Source of the DNA: Octopus vulgaris
Taxonomy: Eukaryota
Assembly: GCA_951406725.2 (NCBI GenBank)
Contig: OX597816.1
Location: forward strand, 153,636,001-153,700,000
DNA length: 64,000 nucleotides
Direction of reading: 5' to 3'
Positions within the stretch are counted from its first letter, which is position 1. The number at the start of each line of letters is the position of its first letter. The position numbers and the translations under genes are program-made. Under the pieces are notes generated by a model. It had not been told where the DNA came from, ran no database searches, and saw only the letters and a list, made by a program, of their open reading frames with translations. Shown here in pieces: positions 1 through 64,000 of the stretch.

Positions 1-202
1 TATTTAAAGAATATGAGATTGAAAAGTAACTATGATATTGATAGCAACCAGCCTCACACACACGTAAACATACATACACACGCACTCAAATATACACGTG
101 TATACAAATATGCGTATATCTATATATGTATGTGCGTACGTGTGTATGTGTGTATGTATGTTTGCATGAAAAATTATTGAGAATCGCATAGAAGCACTAT
201 CT

Positions 203-258
<56 letters not shown>

Positions 259-489
259 GTACCTATAATAAGTGAACAGTGTACAGTTAAACAAGTAAAT
301 ATACTAGAAACATGATCTATTTGTATACATATACAAATAAATATCATGATATTGATATTTATGCATCAATAATATAGACCATTGCATATAATATAGAGTA
401 TTGCGTATAAGTATGAGCATGTGTATGTATGTAGGTGTTATATATGTATATATACACACACACATGTATGTATGTATGTATGTATTATG

Positions 490-835
490 TCATTCAGTTT
501 TATTTCAAGATTTCTGGTCAACAGAGAAACAACTGGTTTCTAACCTAGATCCAAGGTTCCTTCATTGGAATTTCAACATCAATAGGGTATTTTTGTATGT
601 ATGTATGTATGTATGTATGTATGTATGTATGTATGTATGTATGTATGTATGTATGTATGTATGCATGTATGTATGTGTGTATGTATGCATGTATATTTTC
701 AGATTTGTGTTTTGTTCCGTGTATGTATTCTCATGCATATAGTTGCATGTCTAGACATAGTCATATATATACTTAAACGATAAACTTTTGGAAGGTTTAG
801 CCTTCGAATCACCTTTTACCTTACTGGTTTTGAAA
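490..835 (-). mobile_element. 3' UTR modules of an R4/Dong-like LINE, interleaved with (TATG)n
   Basis: Blocks 490-600 and 700-835 match 885-1000 and 1125-1290, 12468-12650, and (reverse complement) 49178-49712. Confidence 0.7.
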
Positions 836-884
836 AGTATGTATGTATGTATGTATGTATGTATGTATGTATGTATGTATGTAT

Positions 885-3800
885 GTCATTATTCAGATTA
901 TTTCAAAATTTCTTGCCAATAGAGAAAGAACCGATTTCAAACCTAGATCCAAGGCTCCTTCATTGGAATTTCAACATTAACAACAGAGTATTTTCGTATG
1001 TATGTATGTATGTATGTATGTATGTATGTATGTATGTATGTATGTATGTATTTGTGTGTGTATGTGTGTGTGTATGTATGTATGTATGTATGTATGTATG
1101 TATGTATGTATGTATGTATGTATGTTTTATCTATGTATTCCCATGCATAGAGTTACATATCTAGACATACTCATATATATGTTTAAATGATAAACATCTG
1201 GAAAATTTTACAGAATTTTACAATTCCAGTGATGGATTGGATCTGTAGCCTTCGAATTAGCTTTCTCCTTTCTGATTTTGAGTAGCCTAATTTCTCAATA
1301 TTGGTATTTAGGCAGTGTGTTACATATCCCAGGCCCCCAATAATTACAAGTATAAATCTGAACTAGTAATCTGAATAGAGTAATTGTAGATTGCACAATA
1401 GTCCAGCATAGGTGTTCTCTTTTTCATTGATCTTTAGCTTTATGTTAACATCCGCTGGGCAGATAATTTCCACAACTGTGCACAGTTTCTCTTCTCTATC
1501 TCAAATCATTATATCAGGTCTGTTGTACTTACATTTTATTGAGGTCTTCACTGGTACTTTCCACCAGTATTCTTTTTCATTATGAGTGGCTATGGCTTCT
1601 ACCATATTGTGGGGTTTTATTTTTTTGTCCTCTGGATTATCCTTCCGACGGATTTCATTATAGAGTGTCCTAGCTACAACGACATGACTCATCGGTAGAT
1701 ATACCGTGATAACATATTCGGACAACTGCTTATAATGTGGGTAATATCTTCAGTGTGAACTCCACAAAGTCTACATTGGTTGTCACATTTTACGGCGTTT
1801 CCCTTTTATGCATCAAATACTTGGTTGATATTTCCTGTTCCTGTATTGCAAATGCTTACTCTTCAACTTAGAGGTAATGCTCCGGCTATTCATCCATGAT
1901 AAACTGCTTTGATGATCGATGTTACTATCATCACGGAGCTTTCTACTAACATATCCATTCATAGTCTTCTGCTCATACAGGCTCATCCTTTCATCTTATG
2001 ATATGTTGCGGTAGAGACGTGCGACTTCTTTGGGCATATATTCTAGGTTATCAGACAAAGAGTGTTACTTAAGGAGCTGCCTTCCCAGTCTTATGACGTT
2101 ATCAGCTTCATGTATGCAAACTTGGTTACGGGATGCACTTCGATGCTTGGTGGTTAAAAGATGTTGTCAAATGGATATGATGCGACATTCAAAGGCATTT
2201 TGGATCGATGTTAAGCCTCCATTAGGTCGAGGCGGTCTATATCACTGTTTATGTGGAAATTATGTATGCTTGCTAGTATTTTTCGGGTTTTGACATTAAT
2301 GGCTCGGATCTCATCAAGCGACTAATCAAGCAGCCTAAATGTTAGTATGAGTACTGGCACTGCAAACACATTGTGGGCCACTGCTTTATTGAATGCAGAG
2401 AGTTCTGTGGTCCAAATTTTCTTTATTCGGCTGTAATATTCTTTAGTAACACGTGTTTTGTTACAGGTGCCACTGTAAGATATATTTTCATCCACCCCTA
2501 GATACCTGTAACATTCCTCGTCAGATACAGGTGAAACAGTCAAAATATTGACAGAGATGCTACTAGTCTGGTTTATAGTTTTCCCCCTTTTCACAACCAT
2601 ATAACAACTTTTATCCTGACCTGACTCCATCTCTACATCCTTTGAGAATGTTGTAACTAGGTCAAGGCTCTTTTTCATCTCATGCATATTCTTTGCATAA
2701 AGTTTCAAGTCATCAACAAAGATACAGTGTGTAATTTTGGTCCTTCTGTTTCCTTGTGAACTAGTGAGATACCCTTCAGACTTCTTTAACATGAATGACA
2801 AGGGGTTTACAGAAAGTATAAACAACATCAGAGAGAGGCTGTCTCCTTGGAATATGCCTTTGCGATATTGAATTTTATCGGTGATAATACAGTCACTCGT
2901 TGTGTCTAATTCCAAGATGGTGGCCACGATGAAGTCAGGTCAGCTATGGCTTTTACTATTCTCACTGGAACTTTAGCAATTTGAAGGGCTACTAGCATAC
3001 ATGAGTGGGGAATAGAGTCAAAGGCTTTCATGTAATCTAGCCACATTGAAACTAGATTCCTCCTATGCTCTCGCACCTCTGACATCACAGTTTTGTTGAT
3101 TAGCACTTGCTCGGTACATCCCCATATTCCCTTCTTCCCAGCTGCTTGTTCTGCTGTGATAATGTTATTAGTTTCACTATGGTCTTGGAGGAAGAAGTTT
3201 AAACATGGTGTATATATCTTATGCATTAAGTTCTGGCATGCAATTGGCCGGTAGTTTTTTGCCATGTGGGTGGTTCTGCATTTTGGGGAACAATTTTGTC
3301 TCTGCCAGAGCTAGCCAGTGTGGTATGCTACTGTACCCAATGAAAGCTTGCTGGTACAGATTGATATGGTATGGACGGTAGAATGTTAGCTTCTTGTACC
3401 AATATCTAACAATTAAGTCTCTTCCATGTGCTTTTCCATCCTGGAGTTTCTGGATCACAGTTGCAAGAGTCTCACCATCAATGTTGTATGTCTTGGATGT
3501 AACGCAGGAGCAATAACTTTTTCGGATTTCTTCCAGCCACAGGGCATCTTGGTTAAATTCCTTCTCTTCACTCCAGATTTTCCAACAAAAGAATTCTATG
3601 TCTTCTCGTGAAGGAGCTTCCATAATATTTACTGCTCCTCCTCTCATGTCTCTGTATATTACTGCCTGGTTTCGGTTAAATTTTTGTTTATTGTTCTTCT
3701 CTCAGTTATACTCTTCTCATGTCGGAGTTTTTCACTGACAGCTTTTAGCTCTTGCTCTAGGGTAATCAGTTTGCAAGTGAGTATCCCCTTTTTGCTGTCT

Positions 3801-3930
3801 CCAAAGATCATTTCTATCACCTTCTTTACTTTCTGTTGGTGGAGCGAAAAGTGATTTGCTTGTTTGCATGCAATAAACATCATTACCTGACTGATGGTCT
3901 TCCGTAGACCAGTTATCTTTTTTTCCTGAT
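885..3930 (-). mobile_element. 5'-truncated, frameshifted R4/Dong-like non-LTR retrotransposon (RT plus restriction-like endonuclease)
   Basis: ORF pieces contain NYRPIACQNLMHK, WLDYMKAFDSIPH, KGIFQGDSLS, FVDDLKLY and YRYLGV (RT). CRLCGVHTEDITHIISSC knuckle near 1720-1780 and RPDIMI...VEI PD-(D/E)xK motif near 1470-1520. Both ends lie in TATG repeats. Confidence 0.9.
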
Positions 3931-4191
3931 TGTATGTATGCATGTATGTATGTATACTAACATACATATACATACAGATTCACGCTCTCCACATACAGAT
4001 TCAACCGCACTCACTCCACCACATAGACAGACAGACATGCAGACAGACAGACAGACAGGCAGGCAGGTAGACAGACAGACAGACAGATAGATCTGGGCAC
4101 ACCAATAGAACGTCTCTCTCTTCTAACTGAAAGATTAGTTCGTTCGAACATGCGGTAGACATTGGGCCTGTATCAATTGCTTAAATACTAG

Positions 4192-4390
4192 TTTCAAATT
4201 TTGGCACAAGATGAGCAATTTCGAGGGACGAGATAAGTCGATCACATAGATCTCAGTGTTCACCTGACACTTATTTAGTCGACCCCGAAAGGATAAAAAG
4301 AAAGATCGTCCCTGGCGGAATGTATAGGCAGACGAAATGCCGCTAAACATATTGCCCGCCGTACTGATGATTCTGCCAGCCGGCCGCTTT
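4192..4390 (-). mobile_element. tRNA-derived SINE, family A (central domain CCTTTCATCCTTTCGGGGTCGATAAA-like)
   Basis: Reverse complement begins GGCGGCCGGCTGGCAGAATC (box A-like). Similar to copies at 18.6-19.7 kb, 57.2 kb and 60.4 kb. Confidence 0.75.
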
Positions 4391-4922
4391 CAATTGCTTA
4401 AATATTAAACTTTAAATATTGCTCCGCCTCTATAACTAAGTCAATGCAGTTAGGCACCAATGTTGTATCAAAATACGTATTCTGTTTTGCTCGAGGCCCG
4501 TGCTGGGATTACTCTCACTTACTACTCAAACATTTAACTAACGGGACAATGGGACAGTGACTATAGGCGAAGGTTATATGAGAACAATCTATCCACGTAA
4601 TTTAATAAAAGATTCAGCTAGAAATTCCTTTAACGTTACCAAATAACGATAGGGACCTAAAATCACAAGCCAGAAAGTACGACTGCCGAAGTATTATAAC
4701 AACCAAAATTAGGCTACTGGTGCCATATAAATTAGTGTACAATAATGATAATTCCTCTCATGTCATATATATATATATATATTGGAAGAATAGGCAAATG
4801 AAAGGAAGTTTCATCCCATCTCAAAATATCAGTCGCCATGTCATAAATCATCTGGCTCATAATAAATGTAAACTCTATATTGTCTGTTTAATACTCTTTT
4901 TTGACTTGTGAGCGCGCTCACG

Positions 4923-4926
<4 letters not shown>

Positions 4927-5015
<89 letters not shown>
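4927..5015. repeat. (GT)n microsatellite
   Basis: About 45 perfect GT units. Confidence 0.98.
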
Positions 5016-5020
<5 letters not shown>

Positions 5021-8000
5021 CGTGTACGTGCACGCGTGTATATGGTTTTTCTGTCTCGTATTGCGAAAACCATTTTTATGCTGCTCATTATTTACATAGA
5101 CGCATATCATAAGAGCCAGTTCATCTTTGATCAAGTAGAACTTTTTACAAGGTTGTCGATTTAGAAACTAGGTATGATCTACAGAATCAGTGCTCCAGAC
5201 ATACTGTGACTCAGTATAGTTTTGTACTCGTATGATACTACAATATGGAATGACTGTTTGCAATTTCAGGAATGTACATTTTCTTCACTATTTGAAGTTT
5301 CTTGTGGAGACCACAATGGAATCAGAAAGATAGACACCTGTCCTGGATGGTGTACCTAACAAAACATATTTGAAGCTAACGGAAAGTGACGCTGATGTTT
5401 CATGTTTATATGCTGTTTATGTTAATTAAAACTGGATAGAATTATTAGGATGATATTGCTAATAATGTTTTGGGATGTTTCAATATGTCTAAATAATTGA
5501 GATTTTCGAACATGGAACTCAAATAAATTAGATGTTTTTGTAGATTTGACGTTAAGATGGTGATTGAAAATAAGTTTTGGAGATCAAACGCAGTATTTTG
5601 AATGCTATCATCTTTCACGTGCCTCTGGGTTGGATTATATCTACCATACTCCGTCTTCTCTGTACTGGAAACAACACACATTCATCTGCAAATGATATTC
5701 TAGTTCCACTTCACTCCTTCTTAACCTTCCACACACATAATTTCCACAAGCAACCAAAATATTTAAAGCTAGACCTATATTACTTCTATGAACAAATACA
5801 TCGAAAACATTCTGTAATGGAAACACGACAATCTATTCATTTTTGATAACTGCATGATACAATCACTATGTATCTCAAGAACGCTTTCATCTATTTAATA
5901 TCATTCTTTTTAGTTTATAAAGAGCATAGATAATTACATTTTGCAATGCTACTTCCGTTGACTGTGGCAGATATTCCTTGGAAAAACTTCAGCTACACAA
6001 ATAATATCTGAATAAGAATGATTACCTGTAACAACTTCTTCATAGAGAAATAGTAAATTTTACCAAAGAAACTTCCTAGGGATGATGAATACAGTGTATT
6101 TTATTTTTAGTAAAATATTTCAATTTGTTTATAGGAAGTACATAAGAAAGTAAATGGAATATTGTTCAAAAAACTACTTTCGCTTCTATTGAGAATATGA
6201 GTCAAGTTATTGATAACTGTGCTATCACGGATGTCAAAGCAACGTTATTTTCAAGTAATTCTCCCTCGTCTTCTCTCGACTTCTCTCAAAATGCTTGATT
6301 AACATTAAATAGAAATATGTGTCACTTAAAACAACAACACTGTCAATTGCTGTTTGTTGGTGATTTACTAGCTGGTGATTTATTAGCATTGTATTTTCTG
6401 GATTCATTCCTGCGAAATATACAGCTTTCGAATAAAAAAAATACTGGTGTCTTCATTGTGGCTGCTCGAGTTGCTAGAAAAAGAAGCCCAATCCTCTTCT
6501 ATCAAAGAAAGAATGAAATATTGGAAATGAAACTGTAGTACTTGGGTATACAAAAATACAGCAAGGTCACAGCTGAATCGTTTTAGAGTTTAGAAATGCT
6601 TGATCACGATTCACAACATGAACAACAACAACAACAATATATTTCAGTGTCAGAGCTGCAGCTTTTATGATTTAAACAAGGAAACAAACCTTCATAATTA
6701 ATTAGTTTGATGACGGTGCCCCAGCACAACCACAGTTTCTGATTGAAACCCATAAAACAATAACTGAATCGAGCTACGGTTGTTCAAAGAACATTTTTTT
6801 TTTCTGTTCACGGGTCAACGAAAGATAATAAAGCACGAACACGAGCTTGCTTTTCTAAAGTTTTAAAAAACGAAAAGCAAAATCTCTTTTTTTTTTTTTA
6901 TCATTGGGAAAAACAACTTATTTATTTCCATTTTCAACGGGAATATTTATTGAAATATTTTAAATTTCGTCTTTCGCATTAAAGTCAATAACGTTGGCTT
7001 TTAATCTAAGGGAGGCTACTCTGCATTTCTGTCTCCCAGACAATCAAGGTTGTTCTTGCTTTAGTTATATAAGTTTATAAACTTAAAAAATTAAACTTTA
7101 TAGTTATTACTTCAAATATTTCCGAGATTGATAAAAGTGGTGCCACTAAGGGAAGTTGTAGTTTATTTTGCAACTCGGTTTTTGTTTGCTGGCTGGTTTT
7201 GTTTCTTAAAAATTTTATAGCTATAATCAAAGGGAAGCAATTAATTTATTATGGGAAGTAAATCTGCATCACTTGGCGTGTTAATTTCATATTTAGCCTC
7301 TGCTTAATAGAGTCCAGACTGTGGTCATCCCATATTTTTCAAGAGGGTACGGTGTAGTTTTGGCGGAGACTCAGCAGTCAGCAACTATTTCTAGCTCTAT
7401 TATGTTGAGCGACAATGCAGAAGCCCCCATACTGTCTTGTTACTTCAGAAATACGATCATCTAAAGTTTAGATGATCACATTTCCGTGTTGCTCATAACC
7501 TGAGCTGAGATGATAGGTTATAAGACTACCAAATAAGGCATCAATAGTTTATATCAGGTCGCGGATACTGTGTTCTATACATAAAAAATTCCCTTTGGAA
7601 TAATTCTCCAACAGAGAGAATCGAGTAAAGATAGTTGTTGTTGCTGCTTCTACTGCTATTGCTGTTGTAGTTGTTATGCTGCGGGGGGGGGGGCGACGGC
7701 AGTGGTGGATAATTCCAGTTTCAGCCTTGAACGTGAAACAATTTCTTGATTAAAAGTATTCCAGCCTTGACCCTACCACCTTTTTAATATGTAAAAAGTA
7801 AATTTTCTATGGAGTTTTTCTTGTTTTAAGACGGTCGGTTATGGTTTGAGAGAATTTTGTTACTGTTGTAGGTCAACTGACAACTCGGAAGTACCTCTCT
7901 TGGTTCGATATGAAATTAAAATCTTCAATTGTGCCTTTGTGTAAGTCACGACATATAGTACTGTACTGAAATTTTCTTCATTAAACACTCCTGGAGAAAT

Positions 8001-8042
8001 TGTGATGACCAATGTTTTCTTCTTGTTACATTGGGCCATTGA

Positions 8043-8362
8043 AAGTGCTGAGAACCCCTTCGGTCATGACTGACTATAGGATTGCACCTAGAAAGTTACC
8101 CTCCCAGGTACAAGTCCGAGCAAGGTTGTTTATGGAAGACCAGCAGTCGCCCATGCATAACGGCCTCCCCTCTCCACGCCACCAGTGTTATCCAAGGGAA
8201 AGGTAAAGGCCGATACAGCTTGGCACCTGTGACGCCGCAACTCATTTTTACAGCTGAGTGAACTGGAGCAACGTGAAATAAAGTGTCTTGCTCAAGAACA
8301 CAACACGCAGCCCGGTCCGATCGTAAGCTCGACGCTCTAACGACTGAGCCATGCGCCTTCAC
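8043..8362 (-). mobile_element. tRNA-derived CORE-like SINE, family B
   Basis: Reverse complement starts GTGAAGGCGCATGGCTCAGTCGTTAGAGCG (tRNA head), followed by CORE-like GTGTTCTTGAGCAAGACACTTTATTTCACGTTGCTCCAGTTCACTCAGCTGTAAAAATG. Confidence 0.75.
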
Positions 8363-8566
8363 ATTGAAAGTAAATCTTAAATAATTCAGTGTTACTTTGG
8401 CGTGTGATCTACAACTTAAAGGGCAATTACTTTAGATTACTTTTTAGTTTAATTTTCAATTTCTAAAGGAAAAACGGAATTTTTGATTCAGTACCTCTAC
8501 CAGTTAACTGATGCACCTCATCATAAGAGAAAGATTTCAAAGGATTTTGTTATTTATATCAGTATA

Positions 8567-8779
8567 CAATAATCTCTCCATATCACGGCTCACCTATCGC
8601 GGTTTATTATTTAAGCTAACATCGATTCCTCCGTAGTGTTGTTTTGCTTTTATAATAAAATAAATATATATAAATAATAAAAATAGTAAAAACTATATAG
8701 TATAGTTTCTACTTCGCGGATTTTCACCTATCACGTAGGGTAATGGAACGTAATATCCGCGATAGATGAGAAATTACTG
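8567..8779. mobile_element. Tigger/pogo-like MITE
   Basis: Degenerate TIRs CAATAATCTCTCCATATCACGG and CCGCGATAGATGAGAAATTACTG, flanked by TA. Confidence 0.55.
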
Positions 8780-11349
8780 TAATAGTAATACAAAAAATAT
8801 TTCCAGTGCAAATAGACTAAGTTTGGCAGCCGTGAGTTTTGCAATGCAAAGTTGGCAAAATTTCCCGGTCTTACCCTTTTTTCCGAACTTCTTTCATTTC
8901 TCCACCACAACGATAACATGGTGCAACATTTTCATCATCTAATAGGTCATTTCTTTGTAAAAATGCAACTACCTTTGTCTCATCGCTGATCACATTGGAA
9001 AAATATTTAGTTAACATTTTAAGGGTTTTTAGAAATTGAGAAGTAAACTAGAAAGTAACCTAAAGTAAATGTCCTTTAAGCTGTAGATCACGCGTCAAAG
9101 AAGCAAAGATAATTTTCTTTCTGTAGATTGTCCATTTATTTTTTCTGCAGTGCAAAATTCAGGAAATAAGATATAAACGTGAATCCTTATCATTTTTCGG
9201 GAGTCTTTAAAGGAAGATAACTCGGCATGATGGTCTGTTTTGTAAAAAAAAATTTTAAAAGATAAAAAAATAACAGAAAAGAAAAGAAAAGAAAAATTAA
9301 AAGTTGTTGCATTTGTATTCCAAACAAAATCAATGACAGAAATGTTGTAGAAAGATTCCAATCGGAAGTCGAAACCATTTCCTTAATACCTGATTCTCAT
9401 TGTATTGTGTTGGTGAACAGTAGTATATAAAAGATATCAGTAGCAGTATCACCACCGTTGTCATCATGGCAAATATCAGTATGAATTTTACCACCATTAG
9501 AGTTACCATAACATGAAATCCTATTACAGTCATCACATGTCCACCATTACCGCGACAACCATCACAACCATAATCATTGTCACTACAATCAACATTGGCT
9601 ACAGCAAGAAAACTCACTTTTACCACGATCATCTCTATCACCATCACTACCAGGATCATAATTACAATCACTAAACATACCTATCACCAAACCGAAAATC
9701 ACCGCAACTATAATTACTATCGCTCTAATTATCTCTGCAACTATATTCATCACTACTACTACCACTAGAAACACTATTATAACCATCACATACCCAGCAT
9801 TATCATCATGTTTAACATACCTACGTGTACTAGACTGGTTGATTGGGTAGATGCTGTTATGCAATGTTAGATTATAAATGGTCAAGAAAAACCTGTTGAT
9901 CTATTCTTCCAAATAAACATACTTTCATCTACCTAACGATTATACTGTACACTCCGATATGCGCTAATTGATTGTACATGATACAACGTCAGAGCATTGT
10001 ATACCTTCTTCACTCTCCACTCTGTTTTTGCTGTCTCGTTATAACCGTCATTGTTGTTTTTCCCCTTGTTATTGTTCGTGTTTGGTCTTAAGCGCATTTC
10101 GACTACGTAAAAATAACCTTTAACCAAATGCATTGCAACTGCGATCATCGAGTTATTTTTAAGTTGGTAGAGTGTAATATTTTATGGAAATTTGTTTGCT
10201 ATTCCTATAAGTCAAACGATCACGAAAAGATGTCTTCATTTATTGTACGCATGTAGATTCTTACTGAGATCATAATAGAGTCGAACAACGTGAACAGGGC
10301 CACAAATGATTGGTAGGTGTTAGTATAGTACCATAGGTGTGTGAAGTTGTGGACATGTTTAGATGAGGTGTGGGAAGATCGTGCAAGCAGATATTTAAAA
10401 TGAATAGCTGACGGGAAGGACCCCTTTCTACACCACTCAAACAATCGCAAATCCTTGGCGTGTTGGTGTGACGAGTCGGCAGAGTGTTGGATAGAATGTA
10501 TCGCATTATTTGCTCCAACAATCTGCCTTTTGCATTAAGTTGAATCCAATTCAGATCACCTTTGTATTTCATCCTTTCGGGATCGAGAAAAAAGTTTCAA
10601 TCCAAGGCGGTGGGTTGGTGAAACTGTTAGAAGGACGGGCAAGATACTGCTGCCAAGTCGCATCAGCTCTAAGTTAGCAACTTTTCCCATAAGTGGGGTG
10701 GAAAGAGGAATCTTCCTCAAAACAACTTTCCCTGGTACTTACAAATGCAGTTCAATATTCCTCAAAGGTAGATAACATTGATAATTACACGATCCAATGT
10801 TGATATTAGAATTGACAAACAAAATACGTTAAGTAAACAAAATTCAAATAATTTTATTTCTATTAATTGTTAAAACAACAGTGAATGTACACTTTGTGCA
10901 GAATATGTCGGCAAACTTACCAGCTTGGTAAGCTTGGTGAGAGTAGTTTTCGTTGGACACCATGCAAGACAAAAAAAACAAAACAGATGACCTCAGTCAA
11001 CAGCTGGAAGTGAGAGACCCCTAGTCTTTGCTAAGACATCTCTCTTGGAGAAGAAAAACTCTGGTATTACACCTGCGACTTCGTTTACATCCAATGATGT
11101 AAACATTTTCTTTTTGGACAAATACGTGCGTTGTTTACAGAGTATGATTGGCCCTGTGCAAGGCTTTCCCTCGCGTTAAAAGACCTCAGAAACAGGCATC
11201 GATATTTAACATTTCTATTATGTGCTTCCAACTATGGCTGGCCTTTATCGAAGAAGACGAGAAATTCCATGACGGAATAAAGAATTGTGTCAGTGTTAGC
11301 GGTAAGGATTCTGATAAACCTGCAGAAGGGGCACTCATCGTTGCCACCT

Positions 11350-12035
11350 CTGTGCAAAAGTGTGTAGGTCCCTAGCAGGGCTGAAAATCCATTTCTAAGC
11401 TATTGATGTTTAATAGAACAATCAAGCGATGATATTGCTCAGGATCCAGCTGAAACCATCGAGTATGCATTAAGAACGGCGAATGTCCACAAGTAGTGGA
11501 GCATAGGAAGATAAAGTTTTGCGGGAATGGTGAACGCTGCAAGTCAACCACCGTAGGGGATAAGAATTATCCAAAATGAAAGCGGGGCTGGGAGATCTCT
11601 GTTGACCTTGATTATATATGTTACTTTTTGCCACCGAAAGAGCCAACCTTGTCATGTGGTGCAAAGAAAGGAAGGTGGTAGAGATTTCAAGCTGACAATT
11701 CTCCGAGAAGCAAACATCGGAAATGCTTTCCTATGAAAAAAACCCCAGAAAATACAGTGAGTTGATCGAACTCTGTCAAAACACTGAATGGGAGGCAATG
11801 CACCTTCATGTACAGATAGATATTAGAGGATTTGTTGACACCAGGATTTACTCGATGCTCAGGAGCTTTGCACTAGCTGTGAAGGAAGGCGAGAAAAAGG
11901 TATTGCCACAAAGTTCTCAAAAGCAGCAGAATAAGTAAGTCATTACGTCTGGCTCAAGAGAGAGAACGAGTGGTGCCGTAAGAATAATGATTGTAAAAAC
12001 ATCTGACCCAGAGTCGTAACATCTGTTTTAATAAA
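11350..12035 (+). pseudogene. Decayed 3' end of a Hero/NeSL-like RLE LINE
   Basis: Across frameshifts it reads NLVMWCKERKVV..LTILREANIGNAF..RKYSELIELCQNTEWEAMHLHVQIDIRGFV..WLKRENEW, resembling the RPDIVLWS..ELTVPWEE..KY..VEVGCRGF endonuclease C-terminus. Confidence 0.65.
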
Positions 12036-12215
12036 GCTCATGTTTTTGTACGAGAGTTTTGACGCCTACATTGGTAGATGGCCACGGGCAGTGTCTCGGT
12101 GGAAGGGGCCAAAACACCTACAGAGCTGTTTCGCCGCCTAATGAGATATTGACTACTGCATTCAGAGACAGAGTACAGCAGCATCCACAGCACATCGGTG
12201 TTTACTCTAAATGCT

Positions 12216-12466
12216 TGTATGTATGTATGTATGTATGTATGTATGTATGTATGTATGTATGTATGTATGTATGTATGCATGCATGCATGCATGCATGTAT
12301 GTATGTATGTATGTATGCATGTATGCATGTATGCATGTATGTATGTATGTATGTATGTATGTATGTATGTATGCATGCATGCAAGCATGCATGCATGTAT
12401 GCATGTATGTATGTATGTATGTATGTATGTATGTATGTATGTATGTATGTATTTATGTATGTATGT
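12216..12466. repeat. (TATG)n/(CATG)n compound microsatellite
   Basis: Direct reading. Confidence 0.97.
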
Positions 12467-13120
<654 letters not shown>

Positions 13121-13836
13121 TCTATCTCTCTCCCTCTCTTGTTCTTCATTCATTCTGGTTTTCTCTCCCACCCTTCTCTATTCTTCTCCTCTCCTCTTCA
13201 CCGTTCCCTCTCTCTCACTCCTCCTCCTCCTTCTCGACTCTCTCGTCGCTGACACGTGACGAAAGAGAATCGACCTGTCTACCCACAACCTTCGTTAAGA
13301 CTAAACGTGCTTATACTGTCTCCTTCATAAGCTCGTCTTCCTAAGCGTTCATAATGTTTCTATCGTCTTGATTTAACAACCCTCACCGTTTATTTTTACT
13401 ATTTTGTTCTCACTGTTCTATTTTTTACTGTTTTTACCTTTTTATTGTTTTTACTTTATTTTCTCACTGTCCTGTTCTTGTTACCACTTTCACCCTCCAC
13501 AAAAAATCACAAATTTTATTTAATTTGCTTTGCGGGAAGGACTGTTTCAACTTAGTTGCGTCTTGTCCTGGCCCTCGGAACTTGGAGTAGTTGAAACAGG
13601 GACAACTGAAGAAGGGGAATATTCTTTATGTTGTATGTCTCGTTTCTCTGTTTGTTTTTTTCGTTGTTCGAAAAAAAGTTCGTTTTTATGTTTTTGTTTT
13701 TATGTTTTCGTTTTTCATTGTTCAACGTTTTTTTGATGCCCTGTACCCATATATGCATGTATATATACATATATATGTAGGTATGTACATATACGTATGT
13801 ATATATGCATATATTTATATATATATATTGTGATAT

Positions 13837-13914
<78 letters not shown>

Positions 13915-14195
13915 TGTGTGTGTGTGTTCATACTAGGAAACTTGATTAGAGAAATTTTGAAATGCTTTGCACATCTTTATCTTACTACTAATCGACTGGA
14001 TTTGTAGGATGCAAGTCAGTTCGCTTTCTTCTTTCTTGGCAAACCTCCAGACTTTAATGTGAATCTGTTGTTACATAGCCTTGTTCATCGATGGTAGCGC
14101 ACACACACGAGAAATTAGACGTAGACACACACACACATACTTATATCTATGTATATATGTATGCATACATGTATGTATGCATGCATGCATGTATG

Positions 14196-14226
<31 letters not shown>

Positions 14227-14764
14227 GTATGTATGTATGTATGTATGTATGTATGTATGTATGTATGTATGTATGTATGTATGTATGTATAGATGGATGT
14301 ATGTATTCGTACGCATGTATGTATGTAGCCAAGTATTGCAGATTACAGTTACCGAAACAATTAAAGAGCTATCACAAGTATTTATCTCTCTTGTCTGGCT
14401 GGTAATGTCAGATGGGGTAAGTTATTGCTGTCTAATACCTTTAGAATGGAGAGAGGTAACGGCTGGGTTGCAGACAGGGAGGAAGAAGCAATTTGTAGTT
14501 TTGGAGAATCACATACAGGCTAGTTCGTTTGTTCTTTGGAAATATTAAACTGTTGTTGTTACTGGGGGGTGGGGGTGATATTATAGTAATGTTTGTAGAC
14601 ATGGTGTACAACCTGCCATTTTTTACATTTTCGCTTTGATCCCAAATCAACGGTGCCAGTCAGGGAGAACGTTAGGAAAAGAGAGGAGGAGCAGGAACAC
14701 ATTGCGAACTTTAATAATTCCGTTAGGAAAAGTCATCCATCATTTTGCAGAATATTTCATTATC

Positions 14765-14879
14765 TTGTTGTTGCTGTTGTTGTTGTTGTTGTTGTTGTCG
14801 TCGTCGTCGTCGTTATTGTTGTTGTTGTTATTGTTGTTTTTGTAGTTGTTGTTGATATTGTTTTTGCTGCTCTTGTTGC

Positions 14880-14914
<35 letters not shown>

Positions 14915-14941
14915 TTGTTGTTGTGGTGGTGGTGGTGGTGG

Positions 14942-14973
<32 letters not shown>

Positions 14974-15225
14974 GTCGTCGTCGTCGTGGGGGGCTGCAGT
15001 GGTGGTGATTGTTGTTGTTCATACTACTATTGTTTTCTTTATTTTATAGTTTACATATTGTACTACCTCTGCAACTACTATTTCTACTACTACTACTACT
15101 ACTACTGCTACTACTACTACTACTACTATTACTATTACTACTACTACAACTACTACTACTACTATTACTACTACAACTACTACTACTACTTATAATAATA
15201 ATAATAATACTACAACTACTACTAC

Positions 15226-15264
<39 letters not shown>
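14765..15264. repeat. Compound trinucleotide tract (GTT/GTC/GTG, then CTA, then TAA)
   Basis: Direct reading. Confidence 0.95.
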
Positions 15265-15265
<1 letters not shown>

Positions 15266-17059
15266 TCTTTTCTCGGCCACAAGAGCTTACATAAAAACAA
15301 CATGAAATAACAAAACAGAACGATACAAAGTGTTTTAGAACGCGTAAATAGACTAACAAACAAATTTAAAACAAATAATACTTCCAATAGGAGGAGACGC
15401 TTTAAAGCTACACGTGGAAAAACCCACAAAAGCCACGGGTTCCTGACCAACAGGGCAAGAGCCCTACTCCTTATATTTTTCATAGGCGCATCCTCAAAAT
15501 GGGTCCTTTCACATTGGACATTTTCCCGACATTCACCCACCTTTCAACAAATTTGCTAGAAGGTAAAAACTTTCCTCTCCACCCTCACTTTCCTTTTCAA
15601 GTAAAACTTGAAAATCTTTATGAGGCCTTGGCCATAGAGGACAGTATCTGTCTTTAGCTCTTCAAACGTGTCCGCCACACTACCTCTTTTGCTACAGCCA
15701 CCAAGCAAATAAAAATTGCCTGCCCCTCCCGGTCAAAGGAGGTCGACGAGGCAATCTTCACTATGGATTAAGCTGATAGCTGGATCCGTCCTACACGAGA
15801 CAGCAGGTGTTCGACATAAACCCACAGGTCAGCAATGCTCGGGCACTGGGCGATGGCGTGCAGAACGGTTTCGTCGCTCTACGCGCACTACGAGTAGGCT
15901 CGGCTGACGGCACTTTAGTGCCTGTAAAGTTTATCCTGAACAGGCAGCGACCCTCGATAGTACTGCCAGGTGAGGGATTTCTGGAAGTTATCCATAGACC
16001 CCAGCCCGAAAGTTCTCCGAAACAAAGCGGTCAGTTGATCTTCGTCGACGCCTAGAGTTTCTCCGAGAACGTCGTCACACTTTTCCTCCACTAACCCTCT
16101 ATACAACGCTAGAGTGAAACTACCATCGACCATGTTTCCCGCCAGGCGGAGGGCTGTGAGCGCTTGACGGCACTCGAAGTGTCAAGCGCCCCTCCTCGGT
16201 CCACATTTAATCCAGGATTGCAGCTCAGTCAAGGAGGCGAGCTGTGGAAGAGCGAGTCTGACAAACGGCGACCACACTTGCTCACCGTCAAAGAAACGCT
16301 GGAGATGCCGCAGCCTGAGCGTATGTTTGCGCATCAGCAACTAGGGCATGCCCAGGCTCCCATTCAGCGGCTATTCATAGCAGATGGAGCACCTTACCAG
16401 CGGAACGAGACCCTTCTACAGAAAGCGGAAGAGTAAGGGAACAAACTTGTTCAGCCAACATAAGGGGCAAGGGAAGACTGTGAAGTGGTAATAGATGACG
16501 GATGCGATGTACGCATTCGCCACCTCGGCTCGACCTTTCAGGGACAGCTTGCCCTCGGCTCATTTCTGGGTGAGATTGGCCACCCTATTCGTCACCTCGT
16601 CCCAGTTTTTCTCCACCTGGGGGTCTGGAGCAAACCAGACACCGAGCAATTTAACCGGACCGTCTGACCAGCATCCCACAATGCTGTTGGGCGGCGTGAA
16701 CTTGCCTCTCCAGGTATCGAGTTGCAAGCTCACTGACTTTTCTGCGTTTATCTTTTCTCCTGTCACCACTTCATATTCTTTTAGTGTGTCGTTTAGCAGA
16801 TCTATACGCCTGTGGATCGACACTATCACAGTGACATCGTCGGCGTAAGCAGAGTCAGTACATACAGAAGAGAGGAGAGAGGGTACCCATGACGGACCGA
16901 AAGCAAGATGCTGAGTGGCTCTGACAAGTGATCATTCACCCGAACAACCGAGCAGATGCCGCTGTACAAAGCAGCGATCCAACTGCGAAAAACTGGACCG
17001 AAACCGACTGCCGTGAGAACACCTGCCAAGTATTGATGGTCGACCCTATCGAAGGCTTT

Positions 17060-17060
<1 letters not shown>
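15265..17060 (-). mobile_element. 5'-truncated, decayed Tx1/L1-clade LINE related to 38000-43358
   Basis: Fragments SVRHGYPLSSLLYVL, YADD, VGCWSDGPVKLLGVWF..EKNWDEV and DNFQKSLTWQYYRGSLPVQDKLYRH are homologous to ORF2 at 41658-43121. (AAT)n on both sides. Confidence 0.9.
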
Positions 17061-17128
<68 letters not shown>

Positions 17129-17142
17129 TGATGATGATGATG

Positions 17143-17199
<57 letters not shown>

Positions 17200-17202
<3 letters not shown>

Positions 17203-17730
17203 GCTCTGATGCAGTACCTGGCAGTGACTCTCATGGCTCCTGATCTTAACTGATTGGAAATGTTATCATGTACATTGTTTTGTCTTGGTATAAAAGATGG
17301 GCTACAGCAAATATTCTACTCGATACCACATATTTGCGTGTCAGTTGTTTGACCTTAACCAGTTGAGCATGTCTCTTAGTGGCTGACGATATGTGCATCT
17401 CTGATTACGAGCAGAAGTAGTGGGGGAGCATCATAGCCGTGTGTTGAAAGAAATTCACTCAAAGGTTTGGATAATTCACCTTTGGAAAAATGGGTGATTC
17501 GTTCACCATCCTTAAACAATCCTTATCCAGGGACCTTTTTAGTGGGATGGGTTACCCAACCAGAAGAAAATTCTAACTGGGCCCCACCTGCAAGGTCCTG
17601 CGCTGTTTATCTTGATATAAAATCATGTCGCACACATATGGTTGTGATGCATGTGCCTGGTGCACCCTTATCAAACGGGTAGTCATGATGGGTGCCACTT
17701 TGATGGCATGCGCTGCTCTCTCACTCACTC
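17200..17730. mobile_element. About 530-bp interspersed repeat bounded by (AAT)n, copy 1
   Basis: High similarity to 17797-18264, with an internal deletion of about 30 bp relative to copy 2. Confidence 0.75.
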
Positions 17731-17796
<66 letters not shown>

Positions 17797-17799
<3 letters not shown>

Positions 17800-18264
17800 G
17801 ATGGGCTACAGCAAATATTCAGCTCAATACCACAGATTTGCTTGTCAGTTATTTGACCGTAACCAGTCGAGCATGTCCCTTAGTGGCTGACGATATGTGC
17901 ATCTCTGATCACGAGTAGAAGTAGTGGGGGAGCATCATAGCCATGTGTTGAGAGGGATTCTTTGGGGTTTGAATGATTCACCTCTGGAAACATGGGTGTT
18001 TCATTCAACATCCTTAAACAAGCCTTAATCAGGGACCTTTTGAGTGGGATGGGTTACCCAACCAGAAGAAAATTCTAACTGGGCCCCACCCGCAAGGTCA
18101 TGCGCTGTTTATCTTGTTATGAGATCACCATGTCGCGCACATATGGTTGTGATGCATGTGCCTGGTGTACCCTTATCAGACGGGTAGTCATGATGGGTAT
18201 ACTGGGCTTCGTACATTTTACCCCAGTGCTACTTTGATGGCATGCGCTGCTCTCTTATTCACTC
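17797..18264. mobile_element. Same (AAT)n-bounded repeat, copy 2 (truncated)
   Basis: Direct repeat of 17291-17730 with the same right terminus (...CACTC-AATAAT). Confidence 0.75.
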
Positions 18265-18305
<41 letters not shown>

Positions 18306-18307
<2 letters not shown>

Positions 18308-18590
18308 GAAAAAGAAAGAAGGTGAAGATAGTGCCAGTTATTATTGAGTCCTTGGTGACAGTATCAGAAGGCATCAAAAGGAAATCGGAAATAAAGGAAA
18401 TCAGAATGGAGGGCCCAGTAGAACTGTTACATAAGGTTCGTCTCCTTGGCATTGCCAGGATGATCAGGAAAGTATTAGGTATTTGAGAAGAACAGATAGT
18501 ATAGTGCCGTAGACTGCAGGCAGCAAGCCCGCTCCGCATGCAAGACTCCAGGAGTTCCAACAAAACCTGAGATAAAAAGAAAAATGATAA
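18306..18590 (+). mobile_element. 3' end of a Dong-like RLE LINE in (AAT)n
   Basis: Encodes KVKIVPVII.SL.TVS..VELLHKVRLLGIARMIRKVLGI* plus a 3' UTR shared with 22403-22600. Confidence 0.75.
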
Positions 18591-18602
18591 TAATGATGAT
18601 GA

Positions 18603-19666
18603 TTTCAAATTTTGGCACAAGGCCAGCAATTTTGAGGGTAATAATTTGTACTCATAACATAAAGACAGACGAAATGCTGCTAAGCATTTTGCCCGGGATG
18701 CTAATGAATCTGTCAGCTCGACGCCTTAATAGTAATAATTATAATGGTTTCAAATTTTTCCACAAGGGCAGCAACTTTAGGGGTGGCAATGAATCGATTA
18801 CATTGACCCCAGTATTCAACTGGTACTTATTTTATCGACCTCGAATAGAAGAAAGACAATGTCGACCTCCACGGAATTTGAACTCAGAACGGAGCGACAG
18901 GTGAAATACCACTAAGCATTTCGTCCAGCATGCTAACGTTTCCGTCAGCTCGCCGCCTTTGTAATGATAATAATAATAATAATAATCATTATTATCATTA
19001 TTATTATTATTATTATTATTATATTCCTTTCTACTAGAAGCACAAGGCCTCAAATTTGGGGGAAGGGATTAAGTGGATTACATCGATCAGTGCGTAACTG
19101 GTACTTATTTAATCGGCCTCGAAAGGATGAAAGGCAAAGTCGACTTCGGCGGAGTTTAAATTTAGAATGTAGCGGCGGGTGAAATACCTATTTCTTTATT
19201 ACCCACAAGGGGCTAAACATAGAGGGGACAAACAAGGACAGACATAGGTATTAAGTCGATTACATTGACCCCAGTGCGTAACTGGTACTTAATTTATCGA
19301 CACCAAAAGGATGCAAGACAAAGTCGACCTCAGCGGAATTCAACTCAGAACGTAGCGGTAGGCGAAATATCGCTAATTGTTTTACCCGACGAGTTAACGA
19401 TTCTACAAATGATTATTGATAATAATAATCTGGTGTGTTTAATTTAATGGCTTACCAATGTATACAGTGAGTTTCTTTGCCCTAAATGTCGGGAAGAAGA
19501 CAGTCGACAAGAAATGGAAACAAAATTGAAAGAAGAGGATAATGATAATAATAATAATAGTAATTCTTTTGAGGTCGATAAAATAAATGCCAGTTAAGCA
19601 TTGGGGTCGATGTAATCGACTTAACCCCTCCCCCAAACTTGCTGGCCTTGTGCCAAAATTTGAAAT
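18603..19666. mobile_element. Cluster of about 5 family A SINE copies or fragments separated by (AAT)n
   Basis: Repeated TTTCAAATTTTGGCACAAGGCCAGCAA, AACTGGTACTTATTTTATCGAC and GGAATTTGAACTCAGAACG blocks at about 18603, 18748, 19030, 19200 (minus) and 19570 (plus). Confidence 0.8.
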
Positions 19667-19751
19667 CATTATTATAATTATTGTTATTATTGTTATTATT
19701 GTTATTATTGTTGTCCTCGTCGTTACTGTTGTTGTTACTGCTGCTGCTCCT

Positions 19752-19836
19752 GAAGAAGAAGAAGAAGAAGAAGAAGAAGAAGAAGAAGAAGAAGAAGAAG
19801 AAGAAGAAGAAGAAGAAGAAGAAGAAGAAGAAGAAG

Positions 19837-19874
<38 letters not shown>

Positions 19875-19875
19875 G

Positions 19876-19926
<51 letters not shown>

Positions 19927-19927
19927 A
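19752..19927. repeat. (GAA)n-(CAA)n compound microsatellite
   Basis: Direct reading. Confidence 0.97.
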
Positions 19928-20277
19928 CTGATAGTTCCTTTACCTCTTCTACCTGATTCTCTGATTCGTTTGTTGAAATGTACTTTTTTATGTTTTTATT
20001 TTTCTTGTTTCCCCACCCCTTCCTAAATTCAGATCTAATGCCAAAACATCACTATGGAGAGAGGAGCTTGTTTATGTATGAGCAAAAAGAAAAAAGACTT
20101 ACACACACATACATATGTATGTATGTATGTATGTATGTACGCATGTATGTACGTATGTAAGTATGTGTGTATTTATGTATGTATGTATTTATGTATGTAT
20201 GTATGTTTGTATGTACGTATGTATGTATGTATGTATGTATGTATGTATGTATGTATGTATGTATGTATGTATATATA

Positions 20278-20460
20278 AGCTGGCACTCCGCCGGTTACGA
20301 CGATGAGTATTCCGGCTGATACGATCAACAGAACAGCCTTCTTGCGAAATTAACGTGCAAGTGGTTGAGCACTACCTTTAATGCAATTCTCGGGGAAATT
20401 GAGCGTGATTCAGAATCTGACAAGACTGACCCTTTGAAATGCATATACAGATCATTTTTG
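20278..20460 (-). mobile_element. SINE tail fragment of the family at 50048-50320
   Basis: Shares CTGGCAC..GTTACGACGA..CAACAGAACAGCCT..GAAATTAACGTGCAAGT with 50048-50200. Confidence 0.65.
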
Positions 20461-20538
20461 CCAGATGAGTCGAGACACAATACGCAACCAGGAATATATG
20501 TACATATATTTATATGTATATACGTATGTATATGTATG

Positions 20539-20570
<32 letters not shown>

Positions 20571-21059
20571 TGTATGTATGCGTACATGTATGTATGTATG
20601 TGTGTATGTAGAGAGACAGACAGAGACAGGAACAGAGACAGAGGCAGGAGGAGGGGAGAAGAGAAATATAGGTATATCGAATAATATAGAACATAAATTC
20701 TTGATTCATTTAGATTATCTCCGCCTCTAGCGGATCTATCACAATTACCAAATGACAATTGAGAATAGTTTCATATTGAGAAAAGGAGATTGTCTCCACA
20801 ATCAAGAATTTTCAAAAGAGAATTGAGGAAAAGGACAGGCTTAATTTCAGGAGATAGGAGAATAGTTACGGAGGCGTGTTTTCGCCTTAATATGCGTCCT
20901 CAGCGTAACAATTGTCTAAATCTATCTCCCGCACCTAAGAAACATAGACATACAAAAAAGTGCAGAACATATTGATGGCTGAGGTAACTTGCATAGAGCA
21001 AGCAAAAATTAGCTAAGAGAAATATCTCAGCAGCCAGTGGCATGTATGTATAAGAACAG

Positions 21060-21490
21060 CATACGCCTATATATTTGCAGGAATATTTTAAATCATTTTG
21101 TTGAATTAACGAACTCACAATTCATATATGTATTAAATACCTTGTTCAAGAGTGGATAGTAGGAAATTATCCAGCTGTTGTCAATTTCATGTTGTCCAAC
21201 CGAGGTTGGAAGCTTCAATATTCTGGTACTCTACTGTAAGACATATAAACATCTTCCCCTATTTGGATATCCTTGACAGATGGTTTTGAAAATCATTTAG
21301 GACATTTGTTGTTTTCCATGTGAAATTACGTCACAGGAACGATAAATAAAATCTGAAAATTCTGCAGATATGATGGAATCAATTTGCTTGAAATGAATCT
21401 TATTTGTAAACCAATCAAGATGTGTGCATGTGGTACCAAACTGTAGTTATGTAAAACCTTTCATAAATGTAGAAAGCACCACATCACATT
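21060..21490 (-). pseudogene. Decayed Helitron Rep (HUH endonuclease) fragment
   Basis: Minus strand gives LVPHAHILIGL (HUH motif, cf. GLPHAHILIWL) and VGQHEIDNSWIISYYPLLNKVFNTYMNCEFVNS..CKYI (cf. IDNRWVVPYNPLL..HINVE..KYICKY). Confidence 0.75.
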
Positions 21491-21575
21491 AATGTAATTA
21501 ATGTAATAATTTGTTTGTGGCATTGCTGATGACAACATCATTTGTAGTTAATTTCTCGCAAAAGACTACATTTGA

Positions 21576-21828
21576 TAATTAACACATCCAACTTAAATCG
21601 GATGTGTTGCTTATATCGTCTTAAACTTCTGTTAACGTCCAGAGATACTATTTCATGTTGACATGTGCTAATTAAGCACTTACTATATCGGCTGATGAGA
21701 AAATCGTTTGCACTAGTAGTCGGTACTACCTATCACGTGATTTCACTGGTTCTACAGATCCTCAGCGACATCCTGCCTCGCACCGAATGTCAAACAACAC
21801 ATCCAATTTAAGTTGGATATGTTAATTA
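21576..21828. mobile_element. MITE with about 35-bp TIRs
   Basis: TAATTAACACATCCAACTTAAATCGGATGTGTTG is inverted to CAACACATCCAATTTAAGTTGGATATGTTAATTA. Confidence 0.7.
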
Positions 21829-22402
21829 ATATTCGTAACAAACAGCTACTGTCGCTAATTTAGGCTATATTTAGTGCTAACCATAATTTGAACTCGCGTC
21901 TTCCCGCTTAAATTAATTAAAATCAGCTGCTACACCAAACTAATCTTCTGCTAAAACTTTTATTTTGCAACTGACTTCTAAAGGCAGAGAGGAAGATAAA
22001 AAGAAAAACAAAGAAGGAATGTATGTGACAGAGAGAGGGGAGAGAGAAAGAAACAGAGACAGAGACAGAGACAGAGACAGGCAGACAGAGACAGGCAGAG
22101 ACAGGCAGACAGAGACAGATAGAGGGAGACAGAGTTATGTAAAAAGAAAGGGAGGATAAAAGGAGAGAGAAATAGACAGAGATAGTTTGAACTAGAAAGA
22201 AAGGAAAGAGAATCACTGGAAGTAGCGAAATTTTCAGTGAGGTGTAAAAAACAGGAAAAATAGTAAAACACAGATTCAATACGATGTTGGCAGGGAGGAG
22301 AGCTTTAACGAACAAAAAGAGAGGCTGTAAAATAAAAGAGGGGAGGAAAAGATGAACATACAAAATTTCTAAAACATATAATCAAATGTAATATTACACA
22401 AA

Positions 22403-22601
22403 ATGGAGGAATATAAAGGAAATTGGAATGGAGTGCCCATTAGAACTGTTGCAAAAGGTTTGCATACCTGGCACGGCCAGAATAATCAGGAAAGCATTAG
22501 ATATCTGAAAGGAACGAATAACATGGTACCGTAGGCTGTATGTAGTAAGCCCGCTACGCATGCAAGACTCGAGGAGCTCCAACAAAATTTGTGATAAATA
22601 G

Positions 22602-22660
<59 letters not shown>
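22403..22660 (+). mobile_element. 3' end of a Dong-like LINE with a (TAA)n tail
   Basis: KEIGMECPLELLQKVCIPGTARIIRKALDI* plus a 3' UTR matching 18480-18580, then (TAA)n. Confidence 0.75.
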
Positions 22661-22668
<8 letters not shown>

Positions 22669-22836
22669 TAATAAAATCGAAAATGTATCTCTGCAAAATT
22701 TTGTTAAAAAGTATGCATTTGTCAGAAAGTTGTGAAGTAACAAATACAAGGGGACGGGACACCAAACTGTAGTTATACCAAAGCATGTTAGATGTACAAA
22801 GCACTATCACATTTGCGAATTAATGCAATATTCTTT

Positions 22837-23326
22837 TAATAAATTTGGGATCTAGTCTTTCTCATCCGCAAAATTTGCTCCGCTTAATTTTACTCAGATT
22901 GCCTTCATTTTTGGTGTATCGATACAACTCTGAATTTTTATTACGATCAACCAATTACTTTATCTCGTAAATTAAAGAATCTAATGTTATTTGGAATCAA
23001 AGTTGGGAAATTTGGGTAATTTTAGCCAATCAACAGACAGCGTGGCATTAGCGTGGCATGACAACAGGACGCTGTGTTGAGATTCACTTCACTGTTGTCT
23101 GTGACGCACGTTGTTCGATGTTGATTTTTTACAATTGATTCTTCACACCACGAGATTCTTTTCACCAACGTGTTTTGTTTTAATTTTTCTATGTTAGTAT
23201 ATTACATATTTTTCTGTGCTTCAGTGTGTTAGTATTTTTCTGTGCTCTTTGTGTATTTATTCTTATCGTAGTTTACAAATTCAAGCATGAAAACGTTACT
23301 CAACTTTGGAGTTTTGGAGACAGACA

Positions 23327-23369
<43 letters not shown>

Positions 23370-23867
23370 TAATGATGTACATATATACATGGTAGGTATA
23401 CGTAATACTGAAATATGCATAAAGGAAACACATGCAGACAAATATATTAATATAACAAATTTTTAAAATAAAAAAATGCAATTAATGAATGAGAAAGACT
23501 AGATCCAGATGATACAGGTTGATTTTATTAGGTATTTCTGTTTATTTGCAAACCTACATTGAAACTAGGTATTTCTGTTTATTTACAAACCTACAATGAA
23601 CAAGTCAGACGCTACATTTCACGGGATACAACTTTAAAGTTAAAACCGCTCTGCTAAACGTAGGAAAATTCTCGCTATTGGCTAAAAATGCCCAATTTTT
23701 TTTTTAAACATCTGTAACTTTTTCCGATTTTTTTTCTCCACAACATCACACCCTCAAAGCAATGAGACTGGAATGCTACATTATTATCGCCAATTTTCAG
23801 ATTTTTTACAGTCTTCTACAAAAAGCATATTTTACGAATGAAAAAAACTAGATCCTAAATTTGTTAA
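22837..23867. mobile_element. Non-autonomous TIR element
   Basis: TTAATAAATTTGGGATCTAGTCTTTCTCATCCGCAAAAT is inverted to ATTTTACGAATGAAAAAAACTAGATCCTAAATTTGTTAA. Further internal inverted blocks at about 23010 and 23680. Confidence 0.55.
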
Positions 23868-23976
23868 TGTTTTCTCCAATTATCTTTAACGTATGCACAA
23901 TTTGCAATCTTTAACAAAACTACCATCATTTTTTACGTCACGGGTATACCAGTAGATATTGTAATATAATATGATA

Positions 23977-24014
<38 letters not shown>

Positions 24015-24054
24015 CATACATACTAATGTGGGTCTTGTATTAGCATACATATAT

Positions 24055-24211
24055 ATATTAGACAAAAATGAGGTAACAAAGCCAAGGCTGCGAGGAGTTT
24101 TCAGAACATCTATAAGGAAAAAGATATAGATATAGTCTATATTTTTTTCCTTATAAATGTTTCGAAAACTCCTCGAAGCCTTGGCTTTGCTATCTCACTT
24201 TGTCTAATATA
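24055..24211. mobile_element. Palindromic (foldback) MITE in TA repeats
   Basis: About 75-bp arms form a near-perfect hairpin centred at about 24133. Confidence 0.8.
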
Positions 24212-24271
<60 letters not shown>

Positions 24272-24307
24272 CGCGTGCGTGCGTGTGCGTGTGTGTGCAT
24301 GTATGTT

Positions 24308-24350
<43 letters not shown>

Positions 24351-24738
24351 ATACATATAAATATTTATATATACATATACACATTTATATATATGCATCT
24401 ATACATGTGTGTATATATACATATATATGTGTATATATATATACATACATGCACACATACACATACATACAGGATGTATATTATATCATATATATATGAG
24501 TATGTGTATGTATATGTGTGTACATATGATATAATATATATATATAAAGCGATCTAAAAATACTTAATCTTTTTTTTTTACCTCTAAAATCTGATAATCG
24601 CCAGACATGACCTATGAAAAGGCAATAAAAATTCCTTGGTTTCCTCGTTGATGTACGCTGTGCCTCGTTTAAGTAGACTTTTTCTAATACCTTCTGTTTA
24701 TTATATATACATAGATATTTACAGATACATTTACACAC

Positions 24739-24769
<31 letters not shown>

Positions 24770-25059
24770 TGTATGTATGTATGTATGTATGTATGTATGT
24801 ATGTATGTATGCATGCATGCATGCATGCATGCATGTATGTATGTATGTATGTATGTATGTATGTATGTATGTATATGCATAAATATATATGCCGACATAC
24901 AGGCATCTATACATACATCCATATATACATATAAATAAATATGTGTGTACGTATGCATATATAGGTATACATATGCGTGTTTGTACGTATGTATGTATGC
25001 ACACAAGCGTATATATATATATATACATACATACATACATACATACATACATACATACA

Positions 25060-25095
<36 letters not shown>

Positions 25096-27300
25096 TATAT
25101 ATACAAACATACACATATACATACGTACACACATACATACATATATATTCATATGGCATTGAGATTACTATCTTTTATTACTCAGAGTTTGGCGAGCATC
25201 TAAACATGATATGATATTTATAGAAAAATAATACACGGGCGCAATCATTGAATGTAAGCAAAGTGTTGTGGTGAAAAGGGCGAACAAGAAAATAATCTGG
25301 CCTTACCTCAGTTCATGAATTCGTATTCTAGATGTTAGCTGTTGGCAAAGAAAAGTGGAAAAAGAATGCGCTTATTCTTTCTTAGCTGAGAAAAGCCAAA
25401 TAATTTAGGTTTCAATAGTCCACTGAATCCGAAATTCATCCCCTCTTGCCTATTAATCACCAAACACTGTCTCCTTTCCACCTGCTCAATACACAAACAA
25501 CCTCTCTCTCTCACTCTCTCTCACCCTCCCTTTCAGTCCTTAATGCCTCTTCTTGACCAATAATATCAATACACTCTCCTGATCTAAAGATGACTTTTTA
25601 CAACCGCAAACTAAAGAAATAAAACTTAATCACCAGAAAACATAGAATCAGCAATAGACTCCTTTCCACTTCATTCCTGTGTGCTGCTATTTGGAATCGA
25701 AAAGTCCTCTCTAAATCTCATAACTCTTACAACATTTAATACTCGTTCACCGAATTGAACGTCGCTCCTCCTACAACTTTCATAGCACCATGATGCTAGT
25801 CACGTCATCTTCACTTCCGTCGCCCACTTTTATCGTTCCTTGATGTCCCTTCTTATTCCGAAGTGTTCTCTGAAGTACTGATTCTTCCTCTTGGCCTAAC
25901 TTTCATGGTGTGATATGCCAGAACACTACCTGGATTGGGTAGAGATACTTCGGTGGTGGCCTTGATGTTTCTCTCTATGATTCCATTTTTCTCGATATGT
26001 GTACAGCTCTAAAAATGCGTTTGATATCCCATCAGAAAAAAAAACACTCACAGTTAAATTCAGCGATTTTGAACGAAATGCAATACTATTGGATATGAAT
26101 CCATCTGGCTCAAAGACTGTTTTGCTCAGATCCTTCGAAATTTCAGCCACAGCCTCCATCATGTCTTCTCCAAATCCATTTGGTACATATTGTGAATTCT
26201 CTTCAGCCTCACTTCTTCAAAACAGCACACTTCGGTCACTTCCCTCCCTTAATTCTAGGGCACACCCACTCAGGTTTTCCTCAATCAAAGCATTCACTTT
26301 ATTCTTCTCTGAGGCAGAAAAAAAACATTCCCAGTTAAATTAAGTGAACTCACCGGGCATTTTCCATAGTAACATCTACTCACCCTATCTCACTCGTTCT
26401 TAACGCTACACTAGCACTTTCAACGATGTAGTTGATCACAATCACCTTGACCTTCAGTCGTTTTCCACGTATAGTCAACTCTTCAATGCTGGTGCTGCTT
26501 CGATTAACATTCTGTTCTTTTTTTCCATCGATTGCCTCCTGCTCCAGCTATACACCAAACTTAACAACGTTAAAATGGTCGTTTAGCTCGTGTCAACGAA
26601 GGTTCTCGCTTCCTTCTCACTCGAGAAGTTCTACTATTGGCAATAAACTTTAAAATGCGTCTATTATGTTAACATCCCAGTTCTAGTCACTAAATCTTAC
26701 ATAGCAACAGTTTCAATATTAGCAACTGCTGTCACAAACCCTAATTTAAGTAATTTTCCTAACCCTTCTCTGGTGAATCCGTCCATCCCTCCCAACCTTC
26801 TAAACCCATTAGCAAACATATCCACCTCTTTTCCATCCATTCTATTTCCCCTGCGACTAGTTGATCTTCCTCATTCATCTCTAAAAGCAAGTCAGCACAT
26901 CTCTTTTGAATACTACAGCATAAAACACGATACATCTTGTATTCTTTGCTGTTTTTTCCCCCAATCTCGCTTTCTTCGGCTATGTGACCAGAACTCTGCT
27001 GTCATTAAACAGCTTTATCGTTTCACTACCGATCCTAATAATGCCCGATTTATTACATCTATAATTCAGCAATACGGCTGGTCGAAGTACAACAAAATAA
27101 TTTTACCTTATCTCGACGTACGACTCTGCACAAGGAGGCGTCAGAGCACAGACAAAGAATAAAGAAAGCATCTGTTATTAACTCAAATAAGCAGAGACTA
27201 ATATTCAACAGCCACTAGAAATGAAATTATCTGCTCTTGCTTATCACTCACCAATCATGCTGTCTCTTCTTCTTGCTCAGCGCACAAACACCATCACTGT

Positions 27301-27382
<82 letters not shown>

Positions 27383-28107
27383 CTCTGATGTCCCTTATAT
27401 TTTCAGGTTGTGTGTAACGAAATTTCTGTCAGTCGATTGTAAATGGTGGGAAGTGTGATGAACATAATGGTAAGAGGATAAGTTAGAAAGAAGGTGGGTG
27501 GTAGATGTATTTCCAGATATATGGAGTATATATGGAGTAAGTGTGTGTATGATGAGGAGTAGGGGAATATAATAATTAATAACCTCTTATACGTTGAATG
27601 AAGTCGTCAGGGTTGTTGAGATTCCAGTCGATGTTCCTCGGCATGAAGTAAGGGTGAAGAATGTAGGATGTTGTGAAAACTTATTTCTCATTAACCATCG
27701 ATATCATTTTATTATTTCATTATTTTAACACATATAAGCTTGATGTCCTATTACCCTACATTAGCAATCACACCAACACGAGATGAATCGGAAAGCTATA
27801 TTCTGTAATAGTATTTTATTGGGCGACAAATATTTTATTGGTTAACAAGAACAGCGAATTGAAGATTAAAGCACTGAATAAACACCTCGACTTGATAAAA
27901 TCTAGGGCAATAACCAATTTTGTTTTCAGATGACCGAATTAAATATATTATATTCCCACCAATACTGAATACTCTTTTTCCGCTCGTTATTATTTGTGCA
28001 CCAATACGTCCTGCGAATCCCAGTCGGTTGATCATCGTATACTAGCTGGAAACAATATGTTGAAATATGGAAATTCACTCAACGAAATGCGTAGACATCC
28101 TAACAAG

Positions 28108-28644
28108 AAAATTTGACGAAATTCTAGTTTAAGCACCCCATATAAACTCTCACAACTTTTTTTAATTTTTTGGCATTTTCAAAAATTGTGCGAATTTGTG
28201 TTATACACACAGGAATTCATGCGATTATGGAAAAACAACTACCCATAAATCCTAAAAATTTCAATCTTTTTCGAATTTTTTTTGTTTTAATCGATTTAGA
28301 ATCTGTACAGTCCGAAGTTTTTGCTTAAATCCTAGCAATAGACCACTCTGATAGCATCATATTCCATTAAAGATATTTATGAGGAAATAAAAACTGAAAA
28401 TCGTCAATACGTGTCAAAGTGACAAAGAAACGAGGAAGGTGTCAGGTGGTCGTGAGATGAGCTAAAAATAAAAGCGAAATCGCTCTTAAATTAAACACAA
28501 TTTTTGTTATTGTTTTTGTTTTGTATAATTGTATGTATTCCGGTGTGTAGAACATAAATTCGCAGGAAAATTCTGAAAATTCCAAAAAATAAAAAAAAAG
28601 GCATGGGTGAGTATATGGGGTACTAGAATTCCGCCAAACATTTT
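28108..28644. mobile_element. Foldback element with about 110-bp degenerate inverted arms
   Basis: 28108-28217 is the approximate reverse complement of 28537-28644. Confidence 0.6.
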
Positions 28645-29844
28645 AATCAAGAGAAAACTGAGTGTGCTAAGAAGATTAAAATGGAAGGGCGTCATTCGTC
28701 ATAAGTTGGTTCTACGTAGTCAGACGATCAGTAGTTTTATTTGAAGATTTTTAACATCCTGTGTTAGAAGTATTGCGTAGATACTGTACTATTACAAATC
28801 ACTTGACTACATATTACTCCTTATCCACGATATTTTGGTAGAGTAAGGTACATCTCTCATTCCCCAACCGCATTAGCTTTTCTTTTTTCTTTCCTCCCAA
28901 AATTGAAATTCAAGGCATCCTATTTCAGATAATAGAAGAGATCGGAGAAAATTCACTAAGAGAACTGCACGTTTCTCCCGAAAACGCGTTCCAAAACTAC
29001 AAAAACGTTGTGAGTGGTATATCAACATTGCGGGGGGGTTATTTTAAACGAGGTAAGTTTAATTAAATTGTATGAAGCATAGTTTTGGGACAAGGCTCAT
29101 ATGGAATAGACAGGCTGAGATCCTCTGTCTGGTGGCTTTAGCGAAAGAGTTTATGTGATGGTGGTGCTGGTAGTGCTGGTGGTGCTGGTGGTGCTGGTGC
29201 TGGTAGTGGTGGTGGTATTCAAAAGACTGAGGGCATCTTGCATATTTTCATAGCTCTTGCATAGCTCTTGAAACAAAATTATATACAGGGTATATAAGAT
29301 ATTTGAGGACAGATTTATATTAATAAAAAAAAAACAGATATATAATAACAGATAATAACCTTATTTATCAAAATACGCTATGAAGATAAAAATAAAGCTT
29401 ATTTTCTATAATTTTATTCAATAAAGCCATCTTCAGCTTCAACTGATTTAAATCATCTACATACTCGAATCAAGCGGTGCTGGTTCATTACTCTGGCTAT
29501 GGCAGCTTTCAAAGAATCTTTGGTGTTATGGGCATGTTCATTGATCTCTCTCTCAACGACGCTCCACATGTCCAATGGATTGAGATCTGGGGAATTAAGA
29601 GGCCAAATGTTATGGGTTATGTGATCATGAAAATTTTCAGCCATCCATTCCTGTGCTACTAGAGCCATGTGTGATAGTGCAGAATATTACTAAAACATAC
29701 ATGGCCTTCCATTACATGCACTGTGTATCCAGGGCCTAACAACTATTTCCAGGACCTCAATGTAGGCGGCAGAGTTAACTCTAAGGCCTTGTGGAAAGAA
29801 GTAAGGAGGCAGCACATGTTCTTCCTTGCTGACAACCCCTAAAA

Positions 29845-32700
29845 CAGGGGTGGGCGAACTTTTTTGATCGCGGGCCGCACAGTGCGTCCTTGGAATCTTG
29901 GCGGGCCTCATTTATAAAAATCAAGTGAAAATATTTTTAAAGGCGGTTATAGACCTATAAACACACAATTGATTGAAAGGAAATTTTGTGAAATATTCCT
30001 GGTTTAAGTGATTTAATTTATTGTTTAGAGTATCGGGTTCATGTTTTTCGGTTATTTGCTCCTATAGTTGAAATTATTACAGGAACCTCGGTTATTTTGG
30101 ACAACCTGTTATTGCTTACAAATTGCCAGGAACGGAATTTTCCTAGTAAAATCTGCACTAATTGTGGACAACTACCTCTTAATATTATGGACAACCATGA
30201 TGAATATTATACTTAAATTCTAGGATACCCAAAATAAAAGATTTTAAAGAGAAATAACAGTATATTAATATGAATTGATATCTGAAATTAGAAACGTCAC
30301 CTGAAGCATTTATTTGAAAAACAAAGCGGCTCTGTAAATAACAATGTCAATGAGAATGATGCAGCTGACTACTGTCATTTACCAGTTTGTCAAAACTAGG
30401 TGTCAAGTTGCTTGTGCTGATTCTTAACACTGACTGAAGATTTGAGTCTGTGAGAAGTGATCGATTCTTCCCCTTGTTAATTTTCATGATGGAGAAAGTC
30501 TGCTCACATATGTAAGTTGATGCAAACAACACAAACATCTTTCTTGCAAATTTTTTTAGATTTTGAAACTTTTTTGAATGTAGAGAAGCATAAAACTCGA
30601 TCAGTGGTTTACTTTCAAACATCATCTTTAAAGAATTGTCGGCTTGCAAATGAATCAGTTCTATCTGCAGTTCCTCGGTAGTTGTTTCAATGTCACAGGC
30701 AAGAGGTGAGTTAAGCAAATCGAACAGGCCTTCAACTGCCTTGAAATCAGCAAATCTTCTAATGAATTCCTTTTGTAAAGCCATCAACTGGGAACTGTAC
30801 TTGTCCGATGATTCTTGTGTAACAGACTGTGCTTTCAGCAGAGGGAAGTGAATAAATTTTTGCTCATTCAGCTGCTCGGCAAAAAGTCCAAGCTTCCATT
30901 GAAAAGCTTTCACTTCCAGGTACAATTCATGAGCAAATATACCTTTGCCTTGCAGTTTTGTGTTAAGTTCATTCAGCTTCTGCATTATGTCCACAGCAAA
31001 TGCAAAATCACAAACCCATTCGTCACTCCTCATTTCGTTTAAAAAGTCACAGGAGATGTCTTGCATTTTGAGAAACATAAGAATCTCTGCTTTGAGGTCC
31101 CATACTCTCTTAAGAACTTTTCCAATGCTTAACAAGCGGACATTTGTGTAGTACAGCACATCAGTAAAATCAGCCTCCACATCCTCCAAGAAACTTCGGA
31201 ATTGCCTGTGTTTCAATCTCCGTGATCTTATTAAATTCACTGCACGCACCACAGGTTCGATGACATGTTTGAGTTTTAAAGATGACTTACAAAGGCTTTC
31301 TTGATGTATGATGCAGTGAAAAAACAACACACTGTGTAGTGGAAAATCTTCTTTGATTTTGTCATTCAACAACTTCACAAGGCCGGAATGTTTACTGGTG
31401 AGTGAAGGAGCTCCATCGGTTGTAATGCTGGCCAGTTTATTTAAGGTTAATCCAGACCTGATTGAACTGTTAATGACACTGTTGAACAAATCTTTTCCAG
31501 TAGTAGTGTCTTTGAGAGACTCCATAGATAACAATTCCTCTGTAATTTCAAAGTTTTCGTCAATTCCTCTGATGTAGATGAGTAACTGAGCAGTATCCTG
31601 AATATCAGTACTCTCATCTAAAGCAATAGAAAACCACTGAAATCGACCACTGGCTGTTAACAGCTGTTCATGAATATTCACGGCAATTGCATCAATGCGA
31701 CGAACAATAGTTCTTCGTGACAGGGAAATGGCTTCTACTTTTGACTTAACTTCAGGAGACACAACGCTGACAGCATCAACCATACAATCTTTGATAAATT
31801 CTGCTTCTGCGCATGACTTGTTTTGCTTTGCAATTTTGTTGGCCAATATAAAACTTGCCTTTGTCGCGTTCCTTTGTAAAGAGGAAGTTTTATCAAACAC
31901 ATTTTGCTGTTGCTTCAAACGTTTAGTCAGATCATTTGCTTTCTTTTGCAGTTCTTGTTTTGATAAATTGTGTCCAAAATTGGCGTGCTTCGTTTGAAAG
32001 TGGTGTTTCAAATTATATTCCTTGAACACAGCAACTGTTTCAGAACAAATCAAACATGCAGCTTTCACTCCAACGTCGGTAAAGAAATACTTTTCAGTCC
32101 GATTTTCATTAAAAACACGACATTCCTCTTCAATTTTTCGCTTTTTAGATAGCTTCGAACAACTCATTTTGGGTAAATTTTATCAGACAACAAAAGCTAG
32201 TTTGAAACACTCGTGTCTGTACTAAATTCAAATAATCGATAGAGTGAATGATAACCAACCACAGCTCTGTGTCCAGAAAAAGCTGGTTCAAGCCCTTTTA
32301 TTAACCTGGCCGGCTTCTTCATTGGAACGAAAGGCATCGTCCATCATGCCCTCTTCACCATCTATCACGTGATTTATTTATTTGAATGTTTCAAGCATAT
32401 CGATTGGCTCGTTGTATTGCCACAATACTTGTTTCATTGTTCTATTAATTTTTGTTTTTGTAGGGTCTTACGAGAAAACACAGAAAAGATATCTTCACCC
32501 GGAAATGTGTTTTATTATGATGTCATGGGAATATTTCTCGAAATTTTTCATCGCTTCACGGTAGCTGAAAAGAGACAAACAGCGGACAATTTTGTGAAGG
32601 CGCGAAACAGTGAACTGAAATAAAATGCAAACTATTGTGAATTACCGTACAACTGAAACAGTTACGAAGTATCTGCATAGAAGTTGGGATTCATAAAAGC
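29845..32700 (-). mobile_element. hAT (Buster/Charlie, SPIN/GTF2IRD2-like) transposon with only one recognisable TIR
   Basis: TIR-like CAGGGGTGGGCGAAC at 29845, exactly where the mariner ORF is interrupted. No matching TIR seen at the other end, so the right boundary is approximate. Confidence 0.75.
30347..32167 (-). CDS. hAT transposase, 606 aa (GTF2IRD2/EPM2AIP1-like)
   Basis: Uninterrupted ORF with BED-type finger CLIC..HFQTKH, catalytic DDE in ALDESTD, TTDGA and CEQTFS, HCIIH motif and hATC dimerisation region. Confidence 0.92.
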   Translation of the reverse strand: MSCSKLSKKRKIEEECRVFNENRTEKYFFTDVGVKAACLICSETVAVFKEYNLKHHFQTKHANFGHNLSKQELQKKANDLTKRLKQQQNVFDKTSSLQRNATKASFILANKIAKQNKSCAEAEFIKDCMVDAVSVVSPEVKSKVEAISLSRRTIVRRIDAIAVNIHEQLLTASGRFQWFSIALDESTDIQDTAQLLIYIRGIDENFEITEELLSMESLKDTTTGKDLFNSVINSSIRSGLTLNKLASITTDGAPSLTSKHSGLVKLLNDKIKEDFPLHSVLFFHCIIHQESLCKSSLKLKHVIEPVVRAVNLIRSRRLKHRQFRSFLEDVEADFTDVLYYTNVRLLSIGKVLKRVWDLKAEILMFLKMQDISCDFLNEMRSDEWVCDFAFAVDIMQKLNELNTKLQGKGIFAHELYLEVKAFQWKLGLFAEQLNEQKFIHFPLLKAQSVTQESSDKYSSQLMALQKEFIRRFADFKAVEGLFDLLNSPLACDIETTTEELQIELIHLQADNSLKMMFESKPLIEFYASLHSKKFQNLKKFARKMFVLFASTYICEQTFSIMKINKGKNRSLLTDSNLQSVLRISTSNLTPSFDKLVNDSSQLHHSH

Positions 32701-33110
32701 TATCTTCTGATATATGGAGATCTTTAGCAATTAACCTCATGGACTTTCTGGGATTGTAATCAAGGGTCTGTTGAACTTGCTAGATAAATTCAGGTGTTCT
32801 GATAATTTCAGAGCGTTTAGAATGCTTTTTATGCTTTGATACTGGTGATACGCTTCCATATTCAGTCTCTAGCTCCTTACAAACCTTGTAGACGAAAGAT
32901 CTGGCAATTTATAAAAATCGAGATATTTCTAAATCGCTATGCTCAGCTTTTATAACCACAATAACAGCATGCCTCTTCCTTTCTTGAGTAAGCTGAGGGT
33001 CTGCCATTATTATTTTCTGAAACAAAGATTATATAGAGTTAGCAAAAAACGCAGCAATGACCCAAAGAAGGTATATCTTCAAATACCTTACGCACCGTGT
33101 ATATATCCAC

Positions 33111-33148
<38 letters not shown>

Positions 33149-34639
33149 GGGAGAGTGAGTAAGGCAGAGATGTATGTAATTATTAAAATGAAGCCCGGAT
33201 CAATGGGGTCGATATAATAGAACTAAACAACCTCCTCTAAAAAAAATTGCTGGGTGTGTACCAATATCATAAAAACCACACTTATAGTGTTATCATATGG
33301 ATGGATGTGTGTGTGTGCCTGCGTGTGTGTTATACTGAGATAAGCGTATCCTCGTAATATATTTATCTTAGAGATATTTCATAATTTTGTATGAGTACAT
33401 CATAGTTTGTTTAAACCAGTAAACTTCTTAAATCCGTCATCGACTTTTTGGACATTCATACTTTCATCTTCTAGTCGAAGTGTTGTTAGCGTATATTACA
33501 ACTTCTTTGTATTAGGCAGAACCAATTTATGTGGTGTAGATATTGCAGCCGGGACTTGAATTTTGACCGTCAGAGTCATGAGTCATGGGCTGGGACTCCA
33601 AGTTTCATATAGCTTAGAGCTCACCAAGTCTAAATCGGGCACAGGCGAGAAACCTTAAGGGAACTTAAACGTCCAGTGTGAAATTTTCAATGAATAGTAT
33701 AGCTAAACTTATTCGGTCGCTCACGTTACTAGAAGTAACAATCAAATCTCTCTCAAATCTCACTCTACTATCTTAGAGAGAGATACACTGAACAATGTAG
33801 TCATTGATATAAAAAGAGAAAAAACGGATTAATCACGACTAGAACGCCGTTGTTCATAGATTTATTCGATGACAATTGACCTGGGGCCAAACATTAACGA
33901 CTTAAGGCATAGATTTAGAACTTTAAGCAGATAGTATATAGGAGGAAACACTTATGTATGAATGTAAGCATGCTTTAAAGTATGAAAAAAAAAGCATTTG
34001 TGCACATTTTCTAGATTGTATTCTTTTTCTTACTGCTTTATTTAATATCATTCTGTGAATGTTGCGCTGGTTAGAATTGCAAAGACTAAGAAAATACCTA
34101 GCATGTCTGGCAAGGCAAAAAATGGGGAAAACCAAAAAGAAGGAAAAAAAGAAAGAAATGAGAGACAGAGACAGGGAGAAAGTGGTGGAGAAAGAGTGAA
34201 ACAAAGAAAAACATAGGAGAGATGGTGGGAAGATAAAAGAATTTATAGCAATTGTGCGGTGATTACGAATTTCACATTTGAGCATCATCGCCTCTCGTAT
34301 TACTTTCACGCTGGTGTTGATATATTACCGATGTGGGTGTGATGAGAGTGATGATGATAGTTATGATAATGATGAGGAGGGTGGGGTGGGGGGAAGGAGG
34401 CCGACGACGACGACGACGACGATGATGATGATGATGATGATGATGGCGACGACGACGACGACGACAACAAAAATAAAAATGATGAGGTTGGAAAAAAATC
34501 CCGTCGTATTCAAGATAGGAAAGCGACACATGCTTCTGTATATATTTAATCACGATAATAGTTCCCCTTGTTATTGATAGCACAATCCCATCTAAAAGGT
34601 AAATTGTTGACCCCCTCGGACGTAAAATTCTTCACGTTT

Positions 34640-35612
34640 CAAAACAAAGAAACACTCAATAACATTTTTAACCTCTTTACAATTACAATTAATAGTTTTC
34701 CTTTTAAATAGTATTGCAATGATCTGAAAAGATGACACCTAATTGGAGTAAGGTCGAAAGGGTAGGGAGAATGTGGTAAACGTTCCATATTTAGTACCAT
34801 AATCTTGTCTTGAGTGACTTGGACAATTGGTTGCCTTGCTTTATCGTAGATGAACGACCCCCTTTATGACTGATCAATGATGGGCACTTTTTCTGCAAAT
34901 CTTTTAGCAATACTCCCACTTGACAAACAATACCGCTCATCGTTAACTGTTTTGTTTCAATGGTTGACGACGTCCTTCATATCCACCAAACACAGAACGT
35001 AACTTTCCTAACAGATTCTCCTTTTCTACTGGACTCTCCTATTTCATTGGGTGCTAACCATTGGCGTTTTCATTTGGTATGATTATAGAGAACCCACATT
35101 TCCTCATTTGTGATGATTCTGTTCAAGAAAGGTTCGGTAGCAAGTGTATTCATCATTGATTAAACTGAGAAGCAGTCAAATGATGAATTAAGACACTTTT
35201 CATAGTTTGTGAAGTTATTTTATGATCATAGTGAGACTTTAATTGAACTGTTATGCATATTCTTTTGCAGTTTCCTCAAGAGTTTCCTCAACTACGGTTT
35301 TCAGAAGTTCAGTAATGACAGAACATGACCGTCCAAAACGAGGGAAATCTGCGAGAGATAAAATCTCCCAAGTGAAACTGACCAAACCATTGTTGGCATA
35401 TCTGGACACTTAAAACATCATTTCCATAATCAGAGCGAATATATGTTACTGCTTCAACTGCAAAAGAGCACCTTTTGTATTCATACAGAATGCAGTGTCT
35501 CATATGACTCTAATCTAAACTCATTTTAATGGAGTAAAATTGATACAAATTTAACCACAATGATATAAAGTAATCTGTAAAAAAAAGGAAAAGAACTTAT
35601 TTGACCGTAAGT
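34640..35612 (-). pseudogene. Decayed mariner (DD34D-type) transposase
   Basis: MRHCILYEYKR..YGNDVLSVQICQQWFGQFHLGDF HTH, plus FLNRIITNEEMW (cf. IVTGDEKW) near 35095-35130. Boundaries approximate. Confidence 0.7.
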
Positions 35613-35846
35613 ATTGAAAATGTATCCTCAATGTGATCGCGTCAAAACTTTCTTTCCAACCAAACACACACATACACACATGCAAACGTACACAAATATA
35701 TATGTCTAAATATACGTATGTATACACGAATGCATGTATGTGTGTATATGAATGTATATATGTATGCATTTATGTATGATGTATGTACGTACGTACAGAC
35801 AAATAGACAGGTAGATACATACATACATACATACATACATACATGC

Positions 35847-35922
<76 letters not shown>

Positions 35923-36077
35923 ATTTTAGGGATTGTTTTTGATAAAAACAATTTTACATTAAACTGAAGGATCACTCAGTACCTTTTGTAGCGTGCATAT
36001 TTACTGTTGACTGTGACTTTCAAGTTTCGGCTTGCTTAACCTTCATCAGACTATGGTACATTTGGGTTCCTTTTGGC

Positions 36078-36270
36078 GAAGAAGAAGAAGAAGAAGAAGA
36101 AGAAGAAGAAGAAGAAGAAGAAGAAGAAGAAGAAGAAGAAGAAGAAGAAGAAGAAGAAGAAGAAGAAGAAGAAGAAGAAGAAGAAGAAGAAGAAGAAGAA
36201 GAAGAAGAAGAAGAAGAAGAAGAAGAAGAAGAAGAAGAAGAAGAAGAAGAAGAAGAAGAAGAAGAAGAAG
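36078..36270. repeat. Perfect (GAA)64 microsatellite
   Basis: 193 bp uninterrupted. Confidence 0.98.
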
Positions 36271-36684
36271 GCAATACTTAGTCATGCATAAAAAAATGTT
36301 ATATGGATAATCTAAAGAGCACTGTAGCACCTCAGACAAGTCTCAAGTCTTCTGCTATGGCCTTACAAAATGCACAAAAAATACTTTTCACCCCTGCATT
36401 TAAAGCATCTCCTACACTCCTGTTTGTTCACTGTCAGGTGATTCCTTTTCGCCGAATATACTATCCCTGAAGCATTATCCTCTTCACTACTGTGCTTGCT
36501 GTCAGTTACTTGTATCTTTAACCGACTGACTTGCAGATTTTAATTTCTTTTGCCTGTGTACTTGTTTAGTTATAATGTTCCCGATAACTCTTTTTATCGT
36601 GTTCCATGTAGTCCCCATGCAGTATTTACATATGTAGTATACGTAACACAAATTGGAACAAGTAAATTGTTTTCTTCAATATCA

Positions 36685-37148
36685 TAGGCGCAGGCATAGC
36701 TGTGTGGTAAGCAGCTTTCTTCCCAACCACTTAGTTCCGAGTACAGTCCCACTACGTGACTCTTTCGGCAAGTGCCTTCTACTATAGCTGTGGGCCTTGA
36801 GGGTAGATTTGCTAGACGGAAACTGAAAGAAACCCGTCGTATATATGAGTGCGTGCGTGCGTGTGTGAGTGTGTGTGTGTGTGTACGCTCGTTTATGTAT
36901 ACATATATGTGTGTGTTCGTGTGCGTGTGTGTGTGTATGTGTATTTGTGTCTGTGTCCTTCACCACCGCTTGATAACCGGTATTGGTTTGTTTACACCCC
37001 CGTAACCAAGCAGCTCGGTAAAAGAGAATGGTAGAATAAGTACCAGGCTTATAAAATAACTACTAAGGTCGATTTATTCGACTAAAGCCTTCAAGCGGTG
37101 TTCCAGTATGGCCATAGTCCAATGAGCAGAACATGTAAAAGATAAAAA
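36685..37148 (+). mobile_element. tRNA-derived SINE, family C, with internal (GT)n
   Basis: Head AGGCGCAGGCATAGCTGTGTGGTAAG, body GGAAACTGAAAGAAACCCGTCG. Homologous to 45900-46333 and 52902-53300. Confidence 0.8.
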
Positions 37149-37635
37149 CTGAAAGATTCCGATTATTTTGTGTTTAAAAATTCTCATGGAAGAAAACATT
37201 TGTGTATGCTTGAAAACTTTTGGAACCGACTTGATATCAAAATTGTTGAAAGGTACAATCCTCGTCGGATTCTTTGTTTCTGTTGAATAGGAGATGTTTC
37301 ATCCTAACTAACTCCATTTTTCTCAATCTTATTGAGTTGGGTTTAAAACCAAAACAATAATTACAAAAAGTCTAAATATGATTATTATATATATATATAT
37401 ATATATTGGTTTGTTTACACCCCCGTAACTAATAAGCGGACAGCTTTTTTCTTATTTTTATAAGAATGCCATATTAGTATGGCGATAACTATTATTTTCC
37501 GGGAACGCTGCCGCTGTTCTCTTTTAGAGAGACTTAGTTATTTTAATATTTCTATTATTGAAAACAAGTGGATGTATTCCACCGAAACTAGGTAAATAAA
37601 ACCATCGAACAGAGATTGTCGGAAGCGACACCTAC

Positions 37636-37697
37636 TGGCTGGCTACGCTGCATTGAAAAGGGGCAATACCCCGAAACGCGTCTGTAGCTGCCGGTCA
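37636..37697 (+). ncRNA. Type I hammerhead ribozyme, copy 1 (predicted cleavage after C37682)
   Basis: Helix I TGGCTGGC-tac-GCTGCA / TGTAGC-t-GCCGGTCA; core TTGAAAA (U3-A8 variant of CUGANGA); helix II GGGG-CAATA-CCCC; GAAA; palindromic helix III ACGCGT; GTC cleavage triplet. Confidence 0.88.
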
Positions 37698-37982
37698 AGT
37701 AGTGTGGAGCGACTGACCTCCCTTGTTCGAAGGTTATATGGATACAGTTTGTATATCAAATAGCTAACTTAAGGCGATGGCCTCATGGAGCTAATAAGCG
37801 GACAGCTTTTTTCTTATTTTTATAAGAATGCCATATTAGTATGGCGATAACTATTATTTTCCGGGAACGCTGCCGCTGTTCTCTTTTAGAGAGACTTAGT
37901 TATTTTAATATTTCTATTATTGAAAACAAGTGGATGTATTCCACCGAAACTAGGTAAATAAAACCATCGAACAGAGATTGTC

Positions 37983-37999
37983 GGAAGCGACACCTACTG
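37983..37999 (+). repeat. Left target-site duplication of the LINE (17 bp, GGAAGCGACACCTACTG)
   Basis: Identical to 43359-43375. Removing the LINE and one copy restores an intact 362-bp unit. Confidence 0.95.
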
Positions 38000-38216
38000 A
38001 TTTTTCCTTGGATTACGTCGGATTATTTTACGCTGTAAGCTGTTATGTTAGTTCGTTCTGTTCTGGATTTACACGTACAATTTTTGGAGTATTAACTTGT
38101 GAAACAAAGTAATTTTCGCCCTTCGGGGTAGAAAATTTCTTTTTATATATGAACTTTAATTCAGTGTGGATTTAATTTTTATCTTGTCTCTTGTGACAAG
38201 TCACTTGCATTTTATT

Positions 38217-39697
38217 ATGGATCTTGACTTAACGTCAAATTCTGATTTTCCCGAGATGGGAGAAGTTATAAAGCAAAAGGATACAAAGGAGAAACAAAGT
38301 TTTTCGGAAGCCGTTGGAGGCAATGTTATAGAACTGGAAGTAACAATGGAGGATCTCTTCAAGTTCAGAAAGTTCATACAAAGGAATGGAGAAGAAACGA
38401 GAATAATACCGCCCCCTGACACCTTACAAGCAATCCGTGAGAAGACGGTAATTTATAAGGTATATAATATTAAGGAAAAAAAGATTGCAGATGTAAGAAA
38501 TGAATTGGTAGAACGGTGCATGGCACCAATTTGGAACAAGGTTCGCTATGTTGGCCGAGGAGTGAGAAGCGCTACTATTGAAGCGCATTTCGAGTCGGCT
38601 AGCATAGCGAAGGAAATTTCAACTCAAACGTTGAAGAGTGCAGACATCCTGTTGCTGCCCACGTACTTAGGGCGCAGAACAGCTAAGATAACAATAGAGG
38701 ATATACCAACAGGTTACGATGTAATGTGGGCAGCAACAGCGGTCGTATTCGACGTAGAAGAGAAATTAAACATTTTAAACATGAGGATGAAAGAGGCAAA
38801 ATTTTGGAAAGGTCAGCAGCTTGAAATGATCGTTCAAGCTGACAATGCAACGCTGGAGAGTTTGCCAGACAGGGTCTTCGTGGGGGATGGACACACTGCG
38901 TGGGTATCGGTTGAGGGACGTAGGCCCAGATGTTTCAAATGTGGGCAGAAGGGTCACGTCCGCTCAGAGTGCAAAAGAAAAAACCCGTTAATGCCCCCAT
39001 TCAAACCGCTGTGGAGAACAAAGCAGACATCACAGCAACAACAAAAGAGAATACCCGGAAAAAGCAAAATGAAAGTCAAAAGGAGGAAAAGAAAATGAAT
39101 GGAAAACAAAGCGAAAACGAAAACGAGGTGGAAAATATTTTATCAAATGGAAAAGAACTGGAAGTAATGGAATATACGACTGTAACCAACAAAAGGAAGA
39201 AATCCAATACTCCGGACTCCCCACCCCAAACAAAAAGAAAAACAAACGCAGAAGAACAACACAAAAAAATTATCCAATCCCACCCCGCTGGCACTACTTT
39301 TGTAGGCCAGCATTTCATTAAACCCCAGCCCCCAACTTTAAAAGGATTCAAAAAAACCGATAGATGCATTGCTTATAACACAAAAAACGAGAGAGTAGTT
39401 TGGTACATAAAGGCGAAACCAAACATAAAATGTTTCAAATCATCGGAAAAAAACCCGGATTGGAGGTATGCGAAGGTTGGAGAGGAGGAATGGAAGGAGA
39501 GACTCTTCCAACTACACGTGAGGGACAACCTGATTAAAGATGTCACACAAGAGGTGATAGCTGGAAAATTGAATATTAGCCCGCCAGCCACTCCATCCCA
39601 GAGCCCGGTGGCAACGCCGGTTAAATGCCCAGCAACAACGGAGAGTGTGGGGGAGGCAGGCAGACAAAAGCTGCCATGCTCCCTCTCACAACCGTAA
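38217..39697 (+). CDS. LINE ORF1, gag-like nucleic-acid-binding protein with CCHC knuckle (one -1 frameshift near 38980)
   Basis: CFKCGQKGHVRSEC knuckle. Track ORFs 38166-39098 and 38930-39697 join through an A-run. First ATG at 38217. Confidence 0.8.
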
Positions 39698-39721
39698 GTA
39701 ACAAACTTTCTTCATTCATCG

Positions 39722-42700
39722 ATGATTAAGTTGGGCTGTATAAATGTGCGTGGAATGGGGTCGAAATGGAAACAGGCTTGCTTGCTGGACGACCTCAGGA
39801 CACACAGAATAGATGTAGCCATTGTCACCGAGTCCAAGATGAGAGGAACCCAAGCGTTCTCGCATCTTCTCAATGGTTACGAGAAATTTATTTCTCCTAG
39901 CCGAGGAGGAAGTGCAGGCGTGGCAGTCCTTATCAGGAAGAACTTGGACTTACAGGTAAGTACTGTCTTTATGGACCCAGAAGGTAGGCTGGTTGTCCTC
40001 GATGTAACTCACGTAAGTAAGCAGTCCTTCAGGTTGGTAGCTGTTTATGCTCCTAATGAGGGTAGGCAGACTGGTTTTTATCGGAACTTGAAGCACTTTC
40101 TAGTGACGTCTAAAACGGTAGTATTGGTAGGGGATTTCAACACTATCATCGATGCGCGGATAGATAGTGTGGGCTCGTCTGATAGAAGGGGGAATCCTTG
40201 CCTTAAGGGTCTACTGACGAGCTTTAATCTAGTAGATCGGTTTCGAATGGATGAGCCGAGCATTCCACAGTGGACGTGGAGTAACAATGACGGCTCACGC
40301 AGATCGTATATAGATAGGGTATTTGTTAAAGAACGAGATAGGAATAGCATTAGCTGTCCACAATTTTGTATTGTGCCTTACACGGATCACAAATTAGTGA
40401 CGTGTGAGGTACATGTAGATAAATGCCATAGACAGGGACCCGGATACTGGAAAATGAACAAGTCTATTTTGGCTTGTGAAGCTTTCCGTAACCGGATTAT
40501 GGAATTAGTCCAGAGGGCATTATGTGGAACCATCATTAATAATAGATGGTCGATCGCCCTCAAAAGAGCCATCCGTTTGGAGTCCATTAGATTTAGCAAC
40601 CAGCTAAGTTTAGATAGGACTAGAATAGAGGGCGATTTAGTTAAGAACTTAGACGAGGCAATGGGATCTGGCTGTGCATCTAGAGTGTTAGCAGAGAGAA
40701 CGATCTTGTACCGTCACCTCAATGCCAAGCATGAAGGATGTAGAGTCAGAGCTAAGCTACGTGCAGTGAAACGAGAAGGTATTAATGTTGCCGGATGGGC
40801 ACGTCGTGTGGAGAGTCAGAAGGGCAAAAAGTCCTCTATTAAGTCTTTAACTGACGAACAGGGACGCAAAATCTATGGACAGGAGGAGATACAGAAGGTC
40901 TTTCAACAGCATTTCGCTCGGTTGTTTGGGGAGGGCGATCCACTCGAGCGAGGGGAGGACTTACAGAACTTCCTAGCTGGTGGGCCTCGGCTCTCGCCAA
41001 GCAGAGCGGAACGCTGTGAAGGACCGATTACTCCCGCGGAGGTAAGAGGGGTTTTGGCTGAATGCGCCCGGGAAAAGTCGCCGGGACTGGATGGTCTGCC
41101 CTATGAGTTTTATTGTTGTATGCCGGACTTGTTCGGGGACATACTGGCAAGCGTCTACGCAAACTGGCAACAGAATGGGAGGATTCCCAGTTCTGTGAGC
41201 CGGGGAGTTGTGACGCTGATCCAGAAAGACCCGAGCAAGGGGGATAATATTAGTAATTATAGGCCCATAACTCTACTTAATGTAGAGTTAAAGATTTTGG
41301 CCAAGGTGTTAGCAGAAAGGTTGAAGGTCGTCATGGAAAAACTTGTCGGAAAGGCACAGACATGTGCAATCCCAGGCAGGTCGATCGAAGATAATCTTCA
41401 CCTTCTACGCTACACTATAGACAGGGTTGGGCAATTAGCCGGCAAAGGAGGGGCATTGGTCCATTTAGACCAAAGTAAAGCATTTGATAGGGTAGATCAT
41501 CAGTACCTGGCGACGGTTCTCGAAGCGGCTGGGCTAGGTCCTGACTTTCGCGGGTGGATATCAGCTATGTACAGCGGTATCAAGTCCACAGTCCAGATAA
41601 ACGGTTACTTAACGGAACCGTTTTCGATTAAGCGTTCAGTTCGTCAAGGATGTCCCTTTGTCCCCTCTCCTGTACGTTTTGGCTCTTGAGCCATTGCTGC
41701 GGAAGTTGGAGACGGTGAGATGCAATCCTAATGAAATCGGATGCGGTAAGTCTGTTTCTGCGTATGCGGATGACGTCACCTTCATCGTGTCCAACGAAGC
41801 ACAACTAACTCGTGTAGAAGGTGCTCTCCGAAGATACGAAGCGGTGGCTGGGGCAAAAGTTAACAAGGACAAGTCCACTGGTTTGCGCCTCGGCACCTGG
41901 AGGAACAAGCCGATATCGTCCAGTGTTGTTGGACACTGGACAGATGGTCCTGTTAAATTGCTTGGAGTTTGGTTTGGTTCAGACTCCCAGACGGAGAAAA
42001 ATTGGAGCGAGGTAGTGACCAAGGTAGAAGCCATAGTTCGGGAGTGGTCCGGAAGGCATCTTTCCTTGAAAGGGAGGGCGGAGGTGGTACAGGTGTTTAT
42101 AGCATCTGTAATCACCTATCGCCTGACTGTCGTGCCTTGCCCCGATTTGTGGCTAAGCAAGTTGGATCGACTCCTTTTCCGCTTTTTGTGGAAGGGAGGA
42201 AAGCCACTTGTAAGGCGCTCCGTGTGTTGCCAGGAACCACTAAAGGGTGGGCTGGGGATGCCTTGGTTAATGATGCGCAGGCATGCGCTGAGACTGAGAC
42301 ATCTCTGGTTTCACCTGGAAGGTGATAAGGTGTGGAGTCCGCTGGCAGATAATTTCTTCCCGCAACCGGACTCTATGGAGAGATTTAAACCCGGTTTCAT
42401 TAAAAGACGGAACCTGACTTTATGGCAGAAAGAGTGCCGACAGGCACTCTGGCTGATCCACAAGATAGGCAAAGCCGGCTGCGGGAATACCACCTCGACA
42501 TTTTATAGAAGGATGGTAGAGGCAAAAAATGACGACGTCCTAAGAGGGGCTCTGGGGTTCGATGAGGATCAACTATCCGACCTGTTTAAGAAGACTTTCA
42601 AGCCGGGGTATTTGGACAATTACCAAAAATCCCTGACTTGGCAGTGCTATAGGAATGCTCTACCTGTTCGCGATAAGTTATATAGGCATGGAATGTCAGT

Positions 42701-43121
42701 GCCACCGACATGTCCAAGATGTGGGTTGGACGATGAAACCGTCCAGCACGCTTTTGTACATTGTCAGGAGCTGTCAGGCTTAATAAGTTACGTAGAACAC
42801 GTGTTGTCGCATCTGGGACGAGTACAGCTATCGGCTGGTTCTATAATAAAGATGATACCGCCAGCTGGACTCTCAAAGGAAGGTGAGGCTTGTTTTCACT
42901 GTACGGTGGCAGTACTGAAAGAGTGTGTGTGGAGAACTAGATTGGAAGGTTTGGTGTCAGGAACCTTTGTCTCTGGATATGGTATGTTAAAATACTTCAG
43001 ATACCATCTAAAGAGCAAGATGGATTTAGAGAAGAGGAACCTGACACAGAAAAAGTATGTGAATCGATGGAAGGATGTGATAAAAAAGGTGGGTGTGAGT
43101 AACCCTGCTTGGTCATCATGA
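39722..43121 (+). CDS. LINE ORF2: AP endonuclease, reverse transcriptase and C-terminal zinc finger (one frameshift at about 41657)
   Basis: APE motifs INVRG, VGDFN, YIDRVF and TDHK. RT motifs SPGLDGL, YRPITLLN, DQSKAFDRVDH, RQGCP/LSPLLY and YADD. GGLG motif and CPRC..ETVQHAFVHC finger. Confidence 0.92.
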
Positions 43122-43373
43122 AGGGAGAAAATAGTCTCTGGGCTCTTAGGCTGTCGGGTAAGAATCCTGACTGTGATATACCTAGCTGGCCAAAATCATT
43201 TTTAATTTTAAAAAAAAAAGGAGAAAAGTAAAGTCTAGTATCATAATCAATAATCAACATATGTAAATATCAAACGAACAACGTAAACTTTTTGTAATTA
43301 TGTTTTGTATTGTAATGTACTATCTCTGTAAGATTTTTATAATCATAATAAAGATTTAGGAAGCGACACCTAC

Positions 43374-43435
43374 TGGCTGGCTACGCTGCATTGAAAAGGG
43401 GCAATACCCCGAAACGCGTCTGTAGCTGCCGGTCA
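43374..43435 (+). ncRNA. Type I hammerhead ribozyme, copy 2 (cleavage after C43420)
   Basis: Identical to copy 1. Confidence 0.88.
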
Positions 43436-43735
43436 AGTAGTGTGGAGCGACTGACCTGCCTTGTTCGAAGGTTATATGGATACAGTTTGTATATCAAATA
43501 GCTAACTTAAGGCGATGGCCTCATGGAGCTAATAAGCGGACAGCTTTTTTCTTATTTTTATAAGAATGCCATATTAGTATGGCGATAACTATTATTTTCC
43601 GGGAACGCTGCCACTGTTCTCTTTTAGAGAGACTTAGTTATTTTAATATTTCTATTATTGAAAACAAGTGGATGTATTCCACCGAAACTAGGTAAATAAA
43701 ACCATCGAACAGAGATTGTCGGAAGCGACACCTAC

Positions 43736-43797
43736 TGGCTGGCTACGCTGCATTGAAAAGGGGCAATACCCCGAAACGCGTCTGTAGCTGCCGGTCA
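43736..43797 (+). ncRNA. Type I hammerhead ribozyme, copy 3 (cleavage after C43782)
   Basis: Identical to copy 1. Confidence 0.88.
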
Positions 43798-44096
43798 AGT
43801 AGTGTGGAGCGACTGACCTCCTTGTTCGAAGGTTATATGGATACAGTTTGTGTATCAAATAGCTAACTTAAGGCGATGGCCTCATGGAGCTAATAAGCGG
43901 ACAGCTTTTTTCTTATTTTTATAAGAATGCCATATTAGTATGGCGATAACTATTATTTTCCGGGAACGCTGCCGCTGTTCTCTTTTAGAGAGACTTAGTT
44001 ATTTTAATATTTCTATTATTGAAAACAAGTGGATGTATTCCACCGAAACTAGGTAAATAAAACCATCGAACAGAGATTGTCGGAAGCGACACCTAC

Positions 44097-44158
44097 TGGC
44101 TGGCTACGCTGCATTGAAAAGGGGCAATACCCCGAAACGCGTCTGTAGCTGCCGGTCA
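44097..44158 (+). ncRNA. Type I hammerhead ribozyme, copy 4 (cleavage after C44143)
   Basis: Identical to copy 1. Confidence 0.88.
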
Positions 44159-45899
44159 AGTAGTGTGGAGCGACTGACCTCCCTTGTTCGAAGGTTATAT
44201 GGATACAGTTTGTGTATCAAATAGCTAACTTAAGGCGATGGCCTCATGGAGCTAATAAGCGGACAGCTTTTTTCTTATTTTTATAAGAATGCCATATTAG
44301 TATGGCGATAACTATTATTTTCCGGGAACGCTGCCGCTGTTCTCTTTTAGAGAGACTTAGTTATTTTAATATTTCTATTATGTATATATTTATATTTATA
44401 CGGAAGTGGATGGCAGAATCAGTACGGCATAAAACAAGATATTTGTTATTTGATTACCTCTTTTAACGTTTTTCGAAATTACAATCCTGTCCAAGTCGAC
44501 ATTACTTTTCATTCTTGGAGTTCAGTAAAACAAGCGCTACCCTAGAAAACGGTACAGCAGCAGTCAGATGATTAAAATCAGAAATAACAGTTTACGTCTA
44601 ACACTTCGTGGTGAAAGATATAATGAGAGCAAGTTGGTCGATGTTTATCAAATTATGACTACATTCCAGTAGGTAAAAGAATGTATATATCTACACCTAA
44701 TTCAGAGAGCATTGACAAGTATAGCAAATCTGAAGATAGTCTTAGGAGATTCTGATCTCTTTAGTCTGATTCCTATTAACATAAGGTTATTATCACTTGC
44801 TTTAACTCAGGGCAATCTTTACAATAAGACTAAGTATAAGATACATATATATGATAAGGTAAACTCTCAGACAGTTTCAATAATCCCCATCGCCAATTCT
44901 CACACATATATTGACGAGCCAACGATGGATTTTCTGAGTAGTCGCTCGGCTCACTAGAAATAGCAGCCAATTCTCTCTCAAAACAAACTTTACAGTTTAA
45001 TTAAAGAAAGAAGGCATTATATAATTTGATCCTATATACTTCTAGAAAACAGGGCGATTGCCACTGGAATGCTCTGAATCATAATTTTGTGAGATCAGGT
45101 AGCAACACTAAATATTGCTTTCTTTTGACAAGGCCTTTAATTAAAAGAATGAAAATGAACGATGTTGTAATATTCATGTACGATATCAATACCTTCAAAG
45201 TTAAAGTAACAAAGAGATCGAACACAGCTAAACGCTGGAAAAATGGTTGAAATGGAGTTCAATAAGCAGATACATATTCCTAAGATGTATGCCATCCAGA
45301 ACATGAATGTGTATGCGCGCGCGTGTGATAGTGAGTGAGTGTAGTGATTATATGAATACTAATTTATGACCTGTTCAGAAGTTAACGGTAATAATTTTTG
45401 TCATTAAGATGTAACCCAGTCTTAGTAGTGCATTATCAGCTGTATAACGTATATATAGGCATCTTGGGAAATAATGGAAAGTGGTAAGGCCTGATATTTA
45501 TAAAAAGAGAAACAGCTTTTAGCAGTTATTGTTGTTCAACTCCGTATTATAGAAAGTGAACAAAACTTCAGCCACCATTTTGTTTTCATATATAATAATC
45601 TGGTGTCGCATTGTCCAATTTATCGTTCTTGTTTTAAAACTGTTGGATCTGATTTGAGGGTGATTTGGTAACAGTTTTTAATAAATCGAGCAACAGCGTA
45701 GATACTCCGAGCAATCTTTTCTTTGAATGATGCAGTGGGTATGAGTGACATTCAGATGAGTTTAACTTAGATATGTAATCAGACAGTTTATCAGTTAAGG
45801 AATCCGTCAGCTGCCTGCCTAAATGATGAATTATCCGCCTGTATGTCCGTCAGTCGGATATTCTGTAAGTACGTCGGATAAACACCGCCTAGATTACAT

Positions 45900-46128
45900 A
45901 CTCTTTTCTCTTTTACTCTTTTACTTGTTTCAGTCATTTGACTGCGGCCATGCTGGAGCACCGCCTTTAGTCGAGCAAATCGACCCCAGGAGTTATTCTT
46001 TGTAAGCCTAGTACTTATTCTATCGGTCTCTTGTGCCGAACCGCTAAGTTACAGGGACGTAAACACACTAGCATCGGTTGTCAAGCGATGTTGGGGAACA
46101 AACACAGACACACAAACACACACATATG

Positions 46129-46169
<41 letters not shown>

Positions 46170-46333
46170 GACGCGCTTCTTTCAGTTTCCGTCAACCAAA
46201 TCCACTCACACGGCTTTGGTCGGCCCGAGGCTTTAGTAGAAGGCACTTGCCCAAGGTGCCACGCAGTGGGAGTGAACTCGAAACCATGTGGTTGGTAAGC
46301 AAGCTATTTACCACACAGCTACTCCTGCGCCTA
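45900..46333 (-). mobile_element. SINE family C
   Basis: Reverse complement begins AGGCGCAGGAGTAGCTGTGTGGTAA and ends with a GTAAAAGA-type tail. Confidence 0.85.
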
Positions 46334-46774
46334 TTGTGTACAAAGTCGTACACAATGATAGCTGAGTCAACTACATTTATCGTACAACACACTAATTCAG
46401 CTGGTACTTAGAGATAAATTAGATCAGTAATGAGAACATATACATCCATAACTACATATAATTTTGCATACGCACGCACACATACACACACGAACACATA
46501 CACGTACGCATGCACATACACACACATACACACGCGCACACACACATACACACACATGCACACACACACACACACACTTGCAGGCACGCACACATGACCA
46601 AGAGAAATTTTGCAAGAAAGAGCCTCCTTCTCACAAAATTTAAGGGGCTGTACGTTTTTTTGGCTTTTTTGTTGCATCTTTATATATTTACTTAATTGAG
46701 AGTAAACCATATTACAGTAGTCCTTCTCTATGCTTCTTTGGCTTTTAATAGACGGCATGAGAGGCATTGATTAT

Positions 46775-47250
46775 TGAGGTCGACTAAAAAAAACTCATTC
46801 TCTACTCTCTCCAACGTTGCCGGGAGCACTACATCATTTGTGTTATGTGGAAAATATTCCATCAATATTGCATAAATGGTGTTGGCATGAATTTTAAAAT
46901 CCATCCAAGACTTGGCCCCTGTGCTATCCGCCGACTACAAAAATCGAACTCGGTACATATAGCAACATTACGTCACAATTACTTTACGTCAACCGGTCCA
47001 GCTCTCTTTAATACCATACCAAAATACGTCAAAACAGAAACGGATCCCATAAAATTCAAATGTTCATTGGACAAATTTCTTCAAACAATCCCTGACCAAC
47101 CTTCTACACCCGGATATATCTCCAACAATAATAAATCTTTGCTAGAGTGAGCCATGGTGCCCCATATATGACTAAAAGACTTCACCAGGTGGTGCTATTA
47201 AATTAGATGTAGCCTGGGCCTATACTGGCCGAAACCTAACAAAGTTATCA
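46775..47250 (+). mobile_element. 3' end of a CR1-group LINE
   Basis: LYSLQRCREHYII..MWKI..GPALFNTIPKYVK..FKCSLDKFLQTIPDQP, a typical ORF2 C-terminus. Confidence 0.75.
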
Positions 47251-48386
47251 AAATTGATTTCTGCCAGAAGTGTTATAGCCCTGGACAATAAAGGAACTTT
47301 TAGCAGCTGCACACAACAAATTCTGCTCCAAGGAGATAATTAGAAACTACTATGTGGTTACAAGATATATATTAACAAACGAAGCATCAAAGTCTTATTA
47401 TTCTAATTAGTTACTTAACAATGCTTATATCTCATAAGGCTCGATGCTTCGTCCATTTCTGTTTCACATTTTCATAAAGACCTATGGAAATGAGATGTGG
47501 CTACCACAACGTTTGTACCACTATGCTCTGATGCTGATAGCGACCGCGCAGTAACCAACTTTGAGAAGATTAAAATATTGATGAATGACAAAACGGCATA
47601 AAGTAATGATTTTATCAGGGATAAAATCATCAAACCTTCAGTTTTGCTTTGCGAATTATACGCTTTGAAAAAGTAGCTTGAAATTCTGTTTGTAACTATA
47701 TACGTTAGCTGGTGGTAGCAAAGCATCTTTCGGTCATATGTTGCTGAGCAGCATAGAGGTGACGTAAATTGCATAGAGCAGCATAGAGTGCGACGCAAAT
47801 TGCAAGCAAGCTGGATACAGAAACAAAAGCAACTATGCATAGATTGCATATCTGAAGCATCATGAAATAACGTCTGTCTATCTCAGATAAATGATTCACA
47901 TATACTTAGCCATCGTAACTCATTCCCCTCACGCCGTACCTCCAAAAAAGAAAACTATTCTCAGGATGAACGCAGCTAATGGAAGACTACCAAAACACTC
48001 AACATCAACAAACTATATCACCAGGGACAATTTACTGCAACAAGTGTACTCAATAAAATACGCACAGGCTACAACCAATATAAATTCAGGTTTTGCTACA
48101 GAATTAAATACATCGTTGAACAGATAAGTACTTTCACACGTGCGTACACTAACTCGACACCTATTGCCAAGACCCAAAGATTAGAAATGAACGTTCTGCA
48201 CTAGATTATCAAACATATGGAGCACTCTTCTTTTCAGAATAAGCAATCGGAACGATCTCACCCGACGAAATGCAAACATTCCAGAGCAAAATATACCAAA
48301 TCCTGTTACTCTCGTTCGAAACAATGAACTAAAGTGATAACTGACCTGTTCGAGCTACTTCCACATGACATGGCAATTAAGGTTAT

Positions 48387-48432
<46 letters not shown>

Positions 48433-48516
48433 CGTGTGCACGAGTGTGCGTGCGCGCGCCTGTGTATACGTACGTGTGCGCGATCATGTATGTCCACACA
48501 TATATGTACATTTATA

Positions 48517-48548
<32 letters not shown>

Positions 48549-49078
48549 ATTATATATGTACTTGTATCTATAGATACATACATACACACACACACGCGCA
48601 GACACACATACACGCACATACACTCACACACAGAGTGAAAGAGATCAACAAGGAAACGCGAATGAATTTAGTTTATTTTTTTTATACTTACGGGTGAATT
48701 AGGCCTGAGCGGTGAACATGCTTACGTTCCTATAAAAACAGTGTATGAATGTAGATATTCAAATACACAGAGCTAACAGCATAAATGGTATCTCCTTTTC
48801 TTATTTAGGTTTGCCTTTGTATAGCTGCACAACAGCAGTTTAGAGATAGGCAAACAACATTTCTATATATACAAACACATACACATTCATTTGCACTTAC
48901 ACGCGCGCGCGCGCATACAGATTCACAGACACAAATATACATATACATATGTGTGTGTAGGTATATATGAGTGTACATGTAACTATGTTTTATATGAATA
49001 ACGTGTCATCACCACCATGTTATACATACATATATACACACATATATACATACATACATACATACATACATACATACA

Positions 49079-49110
<32 letters not shown>

Positions 49111-49177
49111 CATACATACATACATACATACATGCATGCATGCATGCATGCATGCATGCATACGTGCATACATACAT

Positions 49178-49712
49178 CTTGAGAAATTAGGCTTCACAAA
49201 ACCAGAAAGGAAAAAGCTAATCCGAAGACTACAGATCCAATCCATCACTGGAACTGTAAAAATCTGTAAAACTTTCCAGAAGTTTATCATTTAGATATAT
49301 ACGAGCATGTCTAGATATGCAACTATATGCATGAGAATACATACATAAAGCATACAAATCTGTACATACATACATACATACATACATACATACATACATA
49401 CATACATACATACATACATACATACATACACACGCACATACATACATACATACATACATACATACATACATACATACATACATACATGCATGCATGCATG
49501 CATGCATACATACATACATACATACATACATACATACATACATACATACATACATACATACATACATACATACATACATGCATACATATAATAGATACAC
49601 GCAAAAATACCCTGTTGTTGATGTTAAAATCCCAATGAAGGCTCCTTGGATCTAAGTTAGAAACCGGTTCTTTTTCTATTGGCAAGAAATCTTGAAATAA
49701 ACTGAATAATGA
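49178..49712 (+). mobile_element. 3' terminus of the R4/Dong-like LINE with (CATA)n inside its 3' UTR
   Basis: LEKLGFTKPERKKLIRRLQIQSITGTVKICKTFQKFII*, then UTR module 1, (CATA)n, UTR module 2, (CATA)n. Confidence 0.85.
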
Positions 49713-49730
49713 CGTACATACATACATACA

Positions 49731-50022
49731 ACATCCCAATAAAAACATCAATTCGGTGCAAGCATAACAGACTTAATATTGTTCTGTGGGACAAGGAACC
49801 AAAGCCATGCTCTGTTGTAGAGGTCAACTGTCCAGGAAGATGTGAGCGTACAATCAAAAATTCAAGTTAAAGAGAACATTTAAGGCGAATTAATGCGGAA
49901 CTTTCAACTCTTGTATCCTGACTATGAATTCTCATTCGTACCTATCATCATAACTGCATTAGGTCAAGTACCAAACTATTTGCACAAAAACCTAGAAATG
50001 CTTGGTTTTCACTCAAAGAAAA
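49731..50022 (+). pseudogene. Endonuclease-domain fragment of a related, older R4/Dong-like family
   Basis: IPIKTSIRCKHNRLNIVLWDKE..VVEVNCP..ELMRNFQLLYPDYEFSFVPIIITALG. Confidence 0.7.
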
Positions 50023-50047
50023 ATCATACATATAAACTTCACTCTCA

Positions 50048-50320
50048 ACTGGCACCCCGTTACGACGACGGGGGTTCAACAGAACAGCCTGCTCGTGAAA
50101 TTAACGTGCAAGTAGTTAAGCGCTCCACAAACACACGTAACCTTAATGTAGTTCTCGGGGAGATCCAGCGTTACAAAATATGATAAGGTTGGCCCTTTGC
50201 ATTACAGGTACAACTTATTTTTGCTGAGTGGATCGAAGTAACGTGCTCATGGACACAACATGCCATCAGGATCTTACGATCGTAAACCGAACACCATAAC
50301 CACTAAGCCACGCACCTTCA
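50048..50320 (-). mobile_element. Decayed tRNA-derived SINE
   Basis: Reverse complement head GTGAAGGTGCGTGGCTTAGTGGTTA is similar to the head at 8362. Confidence 0.7.
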
Positions 50321-51222
50321 CAAGCTTCGCTCAAGTGGTACACAGAGTATAAGCGCAGTGATTCATCATCTAAGGAAAAAATACATACAATATATATTGA
50401 GTAACTTTTCTCCAGTTTGTACATCCAAATATACATATACACACATACGCAAGCATCAACAAAAGCACATATGTGTTTATGCGTGTGTATTTGTGTGTGT
50501 GTTTTGGGGGGGGTGCATAAACACAGACACACACACACACATACACACACACATACCTACGTACGTACATACATATATACATACATACATACATACATAC
50601 ATACATACATACAGACATGCACTGAACAAAAATTACGTGGGGTAGTGATAAGTATTTCATATAAAACAGGTAATTCGAAACAACATGATGTTTGGAATTG
50701 GAGATAAATGACAATGATGATGACGATGTTAATGGTAGTAGTGATGATGATGATGATGATGATGAGGAGGAGGAGGAGGAGGAGGAGGAGGAGGAAGAGT
50801 GGAGGTGAGAGAGGTACATTTTGTGGAGGTGGTGGTACCGCTTGTATTGTTTGTGATGGAAGTGAACGAATGTAGGAGTGTTGGTGGTGATGGTGCTGTT
50901 GATATTAACAAGAGGCCAGAGAAATTCGTTGCTAAAGTTGAACTGATGTTATCCCAGCTGTAAGATATCTTTGTGTTAAGAGGAATGTATGTGTGGGTAG
51001 GTGGGAGCGCGCACGCATATGTGTGCGAGCATGTATACATACAAAAATACCTACATTTATACTTACATGCATATGTATGTATGAATGTATGTACGTACAT
51101 ATATGTATGCGTTTGTGTGAGTGAGGTGTCTGTGCATAGGTAAAGTATGCCCGAACGTGTATGTGTGCATAAATGGGCGAGACAAAACATTTTCTCACTT
51201 CTACGGAACAAATGTATATACA

Positions 51223-51309
<87 letters not shown>

Positions 51310-51321
51310 ATATATGTATAT

Positions 51322-51402
<81 letters not shown>

Positions 51403-51559
51403 ATGTGTACATATATGTATACACATATAACACGTATAAATAAACATTATACAAATATATGATTGTATATATATGTGTATATGTATGCGCGATCACTCAT
51501 ACACCCATACACAGAATAAGGACAGACAGACAGACAGGCAAACAGACTGACAGACACAC

Positions 51560-51634
<75 letters not shown>

Positions 51635-51736
51635 ATTTCTATTTAGTCATTTTATCTGTTAACGTAAGAGATATGTGATTTAGAATAAAGAGAGTCTTCA
51701 CCATGTCAATATTTATACTTTTGATGTGGAATTTTG

Positions 51737-52053
51737 TCAGAAGATCCTTGGAATAAACAATTTTCTGCTATGAAAATCTTGAATAATATATATTACCTTA
51801 ACTTCTTTTGTCCTAATTTCATATTCAACCAAAAAGGAGACGTTACATTCATTTGCTCCATTGTATGTAGAAGAATGTACTGCATTACACTTTAATATTG
51901 ATTCATGCGATGGCAACTCCGATACACTTACCGTATTTAGATATTCTGTTTTCGAAGCGACGTCTTGATTTGAACATTTACGATAACTGAACAATACCTT
52001 TTGATCTCCTGTATTCTTCAGAATCACTTCATTGATTAAATCAATATCAGTAT
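51737..52053 (-). other. Candidate coding exon of unknown function (about 105 codons)
   Basis: Non-repetitive open frame preceded by a possible 81-bp GTAAGT..AG intron (52054-52134). Weak resemblance to the start of the M4 protease C-terminal extension. Confidence 0.3.
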
Positions 52054-52321
52054 CTTAGAAAATTAAAATTCACATTTTAGAAAATGCTCAAGGTTTGATA
52101 ACTTTATTATGGACTGTAGACTCCGACGACTTACCAACGATGTCTCATTTTTCTGGGATCTTATTTTCTTTCTTTGTTTCTTCATGTTCAGTGGCACCCC
52201 ATACACAAAATGAAACTGTTGATTTCAATGTGCTGCTTTTATCCCGCTGAATTTTCTGGATATAATTTAAACCACGTGTTTTCACATGAATTATTAAAAT
52301 TATTGCTAATATTTGTCTTTT

Positions 52322-52375
<54 letters not shown>

Positions 52376-52417
52376 CAGAACCAGCTCTACTATAATAAAT
52401 ATTATTAAATACATATA

Positions 52418-52897
52418 TTAATGTATATGCTTTGTGTATTTTCCGGTGGCTGCAATGGTTGCAGAGTATGTAACTCTCAAGACACTGGTGCTAAAAACAC
52501 CTTAGAGTCATGGACTGACCTTCAGTCCCATTTGGGATTGATGGACATCGATGTTTCGCCATTTTTGTGCCTTCTCAACACCACGCACCCGCCTAGTTTG
52601 AAAGCAAATTTTCTCTTAGTTATGCAATTTCTGAGCATACCAGCTCATGATTTTACAATCCATGTGTATATAAGTTGTTGGACTGGTTAGGTGACTTACC
52701 TTCAACCTAAGCGGGTATGTGGTGCTGAAAGCCATGAAAATGACGAAACATTGATGCTCATCAATCCCAAATGGGATGGAATTTGAGTCATCCCGTCTGC
52801 TCACGACTCTAAAGTGTCTTTAACACCGGCGTCTTGAGAGTTATATACTCCGCCACGCCATTGCAGTCACCGGAAAATACACAAATTATATACATTA
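52418..52897. mobile_element. Foldback MITE with about 190-bp degenerate TIRs
   Basis: 52418-52610 is the approximate reverse complement of 52695-52897. Confidence 0.8.
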
Positions 52898-52901
52898 GTA
52901 T

Positions 52902-53300
52902 ACTCTCTTTTACTTGTTTCAGTCATTTGACTGCGGCCATGCTGGAGCACCGCCTTTAGTCGAGCAAATCGACCCCGGGACTTATTCTTTGTAAGCCCAG
53001 TACTTATTCTATCGGTCTCTTTTGCCGAACCGCTAAGTTACGAGGACGTAAACACACCAGCATCGGTTGTCAAGCAATGTTGGGGGGGGGGACAAACACA
53101 GACACACAAACATATGCACACACATACATATATATATATACATATATACGATAGGATTCTTTCAGTTTCCGTCTACCAAATCCACTCACAAGGCATTGGT
53201 CGGCCCGAGGCTAAAGCAGAAGATGCCACGCAGTGGGACTGAACCCGGAACCATGTGGTTGGTAAGCAAGCTACTTACCACACAGCCACTCCTGCGCCTA
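52902..53300 (-). mobile_element. SINE family C
   Basis: Closely similar to 45900-46333. Confidence 0.85.
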
Positions 53301-54163
53301 TTTTATAATAATAATAATAATACATACATACATACATACATACATACATAGACAGTTTTCGTGAGATCTATTAACATTCTAACCAATACTTCTCGGAGGA
53401 AGCCTGAGACACGGGCAATTCACCTCAGTGATTAACATCAGTTTTAGTAATTATAAACAACTTTTTCACTCTATAAAGCGCCATTAAATGGAATGAATTA
53501 AAAGCTTCGTGCGGGCTGAGCTATTTCTCCTGGTGAAACTCGCCAAATATCTATAGCAAATGAAGAATATTAGTCCTATTTATCCAGGAATCAGAGAAAT
53601 TGTAACTGTGAAGTTCTTGTCTATTTTAGGTGTATTCGCTAATATAACAGATTTCTTCATAGAAGTATAGTCTAACCAGTATTTGTTCGGCTCAAGATGA
53701 TTGAGTATAAGGATTTTGAGTGAACAAACACTGTGTAGAGGGGATTACAACCTTCTTTATGGAAGACAAAACAGTTACGTGAGAGCTAACATATTTAACA
53801 TAAGTATTTAAAGTGTTTAGCTAACAATATTCACCATGTTATATACTACTAAACAACAAATGTGTATATTTGTGCGTGTGCGTGTACGTGTATATGTGCT
53901 ATTAAAGTAAACTCAGACACATCCTTTAAAGTAAACATAATGAACCTATTAAAGAACAATTGGAATTATAAAATGTATTTGATAAACATTATTACAATAA
54001 CTTCTGATAAATATAATTAAAATATTACGTTTCATCTGGACTGAGCCAAATTGCGTTTATATTTCCCTTTACAGGAACGCTGTACATTTCGACCCTCTTT
54101 TTCAGCAATTTTACTTTTATTTTCGGTTTTATTTTACATATTTTATAATAATAATAATAATAA

Positions 54164-54647
54164 TGAAATTATTGTATACAGTGCTCAGGTGCACCACAAC
54201 TTGTCAGAAAGTGCATATAAAGTACATGCAGTAATGTAGAAATGTCTGGAAAGTGAACATGCTTGTGTGTGTATGGAGGGGAGAAAATCAAGTGTAGTGT
54301 TGGCGAATCTCAGGAAGCATGGAAGTCTTGAAGGATGCAGTGCTTCGACAACTAACAACCGATGCCAGCAGTTTGTTCCACGCTTCAGCAACTCTCAGCG
54401 TGAAAAAATGTTTCCTGAAGTCATGGGAGCTGTGCTGTTTTCTTACTTTGTAAATATGTCCACGGGTGTTAGATGGGTGGAGTTTGAAGAGGTGCTCAGT
54501 GTTATTGTTTGTGCGATGGTTGATAATTTTATGGGTGTCTGCCAGGTCAGCTGCCAGACGTCGGAGTTTCAATGTGTCCATGCCCAGGGAAGTAAGGCGT
54601 TCAGGATATGGCAAATGCCTGATGGAGGGTATTCTTTTGGTTGACGT
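54164..54647 (-). mobile_element. 3' end of a CR1-type LINE with a (TTA)n tail
   Basis: PYPERLTSLGMDTLKLRRLAADL..TRGHIYKV..RKHFFTLRVAEAWNKL. Confidence 0.85.
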
Positions 54648-54728
54648 TGATTTTTAATATGTGTATGTGTGTGTGTGTGTGTGTGTGTTAAGAAGTAAAA
54701 ATTGTTATTGCATTTATTGATGTATTAT

Positions 54729-56653
54729 TTATTTTGTAATGTTTGTGTGGTTTTGTCGATTATAATGATCTTTGTACTTACATGAAACGTTTAGAGTGAC
54801 GTCAGTCAAAACAAATTTTGTCTTTGAAACGAGTTCTATGTGAATTCGATTTACTATTGACAAGTTCCCGAAAAGTTTGATTCTATTCACACCTTCGATT
54901 AAAAAATACGTATTGTTAAGTATTAAGTCTGATTTAGAGACTTTAATGAAGAAGGTTACATCGTCTGTTTTATTTATTTCAAAATGGAAAATAATATCTT
55001 GTGGATTAGTTATTTTAATTTGGACGGTACAGTAATTTCTAGAACTTGCTTGAATCATTATAGCAGATATGCAAAATGAAGGATTGTATGAAAAAAGAGG
55101 TGTTTTACCGTCACCAACTTTTATATTCGAAAGTGTTTTATTTGTATTCAATAAATAAATATCGTTCGTCAGTATACAAGTTTTGACACCCACCTGTTGA
55201 AAAGCCATTCTAAAAGAGTTAACATCAAGACCAATATAATAAGCAGCGCGAATAACATCACAAGCTCCGGTTGAAAAATCCGATGTTGGATGCCAATACA
55301 AACGATTGGCTAACATAAATGCGTGATAGGCATCTTTGATTGGAATTCTATAATCCTGGACCACGTAGTAGAATGCTTTGTTATAAATACCACAACCAAA
55401 ATGAGGGTCTAAGCTTTCGGTGTAATTATCGTAATGGTTCACAGACAGTTTATCCTTTGAGGGATCATCCAAAGATCTAAATCCTCTATCATCAGATTTT
55501 GTTATATACTTCCCTATTGACCAGTCATTTTGTCCGAGATAAGCTTCCAGAGTTTCACCTGTTATGTCAGAGAATGATTCGTCCATAGAGCCAGACTGTC
55601 CGAAATTCAAAAGACAGGAATGTTGTTCGGTGAAGCCATGTGCCACTTCATGACCTATGATATCAGCCACTGTATAAGGATAAGAAAACTCTCCTCCGTT
55701 ACCAAAATTGCATTGCTTTCCGTCCCAGAATGCATTGTCAATATCATAATATACTCCAATTATTAATTTGTTCCGTAAAATTTTAGTCCCGTACCAGGAA
55801 AGAAACATATCGAAAAGAGCACTGCCGTAATACAGAGCATCACGGGCAGGAGAATTAGCTCCATTAACTGAATCATCAAAATTATCGAAGCATTTATAGC
55901 TGACTACATTGTCAGTATCCCTATAGGTTGGACGTCCACTAAAATTGAGAACTTTTACATATTGGTTCTCCAGAAAACAGGTATTCCCTTGATTTCTCTT
56001 TACAAAAATTTTCCGATTGTCTCTGCTGTAAACAAACGTTCCACTTTTCTCATTACCACCGTGACCAGTGAGTAAATGGTTAGCAAAAGTATCAAGTTTC
56101 GACCATTGTAACAAAATATCTCCGGTATGAGCGCTTATAAGAAACGCCGGTCGCTTAACCACTTCATCAGTATATATTAGGTAATCAATTTCGTAGATCA
56201 AACTTACATCGCCGAAATCATCAACGTAAACTTTTCTGTGCGAATTATAGTTGTAAATGTTCTTTTTAAACTGACCGTGCCCAGCCGAGATGATTGCAAT
56301 ATCTAAAGCTTCTTCCTTGGTTAATGTCGCCGATAATAATTTATCCCAGTGATGATAGGTACTCAGCCCCTGGATAACAAAACCGCTTGCCAAACCGGTT
56401 AGTTCACCATTAGATTCGATTACGACCGAAAGTGTTCCATCGTAGATAGGAATATCTTTGTACAATTGTCGCAACTTTAAGATCCGAAGTCCTTGGCTCG
56501 TGTTAAATTGATCAATAACATCGAAACTGTTCGGTGGCACAAGACCAAAGAGATCTGTGAGTGCAGTTGCTTTATTCAGCCGGTAATTGTATTGTAATTG
56601 TTCTTTAACATTAATACGGTTCAAACGTCGCCCAACGGGTCTCGGCATAAGAA
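54729..56653 (-). CDS. Peptidase family M4 (thermolysin/pseudolysin/vibriolysin-like) zinc metalloprotease, main exon: FTP and PepSY propeptide, catalytic domain, about 150-aa C-terminal extension
   Basis: Motifs GHGGNEKSG, VNGANSP, DNAFWDG, HEVAH (HExxH), GSMDESFSD (third Zn ligand), DPH..GIYNKAFY and ANRLYW. Strong acceptor TTTTAATTCTTTATTTTGTCTCTACAG ends at 56654. Confidence 0.93.
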
Positions 56654-56945
56654 CTGTAGAGACAAAATAAAGAATTAAAATGAGCAAAGTATATATTCAT
56701 GCATTTCCATGTGTACACATGTACACGCGTGCGCACATACACACACACACACAAACACATTTAATTTCAGTGCAGTTCAAGTATGGGGACATGAAATCCT
56801 AAGTAACTGTAGAGGAGTGTAAGCTGTAGTTATAACCCAACCAGCCAATTTTATTATGATTTACATTATGTTACTCATTCTTCTGAATGAAAGGTAAGAG
56901 AGTGCAGTAAAATAATTTCATACACAATTTCACCTGTTACATTTT

Positions 56946-57100
<155 letters not shown>

Positions 57101-57171
57101 TACATTCAACACATATACGTGTGGGTGTGGGTGTGTGGGTGTGCATATGTTTATAAGTTTTTTTTCTATAT

Positions 57172-57365
57172 CCTTTTCTACTCTAGGCACAAGGCCCGAA
57201 ATTTGGGGGGAGGGGGCCAGTCAATTAGATCGATCCCAGTACACAACTGGTACTTAATTTATCGACCCCGAAAGGATGAAAGGCAAAGTCGACTTCGGCG
57301 GAATTTGAACTCAGAACATAAAGACAGACGAAAAACCGCTAAGAATTTCGCCCGGCGTGCTAACC
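57172..57365 (-). mobile_element. SINE family A within the M4 gene intron
   Basis: AACTGGTACTTAATTTATCGACCCCGAAAGGATGAAAGGCAAAGTCGAC..GGAATTTGAACTCAGAAC. Confidence 0.85.
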
Positions 57366-57721
57366 TTTATGACTAAGCTCAGAATGCCTCGGTTTGTTTG
57401 TTACTGAGGAGACTAGACGAGGTGAAACATTAACATATATTCACGCGCATGTGTATGCACATATGTATATATATATGTAGGTACGTATTTTGTATATATT
57501 ATCATGTTTTTGATTTTCCATAAATTTATTAAATGCGCATACAGACATTTAGCGCTCTTCATTTATCATTGTCATTAGTGACAAGGTTCATTATAGTTCA
57601 GATGCTGCGAATAGATCAATCTGCGATATTATCCTACCATCTTCGTTTAGTTAACCTACGATTTCTTCTGTCTTTAACTAGTCTCTTAAGACATTCTGTT
57701 GAGAGGACTTAGTGGAGATTT

Positions 57722-57935
<214 letters not shown>

Positions 57936-57983
57936 TTTATATATATATATCATTAAGATCTAAAATTTATATAAACATATGCA

Positions 57984-59246
57984 CTCGGGGAAGTCAAAAG
58001 TTATCCGTACTTTTACCGTTGGCTACACTGCCTTCAGCGCTCGCGGGCGAAGAAGTTGGTATTCTTGTGTTTCTGTAACCGAGGTTTGACCTTGATCGCT
58101 CCAGTTTTCTTTCTTGTGTTACAGAGTAAACAAGACCAGACCGCTGGCAGTGTGCAACAATGAAGAACAGAGATCAGTGACCTGATTTTTCTGGTCTGAA
58201 ACTGTGTCAGGAACTGAAATTCATTGTAATTTAGCGCTCTACCGCGTGGAACTGTGTATGAGAGGATCGAGAAGTTTAAAAACGATCGAACAAACGTGAA
58301 GCACGAAGAGGGAGCAGAATAACCATCAACCTCCACCATTGATGTGAAGATTCAACAAGCTCGAGTGATGGTTCAGTCAAAACAACGAATAGTTATCGAT
58401 GTTATGTTCTCTGCAAGTAAGTTATAGTTCTGCATTCGAAATCCTTCGTGACAAACTTCGCTTACGTAAAATATATGCGAGATGGGTACCTAGTGAGCTT
58501 ACTAAAGCACATAAGTGCAATTGTGTGGAGATCTGTCAATGCCTACGTGACTGCTACAACGATGAAGGCGAAGCTCTTTTGAAGAGAATAGTTACAGAAG
58601 ATACAACCTGGGCCCCATCACTTTGAGCCAGAATCCAAAAGTCAGAGTATAAAGCGGATACACCCGGAATCGCCCACGAAAAAGAAATTCAAGGCTCAAC
58701 CTTCCATAGGAAAAGTTATGCAACCGTTTTGGGTGACGCAAAAGGCCTAGCCAGAACATTGCCTGGAAAAGGGGTCTACAGACATCAGTGTAGGATACAG
58801 TGAAATGCTGGTCAACAAAACTGAAACCAGCAATTGGCACCAAACATTGAGGTTTATTGTTAAAGCAAGTGTTATTGTTGCACGCCAATGCACGTCCATA
58901 CATGGCCGCCCATATCGTTGAAATCATTGAAAAATTGGAATTCTTGTTACTGGAACACCCTGCATACAGTCCGAATCTTGCCCATTCCATCTATCACCTC
59001 TTTGGACCGCTCAAACATTGTTTACGAGGTCGTTGATATGCTACGGACGAAGAAACGAAGGAAGCGGCACATAAATAGCTGCGCAACCAACCGAAAACCT
59101 TCTCCGATGGAATAAGCAAGATAGTGGACCGCTGGAAGAAGTACATTGAAAAGCATGGAAATTATGTCAAAAAATGATGTAATTGTTCAGCCCTGCTTTA
59201 TTTTTAATAAATTATGGAAACAAGAGTGCCTATAATTTTTGACTTA

Positions 59247-59251
<5 letters not shown>
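57984..59251 (+). mobile_element. Full-length but decayed mariner (DD34D) element
   Basis: TIRs GGGAAGTCAAAAGTTATCCGTACT and AGTGCCTATAATTTTTGACTTACC. Motifs WVPSELT, IVTEDTTW, LLHANARP and HPAYSPNLAP across frameshifts. Confidence 0.85.
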
Positions 59252-61198
<1,947 letters not shown>

Positions 61199-61444
61199 TA
61201 TATATATATATATATCATATTATATTATATTATATTATATTATATTATATTATATTACTTTATATCATTTTATATACTATGTTTACTGTGTTTTTCAGCG
61301 GCAGAAAGATACAAAAGTGACATAAGGCTCGAGAATTTCGTGCATGGCACATATCACTGTCACTTTTGTAAATGTTTGCCGCTTAAAAATAAAAATAAGT
61401 ATATATGCTCATGTATTGATTTCTATTTCTTTTGTCTGTAGTGC

Positions 61445-61529
<85 letters not shown>

Positions 61530-61709
61530 GTATTTATATATATGTATATATATCGATACAACCATAGACATACCATACATAAACATGCTAGCGCGCACAC
61601 ACATACATCCATAGAACATAGAAACCCACACGAATAACTAAACATATTATGTACGTATAAATATATAAACATAACAGCAAGTAAGAAGAAATTAGAAGTA
61701 AATACTCAC

Positions 61710-61758
61710 TGACAACCACTTCAAAATAACACCAAAAATATATTCTAAAATATAGCAT
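61710..61758 (-). CDS. Predicted first coding exon (signal peptide) of the M4 protease
   Basis: AAACA-ATG, MLYFRIYFWCYFEVVV plus one base, then consensus donor GTGAGT at 61709. Phase 1 matches the acceptor at 56654, giving a 657-aa protein. Confidence 0.6.
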
Positions 61759-61928
61759 TGTTTAGCATCACTTCCCGCAAAAACACATGGAGCTTGCAGA
61801 CGATTCGTTCGCCATGACGTGTAGGAAAGCTATCCCAGAATTCCTGAAAACACGCAGTTCGTTGTGTTAAGAGCTAATGTCAGTTTATCTGATAATTTTT
61901 TTAAAGTTGTATCAGTCTGGTAGAGAAG

Positions 61929-61936
61929 TTTATATA
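61929..61936 (-). promoter_or_regulatory. Candidate TATA box for the M4 gene
   Basis: TATATAAA on the minus strand, about 170 bp upstream of the predicted ATG, in non-microsatellite sequence. Confidence 0.3.
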
Positions 61937-61990
61937 CGGCAGTAAACTTCGCGGGGAAAAGAAGGAAAGAATATGCAAGCAAACCGAAAC

Positions 61991-62027
<37 letters not shown>

Positions 62028-62246
62028 AAAGAAAGTTGGAAAGTAAAGGAAAGCGGAGAAAAGAAAAGCAGTGAAAACAGAAAAGTTGATAGAAGCACTG
62101 AGAAATACAAAGATATAGAGATTATTGGGGAAAGCGAGGTGGGGGTTGATAGAAAAGAGAGGAGAGAAGAGGAGAAGGAGAAAAATAGATAGATAGGTAT
62201 GAGATAGGTATCTAGGTAAGTATGTAGATACGTTGTTAAGAACAGG

Positions 62247-62340
<94 letters not shown>

Positions 62341-62752
62341 CCTGAAGTTTCAAAAAATAAATAAATAAACTACGGTGAAACATCGATGAGACTGATTTTG
62401 GTGCGACGTGGGTGTAAAAAAGGTTTAAGTTTCATTTAAAAAATACGCACGAGAACGCACACCTGGACAATTGCTTATAAGACATACAGTCACTCACACA
62501 AATACAGGACGCACAAATAAAACAATTTTGTTTATGTTGTCAATTGATCTGAAGGGTACATGAATATTCACGCAATTATATAAATACTCTATCAACTACT
62601 TAGAAATACATAGACATTCAGATTCATATCGCTGGCCACATGCAGATAGGGATATGCAAGCAAACCTACTCTCACAATCGTATTCACACATACACACGAC
62701 TTACACACACACACACACACACTCTCTCTCCCTCTCTCTCTCTCTCCTTCTC

Positions 62753-62859
<107 letters not shown>

Positions 62860-63129
62860 CAAACATACAGTGCGTGCGAGCAAATACACCTGCACACGCA
62901 TAAATAACAATACGAATACGTACACAAACACACGATACAAGAAGCGTAAAGATCAGTCGACCATTACCTTTTATCAGCCAAGATATTAAGATGATTATGT
63001 ATCATATTTACTAATAATATACATATATTTGTGAGTACGTAGATTATGTATGTATGTATGTATGTATGTATGTATGTATGTATGTATGTATGTATGTATG
63101 TATGTATGTATGCATGTACATATGTATGT

Positions 63130-63996
63130 ACTAGGGTTGATCAATAAGTATCCGGACTGGTGCCATAGTAACGAAGCTAAATCAAGCAGAGTAAAGCCGC
63201 TTGGCACAGATTGATCTTGAACTCTGCAGTGCATACGCACTAAGTTTTAACGTTCTAGCTCACCTCCGCTGTTTACAGAACTGTTTGGAAGGAGGATGTG
63301 TAGCGTGTGATCGTCGCATTGACCCCGACAGAGAAAGTTGTCATGGCGATACCTGCTCAGAGGCCTGCGCAAAGTTGCAGGAAGTGTATGGAGTGAAGTG
63401 CATGAGCCGCACACAAGTGTACGAGTGATACAGACATTTCCAAGATGGTGGAAAAAATGTCGATACTATCGAACGTTTTCGGAGACCCGCAACCAGCAGA
63501 ACTGAGAAAAGCATCGCAGATGTGTGAGTAGCTGTGAGGGGAAATCGTCGAATCACCATCCGTGAGATATCAGAGGATGTGCAGATTAGTTACGGTTCAG
63601 TCCATTATCACTGAAGATTTAGGTATGAGACTTGTATCTGCCAAAACTGCTTTCAGCTAACCAAAAAGACACTCGGGTTTCAGTTGTACAAGATCTCTTT
63701 GATTGTATCGAGAACGATGAAAACATTTTGAAAACTTTGCATAGGCCTCTGAGCAGGTATCGCCAAGCTTTTGGCAAAATTTGATGCAGATTCTCTGCTC
63801 AACTTTCTCTGTCATGATCAACGCGACGACCACACGCTATACACGTTCCTTCGAAGCACTGCTGTAAACAGCGAAAGTGAGCTAGAACGTCAAAACGCAG
63901 GAGAATTCAAGCTCGATCTGTGTCAAGGGGCTTTACTCTGCGTGCTTTAGCTTCGTTACAATGACAATGGTCCGGATACTTATTGACCATCCCTCT
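63130..63996. mobile_element. Non-autonomous mariner derivative built from two inverted 5' ends
   Basis: About 240-bp inverted arms (63130-63370 vs 63740-63996). Interior encodes a decayed HTH ACAKLQEVYG..MSRTQVYE..NRRITIREISEDV. Confidence 0.8.
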
Positions 63997-64000
63997 GCGA

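Follow-up and report, generated by a model that had tools for sequence, protein, structure and literature searches.

For Dictyostelium TRE5-A and yeast Ty3, it is the distance to a transcription-factor site, not the sequence, that determines where they insert; both use TFIIIB at tRNA genes. Keno, a LINE of the Tx1 clade, inserts inside U2 and is not known to do so at the U2 start. The target-specific LINEs of this clade described in the accessible text of two sources are Tx1L (in Tx1D), Keno (in U2), Tx1-Mar, and families targeting satellites, U5 and 5S (PMC4494074; PMC4640811). In the accessible part of the second source, Keno, Utopia, Dada-U1 and Dada-U6 were the only snRNA-targeting elements as of 2015 (PMC4640811).

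Two further systems are relevant. R2, according to the accessible text of PMC3774820, is co-transcribed with its host and released by a 5' HDV-like ribozyme that it encodes itself, and host sequence on its RNA is associated with uniform 5' junctions. Animal non-LTR retrozymes are short tandem type I hammerhead repeats tied to Penelope elements, and the accessible text of the two sources contains no LINE parasite of them (PMC7229834; bioRxiv 10.64898/2026.07.22.740005). For newt satellite 2, a promoter of the snRNA type is cited in the accessible part of PMC2220036.

Here we analyze a window of 64,000 nucleotides from Octopus vulgaris (contig OX597816.1, positions 153,636,001 to 153,700,000) that contains a LINE inserted into a hammerhead repeat. 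Like Tx1-clade LINEs in the literature available to us, it combines an APE endonuclease and reverse transcriptase (RT) with insertion at a single fixed position of a multicopy repeat or mobile element, and it shows tandem insertions separated by target-site duplications (TSDs) as well as target switching. Unlike them, its lineage uses hosts among which are hammerhead retrozymes and, at nucleotide 1, U1 and U2; what these hosts share is where the site lies relative to a promoter motif, not the sequence. The repeats resemble animal non-LTR retrozymes and newt satellite 2 as far as these are described in the same sources, the LINE parasite being the difference. A search of the openly accessible literature found, among the papers listed, neither a LINE-retrozyme pairing nor an snRNA-start-targeting LINE. 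Kojima's supplements may list such targets.

With a probability of about 0.6, we propose that a tail-less Tx1-like LINE repeatedly enters one base of the repeat, likely the start of an snRNA-type promoter, and that host promoter and host hammerhead supply the ends of its RNA.

Structure and coding content of the locus

The features of the locus, all on the forward strand, are as follows:

37430..44381, +, short array of 361/362-bp hammerhead repeats (non-LTR retrozyme, family A), split by the LINE
37564..37577, +, PSE-like motif of the upstream unit, the same motif as 37926-37939; putative function, with a predicted start at 37621
37640..37693, +, type I hammerhead motif on the upstream side; U3-A8 core at 37653-37659, cut predicted after 37682
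37926..37939, +, PSE-like motif, 57 nt 5' of the insertion site
37983..37999, +, first (5') copy of the 17-bp TSD, with the putative transcription start at 37983
37983..43420, +, predicted working RNA of 5,438 nt (17 nt host, LINE, 62 nt host)
38000..43358, +, full-length Tx1-like LINE without poly(A) tail
38217..39697, +, ORF1 with CCHC zinc knuckle, broken near 38972 (493 aa when intact)
39722..43121, +, ORF2 with APE endonuclease, RT and zf-RVT, broken near 41657; 1,132 aa in an intact copy
43347..43352, +, AATAAA directly preceding the 3' terminus of the LINE
43359..43375, +, second (3') copy of the TSD; rebuilds the 5' arm of the ribozyme-carrying hairpin
43378..43431, +, downstream type I hammerhead motif; core at 43391-43397, predicted cut after 43420, where the RNA of the LINE likely ends
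43421..44143, +, two whole units free of the LINE, each bearing a hammerhead (cuts after 43782 and 44143) that may serve as a dimer partner

The LINE measures 5,359 bp and is flanked by TSD copies at 37983-37999 and 43359-43375. GAAACGCGUC ends at 37682, 43420, 43782 and 44143, positions that are 5738, 362 and 361 nt apart, and the array stops at the major fixed 3' end of family A (44381). A first-pass annotation had described a LINE with its TSD between intact hammerheads cut 5738 nt apart, lying on the same strand as the repeats and carrying AATAAA without poly(A); all of this was reproduced.

Pfam domains reveal a Tx1-type architecture, with the CCHC knuckle in ORF1 and an APE endonuclease, RT and C-terminal zinc region in ORF2. 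The RT belongs to the L1 group (best PDB match L1 ORF2p at 4e-66, versus 4e-23 for R2). We take the element to belong with Tx1 from this architecture. The label is kept as 'Tx1-like' because a protein search and the Atlas returned no named Tx1 reference among the matches. Relative to a natural intact copy, the window copy has 1-nt indels at ~38972 (ORF1) and ~41657 (ORF2), and therefore encodes no whole ORF1 or ORF2 as assembled. The autonomy proposed for it in the first-pass annotation is thus lost, and both ORFs are open in 7 of 16 full-length copies elsewhere.

The host repeats and their probable mover

By form, the host repeat is a non-LTR retrozyme: it occurs as dispersed, non-coding tandem units with one type I hammerhead each, within a size criterion of 150-450 bp per unit. 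Forty arrays were mapped. Their arms end at unit position 170-178 or 233-239 in 63 of 73 cases, mostly in (TA)n. Two fixed 3' ends ~63 nt apart, inverted arms and (TA)n flanks correspond to the two-start 'tail' pattern of Penelope. In addition, Penelope-type ORFs accompany the same U3-A8 hammerhead at 19 of 30 GIY-YIG loci. This hammerhead variant is all that the repeats and the Penelope loci have in common: no pLTR homology to an autonomous partner was found in the 30 GIY-YIG loci (from 6,136 candidates) or in L181, nor was the autonomous Penelope partner itself found among them. Judging from these sequence features, the repeats were likely moved by Penelope-type elements. The LINE, with its 17-bp TSD, is probably not their mover because their ends are Penelope-type, which runs counter to the earlier suggestion that it supplies RT to the repeats.

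In contigs from four sequencing runs, coverage is deeper for the unit than for the LINE; such contigs cannot show ends, strand or circles, the runs are not on record as RNA, and a circle joint equals a tandem joint in sequence. No contig among those listed for two runs guessed to be RNA bridges the LINE-host junction. One contig (run X16) extends 30 letters beyond the LINE end, against a bar of 31 letters.

A fixed insertion site across the genome

The pairing of LINE and repeat unit, for which a genome search had been suggested, recurs at 16 loci. Of 28 exact LINE 3' ends, 21 run into the target, at these 16 loci on 10 contigs, compared with 0 in the control. The on-target set includes truncated LINE copies at the same single base, and all copies of at least 98% identity (21/21) lie on the family A target, of which 1,116 empty sites were counted. 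Among the on-target copies, 16 of 21 extend over the full length and share a single exact 5' junction, as against none of the seven other copies (Fisher p=0.0007), which are older than the on-target ones.

It could be argued that the LINE entered the retrozyme only a few times and that Penelope machinery mainly spread LINE-plus-unit composites. A unit variant is common to L043 and L049 and occurs in none of 40 sampled arrays, at 7 of 8 loci a young LINE sits in a young unit, and four of 16 LINE-bearing arrays have no empty site. The inversion joint of the L042 array lies inside the LINE, with 7-nt microhomology, and a LINE end occurs in both arms of L049. However, the LINEs of L043 and L049 are 1.2% apart and a sister relationship is unsupported, 12 of 16 arrays contain empty sites as well, and the LINE is flanked locally by array-private variants. 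Fresh targeting is needed because truncated copies carry a TSD, such as the 5'-truncated young LINE inside an older unit variant at L044, and because tandem copies are joined by the TSD alone (three LINE-TSD-LINE joints on contig C2, and another on a contig of run X18). A 69-bp copy at L049 also counts as an independent insertion. Occasional hitch-hiking of the LINE with the repeats is likely; as the main mode of spread we consider it improbable.

The first-pass annotation had instead envisaged that the 5,738-nt cut-to-cut RNA circularizes, so that an autonomous retrozyme spreads itself and feeds RT to the repeats. The geometry is real, RtcB ligates retrozyme monomers in vitro, and two hammerheads bracket 7 of 12 single full-length loci, two of them (L046, L054) with intact ORFs. 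One of four tandem spacings, on C2, is composite-sized (5,735 bp). The other three measure 5,373-5,374 bp, which is LINE plus TSD with no ribozyme between copies, and rolling-circle arrays of composite period are absent. Taken with the empty sites in LINE-bearing arrays, the frameshifts of the window copy and the Penelope-type ends of the repeats, this makes circle-based spread very improbable. The upstream ribozyme of the window also lacks a near dimer partner further upstream, and a 5' end made by cutting is uncapped.

The hammerhead and the ends of the RNA

The ribozyme motif of the window is a minimal type I hammerhead with a YUGANRA-type core, GAAA, an NUH cut and stems I and II. Stem I is GCUGCA/UGUAGC, the core is UUGAAAA with U3-A8 in place of C3-G8, stem II has 4 bp and is closed by GAAA, and the cut follows GUC. 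Stems I and II are predicted with probability 0.94-1.0 on either side of the LINE. The motif had no Rfam hits, and no Rfam ribozyme matched anywhere in the window. U3-A8 is found in family A and the Penelope elements, and C3-G8 in families B, C and D. As helix III is a minimal palindrome (ACGCGU), cleavage would be expected to proceed as a dimer. Minimal hammerheads are often slow, with 8 of 9 Xenopus dimers uncleaved, and an anole Penelope ribozyme required protein.

Four of 69 arm starts fall at unit position 1-6 (p=0.03, uncorrected), a weak genomic trace of ribozyme cleavage. Separately, four apparent cut-site arm starts were seen in LINE-bearing arrays; three were query-edge artefacts, and only that of L043 stands.

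An RNA defined by ribozymes at both ends had been proposed. The downstream host ribozyme likely does provide the 3' end, and 37683 is disfavored as the working 5' end: the PSE-like motif points to 37983, and the upstream hammerhead is absent from the arm at 5 of 12 single full-length loci, three of them with intact ORFs. A parallel to R2 had also been drawn. Host co-transcription, release by a ribozyme and host sequence on an RNA that goes with uniform 5' junctions would be R2-like. In contrast to the 5' ribozyme that R2 encodes in the available account (PMC3774820), the hammerhead here lies in the host unit and would act at the 3' end, the LINE has no 5' HDV-like ribozyme of its own, and its 5' end likely comes from a promoter.

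Sister LINEs and the promoter motif

Sister LINEs, ~80-95% identical, occupy related ribozyme repeats (families B and C) or abut nucleotide 1 of U1 or U2. In B and C, a distance of 58-67 nt separates the LINE from the predicted hammerhead cut downstream of it. LINE 3' ends abut Rfam-confirmed starts of U1 (L059) and U2 (L205), with the upstream promoter absent at both. The U1/U2 evidence consists of junction halves, as no intact promoter-TSD-LINE-TSD-U1 locus was found. U1 nt 1-17 directly precede two LINE 5' ends, one of which (L062) is at a non-U1 site, so the RNA of that copy would have begun at U1 +1. The tree was midpoint-rooted on 426 columns, leaving out four loci without a usable match.

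A junction-pattern search for other families gave 46 matches versus 45 in the control, a count that is meaningless as such. By eye, three sequences recur and make up 29 of the 46 (18 in B, 8 in C and 3 in D). In BLAST, three of the six junction loci fetched, all C, match the LINE of the window. No such match was obtained for D or for one B-like locus, and D is a lead only.

AGTGGATGTA is common to the 37926-37939 motif and U2 promoters, at equal distance. Using a PSE matrix built from 10 U1/U2 upstreams, the -60..-56 site ranked first in all six repeat upstreams (0-32 of 5,000 shuffles), the position window having been picked after the match was noticed by eye, and families A-C being related and so not independent (family D was outside the test). 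In eight control flanks, the site ranked ninth at best and first in none. For an snRNA-type Pol II promoter, a PSE is expected about 55-60 nt before the start. With a first, longer matrix scored 'anywhere', the family A score was reached by 600 of 1,000 shuffles and those of B and C by 41-456 of 1,000. Family A carries the degenerate version of the motif.

These sites could also be explained by an ordinary sequence-specific Tx1 element, whose endonuclease reads target DNA and has drifted among similar multicopy targets, promoter position and ribozyme being incidental or an expression filter. The Tx1L endonuclease nicks its own target specifically in vitro, target switching is frequent among Tx1 families, most targets start with AT(C/A), and the A-type and L062 endonucleases differ at 11 of 245 residues. 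The endonuclease does have some sequence preference, since older off-target copies lie at TATAC-like sites without a PSE-like motif. Yet the family A target starts with GGAAG/AGAAG, unlike the others, and holds every copy of at least 98% identity. Likewise, the distance to the PSE-like motif is preserved in unrelated hosts, and the endonuclease loop aligned to the target-probing hairpin of L1 is identical in A copies, L062 and three of four B copies. This identity holds although the targets of A, L062 and B differ. We regard sequence reading as the whole explanation as unlikely, and position-based homing at a promoter start is modestly favored over it.

Proposed mechanism and implications

The reading we favor builds on direct observations: the fixed site, the 17-bp duplication, truncated and stacked independent insertions, the sister sites and the motif at -56 to -60. 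The LINE would insert at the start of an snRNA-type promoter inside the hammerhead repeat and be transcribed off this host promoter from 37983. Cleavage at 43420, probably by a ribozyme dimer, would then form the 3' end 62 nt downstream of the LINE. The 17-nt and 62-nt host ends may anneal to the target, and such pairing would explain the precise full-length junctions. Homing by position would involve tethering to the snRNA initiation complex, aided by pairing of RNA and target. Transcription driven by the PSE-like motif of the upstream unit may read through the LINE and yield the 5,738-nt cut-to-cut RNA as a side product. Compared with TRE5-A and Ty3, the proposed anchor is an snRNA-type promoter instead of TFIIIB, and the tethering is putative.

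More tentatively, and at somewhat less than even odds, the lineage docks on the snRNA-type initiation complex and hops among U1, U2 and several retrozymes, as an element with neither promoter nor tail that parasitizes a Penelope parasite. If so, the host promoter makes the 5' end of its RNA and the host hammerhead the 3' end, and the LINE marks the promoter and start site of the retrozyme to the base.

These findings add ribozyme-bearing retrozymes and the start of U1/U2 to the targets of APE-type LINEs. They suggest that it is not the target sequence that is conserved but the position at an snRNA-type promoter. The question of how a target-specific LINE can change its target while the endonuclease loop stays the same becomes testable, and the intact young copies (7/16) can be used in assays. 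The model also predicts how invertebrate retrozymes get transcribed, and a host hammerhead may provide the poly(A)-free 3' end of a coding retroelement RNA.

LINE insertion into hammerhead repeats

The pairing of LINE and hammerhead repeat seen at this locus is systematic.

Features of the window, with position, strand and description
37430-44381, forward: short array of a 361/362-bp repeat (the unit of family A), interrupted by a LINE
38000-43358, forward: the LINE, 5,359 bp, flanked by a 17-bp duplication; AATAAA present, poly(A) absent
2322-3647, reverse: fragments of a second non-LTR reverse transcriptase, unrelated to the LINE
30347-32167, reverse: open 606-aa frame of a hAT-type transposase with a Spin-doc zinc finger
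54729-56648, reverse: 639-aa ORF without interruption, coding for thermolysin-type M4 peptidase domains plus an FTP propeptide

In the 2.8-Gb genome, the target sequence directly follows 21 of 28 exact LINE 3' ends (16 loci on 10 contigs), and 1,116 target sites are empty. The other seven ends belong to older copies, every one 5'-truncated. Sixteen of the 21 on-target copies are full length and share a single exact 5' junction. Fresh targeting is shown by L044, where a truncated young LINE with a target duplication (TSD) lies in an older variant of the unit, by L049, an on-target copy of 69 bp, and, on contig C2, by one truncated copy and three LINE-TSD-LINE joints without a ribozyme between the LINEs; the same joint is present in one contig of sequencing run X18. 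Site specificity of the LINE is nearly certain. Within the C2 cluster (L055-L058), the upstream copy, which is truncated, agrees with the third copy at every informative site. New insertions may therefore go in at the promoter-side duplication; gene conversion is an alternative source of this identity.

As the first-pass annotation proposed, hammerheads bracket the window LINE: stems are predicted to form on either side, the predicted cuts (after 37682 and after 43420) lie 5,738 nt apart, and the LINE carries AATAAA but no poly(A). Each is of the minimal type I form; its core is U3-A8 and its helix III palindromic, and Rfam does not detect it. Related repeats have a C3-G8 core instead, and stem II of one unit variant has an A-U pair in place of G-C. 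The LINE, which we take to be Tx1-like from its architecture, has an ORF1 with a CCHC motif and an ORF2 with endonuclease, RT and zinc domains; the best PDB relative of ORF2 is L1 ORF2p, and the nearest named protein match is an argonaut protein, which makes an octopod host probable. As assembled, this copy does not encode in full the proteins once attributed to it (ORF1, endonuclease and RT), as 1-nt indels break both frames; both are open in 7 of 16 full-length copies. Elsewhere in the window, the M4 peptidase ORF is possibly an old gene transfer, this family being best known from bacteria.

Targets share a position relative to a promoter-like motif

Sister LINEs 83-85% identical (L189, L192, L194) lie in related repeat B with their own 16-17-bp duplication, and further sisters are located in repeat C. 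Repeats A, B and C are remote homologues of one another, alike at 64-69% across 88-175 nt; in B and C, the hammerhead core is 26-33 nt and the predicted cut 58-67 nt downstream of the insertion point. Closer sisters (92-95%) contact U1. At L059 a LINE 3' end adjoins U1 nucleotide 1, and two LINE 5' ends bear U1 nucleotides 1-17; since one of these (L062) is at a non-U1 site, its RNA began at U1 +1. At L205, the U2 start is adjoined by a LINE copy grouping with the B clade. Both L059 and L205 are truncated copies with no promoter upstream, so the evidence for U1/U2 targeting consists of junction halves. In a midpoint-rooted tree of 426 columns, with four loci left out, A copies are nested within U1-type copies (96/90 and 100/99); targets therefore switched more than once.

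The common property of these targets is position relative to a promoter-like motif. U1 and U2 genes carry, at -57 to -60, a motif of ATCAGTG type. It recurs in B and C at the corresponding distance from the insertion point, and A has, at equal distance, a variant with ten bases common to U2. With a matrix derived from 10 snRNA upstream sequences, the site at this distance ranked first in six of six repeat upstreams (13, 0, 1, 32, 7 and 4 of 5,000 shuffles), for mutually related families and a position window fixed after the match was spotted; in eight control flanks it ranked ninth at best. An earlier position-free test was weak (600, 41, 153 and 456 of 1,000 shuffles). An snRNA-type promoter has been reported for newt satellite 2, according to a citation in PMC2220036. 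The endonuclease loop aligned to the L1 target-probing hairpin is identical in A, L062 and three of four B copies. We put the probability that the LINE targets promoter starts at about 70%. The LINE protein would find the site via the initiation complex; such docking is somewhat favoured over sequence reading by the endonuclease.

Other sequences at or near snRNA genes and hammerheads were recorded. At L211 and L212, a LINE-like 3' end is followed by a fourth hammerhead repeat (D); the LINE-like element there gave no BLAST match to the window LINE. An exact U1 5' 13-mer occurs within the 3' UTR of older LINE relatives (L069:6356, L070:6317), perhaps left over from a former U1 target, and is decayed in the window copy (about 43178-43192). 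Fragments of related LINEs, at least seven in all, are stacked next to a U1 gene cluster (G000:C18:49003901-49023000; L179-L180).

A proposed LINE RNA

Under promoter-start targeting, transcription would begin at the duplication (37983) from the host promoter and cross the LINE, with the 3' end made at 43420 by the hammerhead that lies downstream. The product would be a 5,438-nt RNA with 17 nt (5') and 62 nt (3') of host sequence, capped if Pol II-made. Annealing of these ends to the nicked target is possible and would fit both the lack of a tail and the uniformity of the junctions; R2 provides the model, its host sequence being described in PMC3774820 as pairing with the target. We lean slightly towards a ribozyme-made 3' end. 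Four of 69 arms (stretches of array in one orientation) start at unit position 1-6, a weak trace of in vivo cleavage.

The 5,738-nt RNA had been proposed to circularise as an autonomous retrozyme. Read-through from an upstream unit would likewise produce it, and RtcB could circularise it; however, this cut-to-cut RNA would lack a cap, the upstream ribozyme is missing from the arm at 5 of 12 single full-length loci, and no arrays with a composite period were found. While the RNA itself could arise, an autonomous circle is highly improbable. Loci L042 and L049 suggest that a LINE-unit composite is occasionally carried by Penelope machinery.

Mobilisation of the repeats

The repeats are probably mobilised by something other than the LINE, likely a Penelope-type partner. 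The LINE had been proposed as a possible source of their RT, but arm ends follow a Penelope pattern: among 40 consecutive arrays along contig C1 (L079-L118), the end of 63 of 73 arms falls at unit position 170-178 or 233-239, mostly inside (TA)n, and inverted arms usually carry one end of each class. This agrees with PMC11167929, in which a Penelope element was shown to start reverse transcription at two points and to cut AT-rich DNA, and a preprint states that animal retrozymes derive from such elements (bioRxiv 10.64898/2026.07.22.740005). The genome contains RT-GIY-YIG ORFs of 781 aa. A U3-A8 hammerhead is present at 19 of 30 GIY-YIG loci, among which no pLTR homology to the 361/362-bp unit was found.

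Young Penelope-type elements (L181-L186, L195) have intact ORFs (781 aa at five loci), U3-A8 hammerheads and, where both ends are present, terminal repeats of 456-505 bp; two have an additional 479-aa open frame upstream. An older version of repeat A (L137:1-292; 80% identity) has an ACAUGU palindrome also found in Penelope hammerheads. In the C1 arrays, 12 of 69 arm starts cluster within unit positions 38-46 (p about 1e-7), immediately 3' of the long ribozyme hairpin, possibly where RT stalls or where a further RNA end lies.

Relation to known elements

A literature search of limited coverage found neither a LINE in retrozymes nor one at snRNA starts. PMC4494074 and PMC4640811 describe Tx1 elements whose targets are repeats, mobile elements of other kinds, or U2.

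Follow-up and report, generated by a model that had tools for sequence, protein, structure and literature searches.

Some APE-type LINEs are described in the accessible text of PMC4494074 as inserted at a set position within another mobile element, namely Tx1L of Xenopus (in Tx1D) and the crocodilian Tx1-Mar, Tx1-8_Crp, Tx1-4_AMi and Tx1-9_AMi. The octopus LINE analysed here is likewise placed, with the difference that the hosts of those elements are DNA transposons or LTR elements, whereas in the octopus a ribozyme repeat without coding capacity is the host, entered at its predicted transcription start. Targeting of snRNA genes together with tandem insertion, as found here, has been reported for Keno (Tx1 clade, U2 snRNA) and Utopia (PMC4640811), and the accessible portion of that report gives the DNA transposon Dada-U1 as the only U1-targeting element as of 2015. 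Co-transcription with the target, with target-matching RNA ends aiding accurate priming, is described for R1Bm, SART1Bm and R2 (PMC7265360, PMC4494074), and in R1Bm accurate priming requires downstream target sequence (PMC7265360). We liken the octopus LINE to these elements, which, however, hold one conserved target for long, whereas the octopus lineage, within about 15% DNA divergence, has used six targets or more. The host repeat, in turn, resembles metazoan non-LTR retrozymes and newt satellite 2 in its 362-bp low-GC tandem unit and its type I hammerhead with a short palindromic helix III (PMC7229834, PMC4209133, PMC2220036, bioRxiv 10.64898/2026.07.22.740005). It also shares with metazoan retrozymes the Penelope-like tandem and inverted arrays, and there is a precedent for an snRNA-type promoter, since newt satellite 2 carries one (PMC2220036). 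It departs from them in its U3-A8 core, one of the less common variants, which is described in PMC4209133.

The window, a stretch of 64,000 nucleotides of Octopus vulgaris DNA, contains the following LINE and its target site duplication (TSD):

38000..43358, + strand: full-length APE-type LINE, 5,359 bp, without a poly(A) tail, 3' end AATAAAGATTTA
38217..39697, + strand: ORF1 with a single CCHC zinc knuckle (PF00098); frameshift near 38972 in the window copy
39722..43121, + strand: ORF2 with APE endonuclease, reverse transcriptase and zf-RVT (PF03372, PF00078, PF13966); frameshift near 41657 in the window copy
37983..37999, + strand: 5' copy of the TSD, 17 bp, GGAAGCGACACCTACTG; in the repeat transcript, the predicted positions +1 to +17
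43359..43375, + strand: 3' copy of the TSD, GGAAGCGACACCTACTG; rebuilds a complete hammerhead 3' of the LINE

This is the layout of an L1-group (APE-type) LINE, with ORF1 followed by an ORF2 that combines an N-terminal APE domain, a reverse transcriptase and a C-terminal zinc motif, and it is accompanied by the other hallmarks of the group (a TSD, 5'-truncated copies, absence of LTRs). The catalytic motifs of ORF2, which is 1,131 aa long in intact copies, are present, and the top solved match for the endonuclease is that of L1. Comparison with 16 5' ends (other or same) confirmed the full length that the first-pass annotation had claimed, but not its description of the insertion as clean, as each ORF of the window copy carries a one-base frameshift; both frames are open in 7 of the 20 subfamily copies examined. 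A CCHC knuckle in ORF1 is a trait of the Tx1 clade, and the window LINE has one; membership of this clade is likely. Homologue searches returned no named Tx1 reference among their matches, the nearest named match being an Argonauta hians protein of unnamed function (63% over the reverse transcriptase region). The TSD is exact, as had been noted, and does not continue past 17 bp; the same 17-mer marks three empty repeat units (37621, 43721 and 44082), with five matches in the window versus none in 100 shuffles.

The LINE interrupts a tandem array:

37429..44381, + strand: host array of a head-to-tail 362-bp hammerhead repeat (retrozyme 'Rz1'), units 99% alike
43367..43446, + strand: type I hammerhead with helix I GCUGCA/UGUAGC, a 4-bp helix II and a 2-bp palindromic helix III

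From its start, the array has one unit truncated at the 5' end and one complete unit, followed by the invaded site, two more complete units and a last unit stopping at position 300. Its features are those of a non-LTR retrozyme, i.e., tandem non-coding units of 150-450 bp, each with a type I hammerhead, and dispersed copies. The hammerhead combines helices I-III with a compensated core variant, UUGAAAA (U3-A8) at 43391-43397, and self-cleavage is predicted after 43420; an earlier parse with core CUGCAUUGA and insertions was replaced by this one. At gathering score, Rfam did not detect a hammerhead anywhere in the window, and on one repeat unit at E up to 10 it returned two chance matches, neither a hammerhead, so that the ribozyme call depends on manual parsing and covariation. 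The covariation does back the hammerhead that had been proposed from the window: 97.2% of cells are paired (0/500 shuffles; 28-53% in slid controls) and 13 of 17 pairs change on both sides, mostly between four families, so that independent events are fewer than cells. Single-sequence folding is significant in Rz1 alone (z -3.8 vs. -0.4 to -0.9 in the other families). A regular-expression parser recognised 26 of 30 Rz1 100-mers vs. 1 of 23 from other families, whose cores differ at positions 4 and 8 and which were therefore aligned instead. Also abundant in the genome is a GIY-YIG element whose minimal hammerhead is of the U3-A8 kind (19/30 loci); its ends have no direct sequence match with Rz1 apart from the common hammerhead core, and an old repeat unit lies near such an element at 1 of 30 loci. 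Probably, the Rz1 retrozyme has been spread by a Penelope-like element.

A genome-wide search for 3' ends of the LINE family yielded 30, comprising 21 of the window subfamily and nine of sister type. All 21 subfamily ends (16 loci, 10 contigs) adjoin the same Rz1 site and are directly followed by (G/A)GAAGCGACACCTACTG, vs. none of the nine sister-type ends; a separate count of 21/22 on target is biased by a search pattern that includes ATCG and was left out as a specificity figure. With one repeat and one position in every flank, the subfamily lies far inside the range set for target-specific LINEs, in which more than 20% of flanks represent one sequence type (accessible text of PMC4494074). 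It is a young LINE subfamily, site-specific at one exact Rz1 position. The specificity for the hammerhead repeat suggested by the first-pass annotation, which would have been contradicted by copies in unrelated flanks, holds throughout this subfamily but not in its nearest sister, a U1-type lineage that does not use Rz1, and is accordingly recent and confined to the subfamily level. Exact empty target sites number 1,013 in the 2.8-Gb genome. Three runs that carry the labels of other organisms also have contigs with near-identical pieces of the LINE and the repeat; none of the pieces listed for these contigs bridges a LINE-repeat junction, and a raw-read run gave 1 read, so these data do not bear on specificity.

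Sister subfamilies insert at +1 of U1 and U2, as well as at +1 of retrozymes from three further families. One such copy (L025) adjoins a complete U1 gene and four adjoin U2 +1, while among 30 distant loci read the hammerhead repeats adjoined belong to the second (8 copies), third (about 9) and fourth (1) families. Unlike Keno and Utopia, whose common site we take to be internal to U2, the octopus sister families leave the whole gene downstream, and the window subfamily itself is not in U2. The U1-type 3' ends (n = 11) are mostly off-target, with one at a full U1 gene and one at a U1-like stretch, and in 9 of the 11 the flank starts with YATAC, a sign of a genuine preference for local sequence. 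YATCG at the nick is common to U2 and to the third and fourth retrozymes, so that this switch requires no new recognition. Some sister copies bear at their 5' end the first 14-17 bases of the previous target. Indeed, L109 starts with U1 +1 to +17, though inserted at a non-U1 site, and in all four aligned U2 copies the U2 duplication is followed by a stacked 14-mer of retrozyme type.

Upstream of the Rz1 insertion site lie two putative promoter elements:

37923..37934, + strand: PSE-like box AAAACAAGTGGA, at -60 (the insertion site lies about 57 bp behind it); predicted to be a promoter element of snRNA type
37951..37960, + strand: TATA-like element TAGGTAAATA, at -32 to -23

The box and its spacing match U1 and U2 promoters, in which ATCA[GT][TC] is found at -56 to -59 in 22/22 upstream regions, as well as the other target retrozymes, with ATCAGTG at -57 to -60 (7-13.6 bits). 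In Rz1 the box is weak (6.7 bits, p = 0.016, second-best in the unit and the weakest of the set). Older Rz1 relatives, picked by a pattern containing the box, read AAA(T/C)CAGTG at this position, and every base of the TATA-like element, which lies outside the search pattern, is retained in 16-20 of 20 of them. A search for U6, which bears on polymerase II versus III, gave mostly promoterless-looking copies. By these sequence criteria the insertion site is likely the Rz1 transcription start (+1), and it is probably this start of an snRNA-type promoter that is targeted, and neither the helix of the ribozyme nor the palindrome.

The explanation we favour, holding it somewhat more probable than all others together, is that a young site-specific LINE subfamily borrows the snRNA-type promoter at the retrozyme start, and that its hopping between targets is aided by target-matching RNA ends. 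The endonuclease would nick at +1 and +17, and transcription from +1 would give a LINE RNA that starts with 17 target bases and reads through into target sequence 3' of the LINE, where the hammerhead could cut at +62. At further copies of the target in use, such ends would assist both priming and accurate joining of the 5' end. If an element on a rare occasion landed at another snRNA-type start, the resulting copy would be transcribed and have ends that fit the new target, and the switch would be fixed with little or no protein change. The duplication restores the ribozyme downstream, and the retrozyme offers about 1,000 dispensable sites. Promoter capture is supported by the leftover leaders (L109; the four U2 copies), which fit transcription from +1. 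In a bolder version, to which we give rather less than an even chance, the real target is a promoter class (+1 of any snRNA-type unit), with RNA ends guiding each subfamily to one target, so that the lineage could hop between U1, U2 and several hammerhead retrozymes without endonuclease change.

Specificity may instead be encoded in protein, a few substitutions (endonuclease D23, R26 and M84, or others in ORF1/ORF2) having retargeted the enzyme to Rz1, with start sites recurring via those copies that are transcribed and survive. This is the accepted view of Tx1 target choice by endonuclease (accessible text of PMC4494074), and it agrees with the YATAC common to off-target U1-type copies and with the 3 endonuclease, 10 ORF1 and 5 later ORF2 changes fixed in the subfamily relative to the U1-type copies that cover these regions. 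The window-subfamily clade (19 rows, 100/98) is nested within the U1-type lineage, and only three endonuclease residues separate it from two U1-type copies, the two older copies available for this comparison; the nearest sisters, L110 and L119 (98% alike), lack the domain. D23 occurs in distant subfamilies too, and the L1 positions aligned to the three residues are not known to be DNA contacts, which counts against this explanation. The loop equivalent to the target-reading hairpin of L1 is unchanged (identical in 21/22 aligned pieces, in every subfamily), and U2 and retrozyme copies are 20-47 bases apart in 5.5 kb with no U2-only coding change; the comparison, thus, shows an endonuclease almost unchanged in sequence across targets. 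YATAC and C|RGAAG, moreover, have little in common. Overall, we regard retargeting by protein as unlikely, though it is the most serious of the alternatives.

Ty3 and TRE5 tether and cut at polymerase III genes. By analogy, the LINE particle could bind the machinery that transcribes snRNA genes (SNAPc or a partner) and cut at a fixed distance, as might be expected from six targets with a box at about -57 that are hit at +1 or a few bases off, from L109 lying between two U2 genes, and from a nest of copies inside a U1 cluster. Against tethering, the window subfamily takes one of many promoter types (21/21), and by eye the box is not seen at the off-target U1-type sites L109 and L110; we regard this explanation as improbable.

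One or a few chance insertions in the retrozyme could also have been copied as cargo by Penelope-like machinery, the flank being inherited. The abundant GIY-YIG element fits such hitchhiking, as do identical full-length junctions in 13 of the 21 copies, an inverted junction within the LINE at L104, and the correlation of LINE and flank distances (Mantel r = 0.53, p = 0.003, 16 loci), which is also expected from co-mobilisation and so counts against pure homing. The copy at L092, however, is 5'-truncated with its own 16-17-bp duplication; over 2,050 bases a single one sets it apart from the window LINE, yet its host unit is of an older type (6 differences in 228), and a 69-nt copy has its own 10-bp duplication. 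Tandem LINE-17mer-LINE joints (including a five-copy array on C2) and near-identical LINEs in differing unit types speak in the same direction, as do the sister subfamilies acting alike at the genes for U1 and U2, neither of them a retrozyme. The +1 base tracks the local array and the last LINE base the LINE subtype; the donor +1 base is not copied at L092, so an RNA tail is not directly visible there. Repeated independent insertion at the Rz1 site is, thus, demonstrated, and L092 weakens hitchhiking as the sole cause. We hold this explanation to be very improbable, although a minor share of copies may have moved so.

Recognition of DNA structure, with the ribozyme helix or the small palindrome read as a hairpin or cruciform, was dropped as hardly credible: the 5' foot of the extended helix I, a long predicted stem, does lie within the TSD, which also overlaps the 5-bp inverted repeat TGTCG-GAAG-CGACA (37979-37992), both as first annotated, but an A variant breaks the inner pair of the palindrome at 8 of 21 occupied sites, a helix of this kind is absent from the U1 and U2 targets, and re-insertion occurs beside another LINE, without a ribozyme downstream or a palindrome upstream.

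The gain and change of targets by site-specific LINEs is an old open question, the usual answer being that the endonuclease changes over long periods. In the octopus, different targets are used by sister subfamilies that are 96-99.6% alike, intact copies exist and the leaders record the order of hops; owing to this combination, simple swaps can tell apart the models based on protein, RNA ends and promoters. The papers searched yielded no description of a LINE parasite of retrozymes. The findings add retrozymes as a class of LINE target and suggest snRNA-type promoters in these retrozymes. If the bolder version, with a promoter class as the real target, is true, the LINE would be a hyperparasite of a ribozyme element, and its target choice would be a natural case of RNA programming and reprogramming in an APE retrotransposon. 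The findings are relevant to LINE-based targeted gene insertion and suggest a testable route by which LINEs could borrow promoters and swap targets.

A genome-wide search (2.8 Gb) with a 26-nt pattern from the 3' end of the LINE yielded 30 matches, which a diagnostic C just upstream of that end divides into 21 copies without it, the subfamily inserted in the 362-bp hammerhead tandem repeat Rz1, and nine with it. All 21 3' ends lacking the C (16 loci, 10 contigs) are followed by (G/A)GAAGCGACACCTACTG, as against 0/9 of those carrying it, so that the first-pass annotation's suggestion of specificity for the hammerhead repeat holds for this subfamily and does not extend to the other copies. Since the genome contains 1,013 exact empty target sites, the use of this site by 21/21 copies is not a matter of chance, and the Rz1-subfamily LINE is almost certainly site-specific. 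At their 5' ends, 13 copies are full length with a 17-bp duplication, three lie behind another LINE across the 17-mer, and five are truncated.

In the window copy (38000-43358), identical copies of the 17-mer GGAAGCGACACCTACTG border the element at 37983-37999 and 43359-43375, with no further extension possible; the 17-mer is also present in three empty 362-bp units, with no match in 100 shuffles. The perfect 17-bp duplication described earlier is therefore real, but the insertion called clean carries one frameshift in ORF1 (with a CCHC knuckle) and one in ORF2 (APE endonuclease, RT and zf-RVT). Both ORFs are open in 7/20 subfamily copies examined, and the closest named homologue is from Argonauta. 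The 26 bases directly 5' of the retrozyme array (37404-37429) repeat 36981-37006, 420 bp upstream, a stretch which we take to resemble part of a common SINE; this repeat may reflect a template jump or a Penelope-type tail. Two other frames were found in the window:

54729-56696, minus strand: M4 (thermolysin-family) metallopeptidase frame, uninterrupted over 655 aa, with propeptide and HEXXH motif
30347-32179, minus strand: hAT-like transposase frame of 610 aa that includes a Spin-doc zinc finger and a hAT dimerisation domain

The former is a gene of bacterial type within an animal genome, with bacterial elastases as its best solved matches (E 4e-66), and possibly stems from an old transfer.

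Rfam gave no hammerhead detection in the host repeat. The Rz1 sequence can nevertheless be read as a type I hammerhead: the core is UUGAAAA, and helices I, II and III span 6, 4 and 2 bp, the last of them palindromic. Metazoan hammerheads have this layout, and the U3-A8 variant has been reported as well (PMC4209133). Across 23 sequences from four repeat families (10 chosen among the 28 distinct Rz1 95-mers listed, plus 13 from the other three families), 97.2% of cells are paired and 13/17 pairs changed on both sides, mostly between families and hence in fewer independent events than cells; slid controls gave 28-53% paired. Rz1 forms short, dispersed arrays that are truncated at the 5' end, in many cases carry an inverted arm, and stop at unit position ~237 or 300; their shape resembles that of Penelope-like insertions (PMC8557442), and hammerhead and array features together fit non-LTR retrozymes as described in PMC7229834. 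An abundant young Penelope-like element (L259, L264 and other loci) encodes a 781-aa frame with a C-terminal GIY-YIG domain and, in 19/30 loci, a minimal hammerhead downstream of the ORF with the U3-A8 core of Rz1; it would be a likely mobiliser of the retrozyme. Older Rz1 relatives (L233-L252) are 72-85% alike, and a further hammerhead family (L246, L247) has the canonical CUGAUGA core; both share the upstream box discussed below.

The closest sister subfamily (U1-type, 88-98% alike) has YATAC after 9/11 3' ends. One of its copies adjoins a full U1 gene at +1, the first base of the target, and two carry U1 +1 to +17 on their 5' ends, one of these having inserted outside U1, with a U2 gene on either side. 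Copies 85-88% alike lie against the first bases of a U2 gene or of one of three other hammerhead repeats, a few being off-target; the four U2 copies that were aligned all have, behind the U2 duplication and ahead of the LINE, a second 14-mer of retrozyme type. In a midpoint-rooted tree of 47 ORF2 3' segments (hits of at least 950 nt; bootstrap not fully settled), the Rz1 clade is nested within the lineage of U1 type, and the copies at U2 fall among those at retrozymes. Numerous broken copies of the lineage are nested in a U1 gene cluster (G000:C18:48.99-49.07 Mb, L111-L118); still more distant subfamilies (L050, L058, L059; 69-76%) have 5' ends directly behind ATCAGTGAC boxes with ATCG leaders, as seen on the 5' side. 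Known Tx1 targets include piggyBac, Mariner, Harbinger and LTR elements, U2, U5, 5S, satellites and microsatellites (PMC4494074); outside subscription journals and Repbase, literature searches on Tx1 in retrozymes, LINEs in hammerhead satellites, Tx1 at U1, target switching and octopus Tx1 brought up no account of a family like this one.

Retargeting by the protein only appears unlikely. The L1 hairpin loop has a role in target reading, and the endonuclease segment aligned to it is identical in every subfamily. Over 5.5 kb, 20-47 bases separate U2 copies from the nearest retrozyme copies, and no coding change is both common to the U2 copies and confined to them, though both targets start YATCG. 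Between the Rz1 subfamily and two U1-type copies, three endonuclease and 15 other ORF1/ORF2 residues differ, some of which may predate the target switch because the nearest sisters lack the endonuclease. Tethering seems less probable still. Hitchhiking with the repeat, as sole explanation of the shared site, is very improbable: LINE and flank distances are correlated (r=0.53, p=0.003, 16 loci), which could come from age matching or co-mobilisation, and L104 has an inverted junction within the LINE, but L092, one base different from the window LINE in 2,050 and in an older unit type, is truncated with its own 16-17-bp duplication, a 69-nt copy is flanked by a 10-bp duplication, and C2 bears a five-copy array, so that the LINE's own target-primed insertion is needed. 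Hitchhiking may thus account for a few copies, not the overall pattern. At L212 (G000:C1:162.63 Mb), a LINE remnant sits in a third-family retrozyme 2 kb from an Rz1 array with an Rz1-subfamily LINE. A site set by DNA structure has next to no probability.

A putative promoter box recurs upstream of the targets: ATCA[GT][TC] lies at -56 to -59 in 22/22 U1 and U2 upstream regions, and the other retrozymes have ATCAGTG equally far from where the LINE is inserted. This match scores 7-13.6 bits in 11/13 upstream stretches, the remaining two not being native upstream sequence. The candidate in Rz1, AAAACAAGTGGA at -60, is weaker: it scores 6.7 bits (p=0.016) and ranks second among sites in the unit. 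A consensus-like pattern gave 251 matches vs. 3 for the control; the 20 read were mostly older Rz1 relatives, with AAA(T/C)CAGTG at the box position and a conserved TAGGTAAATA at -32. For newt satellite 2, itself a hammerhead repeat, an snRNA promoter has been reported (Coats 1994, as cited in PMC2220036). That the element would use +1 as a start site is most strongly indicated by leaders that begin exactly there and travel with the LINE.

Beyond the observed site, 17-bp stagger, repeated insertion, leaders and target hops, the LINE would be transcribed from a captured promoter and read through into the target behind it, its RNA could be trimmed by the hammerhead, and the ends of this RNA would favour the same target. 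This proposed role of RNA ends is likened to R1Bm, where downstream target sequence is needed for accurate priming (PMC7265360). Promoter capture with target-favouring RNA ends, taken as one mechanism, is to us a reasonably probable account of how this LINE lineage may hold and change its targets.
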